56,318 nucleotides of DNA from Nitrososphaeraceae archaeon (GTDB lineage: Archaea > Thermoproteota > Nitrososphaeria > Nitrososphaerales > Nitrososphaeraceae): positions 1 to 56,318 of the forward strand of contig JBIOZG010000011.1 of NCBI GenBank assembly GCA_044870765.1, in the 5' to 3' direction. The position numbers were made by a program, and so were the translations under genes. Every line of letters starts with the position of its first letter. Within the stretch, counting starts at the first letter, position 1. The notes under the pieces were generated by a model, which did not search any database, was not told the origin of the DNA, and saw nothing but the letters and a program-made list of their open reading frames with translations. This document shows, piece after piece, positions 1-56,318 of the stretch.

Positions 1-1875
1 ACTGGCAAGACTGGCGTCGTCATTACCATAATTCAGTTAGGGTTAATATTCATTCTAATCACAGCCGGTATATGGGTTATGAGCGGTCAACCTAACTGGC
101 ATACGAATTTTTCAGATTTTATGCCAAAGGGCATCACTGGAATAGTTGCTGCAATGGGTTTGACTTTCATAGCATTTGAAGGATATGAGGTAATCGTTCA
201 AACAGGAGAGGAAGTTAAAAATCCAAAAAGGAACATCCCGCGAGCAATATTCATATCGCTAACTGCTGTGGTTGTTCTGTACTGTTTAATTGCCTTCGTA
301 TCTATTGGCGCCATTTTTCCAGAAGGCATTGAGTCTTGGAAATACATTGGTCAGAGTGGTGAGCTTGGAATAATGAAGGCCGCCGAATTACTCGTACCTT
401 ACGGAGCATTTATCGTTCTAGGCGGGGGTCTTATTTCAACCCTTGCGGCATTAAATGCAACAACCTTCTCATCTGCGAGAGTTGCTTTTGCTATGGGCAG
501 GAATTATAATATGCCGTATCAGCTGAGCGCTATCCACAAAAGGAACAAGACACCTTATGTAGCAATACTAATATCTGGTATCATAATGGCAATTATGGCT
601 TATGGGCTTCCTCTAGGGCAGATTGCCACTGCAGCAGGTGTGATTTTTCTGTTGTTATTTACTCAGGTTAATATGGCTGTAATCACAATTCGTAGAATTT
701 ATGGAGACAAGTTAGATTACGGCTTTAAAACTCCTTTCTTCCCTGTAATACCAATTATAGGTATCTTTCTAAAACTCGGATTAGCTGTATATCTACTTGT
801 AACTCAACCTTTAAGCTGGGCAATAACTGTGGTATGGGTGGTAATTGGATTCTTTGTGTATCGAATGTACACATTTAGGAAAGAAATAGATCATTATGCA
901 CCAATTGTTACCAGCGAAGGGGATTTAGAGAGAAAAGATTACAGGATTCTTATTCCGTATACCCCTGAAGATCCAGATAGATTACTAAAGTATGCGATAA
1001 GAGTAGCCAAAGAAAGTATCGGAGAGATTAATATTTTAAGAGTAATCACAGTTCCAAAACAAACACCCCTATCCGCTGGTACGGGTTATGCTGAAACAGC
1101 CAAGAAATCTTTTGAACCGTTAGATAAGCTAATCGATAAGGAGAATATTCTAAATCACTATCTCGTAAGAATATCACATGATGCAAGTGAAGCAATATTG
1201 GCTACTGTGGAGGAACAAAAAATAGATCTATTGATTACAGATTTTGAAATGTTCAGAAACAGTAAAAAATTTCAAACTATACTAACATGCGATGTTCTAG
1301 CAATTTTGTCAGAAGGGAACGAAGAGCTAACCTTTGAACCAGACCGGAAAAAAGGCCGTAAAGATAAGAAAAATTTGGTCGTTCTATATGATGGGGGAGA
1401 TCATTCCGAGGTCGTTCTGAAGGCAACGAGCTGGTTAGAACGTTCGGGGCAGTTCAAAATTAATGTGTTATATATCAATACCAAAAATGATGGCGAACAG
1501 GAAAAAATTGTAAGAATAACAGACGTACTGAAACAAAAGGAATATCTTGAGCAGGTCGGTATTGAATTTAATGAGATTACCTTATCAGATAACGATATGC
1601 AATATAGTAATGAAGCAGCAGATACAATTTTGTCCTCTTTGGGTAATTTTCAACCCGACGTTGTCATAACGAGTGCAACTATTTCAAAGTTTAGCTTGTT
1701 TAACGATCCTCATTTTCTAAATATGCTATATGAGCTCAAATGCCACGTTATAGTAGCCAGACATTTTGCTATTCCTGGAGTACACACACTCAAAATTCTA
1801 GTCCATAGATTAAGAAATCTAATACTTGAAAAGGTAGAGGACCTCAAAAAAACCAAACAGGAATCGACAAGCTAA
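1..1875 (+). CDS. Amino acid permease (APC family) with C-terminal universal-stress-protein-like domains; 5'-truncated by window
   Basis: Frame is open from base 1 (TGKTGVVITIIQLGLIF...). FIAFEGYE..GEEVKNPKRNIPRA and SSARVAFAMGR are APC motifs. The soluble tail has USP-like segments (ILIPY, ILATVEEQKIDLLI, LVVLYDGGDHS). Confidence 0.9.
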   Translation, partial: TGKTGVVITIIQLGLIFILITAGIWVMSGQPNWHTNFSDFMPKGITGIVAAMGLTFIAFEGYEVIVQTGEEVKNPKRNIPRAIFISLTAVVVLYCLIAFVSIGAIFPEGIESWKYIGQSGELGIMKAAELLVPYGAFIVLGGGLISTLAALNATTFSSARVAFAMGRNYNMPYQLSAIHKRNKTPYVAILISGIIMAIMAYGLPLGQIATAAGVIFLLLFTQVNMAVITIRRIYGDKLDYGFKTPFFPVIPIIGIFLKLGLAVYLLVTQPLSWAITVVWVVIGFFVYRMYTFRKEIDHYAPIVTSEGDLERKDYRILIPYTPEDPDRLLKYAIRVAKESIGEINILRVITVPKQTPLSAGTGYAETAKKSFEPLDKLIDKENILNHYLVRISHDASEAILATVEEQKIDLLITDFEMFRNSKKFQTILTCDVLAILSEGNEELTFEPDRKKGRKDKKNLVVLYDGGDHSEVVLKATSWLERSGQFKINVLYINTKNDGEQEKIVRITDVLKQKEYLEQVGIEFNEITLSDNDMQYSNEAADTILSSLGNFQPDVVITSATISKFSLFNDPHFLNMLYELKCHVIVARHFAIPGVHTLKILVHRLRNLILEKVEDLKKTKQESTS

Positions 1876-1975
1876 ACGCATTCACTCGCTTATTGTACAT
1901 ATACTATATGAAGTTCTGACTTCCAATTCTTGTGTGATGTTCATAATTATTTTTACATTTTTGCTATTATCAAGA

Positions 1976-2009
1976 TTTATATAGCATTAATCTACTTAGG
2001 TAAGCCTAA
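1976..2009 (+). promoter_or_regulatory. TATA box (TTTATATA, 1976-1983) followed by DtxR/MntR-type inverted repeat TTAGG-taag-CCTAA (1996-2009)
   Basis: Palindrome is visible directly and resembles DtxR/IdeR/MntR operators (TTAGG...CCTAA). It lies near the expected start site of the FTR1 gene, whose downstream neighbour is a DtxR-family gene. Confidence 0.65.
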
Positions 2010-2073
2010 TTGTTTTATGCCACTGAGAAAAAATTATTCCATTAAAACCTATTATGCGAGGTAGAAAAAATGA

Positions 2074-4476
2074 ATGAAAATTTTCTATCGGAATGTTAAT
2101 AAGAAAAAAATTTCATTATGCGTATGGATATTTTACCTCGTTCCAAGTCTTTATTCGAGCTCCGTATATGGGGCACAGAATATCGGACTTAGCCCTAGCG
2201 ACCTAGTTTTAGTGACAGTAAACTTACAACGAATTCTGGAACAAATGAATTTGGTTCAAACTAGTCTTACAAATGAAGATAACACAAGGGCTTTTGAACA
2301 CGCATATATTTCACACTCAATAATATTTCCATCAATTAAAGACAAACTAAAAGAGATAGATCAAAACTCAACTGATAGATTGGAATCGCTTTTAATTGAT
2401 TTACCTATAATGGTAAGATCATCTACTCAGATGTCGGAAATAGGAACTAATATCATTCAAATAAAGGATATCTTGAATGATATTAATTCAGCTATACTGA
2501 ATCCAAATAGTTCTGGTTACAATTCAACCATTTCGTCGACTATTATTGTTTTGTTAAACGATACCTCAAAATTCTATCAACTATCTGATTTTGGTAACTC
2601 CAAGAATCCTCCGAGTTTAGTAGATTATGAAAACGCCATAGGGACCGCTGATATCTCGCACATGTTGTACAAAAATATCTCTAAAGTCTTTGATGATTCT
2701 AAACAAGAAGAATTAGAGTCCTTTTTCGCAAACCTGGAGAATTCCTTACTTTATAAATCAGATATTCAAAGCATAACTGTACTCATTAAGGCATTGCAAA
2801 CCAATTTAGCTGAAAATGAATCCGATACTCAGTCCAATGATTCTTTACGGCCATATTTTGCGAATATTAAAAATTTATTATCGGATATTGACGCAGCCAT
2901 AAGAAACGACTCTGATTATTCTTCAGCCGAAAAGTACGCAACTACAGCATACCTGGATAATTTTGAGTATCTCGAAGCTCCGCTTGAAAAAGTTGATCCA
3001 ATACTTATGAAAAACTTGGAACTAATGATGAGAGAACAACTACGAGAATTATTAAAAAATAGCCAGCAATCAGAAGCGATTGTCCTTTTGAACAATATCA
3101 CTACAAATCTTTCAAAGGCCGCAGACCTATTGAATATAAATTATGAAAACCTCGAAACAAGTGATACGGCAGGATATTCAGTTCCTTTGAGAGAGAATAC
3201 CCAATTAAATAATCTAAGTGATATTACAGAACTAAGTAAGGGATTTGGTACTTACTCTGGAATAAAAAAAGGCTTTGGCGATAGTAAAGACTCTGAGAAG
3301 ACGGGAGTAAGGATTGATATAGATAGTATAAGGATCAAATTGGTTGAACTGCTTCAAAACTATAAGGAAGGAGAAAATGACGAAGCATTTATGGCCGCCA
3401 GATCAGCATATCTGGACAGTTACGAAAGAATAGAAGTTCCACTTAGGCCGATAAATCCTGACTATACGCTTGACATGGAAATAAAATTTGCAGAACTCCG
3501 TAATTTGATCCAACAACATCAGCCTTATCCAAGAGTTGAAGCCAAGGTTGTAGAAATTAGAAGCGGGCTAGATGAATCTGAGAGATTGGTTACAGGCACA
3601 GGAACATTAGCACCATCACTTGCATTTTCCACTTCATTTTCTATAATATTCAGAGAAGGGCTTGAATCTGCACTTATAATAGGTGCCATCCTTACTTATC
3701 TTGAAGCATCACGAAATTCACATTATAAGAAACATGTCTACCTAGGAATTGTGATCGCTATTATTGCAACAGTCATTACATGGTTTTTCGCTCAGTTTGT
3801 TATAGACATCACAGGTGCAAGTAAGGAGCTAATCGAGGCAATAGCGGGAATTTCAGCTGTTGTAGTATTATTCTGGGTAAGTTTCTGGATATTAAATAAG
3901 GTTGAAACTAAAAAATGGATTGAATTTGTAAAGGCAAAAGTTTGGCAGGCAACTACAACGGGAAGTGTAATGGTCTTCGCAATGTTATCGTTTTTTACAA
4001 TCTATAGAGAGGGGTTTGAAACTGTCTTATTTTATCAGGCCATGTTCTCATTTGCCAAAAATATGGAGATATTTGTATTCTTGGGACTAGTGCTAGGACT
4101 GGCTGTGATAATAAGTGTTGTATTCATTATTAGAAAGCTCGGCAAAAAGTTACCACTGCGTGTTTTATTTGGCCTAACTATGGCGATAGGAGCTTACATG
4201 TCAATCGCTTTCATCGGAAATGCAATAAGAGAGTTTCAAGAAATTGGTTATATTTCAACAACACACCTATTTGGAATTATCCCACGTTTAGAGATAAACT
4301 TGGCAACAATGACAGGTATTCATCCCACACTAGAAACAACTATTGCTCAGATATTACTCTTATCAGTTTATCTTGTAGGATGTCTTTATATATTAATAAT
4401 GCAACCACGTAGAAAGAAGTTGGCTGAAACGTCTAGAAAATCTATGGCTAATTTGAAGGATGGAGAGAAACGATGA
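2074..4476 (+). CDS. FTR1/EfeU-family iron permease with large extracellular helical N-terminal region
   Basis: Two RExxE motifs (FREGLE, YREGFE) in a C-terminal multi-TM domain; signal peptide; repeated AYLDxxExxE motif in the ectodomain. Confidence 0.92.
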   Translation: MKIFYRNVNKKKISLCVWIFYLVPSLYSSSVYGAQNIGLSPSDLVLVTVNLQRILEQMNLVQTSLTNEDNTRAFEHAYISHSIIFPSIKDKLKEIDQNSTDRLESLLIDLPIMVRSSTQMSEIGTNIIQIKDILNDINSAILNPNSSGYNSTISSTIIVLLNDTSKFYQLSDFGNSKNPPSLVDYENAIGTADISHMLYKNISKVFDDSKQEELESFFANLENSLLYKSDIQSITVLIKALQTNLAENESDTQSNDSLRPYFANIKNLLSDIDAAIRNDSDYSSAEKYATTAYLDNFEYLEAPLEKVDPILMKNLELMMREQLRELLKNSQQSEAIVLLNNITTNLSKAADLLNINYENLETSDTAGYSVPLRENTQLNNLSDITELSKGFGTYSGIKKGFGDSKDSEKTGVRIDIDSIRIKLVELLQNYKEGENDEAFMAARSAYLDSYERIEVPLRPINPDYTLDMEIKFAELRNLIQQHQPYPRVEAKVVEIRSGLDESERLVTGTGTLAPSLAFSTSFSIIFREGLESALIIGAILTYLEASRNSHYKKHVYLGIVIAIIATVITWFFAQFVIDITGASKELIEAIAGISAVVVLFWVSFWILNKVETKKWIEFVKAKVWQATTTGSVMVFAMLSFFTIYREGFETVLFYQAMFSFAKNMEIFVFLGLVLGLAVIISVVFIIRKLGKKLPLRVLFGLTMAIGAYMSIAFIGNAIREFQEIGYISTTHLFGIIPRLEINLATMTGIHPTLETTIAQILLLSVYLVGCLYILIMQPRRKKLAETSRKSMANLKDGEKR

Positions 4477-4601
4477 TATGTTTTAAAACTAAATTTGGGA
4501 ACAAAAAAGTGAACCCTGCATGCAATCAAGAAAAATAATTAGGCGTAAAACTAATAACTATATTGTGATTAAGACTATGTTAAATATTTGGGATCGTCAA
4601 C

Positions 4602-5048
4602 ATGAATTCTGATGAAGAACTTTATCTGGGAACTGCTGAATCCGAACATATTGAAATGTACCTAAAGGCCATTTGGCACATGCGTGAGAAAAATGAAAAA
4701 GTAAAAGTTAGTTCTATTGCTAAGATTTTGAATGTAAGGCAACCATCTGTTGTCCAGATGCTTCACAAGCTGAATGACGAAAATCTAGTTGACTATGAGA
4801 AAGGCAATGCTGAAATGAATTTGACAGCTGAAGGAGAAAAAATAGGAGAACAAATGATTAGGAATACGAGACTTTTGGAGGTCATGATGAAGGAAGCCTT
4901 AAAAATTGAAATCGATGAGGAGATGGTGTGTGGAATTGAACATCATATGAAGCATATATTTACCGATGCTTTATGTACCCTATTAAAACACCCTAGGTAC
5001 TGTCCACATGGTTATGATATTCCTGTGGGTAACTGTTGCAAAGAATAA
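4602..5048 (+). CDS. DtxR/MntR-family metal-dependent transcriptional regulator
   Basis: EMYLKAIW, HTH IAKILNVRQPSVVQML, RLLE, EHH and C-terminal CPHG..IP. Confidence 0.92.
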   Translation: MNSDEELYLGTAESEHIEMYLKAIWHMREKNEKVKVSSIAKILNVRQPSVVQMLHKLNDENLVDYEKGNAEMNLTAEGEKIGEQMIRNTRLLEVMMKEALKIEIDEEMVCGIEHHMKHIFTDALCTLLKHPRYCPHGYDIPVGNCCKE

Positions 5049-5119
5049 ATCATGATGTATATTTCTGACTGTATTTGAGATAATCAATGATTTGTTGATA
5101 TTTTTGAGAAAGATAGTGT

Positions 5120-6214
5120 ATGTCAATTGAATTCAATTACTCATGGGATATGTTTAGGGGTAATATAAGAAGAACGGGATCAACAGGAACTAAACCAGTG
5201 ACCAAACCCTCGCTTTACTGGACAATGGAGCTTGGTCCGATGGTGTCTTCTCCCGTTTATGAAGAAGGATTTCTATTTATTCTTACATTGACCGGACGTA
5301 TCTTTTGTTTGGATATATCAAAGAGAGAAATCAGATGGCATCATAATATTGGAATTCCTATGGTTTCATCGCCATTAATTTTGGGTGATATGATAGTATG
5401 TGCTACGTTTGGTAACTGGATACATGGTGATACTTCACAAGATAATATTGTTTTTGCACTTGATAAAGATGATGGGAGTATGATCTGGGAGCATCATGCC
5501 GGGGGAGACTTTTTTTCTTCACCATGTCCTATAGGAAAGAATATAATCTTGGGGTCCTTGGATCATAATTTGTATTGTATCAATTCGACTGGAGAAATAA
5601 TCTGGAACTATGAGACAAACGGTCAGATTTGGTCTTCTCCTTCTTGCCATGATGATATCATATATTTTGGATCAGATGATGGGTTCATATACTCTGTTGA
5701 TTCAGACGGATCGCTAAAATGGAAATCAAAATTAAATGGTAAAATAAGATCTTCTTCTCCTTGTCTTTATGGAGATTTAATTTTTATTGGCACATATAAT
5801 GGTGGAATATACTGTTTACACAATTTTAACGGTACTACCAATTGGTATAAAACTATAGAAAAACCAGTTTTATCATCTCCCCTTTTGGTAAAGGACAGAA
5901 TCATATTTGGAGCTTCTGATTGTAAACTTTATTGCTTCGATTTGAGAGGTTCTAAACTATGGGAATTTGAAACGGGTGGAAAAATCTGGTCGTCCCCGGC
6001 CAGCAGTGAAAATGATAAATTATTGTTTTTTGGAGGTTTGGATTCATATATTTATGGTATAAATTTCTATACAGGAAACCAGGAGTGGAAATTTCCCACG
6101 ATGGGTAGCATTGATTCTTCACCATGCATTGCAGATGGGATGTTGTTTGTCGGTAGCAGAGATGGTATATTGTATAGTTTTGAAAAACATATAGAACCAG
6201 CATATATCTCCTGA
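5120..6214 (+). CDS. PQQ-binding-like (BamB-type) beta-propeller repeat protein
   Basis: About 8 repeats of W..(TGG)..SSP......GS.DG.LY. Confidence 0.88.
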   Translation: MSIEFNYSWDMFRGNIRRTGSTGTKPVTKPSLYWTMELGPMVSSPVYEEGFLFILTLTGRIFCLDISKREIRWHHNIGIPMVSSPLILGDMIVCATFGNWIHGDTSQDNIVFALDKDDGSMIWEHHAGGDFFSSPCPIGKNIILGSLDHNLYCINSTGEIIWNYETNGQIWSSPSCHDDIIYFGSDDGFIYSVDSDGSLKWKSKLNGKIRSSSPCLYGDLIFIGTYNGGIYCLHNFNGTTNWYKTIEKPVLSSPLLVKDRIIFGASDCKLYCFDLRGSKLWEFETGGKIWSSPASSENDKLLFFGGLDSYIYGINFYTGNQEWKFPTMGSIDSSPCIADGMLFVGSRDGILYSFEKHIEPAYIS

Positions 6215-6257
6215 GATTCAACGTATTTGATACCCATTGGAGGAATTCAAAAATGAA

Positions 6258-7538
6258 TTAATTAGTACTATTTTTCGCTGATATTTTGAAAATTGTTCCA
6301 TCGTGTTTGTAGTTTGTTAGAACGTAGAGATTGCCATCAGACCCTAATTGGAGATCTGTGATTATACCAAAATTTCTACCAAATATTATACTACCAGTTT
6401 CAGAATTTGTGTCTGCTGTCTTATCACTCAACGGACCAGAAAGAACTAGGTGTGTTCTAGTCTTGTCCAGTGGAAAATTGAAAATAGTGCCATTCTTAAC
6501 ACTACCTACAAATAGATTATCTTTGTATTTTGATCCAAGATTGTCAGTATGCAAGAATAGGACAGAAGTAGGTGCTATAGTGTCTATCCATATAAATTCG
6601 GGATCCCTGTAGGTGCCCTTTCCTCCAAAGGTTTCCAATTTTTCTGAATTAAAACCAGGTGTAGCTTTAGAAAATCCGATTACCTCTTTCCATCCGCTAT
6701 TAAATCCAGGTAGCACAAGATTAATTTCATCATCAGTGCTGCGACCATTTTCGGTTTCCCAGAGATTTCCTGTTAACGAGTCAAATCCAATACCAAAACT
6801 ATTTCGTATTCCATACGCATAATACTTATTCAATGGGTCTTCGTCTCCTAGAATTCCTTTATCAACAACGCCACCATCAAATGTAATTCTAAGTACACCA
6901 CCTCTTCCATCTGGTGGAGGACCATCCTTGTTATTCTGAGCTTTAGTAATAAAAGATTGATTTTGAACATAGTTTAAGTTACCAATGACAAGATATACGC
7001 TCTTCTTATCCGGGCCTATCTTTAATACTCCGCCATTATGTGAAGGTCCGGGTATCGTAGGAAGATCGAGGAGCAATTTTGGATTTACCAACTTACCATT
7101 ATCGTATTCATATCTATAAAGGCGATTTCCAAGAACCTCTCCTCCGTCAACATTCTGAGTTTCTGTGTAGAACAAGAATACATACCTGGGTTTATCTGAA
7201 ATTGCAATACCTAACAATCCTCTTTCACTTACATTTGCCACGTTGACGTCCAAAACGGTTCCAACTACAGTACTGTTTTTTATTTCCTTTACTATTCCCG
7301 TATTCTTCTCTATAACCAAGATATCATCAGGTCCTAGAAAATTCATCCCAGTTGGGAACTTAAACCCAGAAGCGTATTCTTGAATCTGTAACTGTGTATC
7401 GTTAACCATAGGCAATTCAAGACTCTTGTCCATTTGGCCAAATACATTGATATTTTGACTAGTTAAAACAATGAATGTAGCGCCGATAAATACAATGAAG
7501 GAAATTAAGTAATTATATTGTAGAGATGAGATTTGCAA
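6258..7538 (-). CDS. PQQ-dependent sugar (glucose/sorbosone) dehydrogenase, secreted
   Basis: ERGLLGIA, HNGG, YGIRNSFG, ENG...DEIN, GFNSGW motifs; N-terminal signal/TM segment. Confidence 0.9.
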   Translation of the reverse strand: MQISSLQYNYLISFIVFIGATFIVLTSQNINVFGQMDKSLELPMVNDTQLQIQEYASGFKFPTGMNFLGPDDILVIEKNTGIVKEIKNSTVVGTVLDVNVANVSERGLLGIAISDKPRYVFLFYTETQNVDGGEVLGNRLYRYEYDNGKLVNPKLLLDLPTIPGPSHNGGVLKIGPDKKSVYLVIGNLNYVQNQSFITKAQNNKDGPPPDGRGGVLRITFDGGVVDKGILGDEDPLNKYYAYGIRNSFGIGFDSLTGNLWETENGRSTDDEINLVLPGFNSGWKEVIGFSKATPGFNSEKLETFGGKGTYRDPEFIWIDTIAPTSVLFLHTDNLGSKYKDNLFVGSVKNGTIFNFPLDKTRTHLVLSGPLSDKTADTNSETGSIIFGRNFGIITDLQLGSDGNLYVLTNYKHDGTIFKISAKNSTN

Positions 7539-7966
7539 GTAAAGACTTCAGGAAGTAACTGGATTGAATTATTTATTAACGTTTACTATTTGAGATTAAA
7601 TAAACTCGAAAAATTGCTATTCACCGGAATGTATAATTAAGATACAAGCAAGAGACGTTGATTTAATGACTTGGATCTAAATTGGCTCGTCTCAGAGGTA
7701 GGAAAATTAGACGAACTGTAAATCGGAGCTTACATATAACATCGCGTTAAGAGAAAGAAAATCATTTCTCAAAATCAATCATCAAAGTCAATGTATTTTA
7801 CAAAACTCTCTCATGTCTCGAGCGCTATGAATCAAGTCATTAACTAAAAATTAGGATTCTTATTATTGAATCACTAGGTGGTGTTTTAAATAACTTTCTT
7901 ATTTAATTACCATATGGAATAATTTTTGAAAATTCATATTAATCATTTTTCTTACCTTACAACTGT

Positions 7967-9244
7967 ATGAAAATTAAATCCAATTTTAGAATTCTTTTGC
8001 TTTTTGGGATATTCATGATATCGGGCATGGTATCCAACACAGCATTGGCACAAATCCCTGCTGCGACTGGGATAGGAGTAAAAATAGACACTCCAGTAGA
8101 TTCATCCAATTTGCCAGCCGGTGATTTAACCATATACGGTACGTCCTCAGATGATGATACTACTAACTGTCAAGTTTATGCTGACTGGAACGATCTAAAA
8201 CCTATGCAGAATGTTTCTGCTAATGGCCCTAAGGGGATCTCTGACTTTTCGAAATGGAGTTTTACATATACTAGCAATTATCATAATATAGTTGAAGGTC
8301 AGAATGAACTAACTTCAAAAATAACATGTTATGACAGCGGTCCAACTGCCTCCTCAAAGTCCTATTCTATTAATGTTACTGGAACAAAAACGGTGAGTAA
8401 AAACTCAAATGATACTCTTCAACAAACTAAAGAAGATACAGTTGCTGAATCTAGCAATATATTATCTGTAAAGAGTAACAATAACGATGACAACGATCTG
8501 AACGATGCAGCTCAACAATCTACTCAAGAAAACATCTCGAATACAGATGCTGAAGCTACAGATGTTGACACAGATGTTGAAGCTACAGATGTTGACACAG
8601 ATGCTGAAGCCACAAATATATTACCTGTGAAAAGCAACAATACCGACAGTACTCCTCAACAAACCAATGAAGATTCAGATAATGAAGCTAACAATATATT
8701 ACCAGTAGAGAATAACAAAAGCAACAGCGGTACTTATAAAATTCTCCCATTATATTCTGAATCCAATGAAAAATCAACAAAGTCGGCATCTTCCGAAGGT
8801 TCTGACGAAACAAACGTAGGTAGCACTGGTACCGTTGAGTCAGAAGATGGTTCTAATTCAAAAACAATTGACACTACCGACACTGGTACTTCTACTACCC
8901 TAGGTACACAAGAAGCTCAAACAGAAGCAGATACCTCCCCTATGAGTGGATCCAAAATTTCTGAAGGCACAGACCAATCAAAAGTTGATAGTAATACTAA
9001 CACCTTTTTTACATATGAACCTGACCTAGGAGAAGAGCAAGGATCAAGCAATAATCATGACCACACAATCGGCACTCCGGAATCTGATAATTCTATATCA
9101 AATTTTAATAACGAGGACAATTCGATTTTCGGACTAAAATTCAAACACTTTGATAAATCAAATGATGATAAGATGGAACAAAAGATAGAAAAATTAAACG
9201 ATAAAATTGCCAATCGGGTGCATTTGTTCGATCTGATTGGATAA
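7967..9244 (+). CDS. Secreted hypothetical protein: N-terminal Ig-like domain plus long acidic S/T/N-rich disordered region
   Basis: Signal peptide ending ALA-Q; about 100-aa beta domain shared with 10325..12328; low-complexity remainder. Confidence 0.75.
   Translation: MKIKSNFRILLLFGIFMISGMVSNTALAQIPAATGIGVKIDTPVDSSNLPAGDLTIYGTSSDDDTTNCQVYADWNDLKPMQNVSANGPKGISDFSKWSFTYTSNYHNIVEGQNELTSKITCYDSGPTASSKSYSINVTGTKTVSKNSNDTLQQTKEDTVAESSNILSVKSNNNDDNDLNDAAQQSTQENISNTDAEATDVDTDVEATDVDTDAEATNILPVKSNNTDSTPQQTNEDSDNEANNILPVENNKSNSGTYKILPLYSESNEKSTKSASSEGSDETNVGSTGTVESEDGSNSKTIDTTDTGTSTTLGTQEAQTEADTSPMSGSKISEGTDQSKVDSNTNTFFTYEPDLGEEQGSSNNHDHTIGTPESDNSISNFNNEDNSIFGLKFKHFDKSNDDKMEQKIEKLNDKIANRVHLFDLIG
8543..8614 (+). 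repeat. 27-bp coding tandem repeat (about 2.7 copies), TDAEATDVD
   Basis: acagatgYtgaagctacagatgttgac at 8543, 8570 and partially at 8597. Confidence 0.9.
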
Positions 9245-9351
9245 GCTAGAATTTTAGTTTCGTAAACTTTAATTCAAAAATAAATTGCTTGCTACTGCTC
9301 CGCTCAAACCGTTCAACAGACATCGAAAATTTTAACTAAAAAATAAAATTT

Positions 9352-10158
9352 GTGACAAGTTTGATCAAGACCTGCGTAAAGTTCACAACGATTGGTACCT
9401 TACTAATAAGATACTTTGATAATAATCAAAGGGGGTCACCTGTTTTACTTATTCATGGCTTAGGAGGTTCCTTAGAAAGTTGGACTAACAATATTGAATC
9501 TTTTTCAACTAGACACAGAGTAATCGCTTTGGATCTTCCCGGCTTTGGGTTGAGTGATAAACCCCGGATTGATTATACTATTGATTTCTACGTAAATTTT
9601 CTAAAAAAATTCATTAAAAAATTAAAAATAATGCGCCCTTTTTTAATTGGTTCTTCCTTGGGAGGTCACATAGTTATTGAGTTAGCCATTAGAGATCCGA
9701 AATTAGTTGACAAAGTCGTACTAATTAGTCCTGCTGGTTCACTTCCAAAATCGTTTAAGGGTACTTTAGCATTGAAAAGATATATTAAAATCGTTGGCGC
9801 CAAATCAGCAGTCGAGGTAAGAGAAATACTATCCTCTATTGATAATTCTATGGTTAACCGCACTTATGCGGAAGCGCTATACAAAAGAATATCATTACCG
9901 GGTGCAAAGTACGCATTTATTTCCGCACTAAGGGGCAGTACAAGAGCTGCAAGATACAATAGAAAACTTGAGAAAATTAACGCAAAACTGTTACTAATTT
10001 GGGGTAAAAATGATAGAATAATACCGGTAAAATTTATCCGCCCTTTCTTGGAACATGGTGATTCAAGAATCATTGTATTTGAAAACTGTGGTCACAGACC
10101 TCATGTAGAGAATGCGGAGCTGTTTAATAAAGCAGTAAAGGATTTCTTAATGGAGTAA
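9352..10158 (+). CDS. Alpha/beta fold hydrolase
   Basis: LIHGLGG, DLPGFG, nucleophile GSSLGG, WG..D..IP, GH. Confidence 0.92.
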   Translation: MTSLIKTCVKFTTIGTLLIRYFDNNQRGSPVLLIHGLGGSLESWTNNIESFSTRHRVIALDLPGFGLSDKPRIDYTIDFYVNFLKKFIKKLKIMRPFLIGSSLGGHIVIELAIRDPKLVDKVVLISPAGSLPKSFKGTLALKRYIKIVGAKSAVEVREILSSIDNSMVNRTYAEALYKRISLPGAKYAFISALRGSTRAARYNRKLEKINAKLLLIWGKNDRIIPVKFIRPFLEHGDSRIIVFENCGHRPHVENAELFNKAVKDFLME

Positions 10159-10324
10159 AATTGAATGAATTTATGCAACAATGTTTCATAAGATTAAATG
10201 ATCCTTCCTCTATGTGAATTTATGAGTAAAAAGAAAAGTATTCAATTAGTTAAAAAATGATATCGTCATTTTTAAGTGATAATAGACTGACAATACTTAT
10301 AAAAATTAAATTAGATAAGATTTT

Positions 10325-12328
10325 GTGAATTATTATTTAATAATATTATTCTCTGTAGCGATTTTCCTATCTGCGATAGTTAATTTTAACATATACGGAT
10401 TTGAAGTATCAAAGATAAATTATATGAATGATAACAATGACTTTGGTTTCATTCCCATCAAGAGTAAGATTTTACCACAATATGACGGTTCTAATCCCCA
10501 AACAGAAACCAAAGTTAAACCAAAAACAGTCTCGGTGGCAGAAAATACTGTCAAGCCTAATGCAACAAGTGTAGTTGCTTATGCCGCGGGTGTAAAGATA
10601 TTGTCGCCGGGCAGTGGAAAGCAAATTCCTGTCGGAAATCTTACCATTTTTGGTATTTCGACAGATAACGAAAAATCCGATTGTACTGTTTCAGTTGATT
10701 GGAATAATCAAAAGCCATTCCAAAAAGCCAAGGCTACTGGACCATACGGAGAAGATGATTATTCATCATGGACATACACATATTCTACTTCATATCACAC
10801 AATAGAAAAGGGTCTGAATGATTTGACGTCAAAGCTCGAATGTCTGGAAAATTCCAAAGTAACCACAAAATGGCACAGTATCAATGTATCAGGTGTAGTT
10901 ACCAATGACTCAAATCTATCATCGGATCTGGTGTTTCATGACCCTCTTGGAATTCTCCCACAATTAAATAGCATATCGACTAAACCTTCAGTAGACACGT
11001 CTGTTATATCCAGTAATGTAACGGCACTAGCACCTTCGAAACTTTTTGCAAACATGGAACTATCCAAGAAGGTATTAGTTCCTGGAGAAATTCAAAACTT
11101 TACTATAAAGATTTCAGATTCAAATTCACAGCAAGTCGCAGCAGCGAATATTGGTGTTAAAATCATGCAAGGTACGAAAATATTAAACGAATATAATGGT
11201 ACTTCAGATACATCTGGTATGTTTACCCAGTCATGGAATTTGAATTCAGATATTCCATCTGGTAAGTACGATGTACTTGTTTCTGCGTCAGCTGATGGCT
11301 ATGTACCGGCCTCACTAGCGGGAAGTTTTCAAGTTCAAAGGCAGTTGTTAGTTGAAGCAAGTTTATTAAAGCGTCTCGTTATGCCTGGGGATCAACAAAC
11401 CATTGACATACAGGTTGTGGACGCCAATACTAAAGAATTAGTATCAGGTGCAAATGTTATGGCTAGAATTGGAGAAAAAAATGAATACAACGGTACTTCA
11501 GATATATCAGGTGCATATTCTCGCACGTGGAACATCACTTCTGATATTCCATCTGGTAACTACGATGTACTTGTTTCTGCGTCAGCTGATGGCTATGTAC
11601 CGGCCTCACTTACAGGAAGTTTTCAAGTTCAAAGGCAGTTGTTAGTGGAAGCCAGCCTATCAAAAGATCCCGTAATACCCGGAGAAGAACAAGCTATTAA
11701 CGTAAAGGTTGCGGACGCCAATACTAAAGATGCAATATCAGGTGCAAATGTGATGGGGAAGATTGAAGGAAAGAAGTTTTCGGCTACAACCGATGATCTT
11801 GGAGCTGTATCTTATTCATGGCATACTTCCCCTACAAGTGGTGGGAATAGCTTTCAAGTAGTTCTTGATGTTACATCTGATGGTTATCCTAAGGAAATGA
11901 AAACAGTGTCTTTCAAAATGGACAAACCACAAAATCTTTTGGAACCACCAATTAGCAATTACCAAAACAATGTTGTGAGAGTTAAGGACAGTAACAACGA
12001 CTTGAATAACAATTTGGAGTCTACGGGTGATTCTCCACAATGCATGAATCTTATTTCTAGTATTGGTTGCGATATTGAGGGTGATGATAAACCTGCAGCC
12101 ACTCCTGTTACTGATGATAAACCTGCCACTGATGATAAACCTGCCACTGATGATAAACCTGCCACTGATGATAAACCTGCAGCCACTCCTGTTACTGATG
12201 ATAAACCTGCAGCCACTCCTGTTACTGATGATAAACCTGCAGCCAATACTGATGTTGGAAATCTTCCATCCGGAGACAATCAGGACGAAAAAAGTGCTTA
12301 TGATTTCCTAGCATCGGCAACCAATTGA
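10325..12328 (+). CDS. Secreted multi-Ig-like-domain protein with internal duplication and repetitive acidic tail
   Basis: Signal peptide; domain shared with 7967..9244; three ~98-aa beta-sandwich repeats (PGE.Q....V.DAN.....GANV); TDDKPA repeats. Confidence 0.8.
   Translation: MNYYLIILFSVAIFLSAIVNFNIYGFEVSKINYMNDNNDFGFIPIKSKILPQYDGSNPQTETKVKPKTVSVAENTVKPNATSVVAYAAGVKILSPGSGKQIPVGNLTIFGISTDNEKSDCTVSVDWNNQKPFQKAKATGPYGEDDYSSWTYTYSTSYHTIEKGLNDLTSKLECLENSKVTTKWHSINVSGVVTNDSNLSSDLVFHDPLGILPQLNSISTKPSVDTSVISSNVTALAPSKLFANMELSKKVLVPGEIQNFTIKISDSNSQQVAAANIGVKIMQGTKILNEYNGTSDTSGMFTQSWNLNSDIPSGKYDVLVSASADGYVPASLAGSFQVQRQLLVEASLLKRLVMPGDQQTIDIQVVDANTKELVSGANVMARIGEKNEYNGTSDISGAYSRTWNITSDIPSGNYDVLVSASADGYVPASLTGSFQVQRQLLVEASLSKDPVIPGEEQAINVKVADANTKDAISGANVMGKIEGKKFSATTDDLGAVSYSWHTSPTSGGNSFQVVLDVTSDGYPKEMKTVSFKMDKPQNLLEPPISNYQNNVVRVKDSNNDLNNNLESTGDSPQCMNLISSIGCDIEGDDKPAATPVTDDKPATDDKPATDDKPATDDKPAATPVTDDKPAATPVTDDKPAANTDVGNLPSGDNQDEKSAYDFLASATN
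11249..11646 (+). repeat. Intragenic direct repeat: 11249-11352 vs 11543-11646 (104 bp, 4 mismatches, 294-bp period)
   Basis: gatattccatctggtaa...gcagttgttagt occurs twice; aligned by eye. Confidence 0.9.
12082..12245 (+). repeat. Mixed 30-bp/18-bp coding tandem repeat (DDKPAATPVT / DDKPAT)
   Basis: tgatgataaacctgcagccactcctgttac x1, tgatgataaacctgccac x3, the 30-mer x2, then a partial copy. Confidence 0.95.
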
Positions 12329-12579
12329 GGCAATCTTTAGAATAGAATTTCATATACACACATAGCTCATTTTTAGTAGAAACAAGGAATGCTTGATACA
12401 AAGCTAACATAAATTTTGTGAGTTCGAGTCTAAGTTAGATCCAGTTAACAATAACCAATCAAATTTGATGGGTAATTTGAAAATGGACTGGAGTCAAAGA
12501 GGGTCAAATGGAATCTTCCCACACTCAATGGATAAGAAATTATTTGTAATTCTAAGTCGAAGGATTCCTGAATTCTAAA

Positions 12580-13077
12580 TCAAGGAGATTTAGTAAATCT
12601 TTCAATAATATCCTTATGTTGTGGATATATTTCGGTCAGTTTTTTTCTGTTACCTATTTTCCAGTCTTTGTAGTCAAAACCAGGAGAAACGGTGCATCCT
12701 ACTAGTGAATATGATTTCTTTTTATTCACGGATGCTGCAAACCAACAATCTGACTTTACTGTTACTTGGAACTGCTCTCCGGCATCAAATTTTGGACCTA
12801 CAACAGATTTTTTCAATTTGCCTTTTGCATCTATTATATGAAGTGTTAAACTACTGCCTGAGTAGAAATGCCAAATTTCATCTGACTTCATAATATGAAA
12901 TGAGGCAAATTGTTTTCCAGTTAATAGATAATAAATTACTGTGCATGTAGACCTATGGCCAGTATATCCGGGTAAGTTAACGTTCCTATCAGATCTGTAT
13001 GTATTGGCATAATAACCACCTTCTGGATGTTTGTCAAGTTTGAGTTTCCTTATCCAAAATTTGGCAGGTTTATTCAA
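12580..13077 (-). CDS. Cupin domain protein (DUF985/Cupin_5 type)
   Basis: L.KHPEGGYY, T.IYYLL, H...SDEIWHFY.G, LVGCTVSPGFD. Confidence 0.9.
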   Translation of the reverse strand: MNKPAKFWIRKLKLDKHPEGGYYANTYRSDRNVNLPGYTGHRSTCTVIYYLLTGKQFASFHIMKSDEIWHFYSGSSLTLHIIDAKGKLKKSVVGPKFDAGEQFQVTVKSDCWFAASVNKKKSYSLVGCTVSPGFDYKDWKIGNRKKLTEIYPQHKDIIERFTKSP

Positions 13078-13414
13078 GATATGGGAAGGATTAACAGTTC
13101 TAACTTAATCCAGTATCTTTAGATTTTTTGACCAAGTCTCTTTTTCACGTTTACCTGTATTATACAATGAACTATAGGGTTTTTATCTCACACCGAAACT
13201 ATAGAATAAAAGGTTCAAAATTTAATTTTGTATCCGATCTCGATGGACCTCACATGATATTCTTCCGAACAATAGTCTATCTCATTATTCGGAATCAGGT
13301 TTTGATGAATTTATATATCTGTTTAAATCTCAGATCGTGTCATATTCCTTGATTTAAGGACAAGGAGATTCTTAAAGGAAAATATTATATAACTTAGATG
13401 TAGAATATAGACAA

Positions 13415-13732
13415 TTGATAATGGCAATACAAATTATATTACTAGCGTTTATGATTACACTCTCTGCTACTTTAACGCAAGTCACTTTTGCGGATGCAGG
13501 CGATCAAAGTAATTCAACTGGTAGCGGAGTATCTGATAAAAACAAAGATGTATTTGCGTTATTACAACTTGAAAAAGACGTATCAAAACACGAAGGTTCC
13601 TTGAAAGAGTTACATTCTGGTAGCAAGAGCCCATTCGATTTGTTAGGCGAAGTAAAAGATGAAGGAAAATTCACGCCAGAATCTGGGAGTTTTCTACCTG
13701 AATTCGATGATACCCAAAAAGATAACAAATGA
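13415..13732 (+). CDS. Small secreted hypothetical protein
   Basis: Hydrophobic signal peptide ending TFA-D, polar remainder; AT-rich TATA-like sequence upstream. Confidence 0.6.
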   Translation: MIMAIQIILLAFMITLSATLTQVTFADAGDQSNSTGSGVSDKNKDVFALLQLEKDVSKHEGSLKELHSGSKSPFDLLGEVKDEGKFTPESGSFLPEFDDTQKDNK

Positions 13733-14011
13733 TGAAAATATTTTTTCTTACCGGGAACATTGCATCAAATATCAGTATTTTATGTCATTTATGTTGTCTA
13801 GTGAAACTATCTATACCACGTTGCATCTAGTAGTATTTTTTCTTCTATATGCGAGACCCAGCACACCACAAATGATGTCCCATTTAGTCAACTGGCTCCT
13901 ATAATTGTCTGGACTCTAGTTTTTAAAAATATCTTTGTTACAGTAATTTCTAATAGAACCGGAAATCAGAAAACATTTATTAAATCAACATAAATCAAAG
14001 TCGTAATTATC

Positions 14012-15796
14012 TTGTCAATTAATAAATTTAGAAATATAGGCTATATTATAGGTTTTGTAACAATAGTTCTAGTTTTTTCATCAAATTTGATAATAAATCA
14101 AAATCATTTATTGGCCAACTCTCTGCTAAACAAGGGTTCTTTTGAACAATCAGATAGATATGAGATAATACCTATCAAGGATAAAGAGCGAGACGTCGGA
14201 ATATCGAGCCTTACTTCTAATCCAAATCTTGAGGAACTGAAAAACAACCTGTGCAAAAGTAATGTTTTCGACAATCTAGGAATTCCTCTGTGTAATCCTT
14301 TAGACAATAAGAAAGAAAGATCTACCAATGATAATAATGATGGTAATGATCATACCAGCAAGAAAGAAGAAAAGAAACTCTTAGAACAACAACAAGAACA
14401 ACAGCATAAAGAAGAAGAAGACAAGGCTAATGAGCAAAACAACAACAATGATAATAATGATGGTAATGTAGACAAGAGCCTTGGAATTGCAGGATTAAAC
14501 TTGAATATTGAAAGTAAAGGAGCCGGCTTGAACAAGAAAATAGACAAATTGAAGGATAAGATATTCGGAGAAGATAATCAGTACTTGTCGGAACAACAAC
14601 AAGGAAAGAGATTTAATGATAAAAACGGCAAAAACGAAAACAATGATGGCGAGAACCTTGACATTTCTGGATTAGATCTGAAAGTTCAGAAAATTAATGC
14701 TAACTTGGAAAAGAAAATTGAAAAATTAAAAGACAAAATTGAAAATGACAAGGATAACCAACGCCTGATAGATCAGAGACAAGAGACCGAGGCTAAAGAC
14801 GATGATGAGGATGGTGATAAAGATGATGGTGATACCAAAGAAGGAGATGGTGAAACTTATGAAGGCTATCGTTTCAATGGAGATAATGACAATGGTAATG
14901 ACAATGGTAATGACAATGGTAATGACAATAATAACTTTAATTTTGCTGCAGCAGGTGATTTTGGATGTTCTAAAAATACACAAAACACTGTAGCAAATAT
15001 GGAGAATAAAGATCCCGAATTAGTTCTAGCGTTGGGAGATCTCTCATATCATAGTACTGCCGACTGTTGGTTTGACACTATGAGCCCTCTTAAAGGCAAG
15101 ATGATGATTACGTTGGGATATCATGATATTAAAGATGGAGAATCAAAAATGAATCAGTATGTAAAGGGCTTTGAATTGGACAAACCATACTATTCTTATG
15201 ATTACAAACATGTTCATTTCCTTGTCATGGCTTCATTGTCCGATTATAAAGAAGGCTCCGAGCAATACAATTTTATCAAACAAGATCTTGAAAAGGCATC
15301 TCAAAATGAAGATACTAATTGGATAATTGTAAGTACCTATAAACCACTTTATTCATCACCCTCAGAACATCCGGCAGAAGAATCGTTAAGGGATACTTAC
15401 AATCCACTTTTCGAAAAATATGGGGTTGATCTAGTATTAAATGGACATAACCACAATTATCAGAGAACTTATCCTTTGACATACAATCCCAATGAAAGTG
15501 CAAAGCCAACAACGACTAGTGAACTTAGTACAGGATACAACAGAGGTAATGATGGTATCGTTTTTACTACTGTGGGAACAGGAGGAGTAAACTTCTATTC
15601 CTTGGAGGGTAAAAATCCTTATGTTGCTAACCAATTTGCGGGGAAATTCGGGTTTTTGGATATAGATATTAGTAACGGAAATCCTCACACAAAGTTGACT
15701 GGAACCTTCTATGATAATAAGGGCAGTGAAATAGCAGATGAATTTACAATTGAAAAAGAAATAAAAAATAAAAAGAGCGATGTATTTTACAGTTAA
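14012..15796 (+). CDS. Secreted metallophosphoesterase (purple acid phosphatase-like) with low-complexity N-terminal half
   Basis: GDFG, GDLSY, GYHD (variant of GNHD), GHNHNYQR, GTGG motifs. Confidence 0.85.
   Translation: MSINKFRNIGYIIGFVTIVLVFSSNLIINQNHLLANSLLNKGSFEQSDRYEIIPIKDKERDVGISSLTSNPNLEELKNNLCKSNVFDNLGIPLCNPLDNKKERSTNDNNDGNDHTSKKEEKKLLEQQQEQQHKEEEDKANEQNNNNDNNDGNVDKSLGIAGLNLNIESKGAGLNKKIDKLKDKIFGEDNQYLSEQQQGKRFNDKNGKNENNDGENLDISGLDLKVQKINANLEKKIEKLKDKIENDKDNQRLIDQRQETEAKDDDEDGDKDDGDTKEGDGETYEGYRFNGDNDNGNDNGNDNGNDNNNFNFAAAGDFGCSKNTQNTVANMENKDPELVLALGDLSYHSTADCWFDTMSPLKGKMMITLGYHDIKDGESKMNQYVKGFELDKPYYSYDYKHVHFLVMASLSDYKEGSEQYNFIKQDLEKASQNEDTNWIIVSTYKPLYSSPSEHPAEESLRDTYNPLFEKYGVDLVLNGHNHNYQRTYPLTYNPNESAKPTTTSELSTGYNRGNDGIVFTTVGTGGVNFYSLEGKNPYVANQFAGKFGFLDIDISNGNPHTKLTGTFYDNKGSEIADEFTIEKEIKNKKSDVFYS
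14885..14929 (+). repeat. 12-bp coding tandem repeat (NDNG) x3.75
   Basis: aatgacaatggt repeated. Confidence 0.9.
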
Positions 15797-15953
15797 GCCG
15801 CCTACTACTCATATCAATGAAATAATTCTTCAAATTCTAATCAACTAGTTATTGCAATAGCGCCGATATAAAAATCACAAACTAAAAAAATAACTTGAAA
15901 TGTCCACAATGAGAGTAAGATCTCTAGTGAACTTTCAAGACAAAAATAAATTT

Positions 15954-16577
15954 CTATTTCTTAGCCTTATCAAATCTTTCAGAAACGTCTTGCCAATTTA
16001 TTACATTCCACCAAGCAGATATGTAGTCTGGTCTTTTGTTCTGGTACTTGAGATAATAAGCATGTTCCCATACATCACATCCCAAAAGTGGTATCAAACC
16101 CTCAGTTCGCGGACTTGTTTGATTTGGCATTGATTTGTACTCTACTTTCTTACTTGACGGATTATATACGAGCCATCCCCATCCGCTACCTTGGATCAAT
16201 ACGGTGCTGGAAGAGAATTTTTCTTTGAAAGCAGAAAAGCTTCCAAAGGAATCGTTTATTGCAGCTGCAATAGATCCACTCGCTTCACCTCCACCATTTG
16301 CTTTCATGTTCTGCCAAAATATCCGATGGTTATCAAATCCTCCTCCATTAAAATTGATAGCACTTTTTTGATCTGCCGGTACTTGATCGATGTTAGACAA
16401 TATTTCAACTATATCCTTATTCTGAATATCGGATGGACATTTATCAAGAGCGGCATTGAGCTTATCAGTATAAGTCTGATGATGTTTTGTATGATGTATT
16501 TCCATCGTCCTTGCGTCAATATTTGGTTCTAACGCATCGTAACTATATGGTAACGGAGGTAATTCATATTTTCCCAT
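15954..16577 (-). CDS. sod: Fe/Mn superoxide dismutase
   Basis: LPPLPY.YDALEP, HHTKHH, NH..FW, GSGWGWL, DVWEHAYY. Confidence 0.97.
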   Translation of the reverse strand: MGKYELPPLPYSYDALEPNIDARTMEIHHTKHHQTYTDKLNAALDKCPSDIQNKDIVEILSNIDQVPADQKSAINFNGGGFDNHRIFWQNMKANGGGEASGSIAAAINDSFGSFSAFKEKFSSSTVLIQGSGWGWLVYNPSSKKVEYKSMPNQTSPRTEGLIPLLGCDVWEHAYYLKYQNKRPDYISAWWNVINWQDVSERFDKAKK

Positions 16578-16770
16578 ATGTCTATTTTTTCTTTGTAATT
16601 ATTAACTTTTACGTTATGAAAAATATTCATCCCCTTAGAAAATGAAGTAAAAAAAATATAATATTTATGAAATAATTTTACACCATGTCAATATTCATGT
16701 TATCGATCAAGAATTGTACTATTATTTAATAATGATGTCGTTGTATTGACTGTTTGTCTACATTAAAGTT

Positions 16771-17109
16771 CTAGTCGCTGGCTCCATCATCATCAGATTC
16801 ATCATTTGATGTAGATTCTGAAGGAGGGGGTGGTGGTACTGGCTCATCTTCTGTTTGATTAGTTTCAGCAAGAGATCTACTGAGAGAAGCAAATGAAGTC
16901 TCATTCTCAAATGCTGGAGTTTCAACATCAGATTCATCCGATGATGTAGCATTAGCTATCGTATTGTTTACTTGTGAACTATTTGATATCGAGTTATCTG
17001 ACTGGGAAGACGAATTTGTCGCAAACGTTGGAAATACAATCAATGAGAATGCAACTAACATGATAAAAAAACTCATTCGGACATAAATCATCAAGTTATC
17101 AATATTCAT
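16771..17109 (-). CDS. Small secreted acidic/Pro-rich hypothetical protein
   Basis: Signal-like hydrophobic stretch, then S/E/D-rich tail with PPPPP. Confidence 0.6.
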   Translation of the reverse strand: MNIDNLMIYVRMSFFIMLVAFSLIVFPTFATNSSSQSDNSISNSSQVNNTIANATSSDESDVETPAFENETSFASLSRSLAETNQTEDEPVPPPPPSESTSNDESDDDGASD

Positions 17110-17479
17110 ATGAAATACTATAAATATAAAGTAGACTATTTCCCCCTCTATTTGATTTATATAAGCATAATAAAAGAACGAAAGTGGTTGTTCTCAAATC
17201 TTTCATAGGATAGTCAAGAATCAACGGAGCCTTTTATCCAATGATTTAATTCAGATATTTTTAGGTCATTCGCATATAATATAAAATAAAATAATACATG
17301 TTTAACAATAAAGAAAAATCCAGTTGCAAAGCAAATCTCACACGATGTTCATGAGTTGATATATCAGTATAACCATGGATTATCCAAAAGGTTCGGAGCG
17401 AAATAAAGTTACTTGAAAAGTAACAACATATTATTATCTGGAATCTCTGCAGCCAAATTTGGACGTTTGTATTTTAGCA

Positions 17480-18001
17480 TCAGACTTCATCTTTCAATGT
17501 TTTAAGCACATTAGAGTTAGGATCAACCGGATCCATTTGTTCATTTAAATAATCGATAAAGTTTGTGGCAGTCACTATCCCTACTGTTTTGTTTCCATCT
17601 ACAACAATAAGATGTCTTACCTTTTTTTGTAACATCAAGTTTGCTGCTATTTCAATAGATGAATTAGGGTTAATTGTTAATAATGGGGATGTCATAAGAT
17701 GAAGTATCTTGAATTCTTTACTCAAGACATCATGAATGCATACTCCTCTAGTTATATCCCGTTCAGTAACGATACCCATTGATTTTCCTTCTTCATCGAC
17801 TACTAGCAGTGAACTTACATTCTTGTTTAACATCTTCCTTGCAGCTTCTTTGGCATTTTGCGATGTTTGAATAATCTCTATTTTGGTTGTCATTATATCG
17901 CTTACTTGCTTTGACACAGCAGTTTGTAACGCTAGAGTTTTATATATTTTAATTCTGCACCGGTCCCCTACTTTAGCTAGATTCCTATTTGGCGAAATCA
18001 A
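17480..18001 (-). CDS. CBS-domain pair protein (true start probably downstream)
   Basis: VSDIMT...AA..M....VSSLLVVD...GIVTERDI and a second CBS repeat. Confidence 0.88.
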   Translation of the reverse strand: MISPNRNLAKVGDRCRIKIYKTLALQTAVSKQVSDIMTTKIEIIQTSQNAKEAARKMLNKNVSSLLVVDEEGKSMGIVTERDITRGVCIHDVLSKEFKILHLMTSPLLTINPNSSIEIAANLMLQKKVRHLIVVDGNKTVGIVTATNFIDYLNEQMDPVDPNSNVLKTLKDEV

Positions 18002-18243
18002 AAGGAAGATTTGTTTACCCTTTATCTATCAATTTCGATTCAAATCCAATTGCGATGCTTTTAGGTTGCAAATTTACCTCAATGGGAGCCGAACGAGTCA
18101 AATTATATTATACAATGTATTTTGTTTGCGTTCTTTGCTCAATATATATGAGTCTTGCAACTTTCTAGTCATAATTATAAATTTTATTATTGACTGACAA
18201 AATTTAATAATGATCGACACGTCATTTAGTTAACTTAGTCAAT

Positions 18244-19218
18244 TTGGATAACAGTAATACAGAAGAAACAGATAGTTCCAGTTCTGCGGATTCAGATCCG
18301 CCTAGTTCAAAAGAAAACAAGTCTTTTCCTGGTCTAGTGAATGAAGGAATTGTCGCCGGTCAACGAATAGCGAAGATTTCTGTAATAACACTAGTCGGAA
18401 TAGGGATTGTAGAACTAATTATGGGTCACATTAGCGGGAGTGTAGTGGCCACTGCCGATGGAGTAGATTCCATGTCCGATGCTATGATATCTCTTATTGT
18501 ATTGATAGGTTTGACATTTGCCCGCAGACCCGCCGATAGGAAGTTCCATTTTGGATATCATAAGGTAGAAAGCTTTGCTGCACTTATCGCTGCAATGGGA
18601 ATGATTGCCATAGGAACATTCATAGTTTATCACTCTTACGAAGGACTCATCAACCCTAAAGAAATCCAACAGCCTATTGCTACGATGATTGTGCTTGGAA
18701 TTGCCGGTGCCATTTCACTGCACAGGGCTTTTCAGATGCGCCGCATAGCCAACAAATATAATTTGCTTTCTTTGAAGACAGACGCAAAGAATTCTATCAA
18801 AGATGGTTCTGCGTCTGTTTTAGGTTTCTTAAGCGTATTGATAGCAACACAATTTGGATTTCTACAAGCCGATGCTATTGGAGGGCTGGTAATTGCCGGA
18901 TTTATATTCTCTGTAGCATATGTTTCATTAAAACAGTCGTCGCTAATACTCGTTGATGCTTGGCAAAATCCAGTGAGTACACAATATATGAAAAAACTAG
19001 TCGAGCAAAAATTCAATGGTGATGTGAACGTAAGGTCTATCAAACTCCGTCAGACAGGTGCGATTTCACGGGCTGAGATCCATCTCGAAATAGATGGCAG
19101 CAAACCACTGAATGAAGTAGAAATGTTGTTACTAAATACAGAGATGACAGTGAAATCAAGTTTTCCTGGTATGGGTGCGGTTGTAGTCATTCCTCATTCC
19201 AAACTCAGAAAATTCTGA
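18244..19218 (+). CDS. Cation diffusion facilitator (FieF-like) transporter
   Basis: SGSVVATADGVDSMSD, PAD..HFGY.KVE, DA.N...D, 6 TM helices and a C-terminal dimerisation domain. Confidence 0.9.
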   Translation: MDNSNTEETDSSSSADSDPPSSKENKSFPGLVNEGIVAGQRIAKISVITLVGIGIVELIMGHISGSVVATADGVDSMSDAMISLIVLIGLTFARRPADRKFHFGYHKVESFAALIAAMGMIAIGTFIVYHSYEGLINPKEIQQPIATMIVLGIAGAISLHRAFQMRRIANKYNLLSLKTDAKNSIKDGSASVLGFLSVLIATQFGFLQADAIGGLVIAGFIFSVAYVSLKQSSLILVDAWQNPVSTQYMKKLVEQKFNGDVNVRSIKLRQTGAISRAEIHLEIDGSKPLNEVEMLLLNTEMTVKSSFPGMGAVVVIPHSKLRKF

Positions 19219-19323
19219 TTTCAGCTATTATCTTTCTTACGAATTTTCCCGATGTCTGGATTACCCCTAGCGCTCTAGTTTTATAACCTGTCTTCTCAAT
19301 TTATACCTGATTTACGTGGTAGT

Positions 19324-19515
19324 CTAATCGAAGTTGGCCTTTACAACTGTGTAAGCTAGCCCTTCTTCGTAAAGGCCTTTTGATACTGCCTTGACAATTC
19401 CTTGCTCTACATCTTTTAATCTATCTTTATCTGAAAGAATATCTTCAGGGATTTCTATCTTATCTCCATTTTAAGTGATAATTCTCTGCTTTTTACCAAT
19501 AGTCTAATATGTCAA
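19324..19515 (-). pseudogene. Possible small-protein pseudogene (64 codons, two in-frame stops)
   Basis: Translates MTY*TIGKKQRIIT*NGDKIEIPEDILSDKDRLKDVEQGIVKAVSKGLYEEGLAYTVVKANFD*; protein-like composition, co-oriented just downstream of 19548..19811. Confidence 0.35.
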
Positions 19516-19547
19516 TTAAACTTTAACAGTAAAGCCGATCTTGAGTA

Positions 19548-19811
19548 TCACTTTATTGTGAACGTTATCTCTAGACCTTTGTTTTTTGAATACCTATACC
19601 TAAATGTGTTGTTAGACGTTATGGGAAAACTGCTCAATTGATCTTGCTTGCACATGGGACAACTATATTCTACCTCAGATATTTCTGACAATTCTTCCAG
19701 ATATTTCTTGTTAATACAAGTCACGGCCCACAGACACTGGTCACATAATAGAAATATTCTTTCGCCAATTTTATGACTCAATGTATTCATAAGAGGTTCA
19801 GTCCCAACCAT
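19548..19811 (-). CDS. Small putative Zn-binding protein (CxxC...CxxC)
   Basis: LCDQCLW...CPMC...LSSFPI. Confidence 0.65.
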   Translation of the reverse strand: MVGTEPLMNTLSHKIGERIFLLCDQCLWAVTCINKKYLEELSEISEVEYSCPMCKQDQLSSFPITSNNTFRYRYSKNKGLEITFTIK

Positions 19812-20486
19812 CAGATTACGTGACTATCTTGGGTATTATTTAGCTTTCTCTTGAAATTTTTATGATTGCCCTGATACAGAATCCCAAGTCGATTTCCAGT
19901 CTTGATTTAAAAGTATTCGTTTATTTTCTACTTTTCATGGAATAAATATCCAAAAAATGGAAGGAGCATCTCATACGACGAAATTAAATATCAAGTAAAA
20001 ATCGCGCAGATTTTTCTCAATTTTGGATATAGTGTAAAAATCTTTTTACTAGATTTTACTGCTAAATTGTCAATTGAAATGAAAATGAAGTTAGTGCGAA
20101 CTCTTAATCCTCTGCTGATATTAGACCAAGAAATTCACTTGCTTGATTAAAGGTAGTTACTTGCGGGAAGTATATATCTACTATTGCTTCCGTGCAGTCG
20201 AATCGCTGAATTACTCTGTACTAGTAACCATACTTATTTCCTTATCTTGAATTCCAGAATGATCTATCTGTCTGTCTCTACGATAATGTCCTTTATCACC
20301 GAACGCTTCATTTAAGGGCCGCTAGTCTGTGTGTATCAGCATCATTTAGACTTCATGCAGCCAAGAAATTTAATTCTGCCCCCTAGACTAATCTCCTCAT
20401 TTTTCTACATTATTGCCAATAGATTCATGCATCATTCGATTGGTGTACCACAATACTATTATCATGCTGACTACTAAAAATTCAAA

Positions 20487-21398
20487 ATGAAAAGAATTTT
20501 ACATTTTTCGATACCGCTAATGTTATTGCTAGTTGGATCTATATTGAATGCAAACAATGTATTAGGCCATACTTTTTCTGGAGATGAAAGTGCATCTTTC
20601 CTGGCCGGTGTTGAAATGACAAAAATAGAATTAAAAATGGCAGCAGACCAAGCTGTCTCTAATGCTACTAATGCCAAAGAACATGCTGACCATTTAACTG
20701 AGCACATTACAGCAAACGATACAAAAGAAATTAAGGAAAGAAATTCGCGAGTGGCTGACGAACTTAATAAAACTTTGACTGATTTTGTTAATGCGATCGA
20801 ATCCAGTTCTCCAGCACAATCTGATGTTAATACCAAGGCTAGTAATATCAATGATATACTGTCTGAAGTTGTGAGCGCCAGAATAGATAAAGAACAACTG
20901 GATAATGTTACCGTTAAGGCTCTAGTTGTAAATGATTTGGTAGGGGAAGGTCTAGAGCATTACGGTAGTGCACTCGGTATGGCGGAAGAGGGTCATGATG
21001 AGAACGAAAGTAATACCGCTTCCTCAGAGCATACAGAAAACCAGAATAATGAAACAGCGAGCATTGTCGATGTGGCTGACTATCAAAGTGCGCAAGCAGC
21101 TGTCTCTCGAGCAATAGAACTATACAATGAAATTAAACCCGCGGGTGACTCGAACTCCAGTCAGTTGGCAGACTCTTTGAATACACTAAAAAGCAAGATA
21201 GATAGCAAGAGTGCCTTTGATGAAATTGACAAAGTAGTGGATGATAAAATTTCGCCTTTACTTAGTGACATGTTCAAGTTAAAGTTGGCAGAGGAAGAAG
21301 AGCATTCTGAAGGTGATGATCATGGTCAAGAAGATGATCATGGGGAAGAAGGACATGGTTCGTCCCAAAATGAAACTCACGACGCAAATACTGATTAA
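20487..21398 (+). CDS. Secreted helical-bundle protein with His/acidic-rich loop and tail
   Basis: Signal peptide ending VLG-H; helical; tail EEEEHSEGDDHGQEDDHGEEGHG; paralogous to 22034..23122. Confidence 0.8.
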   Translation: MKRILHFSIPLMLLLVGSILNANNVLGHTFSGDESASFLAGVEMTKIELKMAADQAVSNATNAKEHADHLTEHITANDTKEIKERNSRVADELNKTLTDFVNAIESSSPAQSDVNTKASNINDILSEVVSARIDKEQLDNVTVKALVVNDLVGEGLEHYGSALGMAEEGHDENESNTASSEHTENQNNETASIVDVADYQSAQAAVSRAIELYNEIKPAGDSNSSQLADSLNTLKSKIDSKSAFDEIDKVVDDKISPLLSDMFKLKLAEEEEHSEGDDHGQEDDHGEEGHGSSQNETHDANTD

Positions 21399-21916
21399 TG
21401 AATGCATTCCCTCACTTCCACATTATTTTGTTGCTTGGTTTTGTTCTGATCCTAAAGGTTCCTTTGAGTACAAGTGGCTTAATTTTTGAAAATAATCCTT
21501 TTTATGGATTAAACAATGATGCAATTAGATCTATCGAATCCATAACAGATGACAATTTGATAAGGGTCAAATTGGAATATGCCCCTTCAGCAATTCAAAT
21601 TGGTTCTCCAGAATTTTTTAGAGCAACTTTATTTCATAATGAAAAAAATGAAATAGTTTTGCATGCAGACACAGATATAGCAATATCTAAAAATGGTAAG
21701 GAACTTTATAAAGCATCAAGTGAATTTTCTCAGCCCTTCGTTCACACTCCAAATGGAATAGTACTTTCATCTTACAAATTTCCAGATTCAGGACAATATA
21801 TTATTACAGCGAAAATATTAGGAATAAACTTCATGCCGGTTAATCCAAAACAAGTTGATTTTGTAGTTAATGTTACTGAATCAAATGACAAATACAACAT
21901 AGAGATAGGCAAATGA
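21398..21916 (+). CDS. Secreted beta-sandwich hypothetical protein
   Basis: TAATG overlap with upstream gene; signal peptide; H.D.DI.I, HTPNG, F..SG.Y.I Ig-like pattern. Confidence 0.7.
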   Translation: MNAFPHFHIILLLGFVLILKVPLSTSGLIFENNPFYGLNNDAIRSIESITDDNLIRVKLEYAPSAIQIGSPEFFRATLFHNEKNEIVLHADTDIAISKNGKELYKASSEFSQPFVHTPNGIVLSSYKFPDSGQYIITAKILGINFMPVNPKQVDFVVNVTESNDKYNIEIGK

Positions 21917-22033
21917 ATATGTCACGGTCAAAGACTCATGACACTGATGCAACCGTTTTTTATGGCGCTGGAGCCCTTTTCTAAAATCTATTAGTTTTAA
22001 ATTACTTGCTCATCATTATGGGAGTATAGTTAA

Positions 22034-23122
22034 ATGAAGCGAAATTTAGGTGGAACTCAAAAAAAGCTGATTCCTTTTTTAGCTATTTGCTTTGGCCTGT
22101 TTTTTTCGAATATCGTGTATAATTCTGATGATGCAAAAGTATTGGGACATCTTTTCACCAGAGACCAAACAGGAACATTCGTTTCCATTATAGACCAAGT
22201 GCAAACAGAATTAGAGCTAGTCGCAGCAAACTTGGTAAACAATAACGTCTCACTTGCTGAAAATCATGCATCAAAGGCTTCTTCACTCTTACCAAGAGTA
22301 ATTGGAGAAATAGGAGAAGACAACCCTCAACTGGTAGGCGAGCTGATGAGATCTGTGTTTGGCATGGAAAACATATCATCAACTACATACAGTAAATCGC
22401 AAAATATCAGTACACTTGTCAATAATCTAAATGAAAAACTAGATAATGCAAAAATTATTAGGATGGCACAGGTGCAACCAACTTCTAACTTTTTGGACAA
22501 AGTTACAAACCTTCTAGGAGGTTTATTTGGCGGGGACACCGGAGAACCGTCAAGCGAACATGTTCAGAATTCAAGGATAGAAGCATTAGCTTTTGCAGAG
22601 CTTATGGACGCAGTGTTGGTAAATTATGGTAAAGCGTACAATGTAGGATTTGATATGACAAATATGTCAAATATGATAATGGCGCCCAGCAACAGCAACA
22701 CTGGTTCTATAGCCATAAGCAATACTGTGAAAAGTAATAATTCTGATACAGGTAACACGAATATCAACATGAACATACATATGAACACGAATATGAACAC
22801 GAATATGGATTCGATGAATAATTCGACCAGTCCTATGCCGGAACACATGGACGAAATGGATAACGGTTACCAATTGAGTCACACTGCGGACTATCAGACT
22901 GCCCAATTACTGGCAAAAAGGGGACAAGATTTCTTTAATTCTGATCTCAGACACATGGCAAATAATAACAAAGTAATTTTTGTCAATAACTTGGAAAAAG
23001 GTCTGAAGCACCTAAACGATTCAATTGAAAACAAAGGGCCTCCTACAGAAATTATGATGATAGTGCATACTGAAATTCATCCAAACCTGTTGGAAGGCTT
23101 TAATTTGGAGTTGCGTAAATAA
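22034..23122 (+). CDS. Secreted helical-bundle protein with Met/Asn-rich insertion
   Basis: VLG-HLF after the signal peptide; ADYQTAQ motif shared with 20487..21398; MNIHMNTNMNTNMDSM...MPEHMDEM loop. Confidence 0.8.
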   Translation: MKRNLGGTQKKLIPFLAICFGLFFSNIVYNSDDAKVLGHLFTRDQTGTFVSIIDQVQTELELVAANLVNNNVSLAENHASKASSLLPRVIGEIGEDNPQLVGELMRSVFGMENISSTTYSKSQNISTLVNNLNEKLDNAKIIRMAQVQPTSNFLDKVTNLLGGLFGGDTGEPSSEHVQNSRIEALAFAELMDAVLVNYGKAYNVGFDMTNMSNMIMAPSNSNTGSIAISNTVKSNNSDTGNTNINMNIHMNTNMNTNMDSMNNSTSPMPEHMDEMDNGYQLSHTADYQTAQLLAKRGQDFFNSDLRHMANNNKVIFVNNLEKGLKHLNDSIENKGPPTEIMMIVHTEIHPNLLEGFNLELRK

Positions 23123-23123
23123 A

Positions 23124-23429
23124 ATGAATAATATGTTTTCTGATGAGAATCTTGGTAAGGCCATCGATTTTGTAAACCCTAAGGTCAACAGCTGGGCAAA
23201 GGACTTGTTTGGAAGCTTTGAGCAATTGAATTTGACTAGACCTCAGAAGGAGCTAATTCAGATTTTGACAGCTGAAACTCTCCTGTACAATACCGTTATG
23301 TCAAATGAAGAAATCATCGCAATCTTGTCTGACATAATACGAAATATAGCAACCCGCCACGCATATGGAATGTTCCTTGACTGGGGTAAGAGAGCCTCAT
23401 TATTCAAGGCACCTGATAAAGAAAAATGA
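23124..23429 (+). CDS. Hypothetical protein
   Basis: ATG one base after the upstream stop; 101 aa helical ORF. Confidence 0.65.
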   Translation: MNNMFSDENLGKAIDFVNPKVNSWAKDLFGSFEQLNLTRPQKELIQILTAETLLYNTVMSNEEIIAILSDIIRNIATRHAYGMFLDWGKRASLFKAPDKEK

Positions 23430-23461
23430 ACAAATTATTTCCTTTGAAAACAGTGTTGTTG

Positions 23462-23557
23462 TTATGTAACCGCGTTTTGGGCATACAAGTTGTTTGCTGA
23501 TGTAGTAAAAACAAGCATCAAAATTGTTGCTCCAATTATGATTAATTCTTTATTCAT
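23462..23557 (-). pseudogene. Signal-peptide-only ORF (31 aa), probable truncated secreted-protein gene
   Basis: MNKELIIIGATILMLVFTTSANNLYAQNAVT*; a typical LYA-Q signal peptide with a stop five residues after cleavage. Confidence 0.4.
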
Positions 23558-23638
23558 GAGCTTTAGATGCTCAATTTTTACTTAAGGATTATAGATTCAT
23601 CATACATTTTCGGTTAGTCTTAAAAAATTTCAAATACA

Positions 23639-24085
23639 ATGGATTCAAAGATATCATCTATGGCTCTAGGACAAAAACTCTTTGAAGAAGTTGGTAAAAT
23701 AACGAGTTTCAAAGTGACAAAAGTGCATCCACTTGAAGGAGTGACAACAGAAGTCAGCTTTATGTCAGACATCAAAGGTATAGAAAGATTTCCAAGTGGC
23801 AAAAATCTTGCTTCTGGTACGATGACTAGATATCCACACGGAATAATCGATGCGGTTTGGCACGGTAATTTAACGACCCAAAATGCGCAGGAGTTTATGT
23901 GGTGGGCGCATGAGAAAAGCAAAGTTACTGAAGATGGTAAAATCAGAGGGCTAAATCTCGTGACAGGTTTTACGAACTCACAAAAATTAACTTGGATGAA
24001 CAATATAATCATCGTAGTGGAACTAGATGGTTCTGTGTACTCGGAAGAATTCACTGCAACTGCTTATGAATGGAATTCCACATGA
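23639..24085 (+). CDS. Hypothetical beta-barrel-like protein
   Basis: 148 aa ORF with protein-like composition ending AYEW; overlapping minus-strand ORF looks like its shadow. Confidence 0.7.
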   Translation: MDSKISSMALGQKLFEEVGKITSFKVTKVHPLEGVTTEVSFMSDIKGIERFPSGKNLASGTMTRYPHGIIDAVWHGNLTTQNAQEFMWWAHEKSKVTEDGKIRGLNLVTGFTNSQKLTWMNNIIIVVELDGSVYSEEFTATAYEWNST

Positions 24086-24427
24086 TAACTTTCAGCGAGT
24101 CCTTTATTATGCAATAAATACAATTGTAGTTTATTTATTGTTAGACCCAGTGGTTTGTGAATCATTTTTGACATAATTTTTGGATACGGAAGTGGTAATG
24201 GATATTAAAAAATGAATACGGAATAAATTTAATTTCACCACTAGAAACTGTCTTGGTTGGACAATTGCACTTCAGTTAACGGTTCTTTAAAGGAATATTT
24301 TGTACCTCTATTATAGCATTAATGTTTGAAATTCCTTCCATTTGAATTAGCAAAAGAGTTTATTCAAACTTTAAAAATAAAAATGTAATAGGCTTTTAAA
24401 GACCGTTAATGTATAGTTGCAGCAATA

Positions 24428-24543
24428 AAATTAACTGTAGACTTCTGTCACAAATTAACTGTAGACTTATACATTAAAAACATTGGCGTGTAGACTTCCG
24501 CCACAAATTAATAGTAGATACACAGTAGACACACAAAACATTG
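24428..24543. repeat. Non-coding cluster of short direct repeats (AAATTAACTGTAGACTT x2; GTAGA core x5)
   Basis: 17-mer at 24428 and 24452; degenerate copy at 24489-24518; AAAACATTG at 24477 and 24535. Confidence 0.75.
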
Positions 24544-24660
24544 ACATTAAGCAGTAGTGATACAATGCATTGTCAACTTCCAATCTTATATAGCAACTAA
24601 TCTTTCGACTATACTGAATTGTTATTTTTCAGAGTTTGTGTACTCATAATGGCTTTTTAC

Positions 24661-25256
24661 ATATGACGACTTTTGCAAATATGACGACTTTTGCAGCAAT
24701 GATGCCGCCTTTATCATTATTAATAGGAATAATGTGTCCATCTAAGGGAATCCCATGTTCAAAGTCTAATTCCTGAAGAGACCATTGTATAGATTATTGC
24801 TTTTATTCTCCTGTCAGGATATTCACAAATTTTTTGAATTTCTTCTAAGGTTGGAGCTCGGTCGTTGGCTGCCATACTTGCACGGGGCAATCCTCTTGTT
24901 ATCCTTTTCCAAGGTATCACAATATCAGACATTTCACAAAATAATTTCAGTGGCTTCACAAAATTTTTTAGCGTTGATGCTGTAATCTCTCCAGTCTCCA
25001 CGCGATTCTTCTGGAATTGCAAGAACTCTACTATTTGATTAACGACCTAGCTTGAAGGTGGTTCGTTTCTTGATTTATTAACAAAGTTATTGCAGCGTTC
25101 ACCAAGGTCTAACTTGATATCAAAATTTATGAAATCAAAAAATCTTTTGAGTCTTCTTTCGTAGTACTTTCTTGTCAGTTCATTCCTTATTGAGTATTTG
25201 AACATGTTATACGGATTTGAAAAGTCTAGCCCATCTTGATGTTGCGTTCTTAGCAT
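24661..25256 (-). pseudogene. Tyrosine recombinase/integrase pseudogene downstream of tRNA-Pro
   Basis: ORFs 25047..25331 and 24759..25022 are in one frame separated by TAG. A TGA follows GIRL, then a frameshift, then HIIPI..GGIIAAKVVI ending at an 18-bp tandem duplication (24661-24695). NDRAPTLEEIQKICEYPDRRIK...SSGIR aligns with the intact integrase at 50814. Confidence 0.85.
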
Positions 25257-25306
25257 GTTTCTATAAGTATATGAAAGGGGGACTAAATAAAGGGACAAGA
25301 TTGATT

Positions 25307-25418
25307 TGGGGCCAGTGGGATTTGAACCCACGACCGCCAGCGCCCCAGGCCAATACCTCAGCGAGATTAAGTAATTTCAACAGAGATGGTATCCTTGACC
25401 AAGCTAGACGATGGCCCC
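25307..25418 (-). tRNA. tRNA-Pro(GGG) with 36-nt non-canonical intron at 29/30 (25351-25386)
   Basis: Acceptor GGGGCCA/TGGCCCC, T-arm GTGGG-TTCAAAT-CCCAC. Removing the intron restores CCAGC-CTGGGGC-GCTGG. Strict BHB: AGG-ATAC-CA|T-CTC...GAG-GTAT-TG|G-CCT. Confidence 0.93.
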
Positions 25419-25596
25419 TACGACTTAGACAAATAGAGTTCTTTTTAAATGTAGTATTGCCATAAAAAGATGATTCCGATAATGACAATCTACGTTGTTT
25501 CATGACTGGTATGAGTATTGGAGTGTTTTTCGAAATTTACTACATGAACCATTTAAATTCAATTAAATAGAATATTTCTTTACCCCGCGAGAAAAA

Positions 25597-26340
25597 ATGG
25601 ATTACTCTAATTATCTCAAAACATTGTATGATTATGAAAAAAAACAAGTAGGAACAGAAGAAAAATCTATGTTGCTTAAGGTGATAAACAATGTCGATTT
25701 TTCTGCACAAATAGGATCTTACCTGAAATTGAGAGACAAGAACCAACTAGGAGATACATCAACTGTTTCCAGATTATTGGGACTCAAACTCCTCACTGAA
25801 AAGAAGGGATTGATATTAAGAGGAATGAGAAAATATCAACTGACTAGTACCGGACTTTTCTATGTGTTAACTGAAACCGTGAGTTATCCTCCCAGTCTTT
25901 TAAAGAAATACAGCGACGATCCAATTCTTAAGACTTTGTTGTTTCAGTATTTTGAAGTAGATACAATAGTATCCAGCACGGCGCGATTTTATTCTATAAT
26001 AACACAGTATCTAAAACAATGCTGTAGAACTACTCTGAACTGGCTTGAAGATACACAGAACTCTAATGAAGATCGTAAAAACAAAATGATGAACTTTCTC
26101 TTACTCGAATTGGCATTAAACGCAAAATTATTGGCGCTTAGAATAATTATTATGTATTCTGATTCAACCATACTCTCGCTTACACCAAAATCCAAAACAG
26201 GCGACCCGGATGTAGCATATTATGAACTAGAAAGTAACATGAAGGAGATTCTTGCCAAAGACAGTAAATTCATTGAACACTTACATAGAACGAATGCAGA
26301 CTTTAAGAGCGGTTATAAGGAATTTACTCATTCCGAATAA
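25597..26340 (+). CDS. Hypothetical protein, possible N-terminal winged-helix
   Basis: 247 aa ORF; VSRLLGLKLL...KYQLTSTG resembles a wHTH wing. Confidence 0.65.
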   Translation: MDYSNYLKTLYDYEKKQVGTEEKSMLLKVINNVDFSAQIGSYLKLRDKNQLGDTSTVSRLLGLKLLTEKKGLILRGMRKYQLTSTGLFYVLTETVSYPPSLLKKYSDDPILKTLLFQYFEVDTIVSSTARFYSIITQYLKQCCRTTLNWLEDTQNSNEDRKNKMMNFLLLELALNAKLLALRIIIMYSDSTILSLTPKSKTGDPDVAYYELESNMKEILAKDSKFIEHLHRTNADFKSGYKEFTHSE

Positions 26341-26376
26341 TATCTGCCTGGCGAGCTAATGATCTTTCTTGATCCA

Positions 26377-27942
26377 CTATTGTTTGAGATCATTCGGTCT
26401 TGTTTCTAAAGTAACATTCACTTCTTGCGGTTTACCATCTCTCAATATACCAATACTGATAATGTCACCGTCTTTCTTGTTATTCATAATGTAAGTCGAA
26501 AGCTCCCTTAAATTGTCGATGGGTTGCTTATCAGCACTAATAATAATATCGCCGCCAAGTTCTATTTGCGTTCCATTTATCTCTGATAGTATATAACCGC
26601 CTTTCAGTCCCGCCTTATCTGCAGGACCATCAGAAATAATGCCGATTACCAAAATTCCCGTGCTCTGGTTAACATTTAATTCGGAAGCAATTTCCTCACT
26701 CATGTCCATACCATCGATCCCCAACCATAAGGGCGATGCGTTAAGCTGCAATGGTCTTTCCGCCAAAACAACCTTAACTGTTTGAAGTTTACCATCTCTT
26801 ATAACAGTCAAGTTGACATCTTGACCGACCTTTTTCTGTTGTTCAAGATATAGTAGTATGTCATCAATCTTTGAAACACTTTGATTATCAATTTTTATAA
26901 TCACATCTCCAAACAATTTTGTTTTTCTTCCGTTTATATCGATCAGTTTGTCTCCACCTTCGATTCCCGCCTTGGAAGCAGGTCCGCCAGGACTAGTATC
27001 TATTATAAGAAATCCTTTTGTTGTATTTAGTTTCATAGCTGAGGCAATTTGTTCATTAACGTCTATGCCTGAGATTCCAATCCAAGGATGCTTGTAGGTA
27101 TGTTGTGAAATTAATATTGGTACGACTCTTTGAAGAGTGCCAGACGGTATGGCAAATCCGACTCCGGAATATTCACCCGTTAGTGAAAAAATGGCACTGT
27201 TTATGCCTATTACCTGTCCTTTCAAATTAAGCAACGGGCCTCCGGAATTTCCTGGGTTTATAGCTGCATCAGTTTGAATTATTTCGGGTATCGAAAATGA
27301 GGCAGGGGGAACCAGCGTGTTACCCTCATCTGGCATTAGTTCCGGGCCTTGTGGACCTTCCGGATTCTGAGAAGGAATAACCCTTCCTAATCCGCTAATT
27401 ATTCCTTCAGTCATAGAGCCAGATAGGCCAAATGGGTTACCTATCGCAATCACGTGTTCCCCAATCTGAATGTCAGATGAATTACTGAGGACAAGGGGAA
27501 TCATTGATTGATTTTTCGGATCTTCAATTTGTAGGACGGCTAGATCAGAAAAGGGATCGCTACCTACTATTTTCGCCTTAAAGGACCTATCATCCAAAAA
27601 GGTCACAGTAACATTATTTGTTGTATTAGTATCGTTGTAAGATCCGCCACGAACCACATGATCATTTGTGATAATATGCCCTGATGTGTCAAACACAAAA
27701 CCTGAACCTAACGCAGAAGAGCGTGGATCCTCATTAGACACGGTGATTTGTACTACAGAATTCTTCACTCTATCGAATAATTTGGGTAATAACGTGTCAT
27801 CAATTGCTGTAGTTTGTGCATAGGAGCTTGTGGCAACAAAGACAAATATAAGCAAAAGAGCGATTGGAATTAGAACATATGATTTAGAAATCTTAATTTG
27901 AGATAAACCATTCGTAGTAAAAGTATCCATAAAACAATTCAC
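26377..27942 (-). CDS. HtrA/DegP-family serine protease with two PDZ domains
   Basis: Triad TNDHV, SDLAVL, GNSGGP; two GPA.KAG...GD.I PDZ repeats; N-terminal TM/signal. Confidence 0.95.
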   Translation of the reverse strand: MNCFMDTFTTNGLSQIKISKSYVLIPIALLLIFVFVATSSYAQTTAIDDTLLPKLFDRVKNSVVQITVSNEDPRSSALGSGFVFDTSGHIITNDHVVRGGSYNDTNTTNNVTVTFLDDRSFKAKIVGSDPFSDLAVLQIEDPKNQSMIPLVLSNSSDIQIGEHVIAIGNPFGLSGSMTEGIISGLGRVIPSQNPEGPQGPELMPDEGNTLVPPASFSIPEIIQTDAAINPGNSGGPLLNLKGQVIGINSAIFSLTGEYSGVGFAIPSGTLQRVVPILISQHTYKHPWIGISGIDVNEQIASAMKLNTTKGFLIIDTSPGGPASKAGIEGGDKLIDINGRKTKLFGDVIIKIDNQSVSKIDDILLYLEQQKKVGQDVNLTVIRDGKLQTVKVVLAERPLQLNASPLWLGIDGMDMSEEIASELNVNQSTGILVIGIISDGPADKAGLKGGYILSEINGTQIELGGDIIISADKQPIDNLRELSTYIMNNKKDGDIISIGILRDGKPQEVNVTLETRPNDLKQ

Positions 27943-28197
27943 AGCAACTTGTACTCTAAAAAGTTAATTTATATCTATTGTTTTGAGAATTCTGAGAATT
28001 TTCATGCAGTATTGGTGGAATATTGTTTGCTCGGGGTATTAGTTTAAATACATCGGCAGACTGAGAGGAATCTTCTTACTTATCTTTTATTTTGCTTATT
28101 TATCTTTTAAAAAATTAAGTGGAAATTTATGTTAAAAATGTTGGTTACCATATATAAGTAATAACATGATTATGAATCCAATAGGTACCGAAAATAG

Positions 28198-28389
28198 ATG
28201 GATAGAGAAGTGGAAAGAATAATGAAATATTTGGTGGAAGAAAGGACTGTCCTCAAGTTACTCCGAATATTGGAGAGGCAAGAAAATTATAATTATTATC
28301 CCTTAGACGATGAGAATACGGGACTATCTTATTATTCTAGAAAATATAAAACATGGGTCCTGCATAATAACTATTATCAGTTGAATTAG
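28198..28389 (+). CDS. Small hypothetical protein
   Basis: 63 aa ATG ORF preceded by a TATATAA box. Confidence 0.45.
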   Translation: MDREVERIMKYLVEERTVLKLLRILERQENYNYYPLDDENTGLSYYSRKYKTWVLHNNYYQLN

Positions 28390-29118
28390 TAATCAACTAA
28401 ATTAATTAGCATCGTTGGTATGTTAGAATCCACTTGTAAAATTTGATGGGAATTCACTTAATTAATGTTGCTTAAGTAAATATGTGATTACGAAACTTCG
28501 AATAGCCATTTCTAGACATAAATTATCCGCGAATTTTCAAAGTCCTGTTATTGATCGTTTTGATCAATAAGAAATAATATGCTACTATTCTCCGGAATTT
28601 GTATCGCAGTTATATATCAAATTGTAGTAACGCTATTGCGCGGGTACAAATAGCTCTATTGTATCAATATGCTTGAATTTCGTATCATTATATTCGATGT
28701 ACATTGCCGATGCAATTCCAAATCATTGTGTGGATTTAATGGATTACACGCAGATTTCTTTCGAGGCTAGGTCGTTAAAATATAAACTCATCGCTAGATT
28801 GAGCTTCATTAACTCGGAAAGTTTGATCGGTAAAGTGCTGTTGCAATTGCAGTCTCTAGAACTAAGTATGGAGAACGGGTATTACATTTACTAGTTTGGG
28901 ATACAACTCCTAAGAACCACAAGGTAATCGCACTTGAAAAGGCCAATGTACAGGATCATATTCATCTTCTACTCTTCTCTAACCATCAGTCTTTATTGAT
29001 TTTTCTTTTAAATACAATAAAGAGTTAGACATATTGAATAACCAAAATCAGTTCAGTTCAATTTACATGATTGTTACTTTCATAAAGTTTAAACGTAATG
29101 GGAATTAATATCTGATAT

Positions 29119-29188
29119 CGTCTATTTCAGGAGATAGATGTAACAAAAATTGATTGGTGCTAATCATGCGTGATCTTGCACCAATCAA
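29119..29188 (+). other. Two adjacent stem-loops upstream of pckA
   Basis: CGTCTATTT-CAGG-AGATAGATG (29119-29140, two G-U pairs) and TTGATTGGTGC...GCACCAATCAA (29150-29188, perfect 11-bp arms). Confidence 0.6.
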
Positions 29189-29255
29189 CTTAGTCCTAAT
29201 TTTGCACTTTCTACGATTATTTGCATTGTAACATGAAATAAATTAAATACCCATT

Positions 29256-30878
29256 GTGGACGTTACATCCGTATCAATGAATGAGGAAGATAACGGTCAT
29301 CCAAAAAGCTATATTCTGGAACTAGAGAAGATGAATATTAATTTTGGAAAGATTGAGAGAAACCTTCCAATAGCAACTCTTATTGAAATCGCAATTCAAA
29401 GAAACGAAGGGCTATTATCAAATTCTGGCGCATTGTCTGTTAAGACTGGTAAGTTTACGGGACGTTCTCCTGATGATAAGTTCATTGTTGATGATGAAAT
29501 AACTCATGATATTGTGGACTGGGGCAAAGTGAACCATCCTATTGCTAGTGAAAAGTTTGACAATATTTTTGAACGAATGAAGCAGCATGTGTCAGGAAAG
29601 GATTTTTTTATTTTCGACGGGTTTGTAGGAGCCGATCCTGAGAGTAGGTTGCCGATAAGGGTTTTTACCGATAATGCTTGGCATAATATTTTTGCATCGC
29701 AGATATTTATACGTCCGACACCAGAAGAGCTTGATAACCATAAGCCTGAATTTACTCTCTTCTTTGTTAATGATTTTGCTTCACTTCCAGAAATAGATGG
29801 AACCAAAAGTGGCACATTCATAATCATTAATTTCTCCAAGAAGATGGTGTTAATAGGTTATACTTCTTATGCAGGCGAAATAAAAAAGGCCATGTTTTCT
29901 GTTATGAATTTTTTACTTCCCCGCAGGGGAATATTTCCCATGCATTGTTCTGCTAATATGGGAAAGAATGGAGAAACAGCACTATTCTTTGGACTATCGG
30001 GTACAGGGAAAACTACATTATCCGCAGATCCAGAAAGGTACCTGATAGGGGATGATGAGCATGGATGGTCTGATAGGGGAATTTTTAATTTTGAAGGCGG
30101 GTGTTATGCAAAATGTATAAATCTTAATAAGGAACATGAACCACAGATTTGGAATGCAATAAAATTCGGTTCTGTAATGGAGAACGTAACTGTTGATGAA
30201 TTGACACGCGAGCCGAATTTTGAGGATAGTTACCTAACAGAGAACACACGAGTCGTCTACCCTTTAGATTTTATACCTGGAGCGGTAATTCCTTCAGTAG
30301 CAACACATCCCAAGGTCGTAATCTTTCTCACTGCAGATGCATTTGGTGTGATGCCACCGGTGGCCAGGCTAACGAAAGAAGGTGCAATGTATCATTTTAT
30401 TTCTGGTTATACAAGTAAGCTAGCGGGCACAGAAAGAGGTATTACAGAACCAAAAGAAACATTTTCTCAATGTTTTGGAGCACCATTTATGCCACTACCT
30501 CCAGTTGAATATGCCAAAATGCTAGCATCAAAGATTTCAAAACACAACACGAGTGTGTATCTTATAAATACAGGTTGGACTGGGGGCCCATATGGAATTG
30601 GAAGGAGAATGGATTTGAAATATACCAGAGCGATGGTATCTGCGTCATTAAACGGCGATCTTGACAAGGTGCAATATAAGCATGATAGTATCTTTAATCT
30701 TGATATTCCTCTTTCATGTCCTCAAGTTCCGTCAAAAATTCTGGATCCGAGTTTTTCATGGTCCAACGAAGAACAGTACGTTGTTGCAGCGAAGAGACTG
30801 GCCCATCTGTTTATCGAAAATTTCAAAAGGTTCGGAGAGGAAACCAAAGATTTGGCAAAATTTGGACCCCAAATTTAA
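29256..30878 (+). CDS. pckA: Phosphoenolpyruvate carboxykinase (ATP)
   Basis: TGRSP.DK, YAGEIKK, MHCSAN, GLSGTGKTTLS, GDDEHGW, EGGCYAK. Confidence 0.97.
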   Translation: MDVTSVSMNEEDNGHPKSYILELEKMNINFGKIERNLPIATLIEIAIQRNEGLLSNSGALSVKTGKFTGRSPDDKFIVDDEITHDIVDWGKVNHPIASEKFDNIFERMKQHVSGKDFFIFDGFVGADPESRLPIRVFTDNAWHNIFASQIFIRPTPEELDNHKPEFTLFFVNDFASLPEIDGTKSGTFIIINFSKKMVLIGYTSYAGEIKKAMFSVMNFLLPRRGIFPMHCSANMGKNGETALFFGLSGTGKTTLSADPERYLIGDDEHGWSDRGIFNFEGGCYAKCINLNKEHEPQIWNAIKFGSVMENVTVDELTREPNFEDSYLTENTRVVYPLDFIPGAVIPSVATHPKVVIFLTADAFGVMPPVARLTKEGAMYHFISGYTSKLAGTERGITEPKETFSQCFGAPFMPLPPVEYAKMLASKISKHNTSVYLINTGWTGGPYGIGRRMDLKYTRAMVSASLNGDLDKVQYKHDSIFNLDIPLSCPQVPSKILDPSFSWSNEEQYVVAAKRLAHLFIENFKRFGEETKDLAKFGPQI

Positions 30879-30886
30879 AATAAAGA

Positions 30887-31023
30887 TGGTAGCCCGGAGC
30901 AGATTCGAACTGCTGTCCTCAGGTATCTTTTCATGACGATCCAGAGCCTGAAATCCATAGCCCTCCTGTGGAGTTTGACCGCTAGATTCGGCATCGACAC
31001 AATCGTGTGGATTCGACCGGGCT
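30887..31023 (-). tRNA. tRNA-Gln(CUG), CCA encoded, three introns: 10/11 (30987-31013), 21/22 (30957-30974), 37/38 (30925-30940)
   Basis: Removing 27+18+16 nt gives a 76-nt cloverleaf: AGCCCGG TC GTCT AGCGGTCAA GGAT T TCAGG CTCTGGA CCTGA GGAC AGCAG TTCGAAT CTGCT CCGGGCT A CCA. A1-U72 is typical of archaeal tRNA-Gln. Each junction folds as a BHB or relaxed BHB. Confidence 0.88.
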
Positions 31024-31071
31024 AATTCTCGAGCTACAACTAGAAATTTTCAAACAGATATTTATCGATAT

Positions 31072-31644
31072 CTACTTTAGTAGAGATTCTTTCATTCTTA
31101 TGATGTCAATAAGCTCCCTAACTCTGCCCAGATTCCTCTCAAAATAATCTACGAGATTATTGTTGATATACTCGTCATAGTTACCAGTAGATTTGTTTTG
31201 ATCTATTGACGATGTTGATGTCGATCTGTCCTCGAGCAAAAAATCTTGGACTTCCTTGGATGGTTTTTGCATCGTTTGATTTCTAAATTCCCTTAATATC
31301 CAAAGCCAACTATTGTGCTCTAACGCTTCACGTAATTCTGTCAATAAACCTATGTTTTTTGTTCCCGCATTCAATGCGCTTTGAATTGTAGCCAGATCAA
31401 CTTTTTCTATTGAAATTCCCAAATCCAATCTCGTGTTAATTAACATTAATAGGCAATCTACTGCTCCTAAAATTTGGGAAAGAAAGCAATCAATCTCCAA
31501 CTCCAATGGCACTCTTACATCAACTTTATCCATGTTTCGCTGACCTAACTTGATTTCTTGTAACTTGTTTAGATGCGTTTGGGCAGCGAATAATTTGAAT
31601 TTAACCCTGTCTGATAAAAGACTCGAATCAAAATTGGAAGACAT
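31072..31644 (-). CDS. Hypothetical helical protein, possible HEPN-like (Cthe_2314-type) fold
   Basis: FL....GA.D.L...IN..L.LG and W...L..FRNQTMQ resemble HEPN Rx4H context, with Q in place of H. Confidence 0.55.
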   Translation of the reverse strand: MSSNFDSSLLSDRVKFKLFAAQTHLNKLQEIKLGQRNMDKVDVRVPLELEIDCFLSQILGAVDCLLMLINTRLDLGISIEKVDLATIQSALNAGTKNIGLLTELREALEHNSWLWILREFRNQTMQKPSKEVQDFLLEDRSTSTSSIDQNKSTGNYDEYINNNLVDYFERNLGRVRELIDIIRMKESLLK

Positions 31645-31753
31645 TTCTAATTTATTAGAATTAAATTATTTTCATTAACTTTACTAAATATTAAACTTGA
31701 TCTTAGATAGAACCATGCACTGTTAAAATTATGGATTTAATTATAATAGACAC

Positions 31754-32077
31754 ATGGGCGAAAATGAAGATCTTGAGGAGAAGAAACTGTTGGGCTCAGG
31801 CGGGTATGTCTTTGCTAAAATTACCGAAGATGAGGAAATCAAGGCTAATTTGGGAGTTCCACAAATATTTCTAGCCAATGTCGGAAGATTGAGTGAAGAT
31901 CGTTTCATAAAGTATTACTGCAATTCATGTGGGAAGGAATTCAGTGGCTCTCCAATCATAAAATATGAGACTCCTAATGAGGAATTAGGTCAGGGAGTGA
32001 TTCTGGTAGAAAAAGGCGAATACAAATGCAGGGATTGTAGCAACGTAATAGCATTCTATAGAAAATTCAACAAGTAA
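31754..32077 (+). CDS. Zn-ribbon hypothetical protein
   Basis: YCNSC...YKCRDC. Confidence 0.75.
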   Translation: MGENEDLEEKKLLGSGGYVFAKITEDEEIKANLGVPQIFLANVGRLSEDRFIKYYCNSCGKEFSGSPIIKYETPNEELGQGVILVEKGEYKCRDCSNVIAFYRKFNK

Positions 32078-32168
32078 TAATGGTCAAATTTCTTTTATTA
32101 TTTGAAGCGGCAATTTTGCACCAAAAAAATGTTTATAGTAATTTCAATTAGTACATAATAGAAAAAAA

Positions 32169-32561
32169 TTGGGAAGATGGGATGATGATTGGCATTATGA
32201 AGGCAAACATAAGAAATCACGGGATTGGATAAGAATTGCTAAATACGCTATTTACGGCGGCTTTGCAATTGTAGCTATTGTCGTATTACTCGTTTTTATT
32301 CCAAGAGCAGGTTTAACCGTAGAAATAATGGAAAGTGGTGAGGCTTTGACTACCATAAGTATAAAAATAAACAATAACAACCCACAAGAAATTCATAACG
32401 TAACAGTGGTGTTTGACAATGATACAAATAGAAAACAGATTTACAATTCCATGGCACCATTTAGCTCAATATTCGTTACTCCCGAGCAGGAAGATCTAGA
32501 CTTTCAAAAAATAATTGTTACAGCCGATGAGGGAAAATTGCAAACCGTAAAGTATAGATAA
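32169..32561 (+). CDS. Single-TM-anchored hypothetical protein
   Basis: Basic N-terminus, TM helix, beta-rich C-domain. Confidence 0.7.
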   Translation: MGRWDDDWHYEGKHKKSRDWIRIAKYAIYGGFAIVAIVVLLVFIPRAGLTVEIMESGEALTTISIKINNNNPQEIHNVTVVFDNDTNRKQIYNSMAPFSSIFVTPEQEDLDFQKIIVTADEGKLQTVKYR

Positions 32562-32606
32562 ATATTTCAATTAAATACTCATAGTTTTGTTGCTCAATTT
32601 GGAATT

Positions 32607-33002
32607 TCAGCGCTTGGTACTTGCCTCTCTTATTGCTTGACCATATTCAAGATGAGCTTTTTTTCTCATATATGGTATTAGTCTATAGTGTATTGAATAG
32701 ATAGTTTTTTGTCTTATCAGAATACCTTTAACCAACAATGATACAAAACCACCAGCTACTTTTGACGACTGTATATTCTTATTGTCACAAAATTTGTCTC
32801 TCTTTAAGTGATATTCTTTTAGAGTGAAATAGGAACGATTCACATCCAAGATTAGTGGCCAAATAATATTTTCCCACACCATCCTTCTGTTTTGGGTCGA
32901 AGATGCATGCTTGCCCTTACTTACTGGTTCTTTTTTTGGGGTATTGGGTTCTTCGAAATTGGGCATGCTGCACGGTTCAAGGGAGATTTGTTTCTTAGGC
33001 AC
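32607..33002 (-). CDS. Hypothetical basic protein (possible wHTH); start uncertain
   Basis: 131 aa ORF; GGFVSLLVKGIL....YSIHYRL. Confidence 0.6.
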   Translation of the reverse strand: MPKKQISLEPCSMPNFEEPNTPKKEPVSKGKHASSTQNRRMVWENIIWPLILDVNRSYFTLKEYHLKRDKFCDNKNIQSSKVAGGFVSLLVKGILIRQKTIYSIHYRLIPYMRKKAHLEYGQAIREASTKR

Positions 33003-33010
33003 ATTTAAAC

Positions 33011-33748
33011 TTGGGTCCCTCTATATCATATTTGATTTTGAGGGAATTAGAAGTAAAGCAATCCTTGGATAATTTGGCCAACAAATGGAAAATTGAGAAG
33101 TCAATTTATGATCTTCATCTTGGAAAACGCGACGACGTATCTGATTTTCAATTGGTTGTCAATGGTGTGGTTTTTCATATTCCTTTTCTTGCCAGAGATG
33201 AAACTTACGTTCTTTGGAAATGTTTATGGCCGGATTGCCACAACTGTTGTGAGAAACAAGGAAGATTGCCCTTAACGAAAGATGACATGTCACTGATTTC
33301 AAACAAAATGGGATATGAAGCAGTATCTGAATTTATCAAGAAAGAAACAACAGTTTCCAGCTGGAATGAATCTTCTACCATGAACAATTTAATTACGACA
33401 ATCAGTATGATTTCGCTAAAAAGAAAGGAAAATGAGACTGAAGACCAGGACGGTAAACCTTTACCATGCAGATTTTTGGATGAAGGTGGGAGTTGTGTAA
33501 TACATCCTGACAAACCCGGTGTTTGCTGGCTTTATCCATTTTCTTCATGGATGGAATCTGATAACGGCAAACCTGTAGTCCATGCATCCTACCAACTAAC
33601 CGGCGATTGCCCCGGATTCTACACAGCAAGTACATCGCAACCTATGATGGAGGTACTCCAAGAATATTCAAAGAAAATATTCGCATATAATATGTCAATC
33701 CAGAGGACAACTCGGGAAAAGTATGGATTCATAAATATAGTGCAATAG
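33011..33748 (+). CDS. YkgJ-family cysteine-cluster (CxxCxxCC-type) protein
   Basis: CLWPDCHNCC, PCRFL...C.IH..KP.VC..YPF, CPG. Confidence 0.88.
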   Translation: MGPSISYLILRELEVKQSLDNLANKWKIEKSIYDLHLGKRDDVSDFQLVVNGVVFHIPFLARDETYVLWKCLWPDCHNCCEKQGRLPLTKDDMSLISNKMGYEAVSEFIKKETTVSSWNESSTMNNLITTISMISLKRKENETEDQDGKPLPCRFLDEGGSCVIHPDKPGVCWLYPFSSWMESDNGKPVVHASYQLTGDCPGFYTASTSQPMMEVLQEYSKKIFAYNMSIQRTTREKYGFINIVQ

Positions 33749-33844
33749 TTTTAACACAAAAGGTTTGATAAAGCACGTCAGAAGCAAAGCCAGTAGTATC
33801 TAGAAACATTTTTATTTAAAAAATAGGGTCTTGACAATAGTTTC

Positions 33845-34348
33845 ATGGTTATTAATAAAGAACTCCTGCAACTCAGAAAAAAAATAGCTGACAAGAGACC
33901 GGATTTTGTGAGACAAGAAAGCTGGAGGTATAAGAAACTTGCAACTAATTGGCGAAAACCAAAAGGAAAAGACAATAAAATGAGGAAACAGGTGTCAGGG
34001 GTTCCCGCATTGGTTAAGGTCGGATATAAAGGACCAAGAAAATCAAGGGGCCTACATCCATCTGGTTATAATGATGTTTTAATTTTTAATACGAACGATT
34101 TGACAAGAATTGATCCCACGATAGATGCAATTAGAATTGCTCATGGGGTTGGTTACAAGAAAAGATTGGATATCTTGAATGAAGCCACAAAATTGAAAAT
34201 CAAGGTGTTAAATCCAGGCAAAATTGAAAAGGTAGAAAAGGTTGAAACCAAGCCCAAAAAAGAAGTTGAAAAGGTAGAGAAAGCTGAAGTAAAGCCCAAA
34301 AAAGAAGGAAAGGGTAAAAGCAAAGGAAAAAAAGTGTCTAAATCATAA
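33845..34348 (+). CDS. rpl32e: 50S ribosomal protein L32e with Lys/Glu-rich C-terminal extension
   Basis: RPDFVRQESWRY...WRKPKG.DNKMR, GY..P...RGLHPSG, VLN. Confidence 0.97.
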   Translation: MVINKELLQLRKKIADKRPDFVRQESWRYKKLATNWRKPKGKDNKMRKQVSGVPALVKVGYKGPRKSRGLHPSGYNDVLIFNTNDLTRIDPTIDAIRIAHGVGYKKRLDILNEATKLKIKVLNPGKIEKVEKVETKPKKEVEKVEKAEVKPKKEGKGKSKGKKVSKS

Positions 34349-34794
34349 TGGTTGTAAATCTAAGAAAAAAAAGAGAGTTGATAGCAAGAGTTCTAGGAGT
34401 AGGTTCAAACAGGGTAAGATTTGAACCTGACAAACTTGACGATATAGCCGACGCAATTACACGAGAGGATATGCGTTCTTTAATTAATAATGGCACTATA
34501 TGGACAGTAAAGGTTAAAGGAATTTCTAGGTCAAGAGCGGAAAAGAAACTAAAAACTCGCAGAAAACATGGCACTTCTGCTGGATCTAAGAAGGGGAAGA
34601 AAACTGCAAGAGTCGGTAAGAAGGAAGTTTATGTTAAAAGAACCAAAGCTATGCGAAGACATTTAAAAATACTTAAAGCCAGAAACGAGATAAACAGAGA
34701 AACATTTTGGGCGTTATATAAGAAAATTAGAGGTGGAAATGTCAGGTCTCTATCGCACTTGAGAGATCTTGCCAAACAGGCAAAACACAAGTAA
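34348..34794 (+). CDS. rpl19e: 50S ribosomal protein L19e
   Basis: ARVLGVG..RV, AITREDMR.LI, GISR.R, GSKKGKK.AR, Y....GG. Confidence 0.97.
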   Translation: MVVNLRKKRELIARVLGVGSNRVRFEPDKLDDIADAITREDMRSLINNGTIWTVKVKGISRSRAEKKLKTRRKHGTSAGSKKGKKTARVGKKEVYVKRTKAMRRHLKILKARNEINRETFWALYKKIRGGNVRSLSHLRDLAKQAKHK

Positions 34795-34796
34795 TG

Positions 34797-35144
34797 CTAA
34801 TTTGAGAATCTGTATTTTTCAAAATCTTTTATTTGCCCATTAACGATAGGAATTCCTTCACGTAGCAGTAGTGAAATTTTTCGTTCTTTGCCGTACATGT
34901 AACCTCCAACGTGTCCGTCAGAACAGACTACGCGATGACAAGGTACCACGATAGGGCGTGGATTCTTATTCAGAATTTTTCCAATACCTCGTGCAGCTCG
35001 AGAATTTCCGAGCGACATTGCTAATTGTCCGTAGGTTGCGACTTTACCTGCAGGAATACTAGATACAAGGCCATAGACAGATTGACTTTCAATATGTTCC
35101 CTTCCTGTTTTCTTGTAATTCTTACTTCCACTTTTGTAAGTCAT
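34797..35144 (-). CDS. ogt: Methylated-DNA--protein-cysteine methyltransferase (single-domain MGMT)
   Basis: IP.GKV.TYG.LA, AARG.G, NP....PCHRVV with the active-site Cys. Confidence 0.88.
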   Translation of the reverse strand: MTYKSGSKNYKKTGREHIESQSVYGLVSSIPAGKVATYGQLAMSLGNSRAARGIGKILNKNPRPIVVPCHRVVCSDGHVGGYMYGKERKISLLLREGIPIVNGQIKDFEKYRFSN

Positions 35145-35194
35145 ACTTTACCTATCCTATACAAACATAAATAACTCTTGAGGTGATCGCTTTT

Positions 35195-36022
35195 CTAAAT
35201 TTTTACAACTTCAATCCCGCATTTATCTAGTAAAGTCAGTACTCTGGATTTTTCCTTCCCCAGCCCTTTTACATCTACCAGGGCATATGTCACCTCTTCA
35301 ATACTCCTATGTATCATTTGTTCTAATAGAAAATTATCCAAATAAGGTAAATCATGTTTTGCAGCGATTGCTCCTAAACCATACTCTGATTCTAGCAATA
35401 ATTTATTAAATTTTGTTGGATAATGAGTGCCACCTATTGCTATACCTACCTTTTTGCAGACTCCCTGCTCTTTTGTAATTACTTTAAACAAAGAACTGCA
35501 CACCATATTTGCTGCATTTTCATCCGTCCATTGTTTTTCAGTTGATCCTATTTCAATGAACAAAATTGGCTTTTCTAATGATGTAGGACCATGGTGGGTT
35601 GATTCAATAATAATATCATAAAAAGGGACATTATCCTTTTGATTATTCAATTCAATCAGATATTGTTTCTGAATCCAAGGATAAGATATTCCCAATTCTT
35701 TTTCTTTACCACCGAAAACATTCTTGCCAAAATTACCTGTTGAGTGACACGTCAGTGCTGGAATGTTGGCTTGAGATTTATGTTGCGACAAGAAAATAAA
35801 ACAAGATGTGTTCGGATATTTGTAATCAAGATTCTCAAGATAAAGCAAATTATTTTCGGAAATATGTAATGCTATATTTGGATAGTTAGTTGTACTAAGG
35901 GAGCCATCATCCTCTTTTGTGAACCCATATTTATCAATTAAACATCGTGAAATTGTACTACTCGCAAGATCACTTGTAGAACATACTAATGTGTAGTTAG
36001 CTGACAACGATTGACTATTCAA
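35195..36022 (-). CDS. dtdA: D-aminoacyl-tRNA deacylase (archaeal DTD2 type)
   Basis: FLS.H.S, LTCHSTGN, E.THHGPT, FIEIGS.E..W, GG.HY. Confidence 0.93.
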   Translation of the reverse strand: MNSQSLSANYTLVCSTSDLASSTISRCLIDKYGFTKEDDGSLSTTNYPNIALHISENNLLYLENLDYKYPNTSCFIFLSQHKSQANIPALTCHSTGNFGKNVFGGKEKELGISYPWIQKQYLIELNNQKDNVPFYDIIIESTHHGPTSLEKPILFIEIGSTEKQWTDENAANMVCSSLFKVITKEQGVCKKVGIAIGGTHYPTKFNKLLLESEYGLGAIAAKHDLPYLDNFLLEQMIHRSIEEVTYALVDVKGLGKEKSRVLTLLDKCGIEVVKI

Positions 36023-36141
36023 AAAGTTCTAAATTTAATTTTATGGCTAAGAACAAAAATATTACATAAATACTATTGTCCATTGATAATACTTAATTCA
36101 TGATTCCAATTTATCATTGCATTTCGTGAGATGACATTAGA

Positions 36142-39126
36142 TTATTCGATGTATATAGCTGGTTTATAGGGCCTTGAAAACCTTGACTTTTGTTTTGGAT
36201 CGTATATATCACTATCATCTTCAGAGTATATTCTTACTTCGAGTTTATCGTTTCCAATCTCATTACGTAATAAAGATATACCATCTTGCAGTGGTATCAT
36301 TTCACTAAAAGAATCTATTTTTATTCTTCTCTCTCTAACATCTACTGACTCAGAAAGTATGTCTTCTATCATTTTCCTCACCAAGTCAGGACTACGCTTT
36401 ACAAAATCCTTTATTTCGTCATCATTTACTAATTCCTTCATGATGATTCCAAAATTAGCAGTCGATTCTTTCTGAATCCGATCCAATAATTTCTTATATA
36501 ATTTATTTTTGGTAGTTGAAGCAGTATAGATCATTATCTTTTGTGGGGCAATTTTAGTCACCTTTGTTATTTTTTGTATATCAAAAATCATATCCTGAAT
36601 TAGTTTTTCATTGTCCTCAGAATTAAGGGAGATTTTCGAGTCATTAACTTCTGGCCAACTCTCAAAACTGACAAAAGGTTTATTGCCAATTATTTCCCAA
36701 ACTTCTTCACTGAAAAAAGGTGCAAATGGGGCTAATAGTTTTATCCTTGTTATTAGAAACTCCTTCAAGAAGTTATTGCATACTGACTTTTTCTTCGCAA
36801 GTTTTCTTTTTTGGTACCATTGTAGATCATTGTCCATTAAATATAATATATTATGCAAAGCCTCTCTAATTCTAAATTTTTCGATGGCTGAAGTGGTTTC
36901 TAAAACAATACGTTGTATTCTACTTGATATCCAATCGTCCTCAAGTTCATCATGATCCAAACTGTTCAGAGCTATAGTAAAAATATTTTTGTGTGCCATC
37001 ACTGTTCTGTAAATATCATATAATTTGGACCTAATGCCTTTTACTAAGTCAAAGGAAAAATCAGAATCTTGCAATATCTCTGAAGACGCCAGCATTGTAA
37101 GACGAATTGGATCTGCTCCATATTCTTCTATTGCTTGGCGAAGTGGAATAATATTCCCAAGAGATTTGGACATTTTCTTACCTTCCATTAGTACCGATCC
37201 GTTCACAACAATTTGTTTAGGCCACTTGTCTTTGGGAAAAATTGCTGTATGGTTAAAGATAAAGAACGTTAAATGATTTGGTATCAAGTCCCTTCCAGAA
37301 TGCCTGGAATCAACCGGATAAAAATACAGAAATTCATTTTTTATTCTTTCTAGCAATTCTGTCGATATTTTTGAATCTCTAGCAACAACATTCATATCAT
37401 TCTTACCTAAGAGAACATAATCAAAAAAGGCATCGTTCAAATCATCCGCCAGCACCTTGTCTGTGCTCTTTTGTAAATTAGCATCATTGCTAATGTACTT
37501 TGACAAGGGATAATAAGCCATATAAATAACTGAATCTGAAAGACTTTCAATGATCCATTCATTGTCCCATGGAAGTCTAGTTCCAAGTCCACTTTTTCTG
37601 GCACAAGCTCTTTCCTTTAGCCAATCAATGACATTTTTAAATTCCTGTCTTATTTCCTCTGGTAAAATTTCCATATTATCAACTAATTCGTACGCCAATT
37701 TTTTCCAATTTTTGTCGCCGTAGTTGATAAACCATTGGTTTGTTAGTAACTTAACTACGCAAGGTGTTCCGCACCTACATTTTACCACATTTTTTAATTC
37801 ATACATGGTTGTTCCTATTTTTTCGTTGATGATTTTTTCCCTTATTATTTCTCGAGCTTTTAATACGCTTAAATTGCCAATTATCTCTATGCCGGGCAAA
37901 ACCTTGCCAGCATGAAATTCTTCGGAATAAAGTTTGTTTGTTGCTTCTTCTAGTTTTGGATCGTTCTGGTTACTTATCGAGAACTGGGCAAGTATCCGTT
38001 CTGCAGGCGATGAATTATTTGAGGGGAACTTATCAGTCTGAATTAGATTTATAGGCTTAATATCCACATTGATACCATATTTTTTTAACGTATCATCATC
38101 CTTCCTTAAATCAATCATTGCCTGGTAGTCATACGGTGCATGTGCCGGAACAGACATGACAATTCCAGTCCCATTATTCGGGTCCACGAATGACGCTGGA
38201 AACACGGGTACGTGGGCATTCCTTAATTGATTGAATAGAAATTTTCCTACTAACTCAGATCCCTTTATTTCTGACACTACAGAAACGCTTAAGTTAAGAT
38301 ATTCCAACTTACTTGCAGCCTCTTCTGTAATTATCCATTTTTCATTGTTTACCAATGCAATTACATATTGAATGTCAGGATTCACCCACAGGTTTGTAAC
38401 GCCAAAAACAGTTTCTGGTCTTAATGTCGCTGTTGGAATAATATAATCTTCAAATTTAAATTTAACAAGATCATATTCAATAAGCTCAGGTTCGATATCA
38501 CCTACAGTATCATGCTGACTTACAGGGCTTTGATCTTGAGGGCACCATCCAACTGGATGAGATCCTTGTACAATTAAACCATTCTTCCTGAGATTTCTAA
38601 ATTGCCATGAGATGAGTTTCGAATAACCCTTATCTATTGTAGTAAATTCACGCCTCCAATCAATCGAATACCCCATCTCTTTCATACCCTGTTTAATTTC
38701 TTCATGGAAATAGCTGGCAATTTTTTTAGGTTCTTTAAAACTTGCTATCATTTCATCTGGGATTTTGTATATTTGTCGAAAGGTTTCAATTAATTCTGAA
38801 TCGCTAGATTTGATTCTCTGAGACATAGATACAATCGGCGTTCCTGTATAGTGGAAACCCATAGGAAATAAGACATTATAGTTTTTCATACGCTTGTATC
38901 TTGCATGGACATCAGCCAAAGTATACGTTCTTCCATGTCCTACATGCTGTGGTGAATTAGGGTAAGGGTAAGCTACAGTTAAGAAATACTTTTTCTTGTT
39001 CAAATCGCATTCAGATTCAAATATTTTGTGCTCAGTCCATCTCTTTCCCCATTTTTCTTCAACTGTCTTCCAGTTGAAATCTAAATTGAGCGTTTTTTCA
39101 GTGGAATTTTCAACCATTTTTTTCAC
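36142..39126 (-). CDS. leuS: Leucine--tRNA ligase (archaeal type)
   Basis: AYPYPN..QHVGH, ATLRPET, SVPAHAP.D, IESLSDS, KMSKS. Confidence 0.97.
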   Translation of the reverse strand: MKKMVENSTEKTLNLDFNWKTVEEKWGKRWTEHKIFESECDLNKKKYFLTVAYPYPNSPQHVGHGRTYTLADVHARYKRMKNYNVLFPMGFHYTGTPIVSMSQRIKSSDSELIETFRQIYKIPDEMIASFKEPKKIASYFHEEIKQGMKEMGYSIDWRREFTTIDKGYSKLISWQFRNLRKNGLIVQGSHPVGWCPQDQSPVSQHDTVGDIEPELIEYDLVKFKFEDYIIPTATLRPETVFGVTNLWVNPDIQYVIALVNNEKWIITEEAASKLEYLNLSVSVVSEIKGSELVGKFLFNQLRNAHVPVFPASFVDPNNGTGIVMSVPAHAPYDYQAMIDLRKDDDTLKKYGINVDIKPINLIQTDKFPSNNSSPAERILAQFSISNQNDPKLEEATNKLYSEEFHAGKVLPGIEIIGNLSVLKAREIIREKIINEKIGTTMYELKNVVKCRCGTPCVVKLLTNQWFINYGDKNWKKLAYELVDNMEILPEEIRQEFKNVIDWLKERACARKSGLGTRLPWDNEWIIESLSDSVIYMAYYPLSKYISNDANLQKSTDKVLADDLNDAFFDYVLLGKNDMNVVARDSKISTELLERIKNEFLYFYPVDSRHSGRDLIPNHLTFFIFNHTAIFPKDKWPKQIVVNGSVLMEGKKMSKSLGNIIPLRQAIEEYGADPIRLTMLASSEILQDSDFSFDLVKGIRSKLYDIYRTVMAHKNIFTIALNSLDHDELEDDWISSRIQRIVLETTSAIEKFRIREALHNILYLMDNDLQWYQKRKLAKKKSVCNNFLKEFLITRIKLLAPFAPFFSEEVWEIIGNKPFVSFESWPEVNDSKISLNSEDNEKLIQDMIFDIQKITKVTKIAPQKIMIYTASTTKNKLYKKLLDRIQKESTANFGIIMKELVNDDEIKDFVKRSPDLVRKMIEDILSESVDVRERRIKIDSFSEMIPLQDGISLLRNEIGNDKLEVRIYSEDDSDIYDPKQKSRFSRPYKPAIYIE

Positions 39127-41863
39127 TAGTCTCTAAAATACTAGTTATCAAACTCTCCAGATTCGTCAAGCAATCCTGTACTTTGTTCTTGTCCCTTCCT
39201 CCTCCTTGAGCAAATTTGTCCGTACCCCCTCCTCCAGTACCGCCAAGTTTTAGGGAAATTTCCTTGGCAATTCTCGATGCCTTAAGGATTTTTCTCGATT
39301 CCTCACCTGCAAAAACAATGACTCTGATCCTATCATGATCTTGCACAAGTGCTACAAACACTAAAAAAGGATCAACGCAAGTACTTTTTTCTCCTAAAGC
39401 AATATAGTAATCATCACCTAACTGATCATCATAAGTGCCATAAATTTTTATTCCAACTCCAGTCTTGGTCGCTTTCTGCGCAACGATTGAAGCCATGTTG
39501 TCTGAAAATTTGTTAACAAGCGATCTTAATTTTCTCTTCATTAATTCATTTTCCGCTATCATCTTACCAAATGACTCGCCTACTTTCTCTCTACTTGAGC
39601 CCAATGATTGGGCGATATTGTATAACTGAGAATCCTGAGATTGGATGTACTGCAGCGCATTATTTCCGGAAACAAATTCAAGTCTTACTACACCATCTTG
39701 AATTCTCTCTGTCTTAAGAATTTTTATCAAGCCTATTTCACCTGTCTTATTAACATGGGTTCCACCACATGCTTCGACATCCCATCCGTCTATGTTTACT
39801 ATTCTTACATTGTTTGATGGAACTGCACCTCCTTGATATATCCTGAAGGTATATCGCGACTCGGCATCGGATCTTTCATGAATATTGATAAGGATCGGTA
39901 AATTTTTCTGAACTACTTCATTAGCAGTTTTTTCTATCTTCTTGATTTGTTCCTTTGTCAGAGCAGAATGATGAGTAATATCCAATCTTGCATAATGTTC
40001 GTCTTTAAAGGCAGAATTCTGCCACACCCATGAGCCGAGATTGTTCCTTGCGGCAGAATTTAATATATGAGTTGCACTATGATTCTTTGTTATAGATCGT
40101 CTCCTCGTATTGTCAATAATCCCATGGACTACTTTGTTCTCTACAAAAAGATCTTTGGGTGAGGTTTGCATCTTGTGAAGAACTATATTATTTTGCTTTA
40201 TTACATCTATAATTCTGATGTCCTCGATAGATCCAAAATCTGGTTCCTGTCCGCCACCTCTGGGATAAAATGCAGTCTTGTCCAAAATCAAGTATTTGTC
40301 TTTGAGCACCTTGAGAACTTTTGCATCAAATTCCCTTATTGACTCGTTTTCATAATACAGCAATCTTGTAGGTTCAACTCCAGTGACAGGTTCAATATCC
40401 AAAATTTGCTTTGATTCGTGAGAAGTATGTAATTCTGATAATTTGACATAAAAGTCTGGAGGTATCTTTTCTATGACTCCAGATTCAAGTAAGAAATCCG
40501 GTGTAATACCGTCGGATTCATACATTCTGATAAGATCCTCTGTACTGGGACTTTTCTTGGATTTTACCATGGAATTAGCTATTTGATACATTCTTTCTTT
40601 GGACGAAGAATATCTATCGGATTCGATTTGTAGTATGGTTCTTACATCATTTTTGTGCTCCTTTAACTCGGGGTACATTGATTCTAGCTGTTCAATGTGC
40701 ATGTCCGTAACTTCTGCCAAATCGATATTCCAGCCAAATCTCGCAAGCAATGCAAGGGTTCTTCTTAAAACTATTCTTAAATTATATCCACCTCCTACAT
40801 TCGAAGGTAAGCAACCATCAGAAATTGCGAACATTAGAGTTCTGCTGTGATCAGCAATAATCGACAATGTTTCAAAAGGTAAGGTAGTCTTTTCTAGGCT
40901 TTCAAAAGTCAAACCAAGTTCTTTGGCAATATTTGTTTTAAGTAGGATTACATCATCTTGAAAGTGAGTATAAATCTCAGAAAATCTCCTAAAGTATTGA
41001 GACAAGAGCTCTGATTTAGAATCAATATCAATACCGAATTTGTCCGCAAGTTTTCTTATGACTGGGCCAAAAGTAGCATCGTAACTTGTAGGAGTTCCTA
41101 AAGTGATCCATGACAGACGTTCCAGTCCTGCTCCCATGTCTATTATTTTGTTATCAAGAGTGCGATAGTTGTATTGATCCCCCTCAAATTCAGTAAAGAC
41201 TGCGTTTCCAAGTTCCAAACCCCGAACATAGTATTCTAAGGAATAACCAAATGCTCCGGCACCCATCCAAACATCCTCGACAAATGTAATTTCATCTGAC
41301 TTGATGCCAAAAACATCCTTTAGAAGAGAATGATCAAGTTCTATGCATTTATCTTTCCAATATCCTCCTGGGGCATCAGCATTACAAGTTTGACCAATCA
41401 TACAGAAGCTAGTATAATGCCTGCCCGTAAGACCTACATTTTCAATATCATTAAAGCGAAGACACATTTGTGGAACCACTAGTGGGTTTTTCGGGATTTC
41501 AAATACTATTTTTCCATTCATTACTCTCTGAAAGTCCACAATAGAGGCAATAGTGAAATAAAGGTCCTCTCTCCATCTACATACCACGGGATACCTCTGG
41601 ATTATTTCATGATTATTTTTTTTAAAAAAACCACTCAATTCTTTCCAGGCATTTACAAAGTCCAGTCTTTTTTGCGTAGGTGGATCACCTATGAAACTAT
41701 AGTTTTCGTGTTCAGGACAGGATTCCTTATCCTTTATTGCCCAAAAGTATTTTCCACATAACTTGCAATTCTGTCTTTTGAATCCTTTATCATCAAATAA
41801 TGAAACTTTGTAATACTTATCTGGATTTGAGGAAAAAAGTGATAATAGGGACTGTTTTTCCAT
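39110..41863 (-). CDS. alaS: Alanine--tRNA ligase (archaeal type)
   Basis: YPVV.RWR.DLY..IASI.DFQ, ELGN.VF, DH.R, HSATH, EACGGTH editing motif, GGG..AQG. Confidence 0.97.
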   Translation of the reverse strand: MEKQSLLSLFSSNPDKYYKVSLFDDKGFKRQNCKLCGKYFWAIKDKESCPEHENYSFIGDPPTQKRLDFVNAWKELSGFFKKNNHEIIQRYPVVCRWREDLYFTIASIVDFQRVMNGKIVFEIPKNPLVVPQMCLRFNDIENVGLTGRHYTSFCMIGQTCNADAPGGYWKDKCIELDHSLLKDVFGIKSDEITFVEDVWMGAGAFGYSLEYYVRGLELGNAVFTEFEGDQYNYRTLDNKIIDMGAGLERLSWITLGTPTSYDATFGPVIRKLADKFGIDIDSKSELLSQYFRRFSEIYTHFQDDVILLKTNIAKELGLTFESLEKTTLPFETLSIIADHSRTLMFAISDGCLPSNVGGGYNLRIVLRRTLALLARFGWNIDLAEVTDMHIEQLESMYPELKEHKNDVRTILQIESDRYSSSKERMYQIANSMVKSKKSPSTEDLIRMYESDGITPDFLLESGVIEKIPPDFYVKLSELHTSHESKQILDIEPVTGVEPTRLLYYENESIREFDAKVLKVLKDKYLILDKTAFYPRGGGQEPDFGSIEDIRIIDVIKQNNIVLHKMQTSPKDLFVENKVVHGIIDNTRRRSITKNHSATHILNSAARNNLGSWVWQNSAFKDEHYARLDITHHSALTKEQIKKIEKTANEVVQKNLPILINIHERSDAESRYTFRIYQGGAVPSNNVRIVNIDGWDVEACGGTHVNKTGEIGLIKILKTERIQDGVVRLEFVSGNNALQYIQSQDSQLYNIAQSLGSSREKVGESFGKMIAENELMKRKLRSLVNKFSDNMASIVAQKATKTGVGIKIYGTYDDQLGDDYYIALGEKSTCVDPFLVFVALVQDHDRIRVIVFAGEESRKILKASRIAKEISLKLGGTGGGGTDKFAQGGGRDKNKVQDCLTNLESLITSILETSEKNG

Positions 41864-42185
41864 TTCACACAGTTATTTAACAATGTTATTAATGCTTTTG
41901 TAGGTTGCGCCCAAGGATAGCTAAAAGACAAATTTCTTGATTGTTGCATTAATGCCATTATTGTTTTCTACCTTGGTGAATATCCGCCTCTTCTACATGA
42001 TAGTATTGAGCATACTGCATGCAGATTGGTTGTGAGGTCTTTAATTTACATAACCTGTAGACAATCTCACAGGTGGTACGAAGATTTTCCTTTGTGATGC
42101 ATGTCTCATAGAATACTTTGTCGACATAATGTTAAAAAGTTAAATTAACCTGTCCATTAAAGTTCAAATTATCTAGGTTCATAAT

Positions 42186-43502
42186 TTGAATAACTCAAAC
42201 CAAACTTGGAAAAGGACACATTATTCGAAGAGTATCGATACTACTACGAATGGCCGGGAGGTAACAATTATCGGATGGATCTCTTCGATACGCGAACATA
42301 GTAACATAAAATTTCTTACAGTAAACGATAGGTTTGGTAGTATTCAAGTAATATTGAAGAAAGGTGAATATCCTGCATCCCTTGAATCTGAAATTTCAAA
42401 TATTAGAGATCATACTGCAATTGCAATAAAAGGTAAAGTTAGAACTGAACCTAAAGCTCCCAATGGAATTGAATTGATTCCAAATGATTTTAGAATTCTA
42501 TCTCTAGCCAATAAGAATTCGCCTATCGTTATTCAAAGTAGGAAAGGAGTTGGTATTGATACCAGATTGGACTTGAGGGCAGTCGATCTACGGAGACCCT
42601 ACCTTCAGTCGATTTTTAACATTAGATATACTGTATTAAACTCGTGTAGGGAATTTCTAAGACAAGAAGGATTTATTGAAGTTAACACGCCTAAAATAAT
42701 CGCAACGGCGACCGAAGGCGGAGCTACACTTTTTCCTATTTTTTATTATGATAGAGAAGCATTCTTGACTCAAAGCCCTCAGCTTTACAAGGAGCAGCTT
42801 ACTATGGCATTTGAAAATGTATTTGAAATAGGCCCAATTTTTAGAGCAGAACCATCACGAACAAACAGACATTTATCGGAAGCAACATCAATAGACGTAG
42901 AAAAAGCATATGTTGATTATAACGATGTAAGCGAAATTTTAGAAAGAATGATTCTTTTTTTGTGGAACGAGATAAAAGACAAAAATAAATCACATCTTGA
43001 ATATTTGAAAATACAATTACCCAACTTATCATTTCCATTTAAGAGATATACATATTCAGATGTAATAGAAAAGTTGCAGAGATCCGGTCAATCTATCGAA
43101 TGGGGTGATGACATTTCACAACAAAAATTATCCCAGTTGGACGATGAAGATATGAAACTTTTCTACTTTATTACTGACTGGCCGACTTCAATAAAACCGT
43201 TTTATGTGCGACCAAAGCAAACTGGAACAGAGTGTGAATCTTTCGATTTGATGTACGGCGATCTGGAGCTGTCTTCTGGAAGCACAAGAATCCATAATAA
43301 GGATGAATTGATAGAAAGAATGAAAAAACAAGGACTAAACATTGATGCATTTAATTTCCATTTGAAAGTTTTTGATTACGGCATGCCTCCTCACGCAGGT
43401 TTCGGGCTTGGCCTTGAACGGTTAATGATGAGTATGTGTGGAGTTGATAATATCAGGGACGTTGTATTGTTTCCTAGAGATATTGACAGGTTGTCACCTT
43501 AA
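42186..43502 (+). CDS. aspS: Aspartate--tRNA(Asp/Asn) ligase, likely non-discriminating
   Basis: TRLD.R..DLR, QSPQLYK, FRAE, GMPPHAGFGLG.ER; Pro in the KAPNG loop; directly upstream of gatCAB. Confidence 0.96.
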   Translation: MNNSNQTWKRTHYSKSIDTTTNGREVTIIGWISSIREHSNIKFLTVNDRFGSIQVILKKGEYPASLESEISNIRDHTAIAIKGKVRTEPKAPNGIELIPNDFRILSLANKNSPIVIQSRKGVGIDTRLDLRAVDLRRPYLQSIFNIRYTVLNSCREFLRQEGFIEVNTPKIIATATEGGATLFPIFYYDREAFLTQSPQLYKEQLTMAFENVFEIGPIFRAEPSRTNRHLSEATSIDVEKAYVDYNDVSEILERMILFLWNEIKDKNKSHLEYLKIQLPNLSFPFKRYTYSDVIEKLQRSGQSIEWGDDISQQKLSQLDDEDMKLFYFITDWPTSIKPFYVRPKQTGTECESFDLMYGDLELSSGSTRIHNKDELIERMKKQGLNIDAFNFHLKVFDYGMPPHAGFGLGLERLMMSMCGVDNIRDVVLFPRDIDRLSP

Positions 43503-43535
43503 CAAATAATATATCTGTGAAAAGATGACAATATC

Positions 43536-43808
43536 ATGATTTCAATCGAAGAATTAAAGTACCTCGCAGAAATATCCAAAATTAATCTAACTGATGATGA
43601 AATTAATAAATTTCCTCCACAGCTGAACAAGACAATTGAATACATTGATATTCTTGAAGAGCTAGCATCCGATGAATCGATTACCTTGGATTTGCATGAG
43701 ATAAATTTCGATGAGCTGAGAGATGATGTTGTCAAAAAGAGTGATGGACAACCAATAATCAAGAATTTAACGGAAGAAGGATTCTTGAGGGGACCTAAGA
43801 TGAAATAA
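43536..43808 (+). CDS. gatC: Asp/Glu-tRNA amidotransferase subunit C
   Basis: IS.EE...LA...KI.L, LRDD, GF..GPK; precedes gatA. Confidence 0.9.
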   Translation: MISIEELKYLAEISKINLTDDEINKFPPQLNKTIEYIDILEELASDESITLDLHEINFDELRDDVVKKSDGQPIIKNLTEEGFLRGPKMK

Positions 43809-43809
43809 A

Positions 43810-45255
43810 ATGGGACATCTTCATGACTTGCTGGCATATGAAGTTGTCGAAGGAATAAAGGGCCAACAATTTACTGCTGAACAGTACGTAGGTTCTATAA
43901 TTAAAAGAATAGAAGTTGTAGATTCAAAGTTACACTCGTTTATTACTGTGGACTCTGAAGGAGCTTTATCTTCAGCTAAAATCATAGATAGAAAAATTAA
44001 AGAAAAGGAAGACATAGGGTCATTGCCTGGAGTAACAATCGGAATAAAGGATAATATTTCTACAAAAGGTATCAGAACTACGTGCGCATCAAAAATACTA
44101 GAAGGTTACGTGCCATCCTATGATGCGACAGTCATACGGAAGCTCAAGGAAAATGGTGCGATAATTTTGGGAAAATTGAACTTGGATGAATTTGGTATGG
44201 GTTCAACAACAGAATACAGTTCATTCCACTCAACTCATAATCCATGGAATCTAGATTATGTTCCCGGGGGCTCATCAGGAGGAAGTGGTGCTGCTGTGGC
44301 GGCGGGCGAGTGCACCGTTTCTCTAGGATCAGATACGGGAGGTTCTATAAGATGCCCAGCTAGTTTCTGTTCTGTCGTCGGACTTAAACCTACTTATGGT
44401 AGGGTGAGCAGGTATGGTCTAATTTCCTATGCAAATAGTCTGGAACAAATTGGTCCCATTTGTAGGTCGGTGAAAGATGCAGTCATGATAATGAACATTA
44501 TCTCTGGAAAAGATATAATGGATAATACAAGCATACAATCGACTCCAATTGCAATTCAAAGCAAATTAGGTAAATTAAACATCGCGATAATAAAAGAATT
44601 GATTAATGGAAGTGACCATGACGTTACTAGAACAGTTTATTCTGCCTCTGAAAAATTCAAAGATATAGGATATTCATGTGAAGAAGTATCAATAAAAAAT
44701 TTGGATTATGCGTTGCCGTCATATTATACCCTTGCTAGTGCCGAGGCTAGCAGTAATCTTGCGCGATATGACAACATTAGATATGGCTTTGATTTCCCAA
44801 TTGAGGAATACAAATGGGATACTTATTTTAGTAATGTTAGAAAAAACTTTGGTCAGGAAGTGAAAAGGAGAATATTGATAGGATCATACGTATTGTCTTC
44901 TGGATATTATAGTAAATATTATCTCAAGGCTAGGATGTTGCGGTCGCTCTTAAAATTGGAACTGCTAAAGCTATTCAACAAGTATGATTTATTGATTGGT
45001 CCGACAATGCCGATACTTCCATTTAAGATTGGCGAGAAAATAGATGATCCATTTAAGATGTATCTTATTGATATTAATACTGTATTAGCCAACCTTGCAG
45101 GCATTCCTGCGATATCTATACCAGTTGGATTTAGTAACGGTCTTCCTATAGGATTACAAATAATGGCAGCTCCATTTCAAGAACAGAAGCTTATTGATGC
45201 TTCATTAACCCTTGAAGACACAATTGATATTCAGAGGAGACCAAATTCGATATGA
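43810..45255 (+). CDS. gatA: Asp/Glu-tRNA amidotransferase subunit A
   Basis: Amidase signature GGSSGGS, GSDTGGSIR; SSNLARYD, EVKRRI. Confidence 0.96.
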   Translation: MGHLHDLLAYEVVEGIKGQQFTAEQYVGSIIKRIEVVDSKLHSFITVDSEGALSSAKIIDRKIKEKEDIGSLPGVTIGIKDNISTKGIRTTCASKILEGYVPSYDATVIRKLKENGAIILGKLNLDEFGMGSTTEYSSFHSTHNPWNLDYVPGGSSGGSGAAVAAGECTVSLGSDTGGSIRCPASFCSVVGLKPTYGRVSRYGLISYANSLEQIGPICRSVKDAVMIMNIISGKDIMDNTSIQSTPIAIQSKLGKLNIAIIKELINGSDHDVTRTVYSASEKFKDIGYSCEEVSIKNLDYALPSYYTLASAEASSNLARYDNIRYGFDFPIEEYKWDTYFSNVRKNFGQEVKRRILIGSYVLSSGYYSKYYLKARMLRSLLKLELLKLFNKYDLLIGPTMPILPFKIGEKIDDPFKMYLIDINTVLANLAGIPAISIPVGFSNGLPIGLQIMAAPFQEQKLIDASLTLEDTIDIQRRPNSI

Positions 45256-46694
45256 ACTTGGTAATGATCGGGTTAGAAATTCACGCTCAGATAACCGCGC
45301 TCAAGAGTAAACTCTTTTGCTCATGTTATGGAAACTATCGTAATTTAAGACCAAATACTAATATTTGTGAGATATGTAGTGGACTCCCAGGTACTTTACC
45401 AATTATTAATAAAAAAGCCATAGAGTATGCTACAATGACATCTGTTGCTTTGGGATGTAAAGTTCCTGACAAAATTATGTTTTATCGTAAGAATTATTTT
45501 TACCCTGACCTACCAAAAAATTTCCAGATAACCCAGTATAATGTCTATGGCTTCTCAAGTATCGGAGCAGACGGTTTATTCGAACTAGATGATTCAAAGA
45601 AAATCAGAATTACAAGAGTTCAACTGGAGGAAGATCCTGGAAGAATTGCTTATTCTGAGGAAGGCATGAATGTTAGAAATTCTGCACTTGTCGATTATAA
45701 CAGGGCTGGAGCTGCTTTGATCGAAATAGTCACTGAGCCTGACTTTAACGATCCAAAGGAGGTTAGACTTTTTTTAAATAAATTAACCTTGACACTTGAG
45801 CACATTGGTGTGTGTGATACATTATTGGAAGGAGCAGTTAGGTGTGATGTAAATGTGTCCATGAAAGGCGGTAACAAGGTAGAGATTAAGAATATCAATT
45901 CATTCAAGGAAGTAGAGAAAGCCATCAATTATGAAGTTACTAGACAGACTAGTATGTACAATCGTAATCTCAAAATTGAATATGAAACCCGACATTGGGA
46001 TGATAGAAAAAAAATTACTTTTAAGGCAAGAAGTAAGGAAGAAGAACACGATTATCGATATTTCCCCGAACCCGATATTCCTGTCATTGTATTAGGTAAT
46101 AACTTTGTTTCTACTCTAAAAGGTTACATGCCGGAACTACCAAACGAAAGATTCAATCGCTATGTATCAAATTACAAACTCACGGAACATACGTCTAACA
46201 TTCTTATAAACGACAAGAAATTAGCAGATTTCTTTGAGTCTTGCGTGAAGATCTATTTCTCCCCGGTAGAGATTGCCAACGTTCTGATTACCGATCTTAA
46301 AAGTTTCATAGATAACGATAGCGAGAGTACGGACTATTTGAGTAATATGAAGGTGAAACCAGAGCATATTGCTGAATTGGTGAAACTCATTGAAGGCAAC
46401 AAGATTAGTAGGATAACAGCAAAAGATATTTTAATCAAAATAGCTGAAAGAGGAGTATCACCATCTGAAGTACTGAATAGTACAAATTCTTTCAAGATAG
46501 TTGATGAAAAAACGCTTAAGGATGCTATTGATACAGTTTTTGATAACGAAACATCCGCAGTCAATGACGCCAGAAATAATCCTGAAGCAATAAATTATTT
46601 ACTTGGCAAAGTGATGAAATTCACAAAAGGACGTGCAGATCCCAAGATAGCAGCAAGTCTAATAAATATTAAACTAAGGAAATCCGAAAACTAA
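45252..46694 (+). CDS. gatB: Asp/Glu-tRNA amidotransferase subunit B
   Basis: IGLEIH, RKNYFYPDLPK, DYNRAG..L.EIVTEP, DYRYFPEPD, GRADP. Confidence 0.97.
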   Translation: MNLVMIGLEIHAQITALKSKLFCSCYGNYRNLRPNTNICEICSGLPGTLPIINKKAIEYATMTSVALGCKVPDKIMFYRKNYFYPDLPKNFQITQYNVYGFSSIGADGLFELDDSKKIRITRVQLEEDPGRIAYSEEGMNVRNSALVDYNRAGAALIEIVTEPDFNDPKEVRLFLNKLTLTLEHIGVCDTLLEGAVRCDVNVSMKGGNKVEIKNINSFKEVEKAINYEVTRQTSMYNRNLKIEYETRHWDDRKKITFKARSKEEEHDYRYFPEPDIPVIVLGNNFVSTLKGYMPELPNERFNRYVSNYKLTEHTSNILINDKKLADFFESCVKIYFSPVEIANVLITDLKSFIDNDSESTDYLSNMKVKPEHIAELVKLIEGNKISRITAKDILIKIAERGVSPSEVLNSTNSFKIVDEKTLKDAIDTVFDNETSAVNDARNNPEAINYLLGKVMKFTKGRADPKIAASLINIKLRKSEN

Positions 46695-46758
46695 GTTTCA
46701 ATTATGAACTGAATAAATATTTATTAATACTACAGATTGCGCTAGTTAATTGATAATG

Positions 46759-47997
46759 TTATTTCTTTGACAATTGTTCTAATTGATTTAATACCATGGG
46801 GAGAAATGCTCCAATGTCACTAACAACTCCTATTGCCTGTGTTGTCCCTCTATCCAGAAGTTTTGTGACTACAGCTTGACTGATATCTACTGCAACAACT
46901 TTTACTCGTGCAGGTATCATGTTTCCTACAGCAATTGAATGTAGCATAGTAGACAACATAAGTACCATCTTTGTATTTGTCAATATTTCTCTGTATCTAT
47001 CTTGCGCCTCTATGACATCAGTAATCACTCCTGGAATTGGACCATCATCTCTAATTGATCCACAGAGTGCGTATTGTACATTATTCTTAATACACTCATA
47101 CATGATTCCTGATTTTAGAACATTCTTCTTTACCATTTGTTCTATAGATCCAGCTCTAAAAACTTCATTTATGGCTTGCATGTGATTTCTGTGACCACGA
47201 ATTGCCAAGGTTCCATTTTTTACATTCATCCCCAATGATGTACCAAATAGAGAATTTTCTATATCATGCACAGCTAATGCATTGCCTGTGAGTAATCCAT
47301 CAATATAACCCATCCTTATCATCTTGGCCAAAAATTCTGCGGCACCGGAATGGACAACTACTGGTCCTGCCGTGACTACTATTTTTCCACCAGTACTTTT
47401 GGTATTATAAATATCTCTTGCAATCTTTCTTGCAATTTGCTGAGTTGGTCTTTCGCTTGAACTCGAACTACTCATAAATTGAAAAATGTCTATACCTTCC
47501 CTTGGTCGCTCTTCAGGTAATATCCTTACTCCTTTTTCACCCGTTACAATACTATCTCCTTTACGAATATCACGAATTTTTATACACTCGGCATTCTTGT
47601 TTCTGATATCAACCATAATACACTTATCCATCATCATATTCTGAACATCAATCCATTCATTGTTGAGAAAGATTTGTGTTGCATTATTAGTGGTACTGTA
47701 GAAATCAATGGGCATTACCATATCATTGGGGGCAGCCTTTAGAATAACTCCATCAATCTTCGTAGGTTGTGCCCCTTCGATATAGATTGATGCTAATAAT
47801 TGGTCAAGATGTTTTTTGTCATTTCCTGATATCAATAATCTTGCATAACTTAATTCGTCTTTCTTTTTCCCTACATGAAATTCAAGAACATTAAAATCGC
47901 CCTTTAGGTCCATAATTTTGTCGAAAATTCTTGTCAAGATCATTGAATCGATAAGGTGACCCTTAATCTCTATAGACTGTTCGTATTTTCTTTTCAA
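46759..47997 (-). CDS. TIGR00300-family (LOR/SDH-domain) protein, probable ornithine cyclodeaminase
   Basis: GHLIDS, FYSTTN, F.FMSS..SSE, GNALAVHDIE, GSIRDDGP, MLHSIAVGN. Confidence 0.88.
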   Translation of the reverse strand: MKRKYEQSIEIKGHLIDSMILTRIFDKIMDLKGDFNVLEFHVGKKKDELSYARLLISGNDKKHLDQLLASIYIEGAQPTKIDGVILKAAPNDMVMPIDFYSTTNNATQIFLNNEWIDVQNMMMDKCIMVDIRNKNAECIKIRDIRKGDSIVTGEKGVRILPEERPREGIDIFQFMSSSSSSERPTQQIARKIARDIYNTKSTGGKIVVTAGPVVVHSGAAEFLAKMIRMGYIDGLLTGNALAVHDIENSLFGTSLGMNVKNGTLAIRGHRNHMQAINEVFRAGSIEQMVKKNVLKSGIMYECIKNNVQYALCGSIRDDGPIPGVITDVIEAQDRYREILTNTKMVLMLSTMLHSIAVGNMIPARVKVVAVDISQAVVTKLLDRGTTQAIGVVSDIGAFLPMVLNQLEQLSKK

Positions 47998-48025
47998 GGA
48001 TTATCACTAATTAATGTGTGCAATG

Positions 48026-48352
48026 CTAAATTGGAAGTATTAATTTTCCGCTATACTCCGGAATGTTTTCATTTTTAATAATATTACTAATAATTTCGTC
48101 TTTCTTAACTTCAATAAACCACTGCGCTACAGATTTTGCGATGCCATTTTTATCGCATATTGCAATTAAGTATCCATTTTGATCCTTTATAGAAGCGAAA
48201 TAATTCTCTTCCCCAACGGGTTCCCAGTTGTTATTATTATTATCCTTCAATGCTAAAGCAGGCATGGCAATATTTCCAGTATATTTGTTCAAAATATCTT
48301 GAGCTACTCTTACTCGTTTCTCGCCCATTTTAAGAGCCGTAAAATACTGCAT
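48026..48352 (-). CDS. Conserved-looking hypothetical protein
   Basis: 108 aa ORF, MPALAL...WEPVGEEN, co-oriented upstream of the TIGR00300 gene. Confidence 0.7.
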   Translation of the reverse strand: MQYFTALKMGEKRVRVAQDILNKYTGNIAMPALALKDNNNNNWEPVGEENYFASIKDQNGYLIAICDKNGIAKSVAQWFIEVKKDEIISNIIKNENIPEYSGKLILPI

Positions 48353-49010
48353 TTGTTGAGTATATACCCTGCTTTCATATTTGTGTTTAGCTAGATTTTA
48401 TATGAGCAGCGCAATCCATTGGATAGAACAAGTCTGGAGCCGAATACAGTTTATTTTACGTATTTCAACTGTGTATGCCATTATATTGACCAAAATTGAT
48501 TCCTCGACGATACTAAGGCGGCACCATTTATCCTATCCGCAATAAGTCCGGACTTATCAATTGGTGGGCCCGTCATGTAAGGAATGTCGAATAGTTTGCC
48601 CCACCACCTTCCGTAGAGTTATCTTTTGAATTCGGTGATATGATTTCACCTGTAACTTAAATAAGATTTAGGGATCTATTTTAAGCAAAACTTAAAAACT
48701 GGATTACCAAGCAAGAGAATGGCTGTAGTGTGCAATCATGTGATCATTCAGTTGTTTTTGACCCACTCACTGAATTTTGAATAAAAAGGCGATAGGTTAT
48801 TGATTTGAACTTGAAAACGAAACGCAAATCACAATAATCCTCTTAACAGGACTTTCACCTACATGATTAGGTCACTTCATAAATATTGCATACGTAAATT
48901 TTAATTTGGTATGAAACACCGGCCGGATGACTAGTAGCGATGATCATTTACAAAGTAACATTGTCACTAACCATAAATTTTACGAAAATTACTAAAATTA
49001 CTAATTCATT

Positions 49011-49583
49011 TTATTTCGAATTATCATTTACCTTTTGCAATATTTCAAACACTATTTCAGGCTCACTCTTTGCAATATAATCATTAGCAGATTTTAAGAA
49101 CACTTGTAGTAATTGTTTGGAATATCCATCGAATTCATATTCTTTTGCTTGAACGGCCATTTCGAGCTTGTCCATATTATGAACAAACTTGGCACTATCA
49201 GTTGAATTATCCACGTACTCATTCCAAATATCGAGATATTTTTCACGGAGAGGACCAGGTAACTTGGAAAGGATTATTTTCATCGCCTTGCCTTCTACTA
49301 ACGCTTTTTTCTCACGTGATATGCTATCAGGCATTTTGTCACCAACAAGAGATTCAGCTAGATCATGAAGATTAGCCATTTTCATTATGTGCTCCGTGTG
49401 TAAATTTAGTATATCCGCCAGAACCATAGAGATCGTACAGGTAGAGTAGGAATGATCCGCAACCGATTCAGGCGAATCGATCTTTGATTTGTGTATCCAA
49501 CCTGCCCTCTTTATTTTTTTAAGATTGCAAACGATGCGGAAAAAAGATACAATATTGGCTATCTGGTTTTTTTCTAAATTCAT
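49011..49583 (-). CDS. HD-domain hydrolase (HDDC2/YfbR-like 5'-deoxynucleotidase)
   Basis: LK...R.GW, ESVADHS, HDLAE...GD, DKLEM..QA..Y. Confidence 0.9.
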   Translation of the reverse strand: MNLEKNQIANIVSFFRIVCNLKKIKRAGWIHKSKIDSPESVADHSYSTCTISMVLADILNLHTEHIMKMANLHDLAESLVGDKMPDSISREKKALVEGKAMKIILSKLPGPLREKYLDIWNEYVDNSTDSAKFVHNMDKLEMAVQAKEYEFDGYSKQLLQVFLKSANDYIAKSEPEIVFEILQKVNDNSK

Positions 49584-49850
49584 TCATCTGTCTTTGTATA
49601 TTTAATTCATATTAATGTGATGAAATTTCCAAATTCTATGCAGTTGAATGCAGGATGTCTTGACCAATTGAAGTGTATTTAGGGACAATAATGAAGTTAG
49701 ATAGCATATGATCAAGAAAATATAGCAAGAAACTGCTTACTAGAGCCATGATTATTGTAATCAAAATCAACAACAATACATTTCGTGTCTGCCGCAATGT
49801 TATACTGTTACAAACTCTGTTTGTTTTTATTATTTAAATCTAATTGAGTT

Positions 49851-50405
49851 CTAATTCAACTTCCACGGAATGTCATTTCGTTTTTGTCGTTTATTGGTCA
49901 CTCTTGCAAGAACAAAGAATAGATCTGACAATCTATTTAGATATGTGAGGATTTGCTGACTTATTTTCTGTTCTTTTGCAAGTGCCACTGCAGATGTTTC
50001 AGCGCGTCTTACGACAGTTCTGCAAATGTGTAATAAAGATGATTCAATAGTTCCTCCCGGAAGTATGAAATATGTTATTGATGAGAGCTCGTCTTCGAAA
50101 TTATCAATATATTTTTCAATATTAGAGATCATCTCTTCTTTAACTAGTAATTTGTTTTCTTTCAAACTGCTGGGATTTGCCAATTCTGCCCCCAGGACGA
50201 ATAAATCCTGTTGAATACTAACTAGTATTTCTTTTATGTCAGTAAAAATTGAATTGCTTTCAATATTGGAAATCAAGTATCCTATATGAGAATTTGCTTC
50301 ATCCACTTCTCCATATGCAATTATTCTCAAGTTGGATTTCGAAACGCGCGAACCATCTATTAAGCCAGTTACTCCTTTGTCGCCAGTTTTAGTATAAATT
50401 TTCAC
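49851..50405 (-). CDS. Cob(I)alamin adenosyltransferase, PduO type
   Basis: KIYTKTGD.G.T, YG.VDE.NS, FILPGG, RTVVRRAE, YLNRLSD. Confidence 0.95.
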   Translation of the reverse strand: MKIYTKTGDKGVTGLIDGSRVSKSNLRIIAYGEVDEANSHIGYLISNIESNSIFTDIKEILVSIQQDLFVLGAELANPSSLKENKLLVKEEMISNIEKYIDNFEDELSSITYFILPGGTIESSLLHICRTVVRRAETSAVALAKEQKISQQILTYLNRLSDLFFVLARVTNKRQKRNDIPWKLN

Positions 50406-50538
50406 GATAGAGATAACATAACAACATCCATAAATTACTTTTACGACAGTCTTATGACGAGAATAGTGTGATTCTTAATACACAATTGAGCGGGAGGGTG
50501 GATTGGCATATCCAATAAAAGGCCGTGGGTAGTCGAAG

Positions 50539-50700
50539 TTAGTAAGAGTGAACCTCTATCTTGTGTTCTTTTAGATATTTCTTTTTCTTAAATCGTTCGT
50601 TACATTTTTCACACTTGAAAGGCTTTTCAAATTCAATAAGGAATCTTTTTCTTCTTTCTTCAGGTGTTTCCACGACCACTTTTAAATCTGTATTATCCAT
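50539..50700 (-). CDS. C2H2 zinc-finger microprotein (53 aa; not in ORF track)
   Basis: MDNTDLKVVVETPEERRKRFLIEFEKPFKCEKCNERFKKKKYLKEHKIEVHSY*, matching F-x-C-x2-C-x3-F-x5-L-x2-H-x4-H. Confidence 0.85.
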   Translation of the reverse strand: MDNTDLKVVVETPEERRKRFLIEFEKPFKCEKCNERFKKKKYLKEHKIEVHSY

Positions 50701-50747
50701 TATAACTAGAATAAAAAACTTGTTATAGTTTATTTACTTTAAGGAAG

Positions 50748-50775
50748 ATAGTACTATAGATAAAACTAGTTTTAT
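50748..50775. promoter_or_regulatory. Two perfect palindromes in the divergent ZnF/integrase promoter
   Basis: ATAGTACTAT (50748-50757) and ATAAAACTAGTTTTAT (50760-50775). Confidence 0.45.
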
Positions 50776-50813
50776 AATTACTTCTAATATTCTAGGCTCT
50801 ACGTCTATAACGT

Positions 50814-51869
50814 ATGCAGGTACAGGAAGATGCATATTTTAACTTTGTAAACTCGATTAATTCCGACGTAACCAGAAAAAACTATGAGTATCATCTATCT
50901 CGATTCTTAAAATATTGTAATTTAGACCTCGTCTCTTTGCTTAAACTGTCTCAACAAGAATTATCTCATCTTATTATAAAGTATCTGGTTTCTCAAAAAA
51001 TATCAAGTCAATACAAGACCGTTATCATGGCCTCAATAAAACACGCTTGCGAGATGAATGATGTCATACTAAACTGGAAAAAATTAAAGAAATTTATCAA
51101 GTCAGAAAAAACAGACAATGAGACAAACGGGAAGGATAGGGGATATACTCACGAAGAAATTCAAACTATATTGGAATTTTCAGACCAGAGGTTAAAAACT
51201 GCCTTTCTAGTTTTAGCATCTACCGGTATTAGAATAGGTGCATTACAGTCGATTAGAATAGGAGATATGGAACGTATTGACAATTTGTACAAAGTAACAG
51301 TTTACAGAGGAGATAGAGAAGAATATTTTACTTTTACAACGCCGGAATGCGCTAAAGACATAGACGCTTACTTGGACTTTAGAACTAGAAGGGGGGAGAA
51401 AATTAATCAAGATTCCTATTTACTCGTAAAAAAATTCAGTTTAAAATCTAAGGTTAAGGGCTTGCAGTTTAGAGGTCGTGCATTGTGGGCGATACTTGAA
51501 GACTGTATTTCTAATTCTGGCTTGAGAGAAATAGATCATGTTAATCCATTCAAAAGAAAACAGATTCCTATCTTTCATGGATTTAGAAAATTCTATACTA
51601 AACAATTAGTAAATTCTAAACTTAATCCAGAGATAAGAGAAATGCTATTGGGCCATAAGATAGGACTAGCCAGTGCTTACTACAAACCAACTCAGGAAGA
51701 GATGTTAAACGAGTATTTGAAGGCCGTCAACTTACTAACTATAAACGAAGAGAATAGATTAAAATTAAAACTGGAACAAACAATCCAAATAGAAAAATCA
51801 CAGATTGAATCTTTGAAAGCAGACTTTGAGAAGTTTAAGAATGAAGTGTTAAGACAAAGAAAAAGATAA
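50814..51869 (+). CDS. Tyrosine recombinase / integrase
   Basis: STGIRIG (R), HGFRK (HxxR), LLGH, AYY (nucleophile); N-terminal SAM-like core-binding region; C-terminal coiled coil. Confidence 0.93.
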   Translation: MQVQEDAYFNFVNSINSDVTRKNYEYHLSRFLKYCNLDLVSLLKLSQQELSHLIIKYLVSQKISSQYKTVIMASIKHACEMNDVILNWKKLKKFIKSEKTDNETNGKDRGYTHEEIQTILEFSDQRLKTAFLVLASTGIRIGALQSIRIGDMERIDNLYKVTVYRGDREEYFTFTTPECAKDIDAYLDFRTRRGEKINQDSYLLVKKFSLKSKVKGLQFRGRALWAILEDCISNSGLREIDHVNPFKRKQIPIFHGFRKFYTKQLVNSKLNPEIREMLLGHKIGLASAYYKPTQEEMLNEYLKAVNLLTINEENRLKLKLEQTIQIEKSQIESLKADFEKFKNEVLRQRKR

Positions 51870-52622
51870 TAAATTGAATTAAAAAGTTAAATTGAGAATC
51901 TACTCTTAAATCGTTTGACTTAAAAGTTTTACCTACATAAAGAGGTATTTTTTCTTTTCCTGACTTTGCAGAAGAGGCAATTTATGGAATAAAGGGACGG
52001 CAAAAAGAATTGGTTAGTGTGGCAAAATGAGCAGATAATTTTACTTTTATCTAACATTCCCAGATCTTGGATTTTTACAATAAAACGTTTTTTATCGAAA
52101 TTATACTGAAAGTAGGAGATTTTGTTGGTCCATCTATTATGTCGCCCGCCATACTTTTTGTAGTTATACTTACAAACCAAGCGCCCGGTTTAGCAAATAA
52201 TCTGGCAACTTCTAGTTTAATATGTGTTCCAGCGGCAATACTTACTGGATTGCTCACTGTGTATGTCAATTTTGAAGAACCTGTCGCCGGGTTAAGTGAC
52301 CCGACTATTGAGCCATATCCAATTCCAGTTGTTTCAGTCACTATAGCCAAGCTAGGATCGATACACGGAGGAATAATAGGAGTAAAATCTATCTCAATTA
52401 TCCTTATCGTTCCAGTTGTTGCCGGTACGAAAAAGAAGTTAAAGGTTATGTGCGTACCTGCTATATTGGACAGTGGAACTACGTTCATACCAATCAGTAT
52501 GCCCATGACTAAGATTCTAAAAATTTCTATATAAGGTTAACCTATTCACAGATCACTCATCATATAGAAAAATCACAGATTGAATCTTTGAAGGCAGACT
52601 TTGAGAAGGTTAAGAATGGAGT
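51789..52622 (+). repeat. 59-bp direct repeat (51789-51847 and 52564-52622, 3 mismatches) duplicating the integrase 3' end
   Basis: atagaaaaatcacagattgaatctttgaaRgcagactttgagaagKttaagaatgRagt occurs twice, 775 bp apart. Confidence 0.92.
52075..52506 (-). CDS. Hypothetical beta-sandwich protein (cargo between the direct repeats)
   Basis: 143 aa beta-rich ORF (P.SNI...F.F..ATTGTI..I.I.F), no obvious signal peptide. Confidence 0.55.
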   Translation of the reverse strand: MGILIGMNVVPLSNIAGTHITFNFFFVPATTGTIRIIEIDFTPIIPPCIDPSLAIVTETTGIGYGSIVGSLNPATGSSKLTYTVSNPVSIAAGTHIKLEVARLFAKPGAWFVSITTKSMAGDIIDGPTKSPTFSIISIKNVLL

Positions 52623-52636
52623 TCTGAAACAGCGAT

Positions 52637-53878
52637 CTAAAAGGTAGATTCCATAAACGATTTAATATTGAATTCTTCAAGGAATTTTCGGACATTTTTC
52701 ATGACATGTATGGAAATTTGTCCCTCGGAGTGCTTCTTATCAGATAATAGATTACGATAGATCAGTTGATCATAATAGATCTTTATGTGGTTCCATATCA
52801 TATCCTTAAGTTCATCTCTAGCAAATGCTACCATAGCGTCTATTTCAACTTGGAATAATTCGTGGTATTTTTCTATAAATCTTTTAGTTCTGGGATCTCC
52901 CTTTTTCTCCGAATCTCCTAAGAGTTTTTTAATCACTTTAGGATCTGTAATTTTGGGAAGTTTGAATTTATCTATATGCTCATATAGTACACCAATTCTT
53001 GTGAAGTCATAAAGACCTCTTCTCTTATATTCTTCAACATCAAAACATACGTTCATGTTTTCTTTTATTATATCATCCATAGCATCCCCCGAAGGATCTA
53101 AATCACCACAATATAGAATCCGGACCTTTTTTGCTTGCTTCCATGCTTTTTTCATCCTTTGATATGTTTCCCATGAATGTCCCATGGAGTCAAAACCTCT
53201 ATTATACACAATTCTCACATCCAAACCTTCCAGTATTGATCCAAAAGTACCTACCATTGCATTTTTCTCGGTCCATAATTCTATATGATATTCTTGGTTA
53301 TGCCATTTTGGTATCAATTTTTTATATCCACTAGGAAGTTCATCAAGAAAATCTAATTTTTCTATGATATACTCTTCAGGTGTTTTATATTCGTCAATAA
53401 AATCGTCAATAATACCTCTTGTTTCATCAGAGAAACAGTCAACTACTAGTACCTCGTTCATATCTATAACGTATTTCTTAAGTTTTTCTTCAAAATAGTT
53501 ACCTAAATCGCGATATGCAATTATAGGATTATCATACGATGAATACCTACTTTTTTTATATACTTTCAAAAGGTTGTATTCAGAAAGCCTTTTAAAATGC
53601 TCGTCAGTCATTACTTTTCCCCTTAAATTTTCAATATTCGCTCTCTTTAAAATTACATATCGTTTCCTACACTTCGCTGTATATCCGCTTAAATATGTAT
53701 AATCACTTTGTACGTTTTCTAAAATTTTACGTGATATGAGTATGTAAAATATTGTCCTAAGGGTTGGTTTGAATCCTGCTTTATGGAATTCTATTAACTC
53801 TTTTTTTATAATTGGTAGTACATCTGTTTTCCAACTGCGATTTTTTTTCTTTGGTTTACTATCGAGAGTTACAGACAT
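52637..53878 (-). CDS. Topo VI-A/Spo11-like protein (wHTH + TOPRIM; Mini-A type)
   Basis: N-terminal TLRTIFY (candidate catalytic Tyr, cf. R.IYY of Topo VI-A/Spo11); TOPRIM Glu in ELWTEK; RGF.S; YCGDLDPSG (DxD); EIDA. Confidence 0.8.
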   Translation of the reverse strand: MSVTLDSKPKKKNRSWKTDVLPIIKKELIEFHKAGFKPTLRTIFYILISRKILENVQSDYTYLSGYTAKCRKRYVILKRANIENLRGKVMTDEHFKRLSEYNLLKVYKKSRYSSYDNPIIAYRDLGNYFEEKLKKYVIDMNEVLVVDCFSDETRGIIDDFIDEYKTPEEYIIEKLDFLDELPSGYKKLIPKWHNQEYHIELWTEKNAMVGTFGSILEGLDVRIVYNRGFDSMGHSWETYQRMKKAWKQAKKVRILYCGDLDPSGDAMDDIIKENMNVCFDVEEYKRRGLYDFTRIGVLYEHIDKFKLPKITDPKVIKKLLGDSEKKGDPRTKRFIEKYHELFQVEIDAMVAFARDELKDMIWNHIKIYYDQLIYRNLLSDKKHSEGQISIHVMKNVRKFLEEFNIKSFMESTF

Positions 53879-54093
53879 TTGCTAATGCAATTCCTCGTTC
53901 GGTCATCAGATAGATTCTTGTGCTTGTTACATTTAAGGCTTGGAACACTTGCGGGAGAGAGAGTGTTGCTACCTTTCTCTAAATGAAGCACATGTACATT
54001 TTAGACACGGATACCTAAGTTTCGTTCCTAACAAATGCTGATGATCCTTCCTGTCATGGCCACAAACACACAAGTTGGTTTCGGATTCCACAA

Positions 54094-54348
54094 TTGACTA
54101 AAGGCAACATAATTTTTTTATTAGTTCTCTATACCGTGACTACTTTAATTAAGAAACGTATGTTAGAACAAGATGATCCGAAAGTCGTACGAACTTGGCG
54201 CAACAATCAGGTATCAAGCACTATATTACTTTCATTACCACATGACCTAGCAAAGAAACACGGTATTGGTGTTCATACTAACCTGTTAGCAATTGACACA
54301 GATCAAGGTATTTTGTTAAAGAAACTCAACTTGGAGGGAATCGAATAA
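54094..54348 (+). CDS. AbrB/MazE/SpoVT-like DNA-binding protein (likely start ATG 54160)
   Basis: STILLSLP..LAKKHGI.....L.......GILLKKL. Confidence 0.7.
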   Translation: MTKGNIIFLLVLYTVTTLIKKRMLEQDDPKVVRTWRNNQVSSTILLSLPHDLAKKHGIGVHTNLLAIDTDQGILLKKLNLEGIE

Positions 54349-54473
54349 TGCAAGATGAATATTCCGAAATGCTAGCCAAGTTAGATGAAATTGTGAATGT
54401 ACTTAGAAGTCATAACTGTGAACACGAACATTGCTGCGTCAAGTCCCTAATAGAGGAGATCGAATTTGAATAG
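54348..54473 (+). CDS. Small Cys/His-containing protein (41 aa; not in ORF track)
   Basis: TAATG coupling to the AbrB-like gene; MQDEYSEMLAKLDEIVNVLRSHNCEHEHCCVKSLIEEIEFE*. Confidence 0.55.
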   Translation: MQDEYSEMLAKLDEIVNVLRSHNCEHEHCCVKSLIEEIEFE

Positions 54474-54490
54474 TCGGAAAGGCCCCTTGT

Positions 54491-54706
54491 TTGGAAGCCG
54501 ACCTAACCAACTTGATGGTATCCCAGACTCACGCTTTAGTTGGAGATAAAATGTGGAGCACAAAACAGGTTAATAAAAGTAATGAGATTAAGGAATATCA
54601 TCTAAAGAGACTTTACGAATTATCATTAAAATCATTAGGAGAAATTCCAAAGTTAGACGAATTAACTGAAGAACAAAATCAATGGATAAAAAAACATGGC
54701 TTTTGA
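54491..54706 (+). CDS. Small hypothetical protein (start possibly ATG 54551)
   Basis: Overlaps the start of the downstream ATPase; operon-like packing. Confidence 0.5.
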   Translation: MEADLTNLMVSQTHALVGDKMWSTKQVNKSNEIKEYHLKRLYELSLKSLGEIPKLDELTEEQNQWIKKHGF

Positions 54707-56222
54707 AAATTGGACTCTTGAAGAATGGGAAAAGATACTATTAGAAAAACGTCAAAATCTAGATGATATCATAAAAAAGAATATTCCACAATTATGGTTA
54801 TCGGTCCAACTAATAACATCGGTCAAGTGTATTTTGGATATTGCAGACTGTACTTTACCATTAATTATGATATTGTTAGGTGCTGCAAGTTCTTTGAAAA
54901 CTGTTCCTATTGAAATGTTCAGAGGACAACCCAATACATATTATACTGATAGTTTTAGTGCCAAAGCATTCGTTTCACATAGTACTGCTGTAAAGAAAGA
55001 AGATCTACCTAGTATTGACATGCTGCCAAAAATTCAGTATAAATTATTTCTAGCTCCGGAACTATCCCCATTATTCACAAAGAAAGATGATGATCTAGTT
55101 GAAATTTTGGGTATAATGACGAGAGTAGCAGATGGTAAAGGCTTTGAATCAGACACTGGTGCACATGGTCATCGTGGTTATGTTGGAGATTATATGTTTA
55201 CTATGGTAGGGGCCGCGATAGATATTCCCTATAAAGTTCACAAGTATCTAGGAAATTTAGGGCCAAAATTATATTTTTTCAGATTGCCAAGATTAATTCG
55301 AAATGATAGAGATTACTTTAACCAGTTAAAAGACAACCCATTCAATGTAAAATTTCAAAATGTAAAAACTGCATTAATAGATTATCTGCAATGGTTAGAG
55401 CGATGTCCAATAATGGAGGTAGATAAAGACAGTAAAGTTAAGAAAATAGTATGGGATTCAAACAAAGATGAAGATGAAGCACTTTACATAATCATTAAAC
55501 TTGGTAGATTATTATCGCATCTTAGAGCCGTGGTCCCTACTTGGGAAACTCACGGTAGTCAAGGAACAGATTATGCCTATGCAACTGCAATGAAAGAAGA
55601 GCCGGATAGAGCAATGGAACAACTTAGAAACATAGCAAGGGGATTCGCATTGTCTAAAGGTAGAAATTACATAACAAAAGAAGATGTATCTTTACCTATC
55701 AAGGTAGTGTTATCCACTGCGTCAATAGATAGAGTAAATATCTTTGATTTACTAATTGCTCATAAAGGTACTCTAACTACCAAATTAATAACAGAATCTC
55801 TAAGGAATTCGCCACATACAGCACATAGGATAATGACAGAATTGAAGGCCGTTGGCTTAGTTGATATGAAAGAATCTGAGATCATAACTGAAGAAAAACA
55901 AATAACATTAAGAGATGAATTTGATTGGTTTCTAACAGAAAAGTTTAGCCAACTACGTCAGGGATTCATACCTACCGACAATAGCGAAGAAATGAAGCAA
56001 CATAATCCTAGCCTTGAAGAAAAAATACCCCTTATTACCTACGGCTATAATTGTTATGAGTGTATAAGGACTAATCATGGTAGTCCGGTTTACCGGACTA
56101 ATTCGAAAAGTGATTATGAAATACATTGGATAAAATCAGGTCATGAAGGCCCGTGTTATCCTGGGATACCAGATATTGAAAAGCATGGATGGGTAGCGCA
56201 AGGTAAGGAGTGGGAGACATAA
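54696..56222 (+). CDS. MCM-related AAA+ ATPase (putative replicative helicase) with C-terminal wHTH and Zn finger
   Basis: Walker A LLGAASSLKT; degenerate Walker B FLAPE; MVGAA (sensor 1-like); PDRAMEQL (sensor 2-like); RNYITKEDV; HTH (LTTKLI...TAHRIMTELKAVGLV); CYEC...H....H. Confidence 0.7.
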   Translation: MAFENWTLEEWEKILLEKRQNLDDIIKKNIPQLWLSVQLITSVKCILDIADCTLPLIMILLGAASSLKTVPIEMFRGQPNTYYTDSFSAKAFVSHSTAVKKEDLPSIDMLPKIQYKLFLAPELSPLFTKKDDDLVEILGIMTRVADGKGFESDTGAHGHRGYVGDYMFTMVGAAIDIPYKVHKYLGNLGPKLYFFRLPRLIRNDRDYFNQLKDNPFNVKFQNVKTALIDYLQWLERCPIMEVDKDSKVKKIVWDSNKDEDEALYIIIKLGRLLSHLRAVVPTWETHGSQGTDYAYATAMKEEPDRAMEQLRNIARGFALSKGRNYITKEDVSLPIKVVLSTASIDRVNIFDLLIAHKGTLTTKLITESLRNSPHTAHRIMTELKAVGLVDMKESEIITEEKQITLRDEFDWFLTEKFSQLRQGFIPTDNSEEMKQHNPSLEEKIPLITYGYNCYECIRTNHGSPVYRTNSKSDYEIHWIKSGHEGPCYPGIPDIEKHGWVAQGKEWET

Positions 56223-56318
56223 ATGAATGTAATAGAGGGGCGTTTTTCTTCAAAGCAAAACAGGAGATCAAAATGGAATTAAGAACAATGGGAATTGGAT
56301 TCTACAGGTGAAAATCAG

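Follow-up and report, generated by a model that had tools for sequence, protein, structure and literature searches.

The window, the whole 56,318-nucleotide contig C11 of a 2.0-Mb Nitrososphaeraceae genome, ends in a block of genes for a tyrosine integrase and a Mini-A-type protein, which is Topo VI-A-like and stands alone, followed by a divergent operon leading to an MCM-like AAA+ protein (Table 1). The host is a soil ammonia-oxidising archaeon, and the block lies at the contig end, beside a tRNA gene. A sequence-only reading of this DNA had named an integrase, a cargo gene, a TOPRIM protein and an AbrB-like operon, all of which are present in the layout it gave; its proposed element start, 50490, is moved here to 50757. 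We reject the C2H2 zinc-finger gene that it had included, which is a host gene left of attL, found at 29 of the 30 PduO loci of the genus with 68–100% amino acid identity, even where the site is empty (L015, L020, L022 and L023). This gene is conserved. Two of the element's genes are patchy in the genus: Mini-A occurs in 7 of 41 related genomes, and a gene for the MCM-like protein in 10 of 40.

Table 1 Features at the right-hand end of the window
Feature	Position	Strand	Evidence or remark
C2H2 zinc-finger gene, 53 aa, host gene	50539–50700	−	Pfam zf-C2H2, E 2.2e-4, below cut-off
attL core, AAGGAAGATAGTACTA	50741–50756		One further exact copy in the genome (2.0 Mb)
Tyrosine integrase, 351 aa, intact, att outside gene	50814–51869	+	Pfam PF00589 Phage_integrase, E 5.1e-12; phrog_1, E 6.7e-15
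Direct repeat D1, copy 1 (integrase 3′ end)	51786–51890	+	105 nt, 77% identical to 52561–52665
Truncated secreted/surface-protein gene fragment, 143-aa ORF	52075–52506	−	41% identity over 136 aa to C56 protein
Second-integrase remnant, last 29 codons and stop	52555–52641	+	tblastn, 76% aa identity to integrase residues 323–351
Mini-A, stand-alone Topo VI-A-like protein, 413 aa	52637–53878	−	phrog_6247 ‘DNA topoisomerase’, E 2e-36
Divergent intergenic region, Mini-A/AbrB–MCM operon	53879–54156		Candidate promoter or origin region
AbrB/MazE-like small DNA-binding protein (putative)	54094–54348	+	Family-level PF04014 matches
41-aa ORF	54348–54473	+	Start overlaps AbrB-like stop
71-aa ORF, conserved companion of MCM-like gene	54491–54706	+	Metagenome synteny
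MCM-like AAA+ protein, 508 aa	54696–56222	+	Fold, AF2 pLDDT 86.8
Contig end	56223–56318		End of C11; element continues past it

The catalytic residues of the integrase (R140, H255xxR258, H281 and Y290) are invariant in an alignment of four sequences (A5). Relatives carry truncated remnants at this locus that share its N-terminal part, with truncation points that vary among species (about 51239, 51250 and 51383). Because this part is fixed at the locus in many species and the truncation points vary, the resident integrase may be an old inhabitant, and the Mini-A/MCM module may have lost an integrase of its own. Repeat D1 has a core of about 55 nt in which its two copies are nearly identical; the second copy is overlapped by the second-integrase remnant, whose stop codon overlaps that of Mini-A, as does the stop of the full integrase in G010 (locus L011, in which the integrase ends at 18737 and Mini-A at 18733). 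Integrase and Mini-A are also convergent neighbours in G021 (L010) and at L062. Since the 3′ end of a second integrase survives beside Mini-A, the block, previously taken as one compact module, was probably put together from two related elements. The supposed cargo gene is itself a fragment: its ORF matches residues about 40–175 of a C56-encoded 293-aa signal-peptide protein, and searches of Pfam, PHROGs, NCBIfam and PADLOC assigned it to no family.

Mini-A is organized as an N-terminal winged helix with RTIFY, a clade-specific insert of about 75–100 aa and a TOPRIM domain. Across 28 sequences, R41, Y45, E200, E204, D261 and G264 are invariant and D259 is nearly so, the RxxFY catalytic tyrosine motif is invariant, and an ‘FQVEIDAM’ box is present. 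The TOPRIM half of its AF2 model (pLDDT 85.6) aligns to Topo VI-A (1d3y_A, Z 9.1, rmsd 3.6, 147 aligned; 2zbk_A, Z 9.0) and to Spo11 (Z 7.9); the best Foldseek E value is only 1.8e-3, and at the sequence level neither solved Topo VI-A nor the host’s own is matched significantly. The TOPRIM/Topo VI-A assignment is confirmed by motifs and predicted fold, and the set of cleavage motifs is complete. It also holds that this protein has no B subunit: a Pfam search of the window found no B-like gene near Mini-A, and the host’s Topo VI B and A genes stand in tandem elsewhere, on contig C30. The predicted Mini-A homodimer scores 0.72, with 0.00 for the best of three controls; among proteins of solved structure, 20 of 30 one-chain pairs reached the mark, against 1 of 23 single chains. 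Agreement between runs covers at least 64% of contacts, with a partner pLDDT of at least 78. The model supports binding, without showing it, and may pass owing to likeness to Topo VI-A and Spo11, dimers of which have already been solved.

Divergent from Mini-A, the AbrB-like, 41-aa, 71-aa and MCM-like ORFs abut or overlap like an operon. A repeat search found no significant repeats in the intergenic region between the two transcription units; a doubtful 40-aa Cys/His-rich ORF (53969–54091, minus strand) also lies there. The AbrB-like protein probably starts at 54157 (63 aa); its homologues have 55–112 aa, mostly 65–72, and align from residue about 22. The AbrB assignment is moderately supported: 12 of 25 family members match PF04014 at E ≤ 1 (best 1.7e-4), whereas the window’s own protein has no such match, and its six best PDB profile matches are all AbrB regulators but have E values of about 0.6. 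A homologue occupies the same position in the G021 element. The 41-aa ORF has a counterpart (74% identity over 27 aa) that precedes the same two genes in metagenome locus L137, and the 71-aa ORF (53–67% identity) lies directly upstream of the MCM-like gene in all four metagenome loci with a full or near-full MCM-like homologue (L134–L137). A fifth locus, L138, matches only MCM-like residues 396–435 and has no match to the 71-aa ORF.

The MCM-like protein comprises an AAA+ core and lid (about 1–345), a winged helix (about 341–416) and a C-terminal CxxC...H...H zinc finger, and lacks the N-terminal OB domain that is DNA-binding in true MCMs. G62 and K68 of its ‘GAASSLKT’ are invariant. It has no sequence-level match to any solved chain; in fold comparison the best match is 3ja8_6 (Z 15.3, rmsd 4.3, 290 aligned), with MCM chains at Z 15.3–13.5, BrxL (8emc_A) at 12.4, Cch at 10.9 and SaPIbov1 Rep at 9.4, and Foldseek returned 223 matches at E ≤ 1e-3 with MCM subunits on top (best E 7.3e-7). 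The MCM-like ATPase of the earlier reading is thereby confirmed by predicted fold. The BrxL match, together with alignment of the Mini-A TOPRIM half to JetD (7til_B, Z 9.1) and MksG (8b7f, Z 8.7–8.8) as well as to Topo VI-A, could instead suggest a defence island, in which Mini-A would be a nuclease of the JetD/MksG type and the AAA+ protein a defence ATPase, BrxL-like or other. We give this very little credence: the RxxFY motif is invariant, MCM chains rank above BrxL, no JetABC/MksBEF or BREX partner genes were found with Pfam and NCBIfam, PADLOC gave no match for Mini-A and only winged-helix-type matches for the AAA+ protein (Csa3/CARF, E 4e-4 or weaker), and the fusion of some MCM-like homologues to Prim-Pol (PF09250) points to replication. 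In four cases (12703, 13611, 7821 and 17955 bp), the contigs with a Mini-A and an MCM-like homologue agree in both length and source, and a 4986-bp metagenome contig carries integrase, 71-aa ORF and MCM-like gene. The pairing is not obligatory: species-representative genomes gave 80 Mini-A loci, and an MCM-like homologue lies within 10 kb of none of them.

The 16-bp core at attL has its second exact copy at C15:7583–7598 (attR), which supplies the other att end that the sequence-only reading had sought. This copy lies 83 nt before an intron-containing tRNA gene, both copies coincide with the two synteny breakpoints, and the core sits in the divergent promoter region between the host zinc-finger gene and that tRNA gene. 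On its other side the element runs off the contig end; one contig from soil run X1 extends 1523 nt beyond 56318. The end of C11 and the start of C15 share no overlap and leave an unclosed gap, so 13 kb is a lower bound for the island and its unity is putative. The C15 side carries ordinary-looking cargo (glycosyltransferase, Mn catalase and DUF72 protein genes), and C15:1–2500 has no homologue in five close relatives except two short weak matches (G010 and G046).

The core is present at 24 of the 30 PduO loci (4 empty and 20 occupied, this genome counted) and absent, with up to 2 mismatches allowed, from the other 6. Left flank, core and right flank are contiguous at the empty sites of four related species (G005, G049, G017 and G020); the occupied loci hold integrase upstream sequence or remnants, and in G016, G024 and G015 the two cores still flank remnants that have shrunk to 2.8 kb and about 0.4 kb. 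Both alleles, empty and occupied, are present in the source population: in all four soil runs (X1–X4), contigs branch exactly after 50756 into GACTTTTGGACAAG, the right flank. Depths in the four runs are 7.9, 10.2, 8.5 and 5.1–6.6 for the left flank and mostly 5.0–5.9, 3.1–5.8, 3.0–4.9 and 3.3–5.2 for the element, some bins being lower and some 0. Given the attachment core and the empty sites in relatives and in source-population contigs, positions 50757–56318 are likely to be the left arm of a plasmid-like island, 13 kb or longer and probably composite, that was inserted at the core by site-specific recombination.

A decaying, immobile remnant at an old hot spot, with a leftover integrase, a stranded Mini-A/MCM module and empty sites that reflect old strain differences, would accommodate the integrase remnants with varied truncation points at this site in 19 other genomes, the 29-codon remnant and truncated cargo gene, and the ordinary-looking genes. 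It would also suit the outcome of a check suggested earlier, as no circular (attP) junction appears among the contigs of runs X1–X4, which cannot prove absence. We consider decay unlikely, since the integrase is full length with every catalytic residue kept, the Mini-A and MCM-like genes are intact with conserved motifs, and a precise empty junction stands beside the occupied one, with depths of similar magnitude, in each of the four runs. The nearest relative by PduO protein, G020, has an empty site as well, an argument that rests on this one unpublished genome. The element is best read as recently or still mobile, and we infer mobility for the present composite.

The earlier reading saw no capsid or conjugation genes in the window; none is recognised in the element’s window part (Pfam and PHROGs) or in C15:1–7582, nor does any ORF there match a portal, terminase or tail family. 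A provirus would need its structural genes to hide in the unassembled C11–C15 gap, which could hold them. In its favour, Mini-A was first described from viruses and proviruses, viral elements lie near 9 of 14 cellular Mini-A genes in the account of Takahashi et al. (PMC7671362), distant homologues occur in phage genomes (29 records; 23–29% identity in the 15 listed), and in the protein atlas most neighbours of the MCM-like and AbrB-like proteins bear a viral label. We nevertheless judge a provirus quite improbable, because the close Mini-A clade (at least 50% identity) is absent from IMG/VR, where the best match has 31%, and the related elements (about 7 kb in G021; the 5-kb contig L134) fall short of the size of a tailed virus.

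Our preferred reading of the island is a cryptic integrated element (CIE) of the thaumarchaeal kind, an integrative replicon that resembles a plasmid. The earlier reading had inferred a plasmid-like or cryptic element that brings a replication module of its own, and the att and empty sites and the patchy genes bear this out. Although the gene combination had seemed unfamiliar, it fits the CIE of Thaumarchaeota (2.6–98 kb, median 17 kb; Krupovic et al. 2019, PMC6563490), and earlier publications mention both Mini-A homologues in ammonia-oxidising archaea and helicases of the MCM- or Cch-like type in elements of this sort. Like CIE as described there, the island combines a tyrosine integrase with an MGE-type replication protein, has no recognised capsid or conjugation genes, and fits in size; some CIE carry an MCM or Cch-like AAA+ helicase, a Cch homologue being mentioned in NitAR2-E2, and figure-legend cargo (plastocyanin-like and surface proteins) resembles the G016 remnants at the site and the C15 cargo. 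Unlike them, it encodes a short MCM form without the N-terminal domain, and Mini-A, a term that occurs nowhere in the main text of that article (supplementary tables aside), which names only type IA topoisomerases. Cch of SCCmec and Rep of SaPIbov1 (PDB 5dgk and 8tch) likewise have an MCM-type AAA+ core followed by a winged helix, and are encoded next to the integrase of an integrative island as its presumed replicative helicase or initiator. The protein here is closer to cellular MCM AAA+ (Z 15) than to Cch (rmsd 9.0) or SaPI Rep (rmsd 8.3), and has an additional C-terminal zinc finger.

As characterized by Takahashi et al. (PMC7671362), the Topo Mini-A subfamily retains only a winged-helix/5Y-CAP remnant and Toprim, with R-x-x-F-Y, E then DxDxxG and a C-terminal box near xWELDAL (here ‘QVEIDAM’, with V in place of W), no B subunit nearby and a gene on a mobile element. 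The window’s protein shares this plan, but has 413 rather than about 300 aa because of the insert (about residues 73–145) between winged helix and Toprim, and its element is plasmid-like and not recognisable as a virus. Skuldvirus and other Asgard MGEs, as presented in a preprint (bioRxiv 10.1101/2021.07.29.453957), also carry Mini-A on small circular archaeal MGEs but are viruses with capsid genes and no helicase of the MCM-like kind; the Mini-A clade there includes homologues from ammonia-oxidising Thaumarchaeota, and a replication-initiator role is proposed.

In the mechanism that we propose, the integrase would excise the element as a circle and reinsert it at the core, and the AbrB-like protein would control the divergent promoters. 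The MCM-like protein, through its winged helix and zinc finger, may recognise and melt the origin and recruit host replication proteins, perhaps assisted there by its 71-aa partner. A Mini-A dimer would cut and rejoin DNA using Mg2+ and Tyr45, either making the nick that starts replication or unlinking and resolving daughter circles; because a dedicated MCM-like replication protein coexists with it, Mini-A need not be the initiator here.

The block examined here is the final 5.8 kb of contig C11, one whole contig of a 59-contig, 2.0-Mb, 96.7%-complete assembly (G000), and runs past the contig end. Its genes are listed in the table; the 84-, 41-, 71- and 508-aa genes adjoin or overlap one another and are divergent from the 413-aa gene. 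Homologues carry Nitrososphaeraceae MAG labels, and by GC content (0.32–0.36, against 0.34–0.38 nearby) the block does not stand out. No tRNA or Rfam family was found within the window, and scans for bacterial-type promoters and terminators were uninformative (23 found, 24.7 expected).

Open reading frames at the end of contig C11, from the ORF list (window coordinates)
Feature	Length (aa)	Position	Strand
C2H2 finger gene	53	50539-50700	-
Integrase	351	50814-51869	+
143-aa ORF	143	52075-52506	-
Mini-A (Topo VI-A-like)	413	52637-53878	-
AbrB-like ORF	84	54094-54348	+
41-aa ORF	41	54348-54473	+
71-aa ORF	71	54491-54706	+
MCM-like AAA+ protein	508	54696-56222	+

The block is genuinely an integrated element, and its att site is defined. 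Its integrase gene is intact; the product, called an integrase in the sequence-only reading too, is a tyrosine integrase with matches to Pfam Phage_integrase (E 5.1e-12) and phrog_1, and residues R140, H255xxR258, H281 and Y290 are kept and invariant in an alignment of four sequences. An inter-contig repeat search identified an exact 16-mer, AAGGAAGATAGTACTA, as the single repeat common to C11 and a second contig, C15. This core lies at window positions 50741–50756 (attL) and at C15:7583–7598, the other att end that the sequence-only reading had proposed to look for, with no further copies in the genome. Past an integrase remnant, the sequence of a related genome, G016, carries on in C15.

Comparison of 30 loci around the neighbouring PduO-type gene across the genus shows the core in 24. 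Four of these are empty sites, in which the left flank and core are followed by the C15 right flank (G005, G049, G017 and G020 (unpublished)), and 20, including this genome, are occupied, with the core followed by integrase upstream sequence. The core is absent, at up to 2 mismatches, from six loci (L030, L033, L039, L041, L042 and L043). Both cores are retained in G016 (2.8 kb apart) and in G024 and G015 (~0.4 kb apart). Thus the direct-repeat (att) bounds and integrase by which cryptic integrated elements are recognised are present here as 16-bp cores, empty sites and an intact integrase.

An integrase of the SSV ('suicidal') type, split on integration by an att site inside its own gene, was first suggested by the pattern of homology with close relatives (DNA 92–94% identical), which covers the host genes and breaks off within the integrase gene. 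These ends fall at ~51239, 51250 and 51383; because the truncation points differ, they do not mark a common att within the gene. The core itself sits outside the gene, 57 nt before the start codon, and integration leaves the gene whole, which also rules out the SSV type.

The borders drawn from the core are narrower on the left than the 50490 first proposed, as the left 250 bases of that interval are host DNA. They contain the C2H2 zinc-finger gene, which had been counted as part of the element; it lies left of attL and occurs at 29 of the 30 PduO loci, empty sites included, and is therefore a host gene. In the right flank, 83 nt from the core, is an intron-containing tRNA gene (L129; C15:7681–7770; Rfam 45.4 bits, E 2.6e-8). 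It has a TATA-like box ~30 nt upstream, and ARAGORN reports it as 'tRNA-???'.

Four soil sequencing runs (X1–X4) hold the stretch at 0.79–0.95 of sampled words; they come from one study, are not independent and may be the source samples. When their contigs were placed on window positions 49800–56318, one contig in each of the four runs reached 50756 and continued into GACTTTTGGACAAG, the right flank, forming an empty junction. Summed contig depth, a crude measure in which other organisms are counted, was 7.9, 10.2, 8.5 and 5.1–6.6 over the left flank and mostly 5.0–5.9, 3.1–5.8, 3.0–4.9 and 3.3–5.2 over the element, where there were also lower bins, some at 0. Even with so crude a measure, it is clear that occupied and empty alleles coexist. 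These are signs of presence/absence polymorphism in one soil population, which explains the assembly break at this point. No circular junction was seen, either as a loose end at 50741 or as a joint in the X1–X4 contigs, which by their nature cannot show its absence. Other contigs in X1–X4 match only a 60-nt piece of the integrase (51036–51095), diverging on both sides with loose ends of at most 255 nt, and X4 has an additional branch at 51859 in the integrase gene; this branching points to related integrase genes or remnants in co-occurring strains.

The island comprises at least 50757–56318 plus C15:1–7582. The end of C11 overlaps none of the contigs, leaving an unassembled gap between C11 and C15. 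Products of the C15 part include an HTH protein, a 185-aa protein, a GT1 glycosyltransferase, a Mn catalase and a DUF72 protein. In a search of five close relatives, its first 2.5 kb gave only two short weak matches (G010 and G046). The 5′-open HTH ORF and the 185-aa ORF are placed in the island only by their position between the att copies; compared with the 154-aa and 360-aa proteins of the related genome G021, they show no significant similarity. A metagenome scan returned five loci, none of them with a long stretch beyond the MCM-like gene that matched C15. On the two sides of the gap, no viral structural or packaging genes and no conjugation genes were found in the window part, where the sequence-only reading had seen no capsid or conjugation genes, or in C15:1–7582.

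The window part is itself probably composite. The integrase region ends in 105 nt (51786–51890) that recur at 52561–52665 with 77% identity and a nearly identical 55-nt core. This second copy corresponds to the last 29 codons of an integrase plus its stop, which overlaps the Mini-A stop. A full integrase abuts Mini-A in the same manner in G010, and 52 nt separate the two in G021. Between the repeat copies lies the 143-aa ORF initially described as cargo; it does sit between integrase and Mini-A, but is a fragment from the interior of a secreted protein family (293 aa). In the simplest reading, two related elements would have stood in tandem and a deletion would have taken out the att between them together with most of the second integrase.

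Further integrase sequences occur elsewhere in the genome. A second full-length paralogue (C59:22643–23686; L130 7641–8696) is 48% identical to the window integrase, and its last ~40 residues are almost identical, which suggests exchange between the 3′ ends of the two genes. Integrase N-terminal fragments at C2:41105–41386 (64% identical), C12:129159–129308 (50%) and C24:927–1358 (33%) suggest, from sequence comparison, several old integration scars. Window positions 21398–26340 hold six ORFs (94–362 aa) without a Pfam family and, within that run, a degenerate integrase N-terminal fragment (24741–25217, minus strand; 28% identical to window integrase residues 6–148); this interval may be another decayed integrated element.

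Mini-A belongs to no Pfam or NCBIfam family, and its 47 homologues are all unnamed, but it matches phrog_6247 'DNA topoisomerase' with E 2e-36. R41 and Y45 (PTLRTIFY), E200 and E204 (VELWTEK) and D261 and G264 (GDLDPSG) are invariant across 28 aligned sequences, and D259 is nearly so. The hallmarks of Mini-A given in the text of Takahashi et al. are RxxY/FY, an E plus DxDxxG, a T2BI box xWELDAL and no B subunit (PMC7671362). The window protein shares RxxFY, E and DxDxxG with that description and differs from it in the box by V for W: the E-x-D-A-L pattern is retained in the C-terminal box, which reads 'LFQVEIDALAA' in the family consensus and 'FQVEIDAM' in the window.

The AlphaFold model of Mini-A (pLDDT 85.6) consists of an N-terminal winged helix and a Toprim half. 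Residues 12–153 match winged-helix domains at Z ~6, and the alignment to Topo VI-A covers the Toprim half only (147–152 residues; 1d3y_A, Z 9.1, rmsd 3.6, 147 aligned; 2zbk_A, Z 9.0). This half also matches JetD (Z 9.1), MksG (Z 8.7–8.8) and Spo11 (Z 7.9). M. mazei Topo VI-A ranks first in Foldseek, with E only 1.8e-3; the BFVD viral fold library gave no clear match. Searches of solved structures by sequence, with the single sequence and with a profile, returned no match, and an hhalign comparison of the Mini-A profile with the host Top6A was not significant (E 0.11), the tyrosine motifs of the two being aligned nonetheless. The close clade carries an insert of ~75–100 residues, which accounts for the 413-aa length; distant relatives mostly have 296–342 aa, with two at 446 and 454 aa.

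The host has a Topo VI B-A tandem of its own on contig C30, which makes Mini-A an additional A-like gene that stands alone. Among the ORFs neighbouring it, none matched a GHKL or Topo VI-B family, and together with the motifs and the Toprim fold (Z 9.0–9.1) this is in keeping with the proposal of a Topo VI-A-like protein without a B subunit. Complex prediction supports a homodimer, though it does not show one, with a score of 0.72, against 0.00 for the best of three controls, contact agreement between runs of at least 64% and partner pLDDT of at least 78. Of 30 proteins solved as one-chain pairs, 20 attain the mark used; among 23 with single-chain structures, one does. The prediction may reflect likeness to solved Topo VI-A/Spo11 dimers. 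Indirect evidence for grouping it with Mini-A rather than Topo VI or Topo VIII comes from the phrog_6247 match and from distant homologues in phages, including a Listeria phage and Haloarcula viruses; IMG/VR holds distant relatives only (≤31% identity), and PADLOC made no defence assignment.

The divergent genes form a compact candidate replication module. The MCM-like protein bears an AAA+ domain of MCM type, in agreement with the sequence-only reading. Its homologues number more than 885, and a few of them (P0056 and P0087) also carry a fused Prim-Pol domain. The AlphaFold model of the protein (pLDDT 86.8) matches the AAA+ tier of MCM chains over 267–290 residues (3ja8_6, Z 15.3, rmsd 4.3, 290 aligned; archaeal MCM 8q67_A, Z 15.0; 3f8t_A, Z 14.3), whereas matches to Cch of SCCmec (Z 10.9) and SaPIbov1 Rep (Z 9.4) are weaker. 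Sequence searches of solved structures returned nothing meaningful, and a plasmid collection gave no match. The protein has a deviant Walker A motif, 'GAASSLKT', with G62 and K68 invariant, a winged helix after the AAA+ part (~341–416) and a conserved C-terminal CxxC...H...H motif. True MCMs possess an N-terminal, DNA-encircling tier of OB-fold and zinc motif; the window protein begins ~55 residues before the P-loop, and residues 1–346 of the model align to the AAA+ tier alone (for example, 3ja8_6 residues 510–840). It lacks the N-terminal tier and is therefore MCM-like, not an MCM. Stand-alone ORFs of ~60 aa, 63–65% identical to its C-terminal zinc finger, occur at G010:C17:69457–69642, G016:C59:3011–3163 and G022:C10:3602–3769, the G010 copy ~8 kb to the right of this att locus.

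The 71-aa ORF precedes the MCM-like gene in all four metagenome loci with a full or near-full homologue (L134–L137); in the fifth locus returned, only a 40-residue stretch of the MCM-like protein matched. Upstream, the 84-aa ORF probably starts at 54157, since members of its family typically have 65–72 aa. We assign it as AbrB-like with moderate confidence: 12 of 25 homologues match PF04014 (E ≤ 1, best 1.7e-4), and the six best PDB matches of its profile are all AbrB regulators, if weak (E 0.56–0.73). The window's own protein, read as AbrB-like from sequence alone, matches no Pfam family, PF04014 included, and its sequence search of solved structures returned nothing meaningful. The spacer between Mini-A and the AbrB-like gene contains a Cys/His-rich 40-aa ORF (53969–54091, minus strand); the equivalent spacer in G021 is without any ORF of at least 50 aa.

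Of the related genomes, 7 of 41 carry Mini-A and 10 of 40 the MCM-like protein. Among the best 80 Mini-A loci in species-representative genomes, a family integrase lies within 10 kb in 10, all of them thaumarchaeal MAGs, and an MCM-like homologue is nearby in none. Indirect evidence that the Mini-A/MCM-like pair recurs comes from metagenome protein clusters, where homologues of both are found four times on contigs of the same length and source (12703, 13611, 7821 and 17955 bp). The ~7-kb G021 element carries an integrase, Mini-A, an AbrB-like gene and, in the helicase position, a different protein of 583 aa (L010; G021:C223, 4650–6401, minus strand), which has a canonical P-loop (GGNGTGKS), no Pfam family and only a C-terminal zinc finger in common with the MCM-like protein. 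The helicase module therefore appears exchangeable. We consider it unlikely, yet worth stating, that small soil-thaumarchaeal replicons would form a family whose conserved core is the integrase–Mini-A pair, not the helicase, and whose helicase is swapped (MCM-like here, an unrelated 583-aa P-loop protein in G021), with Mini-A acting as a B-subunit-independent, dimeric DNA-cleaving enzyme that is either partner of a site-specific recombinase or a nicking initiator.

The gene combination, at first called unfamiliar, fits a known class, the cryptic integrated elements of Thaumarchaeota, for which the main text of one study gives as defining genes an integrase and diverse replication proteins, MCM and a Cch-like AAA+ helicase among them (PMC6563490). 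That main text makes no mention of Mini-A. The text of a preprint on Asgard viruses places Mini-A homologues from ammonia-oxidising Thaumarchaeota in a cluster with skuldvirus proteins and proposes a replication-initiator role for Mini-A (bioRxiv 10.1101/2021.07.29.453957), and the passages on Mini-A in a 2021 review state that none from archaea has been characterised (PMC8185306). A literature search for Mini-A with Nitrososphaer- or Thaumarchae- returned only those papers, whose supplementary tables may already list the clade. Krupovic et al. see in small integrated elements candidates for the backbone of vectors (PMC6563490, main text).

Across a genus of soil Nitrososphaeraceae, a single tRNA-adjacent site has been repeatedly used, and has decayed. 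With its defined 16-bp att site, intact integrase, compact set of candidate replication genes and signs of population polymorphism, the locus makes integration, excision and Mini-A function directly testable. To our knowledge, genetic tools are lacking for ammonia-oxidising archaea. If the reading of integrase and Mini-A as a conserved core is true, it would give Mini-A its first defined cellular role, on a replicon whose small size would allow its use as a vector in these organisms.
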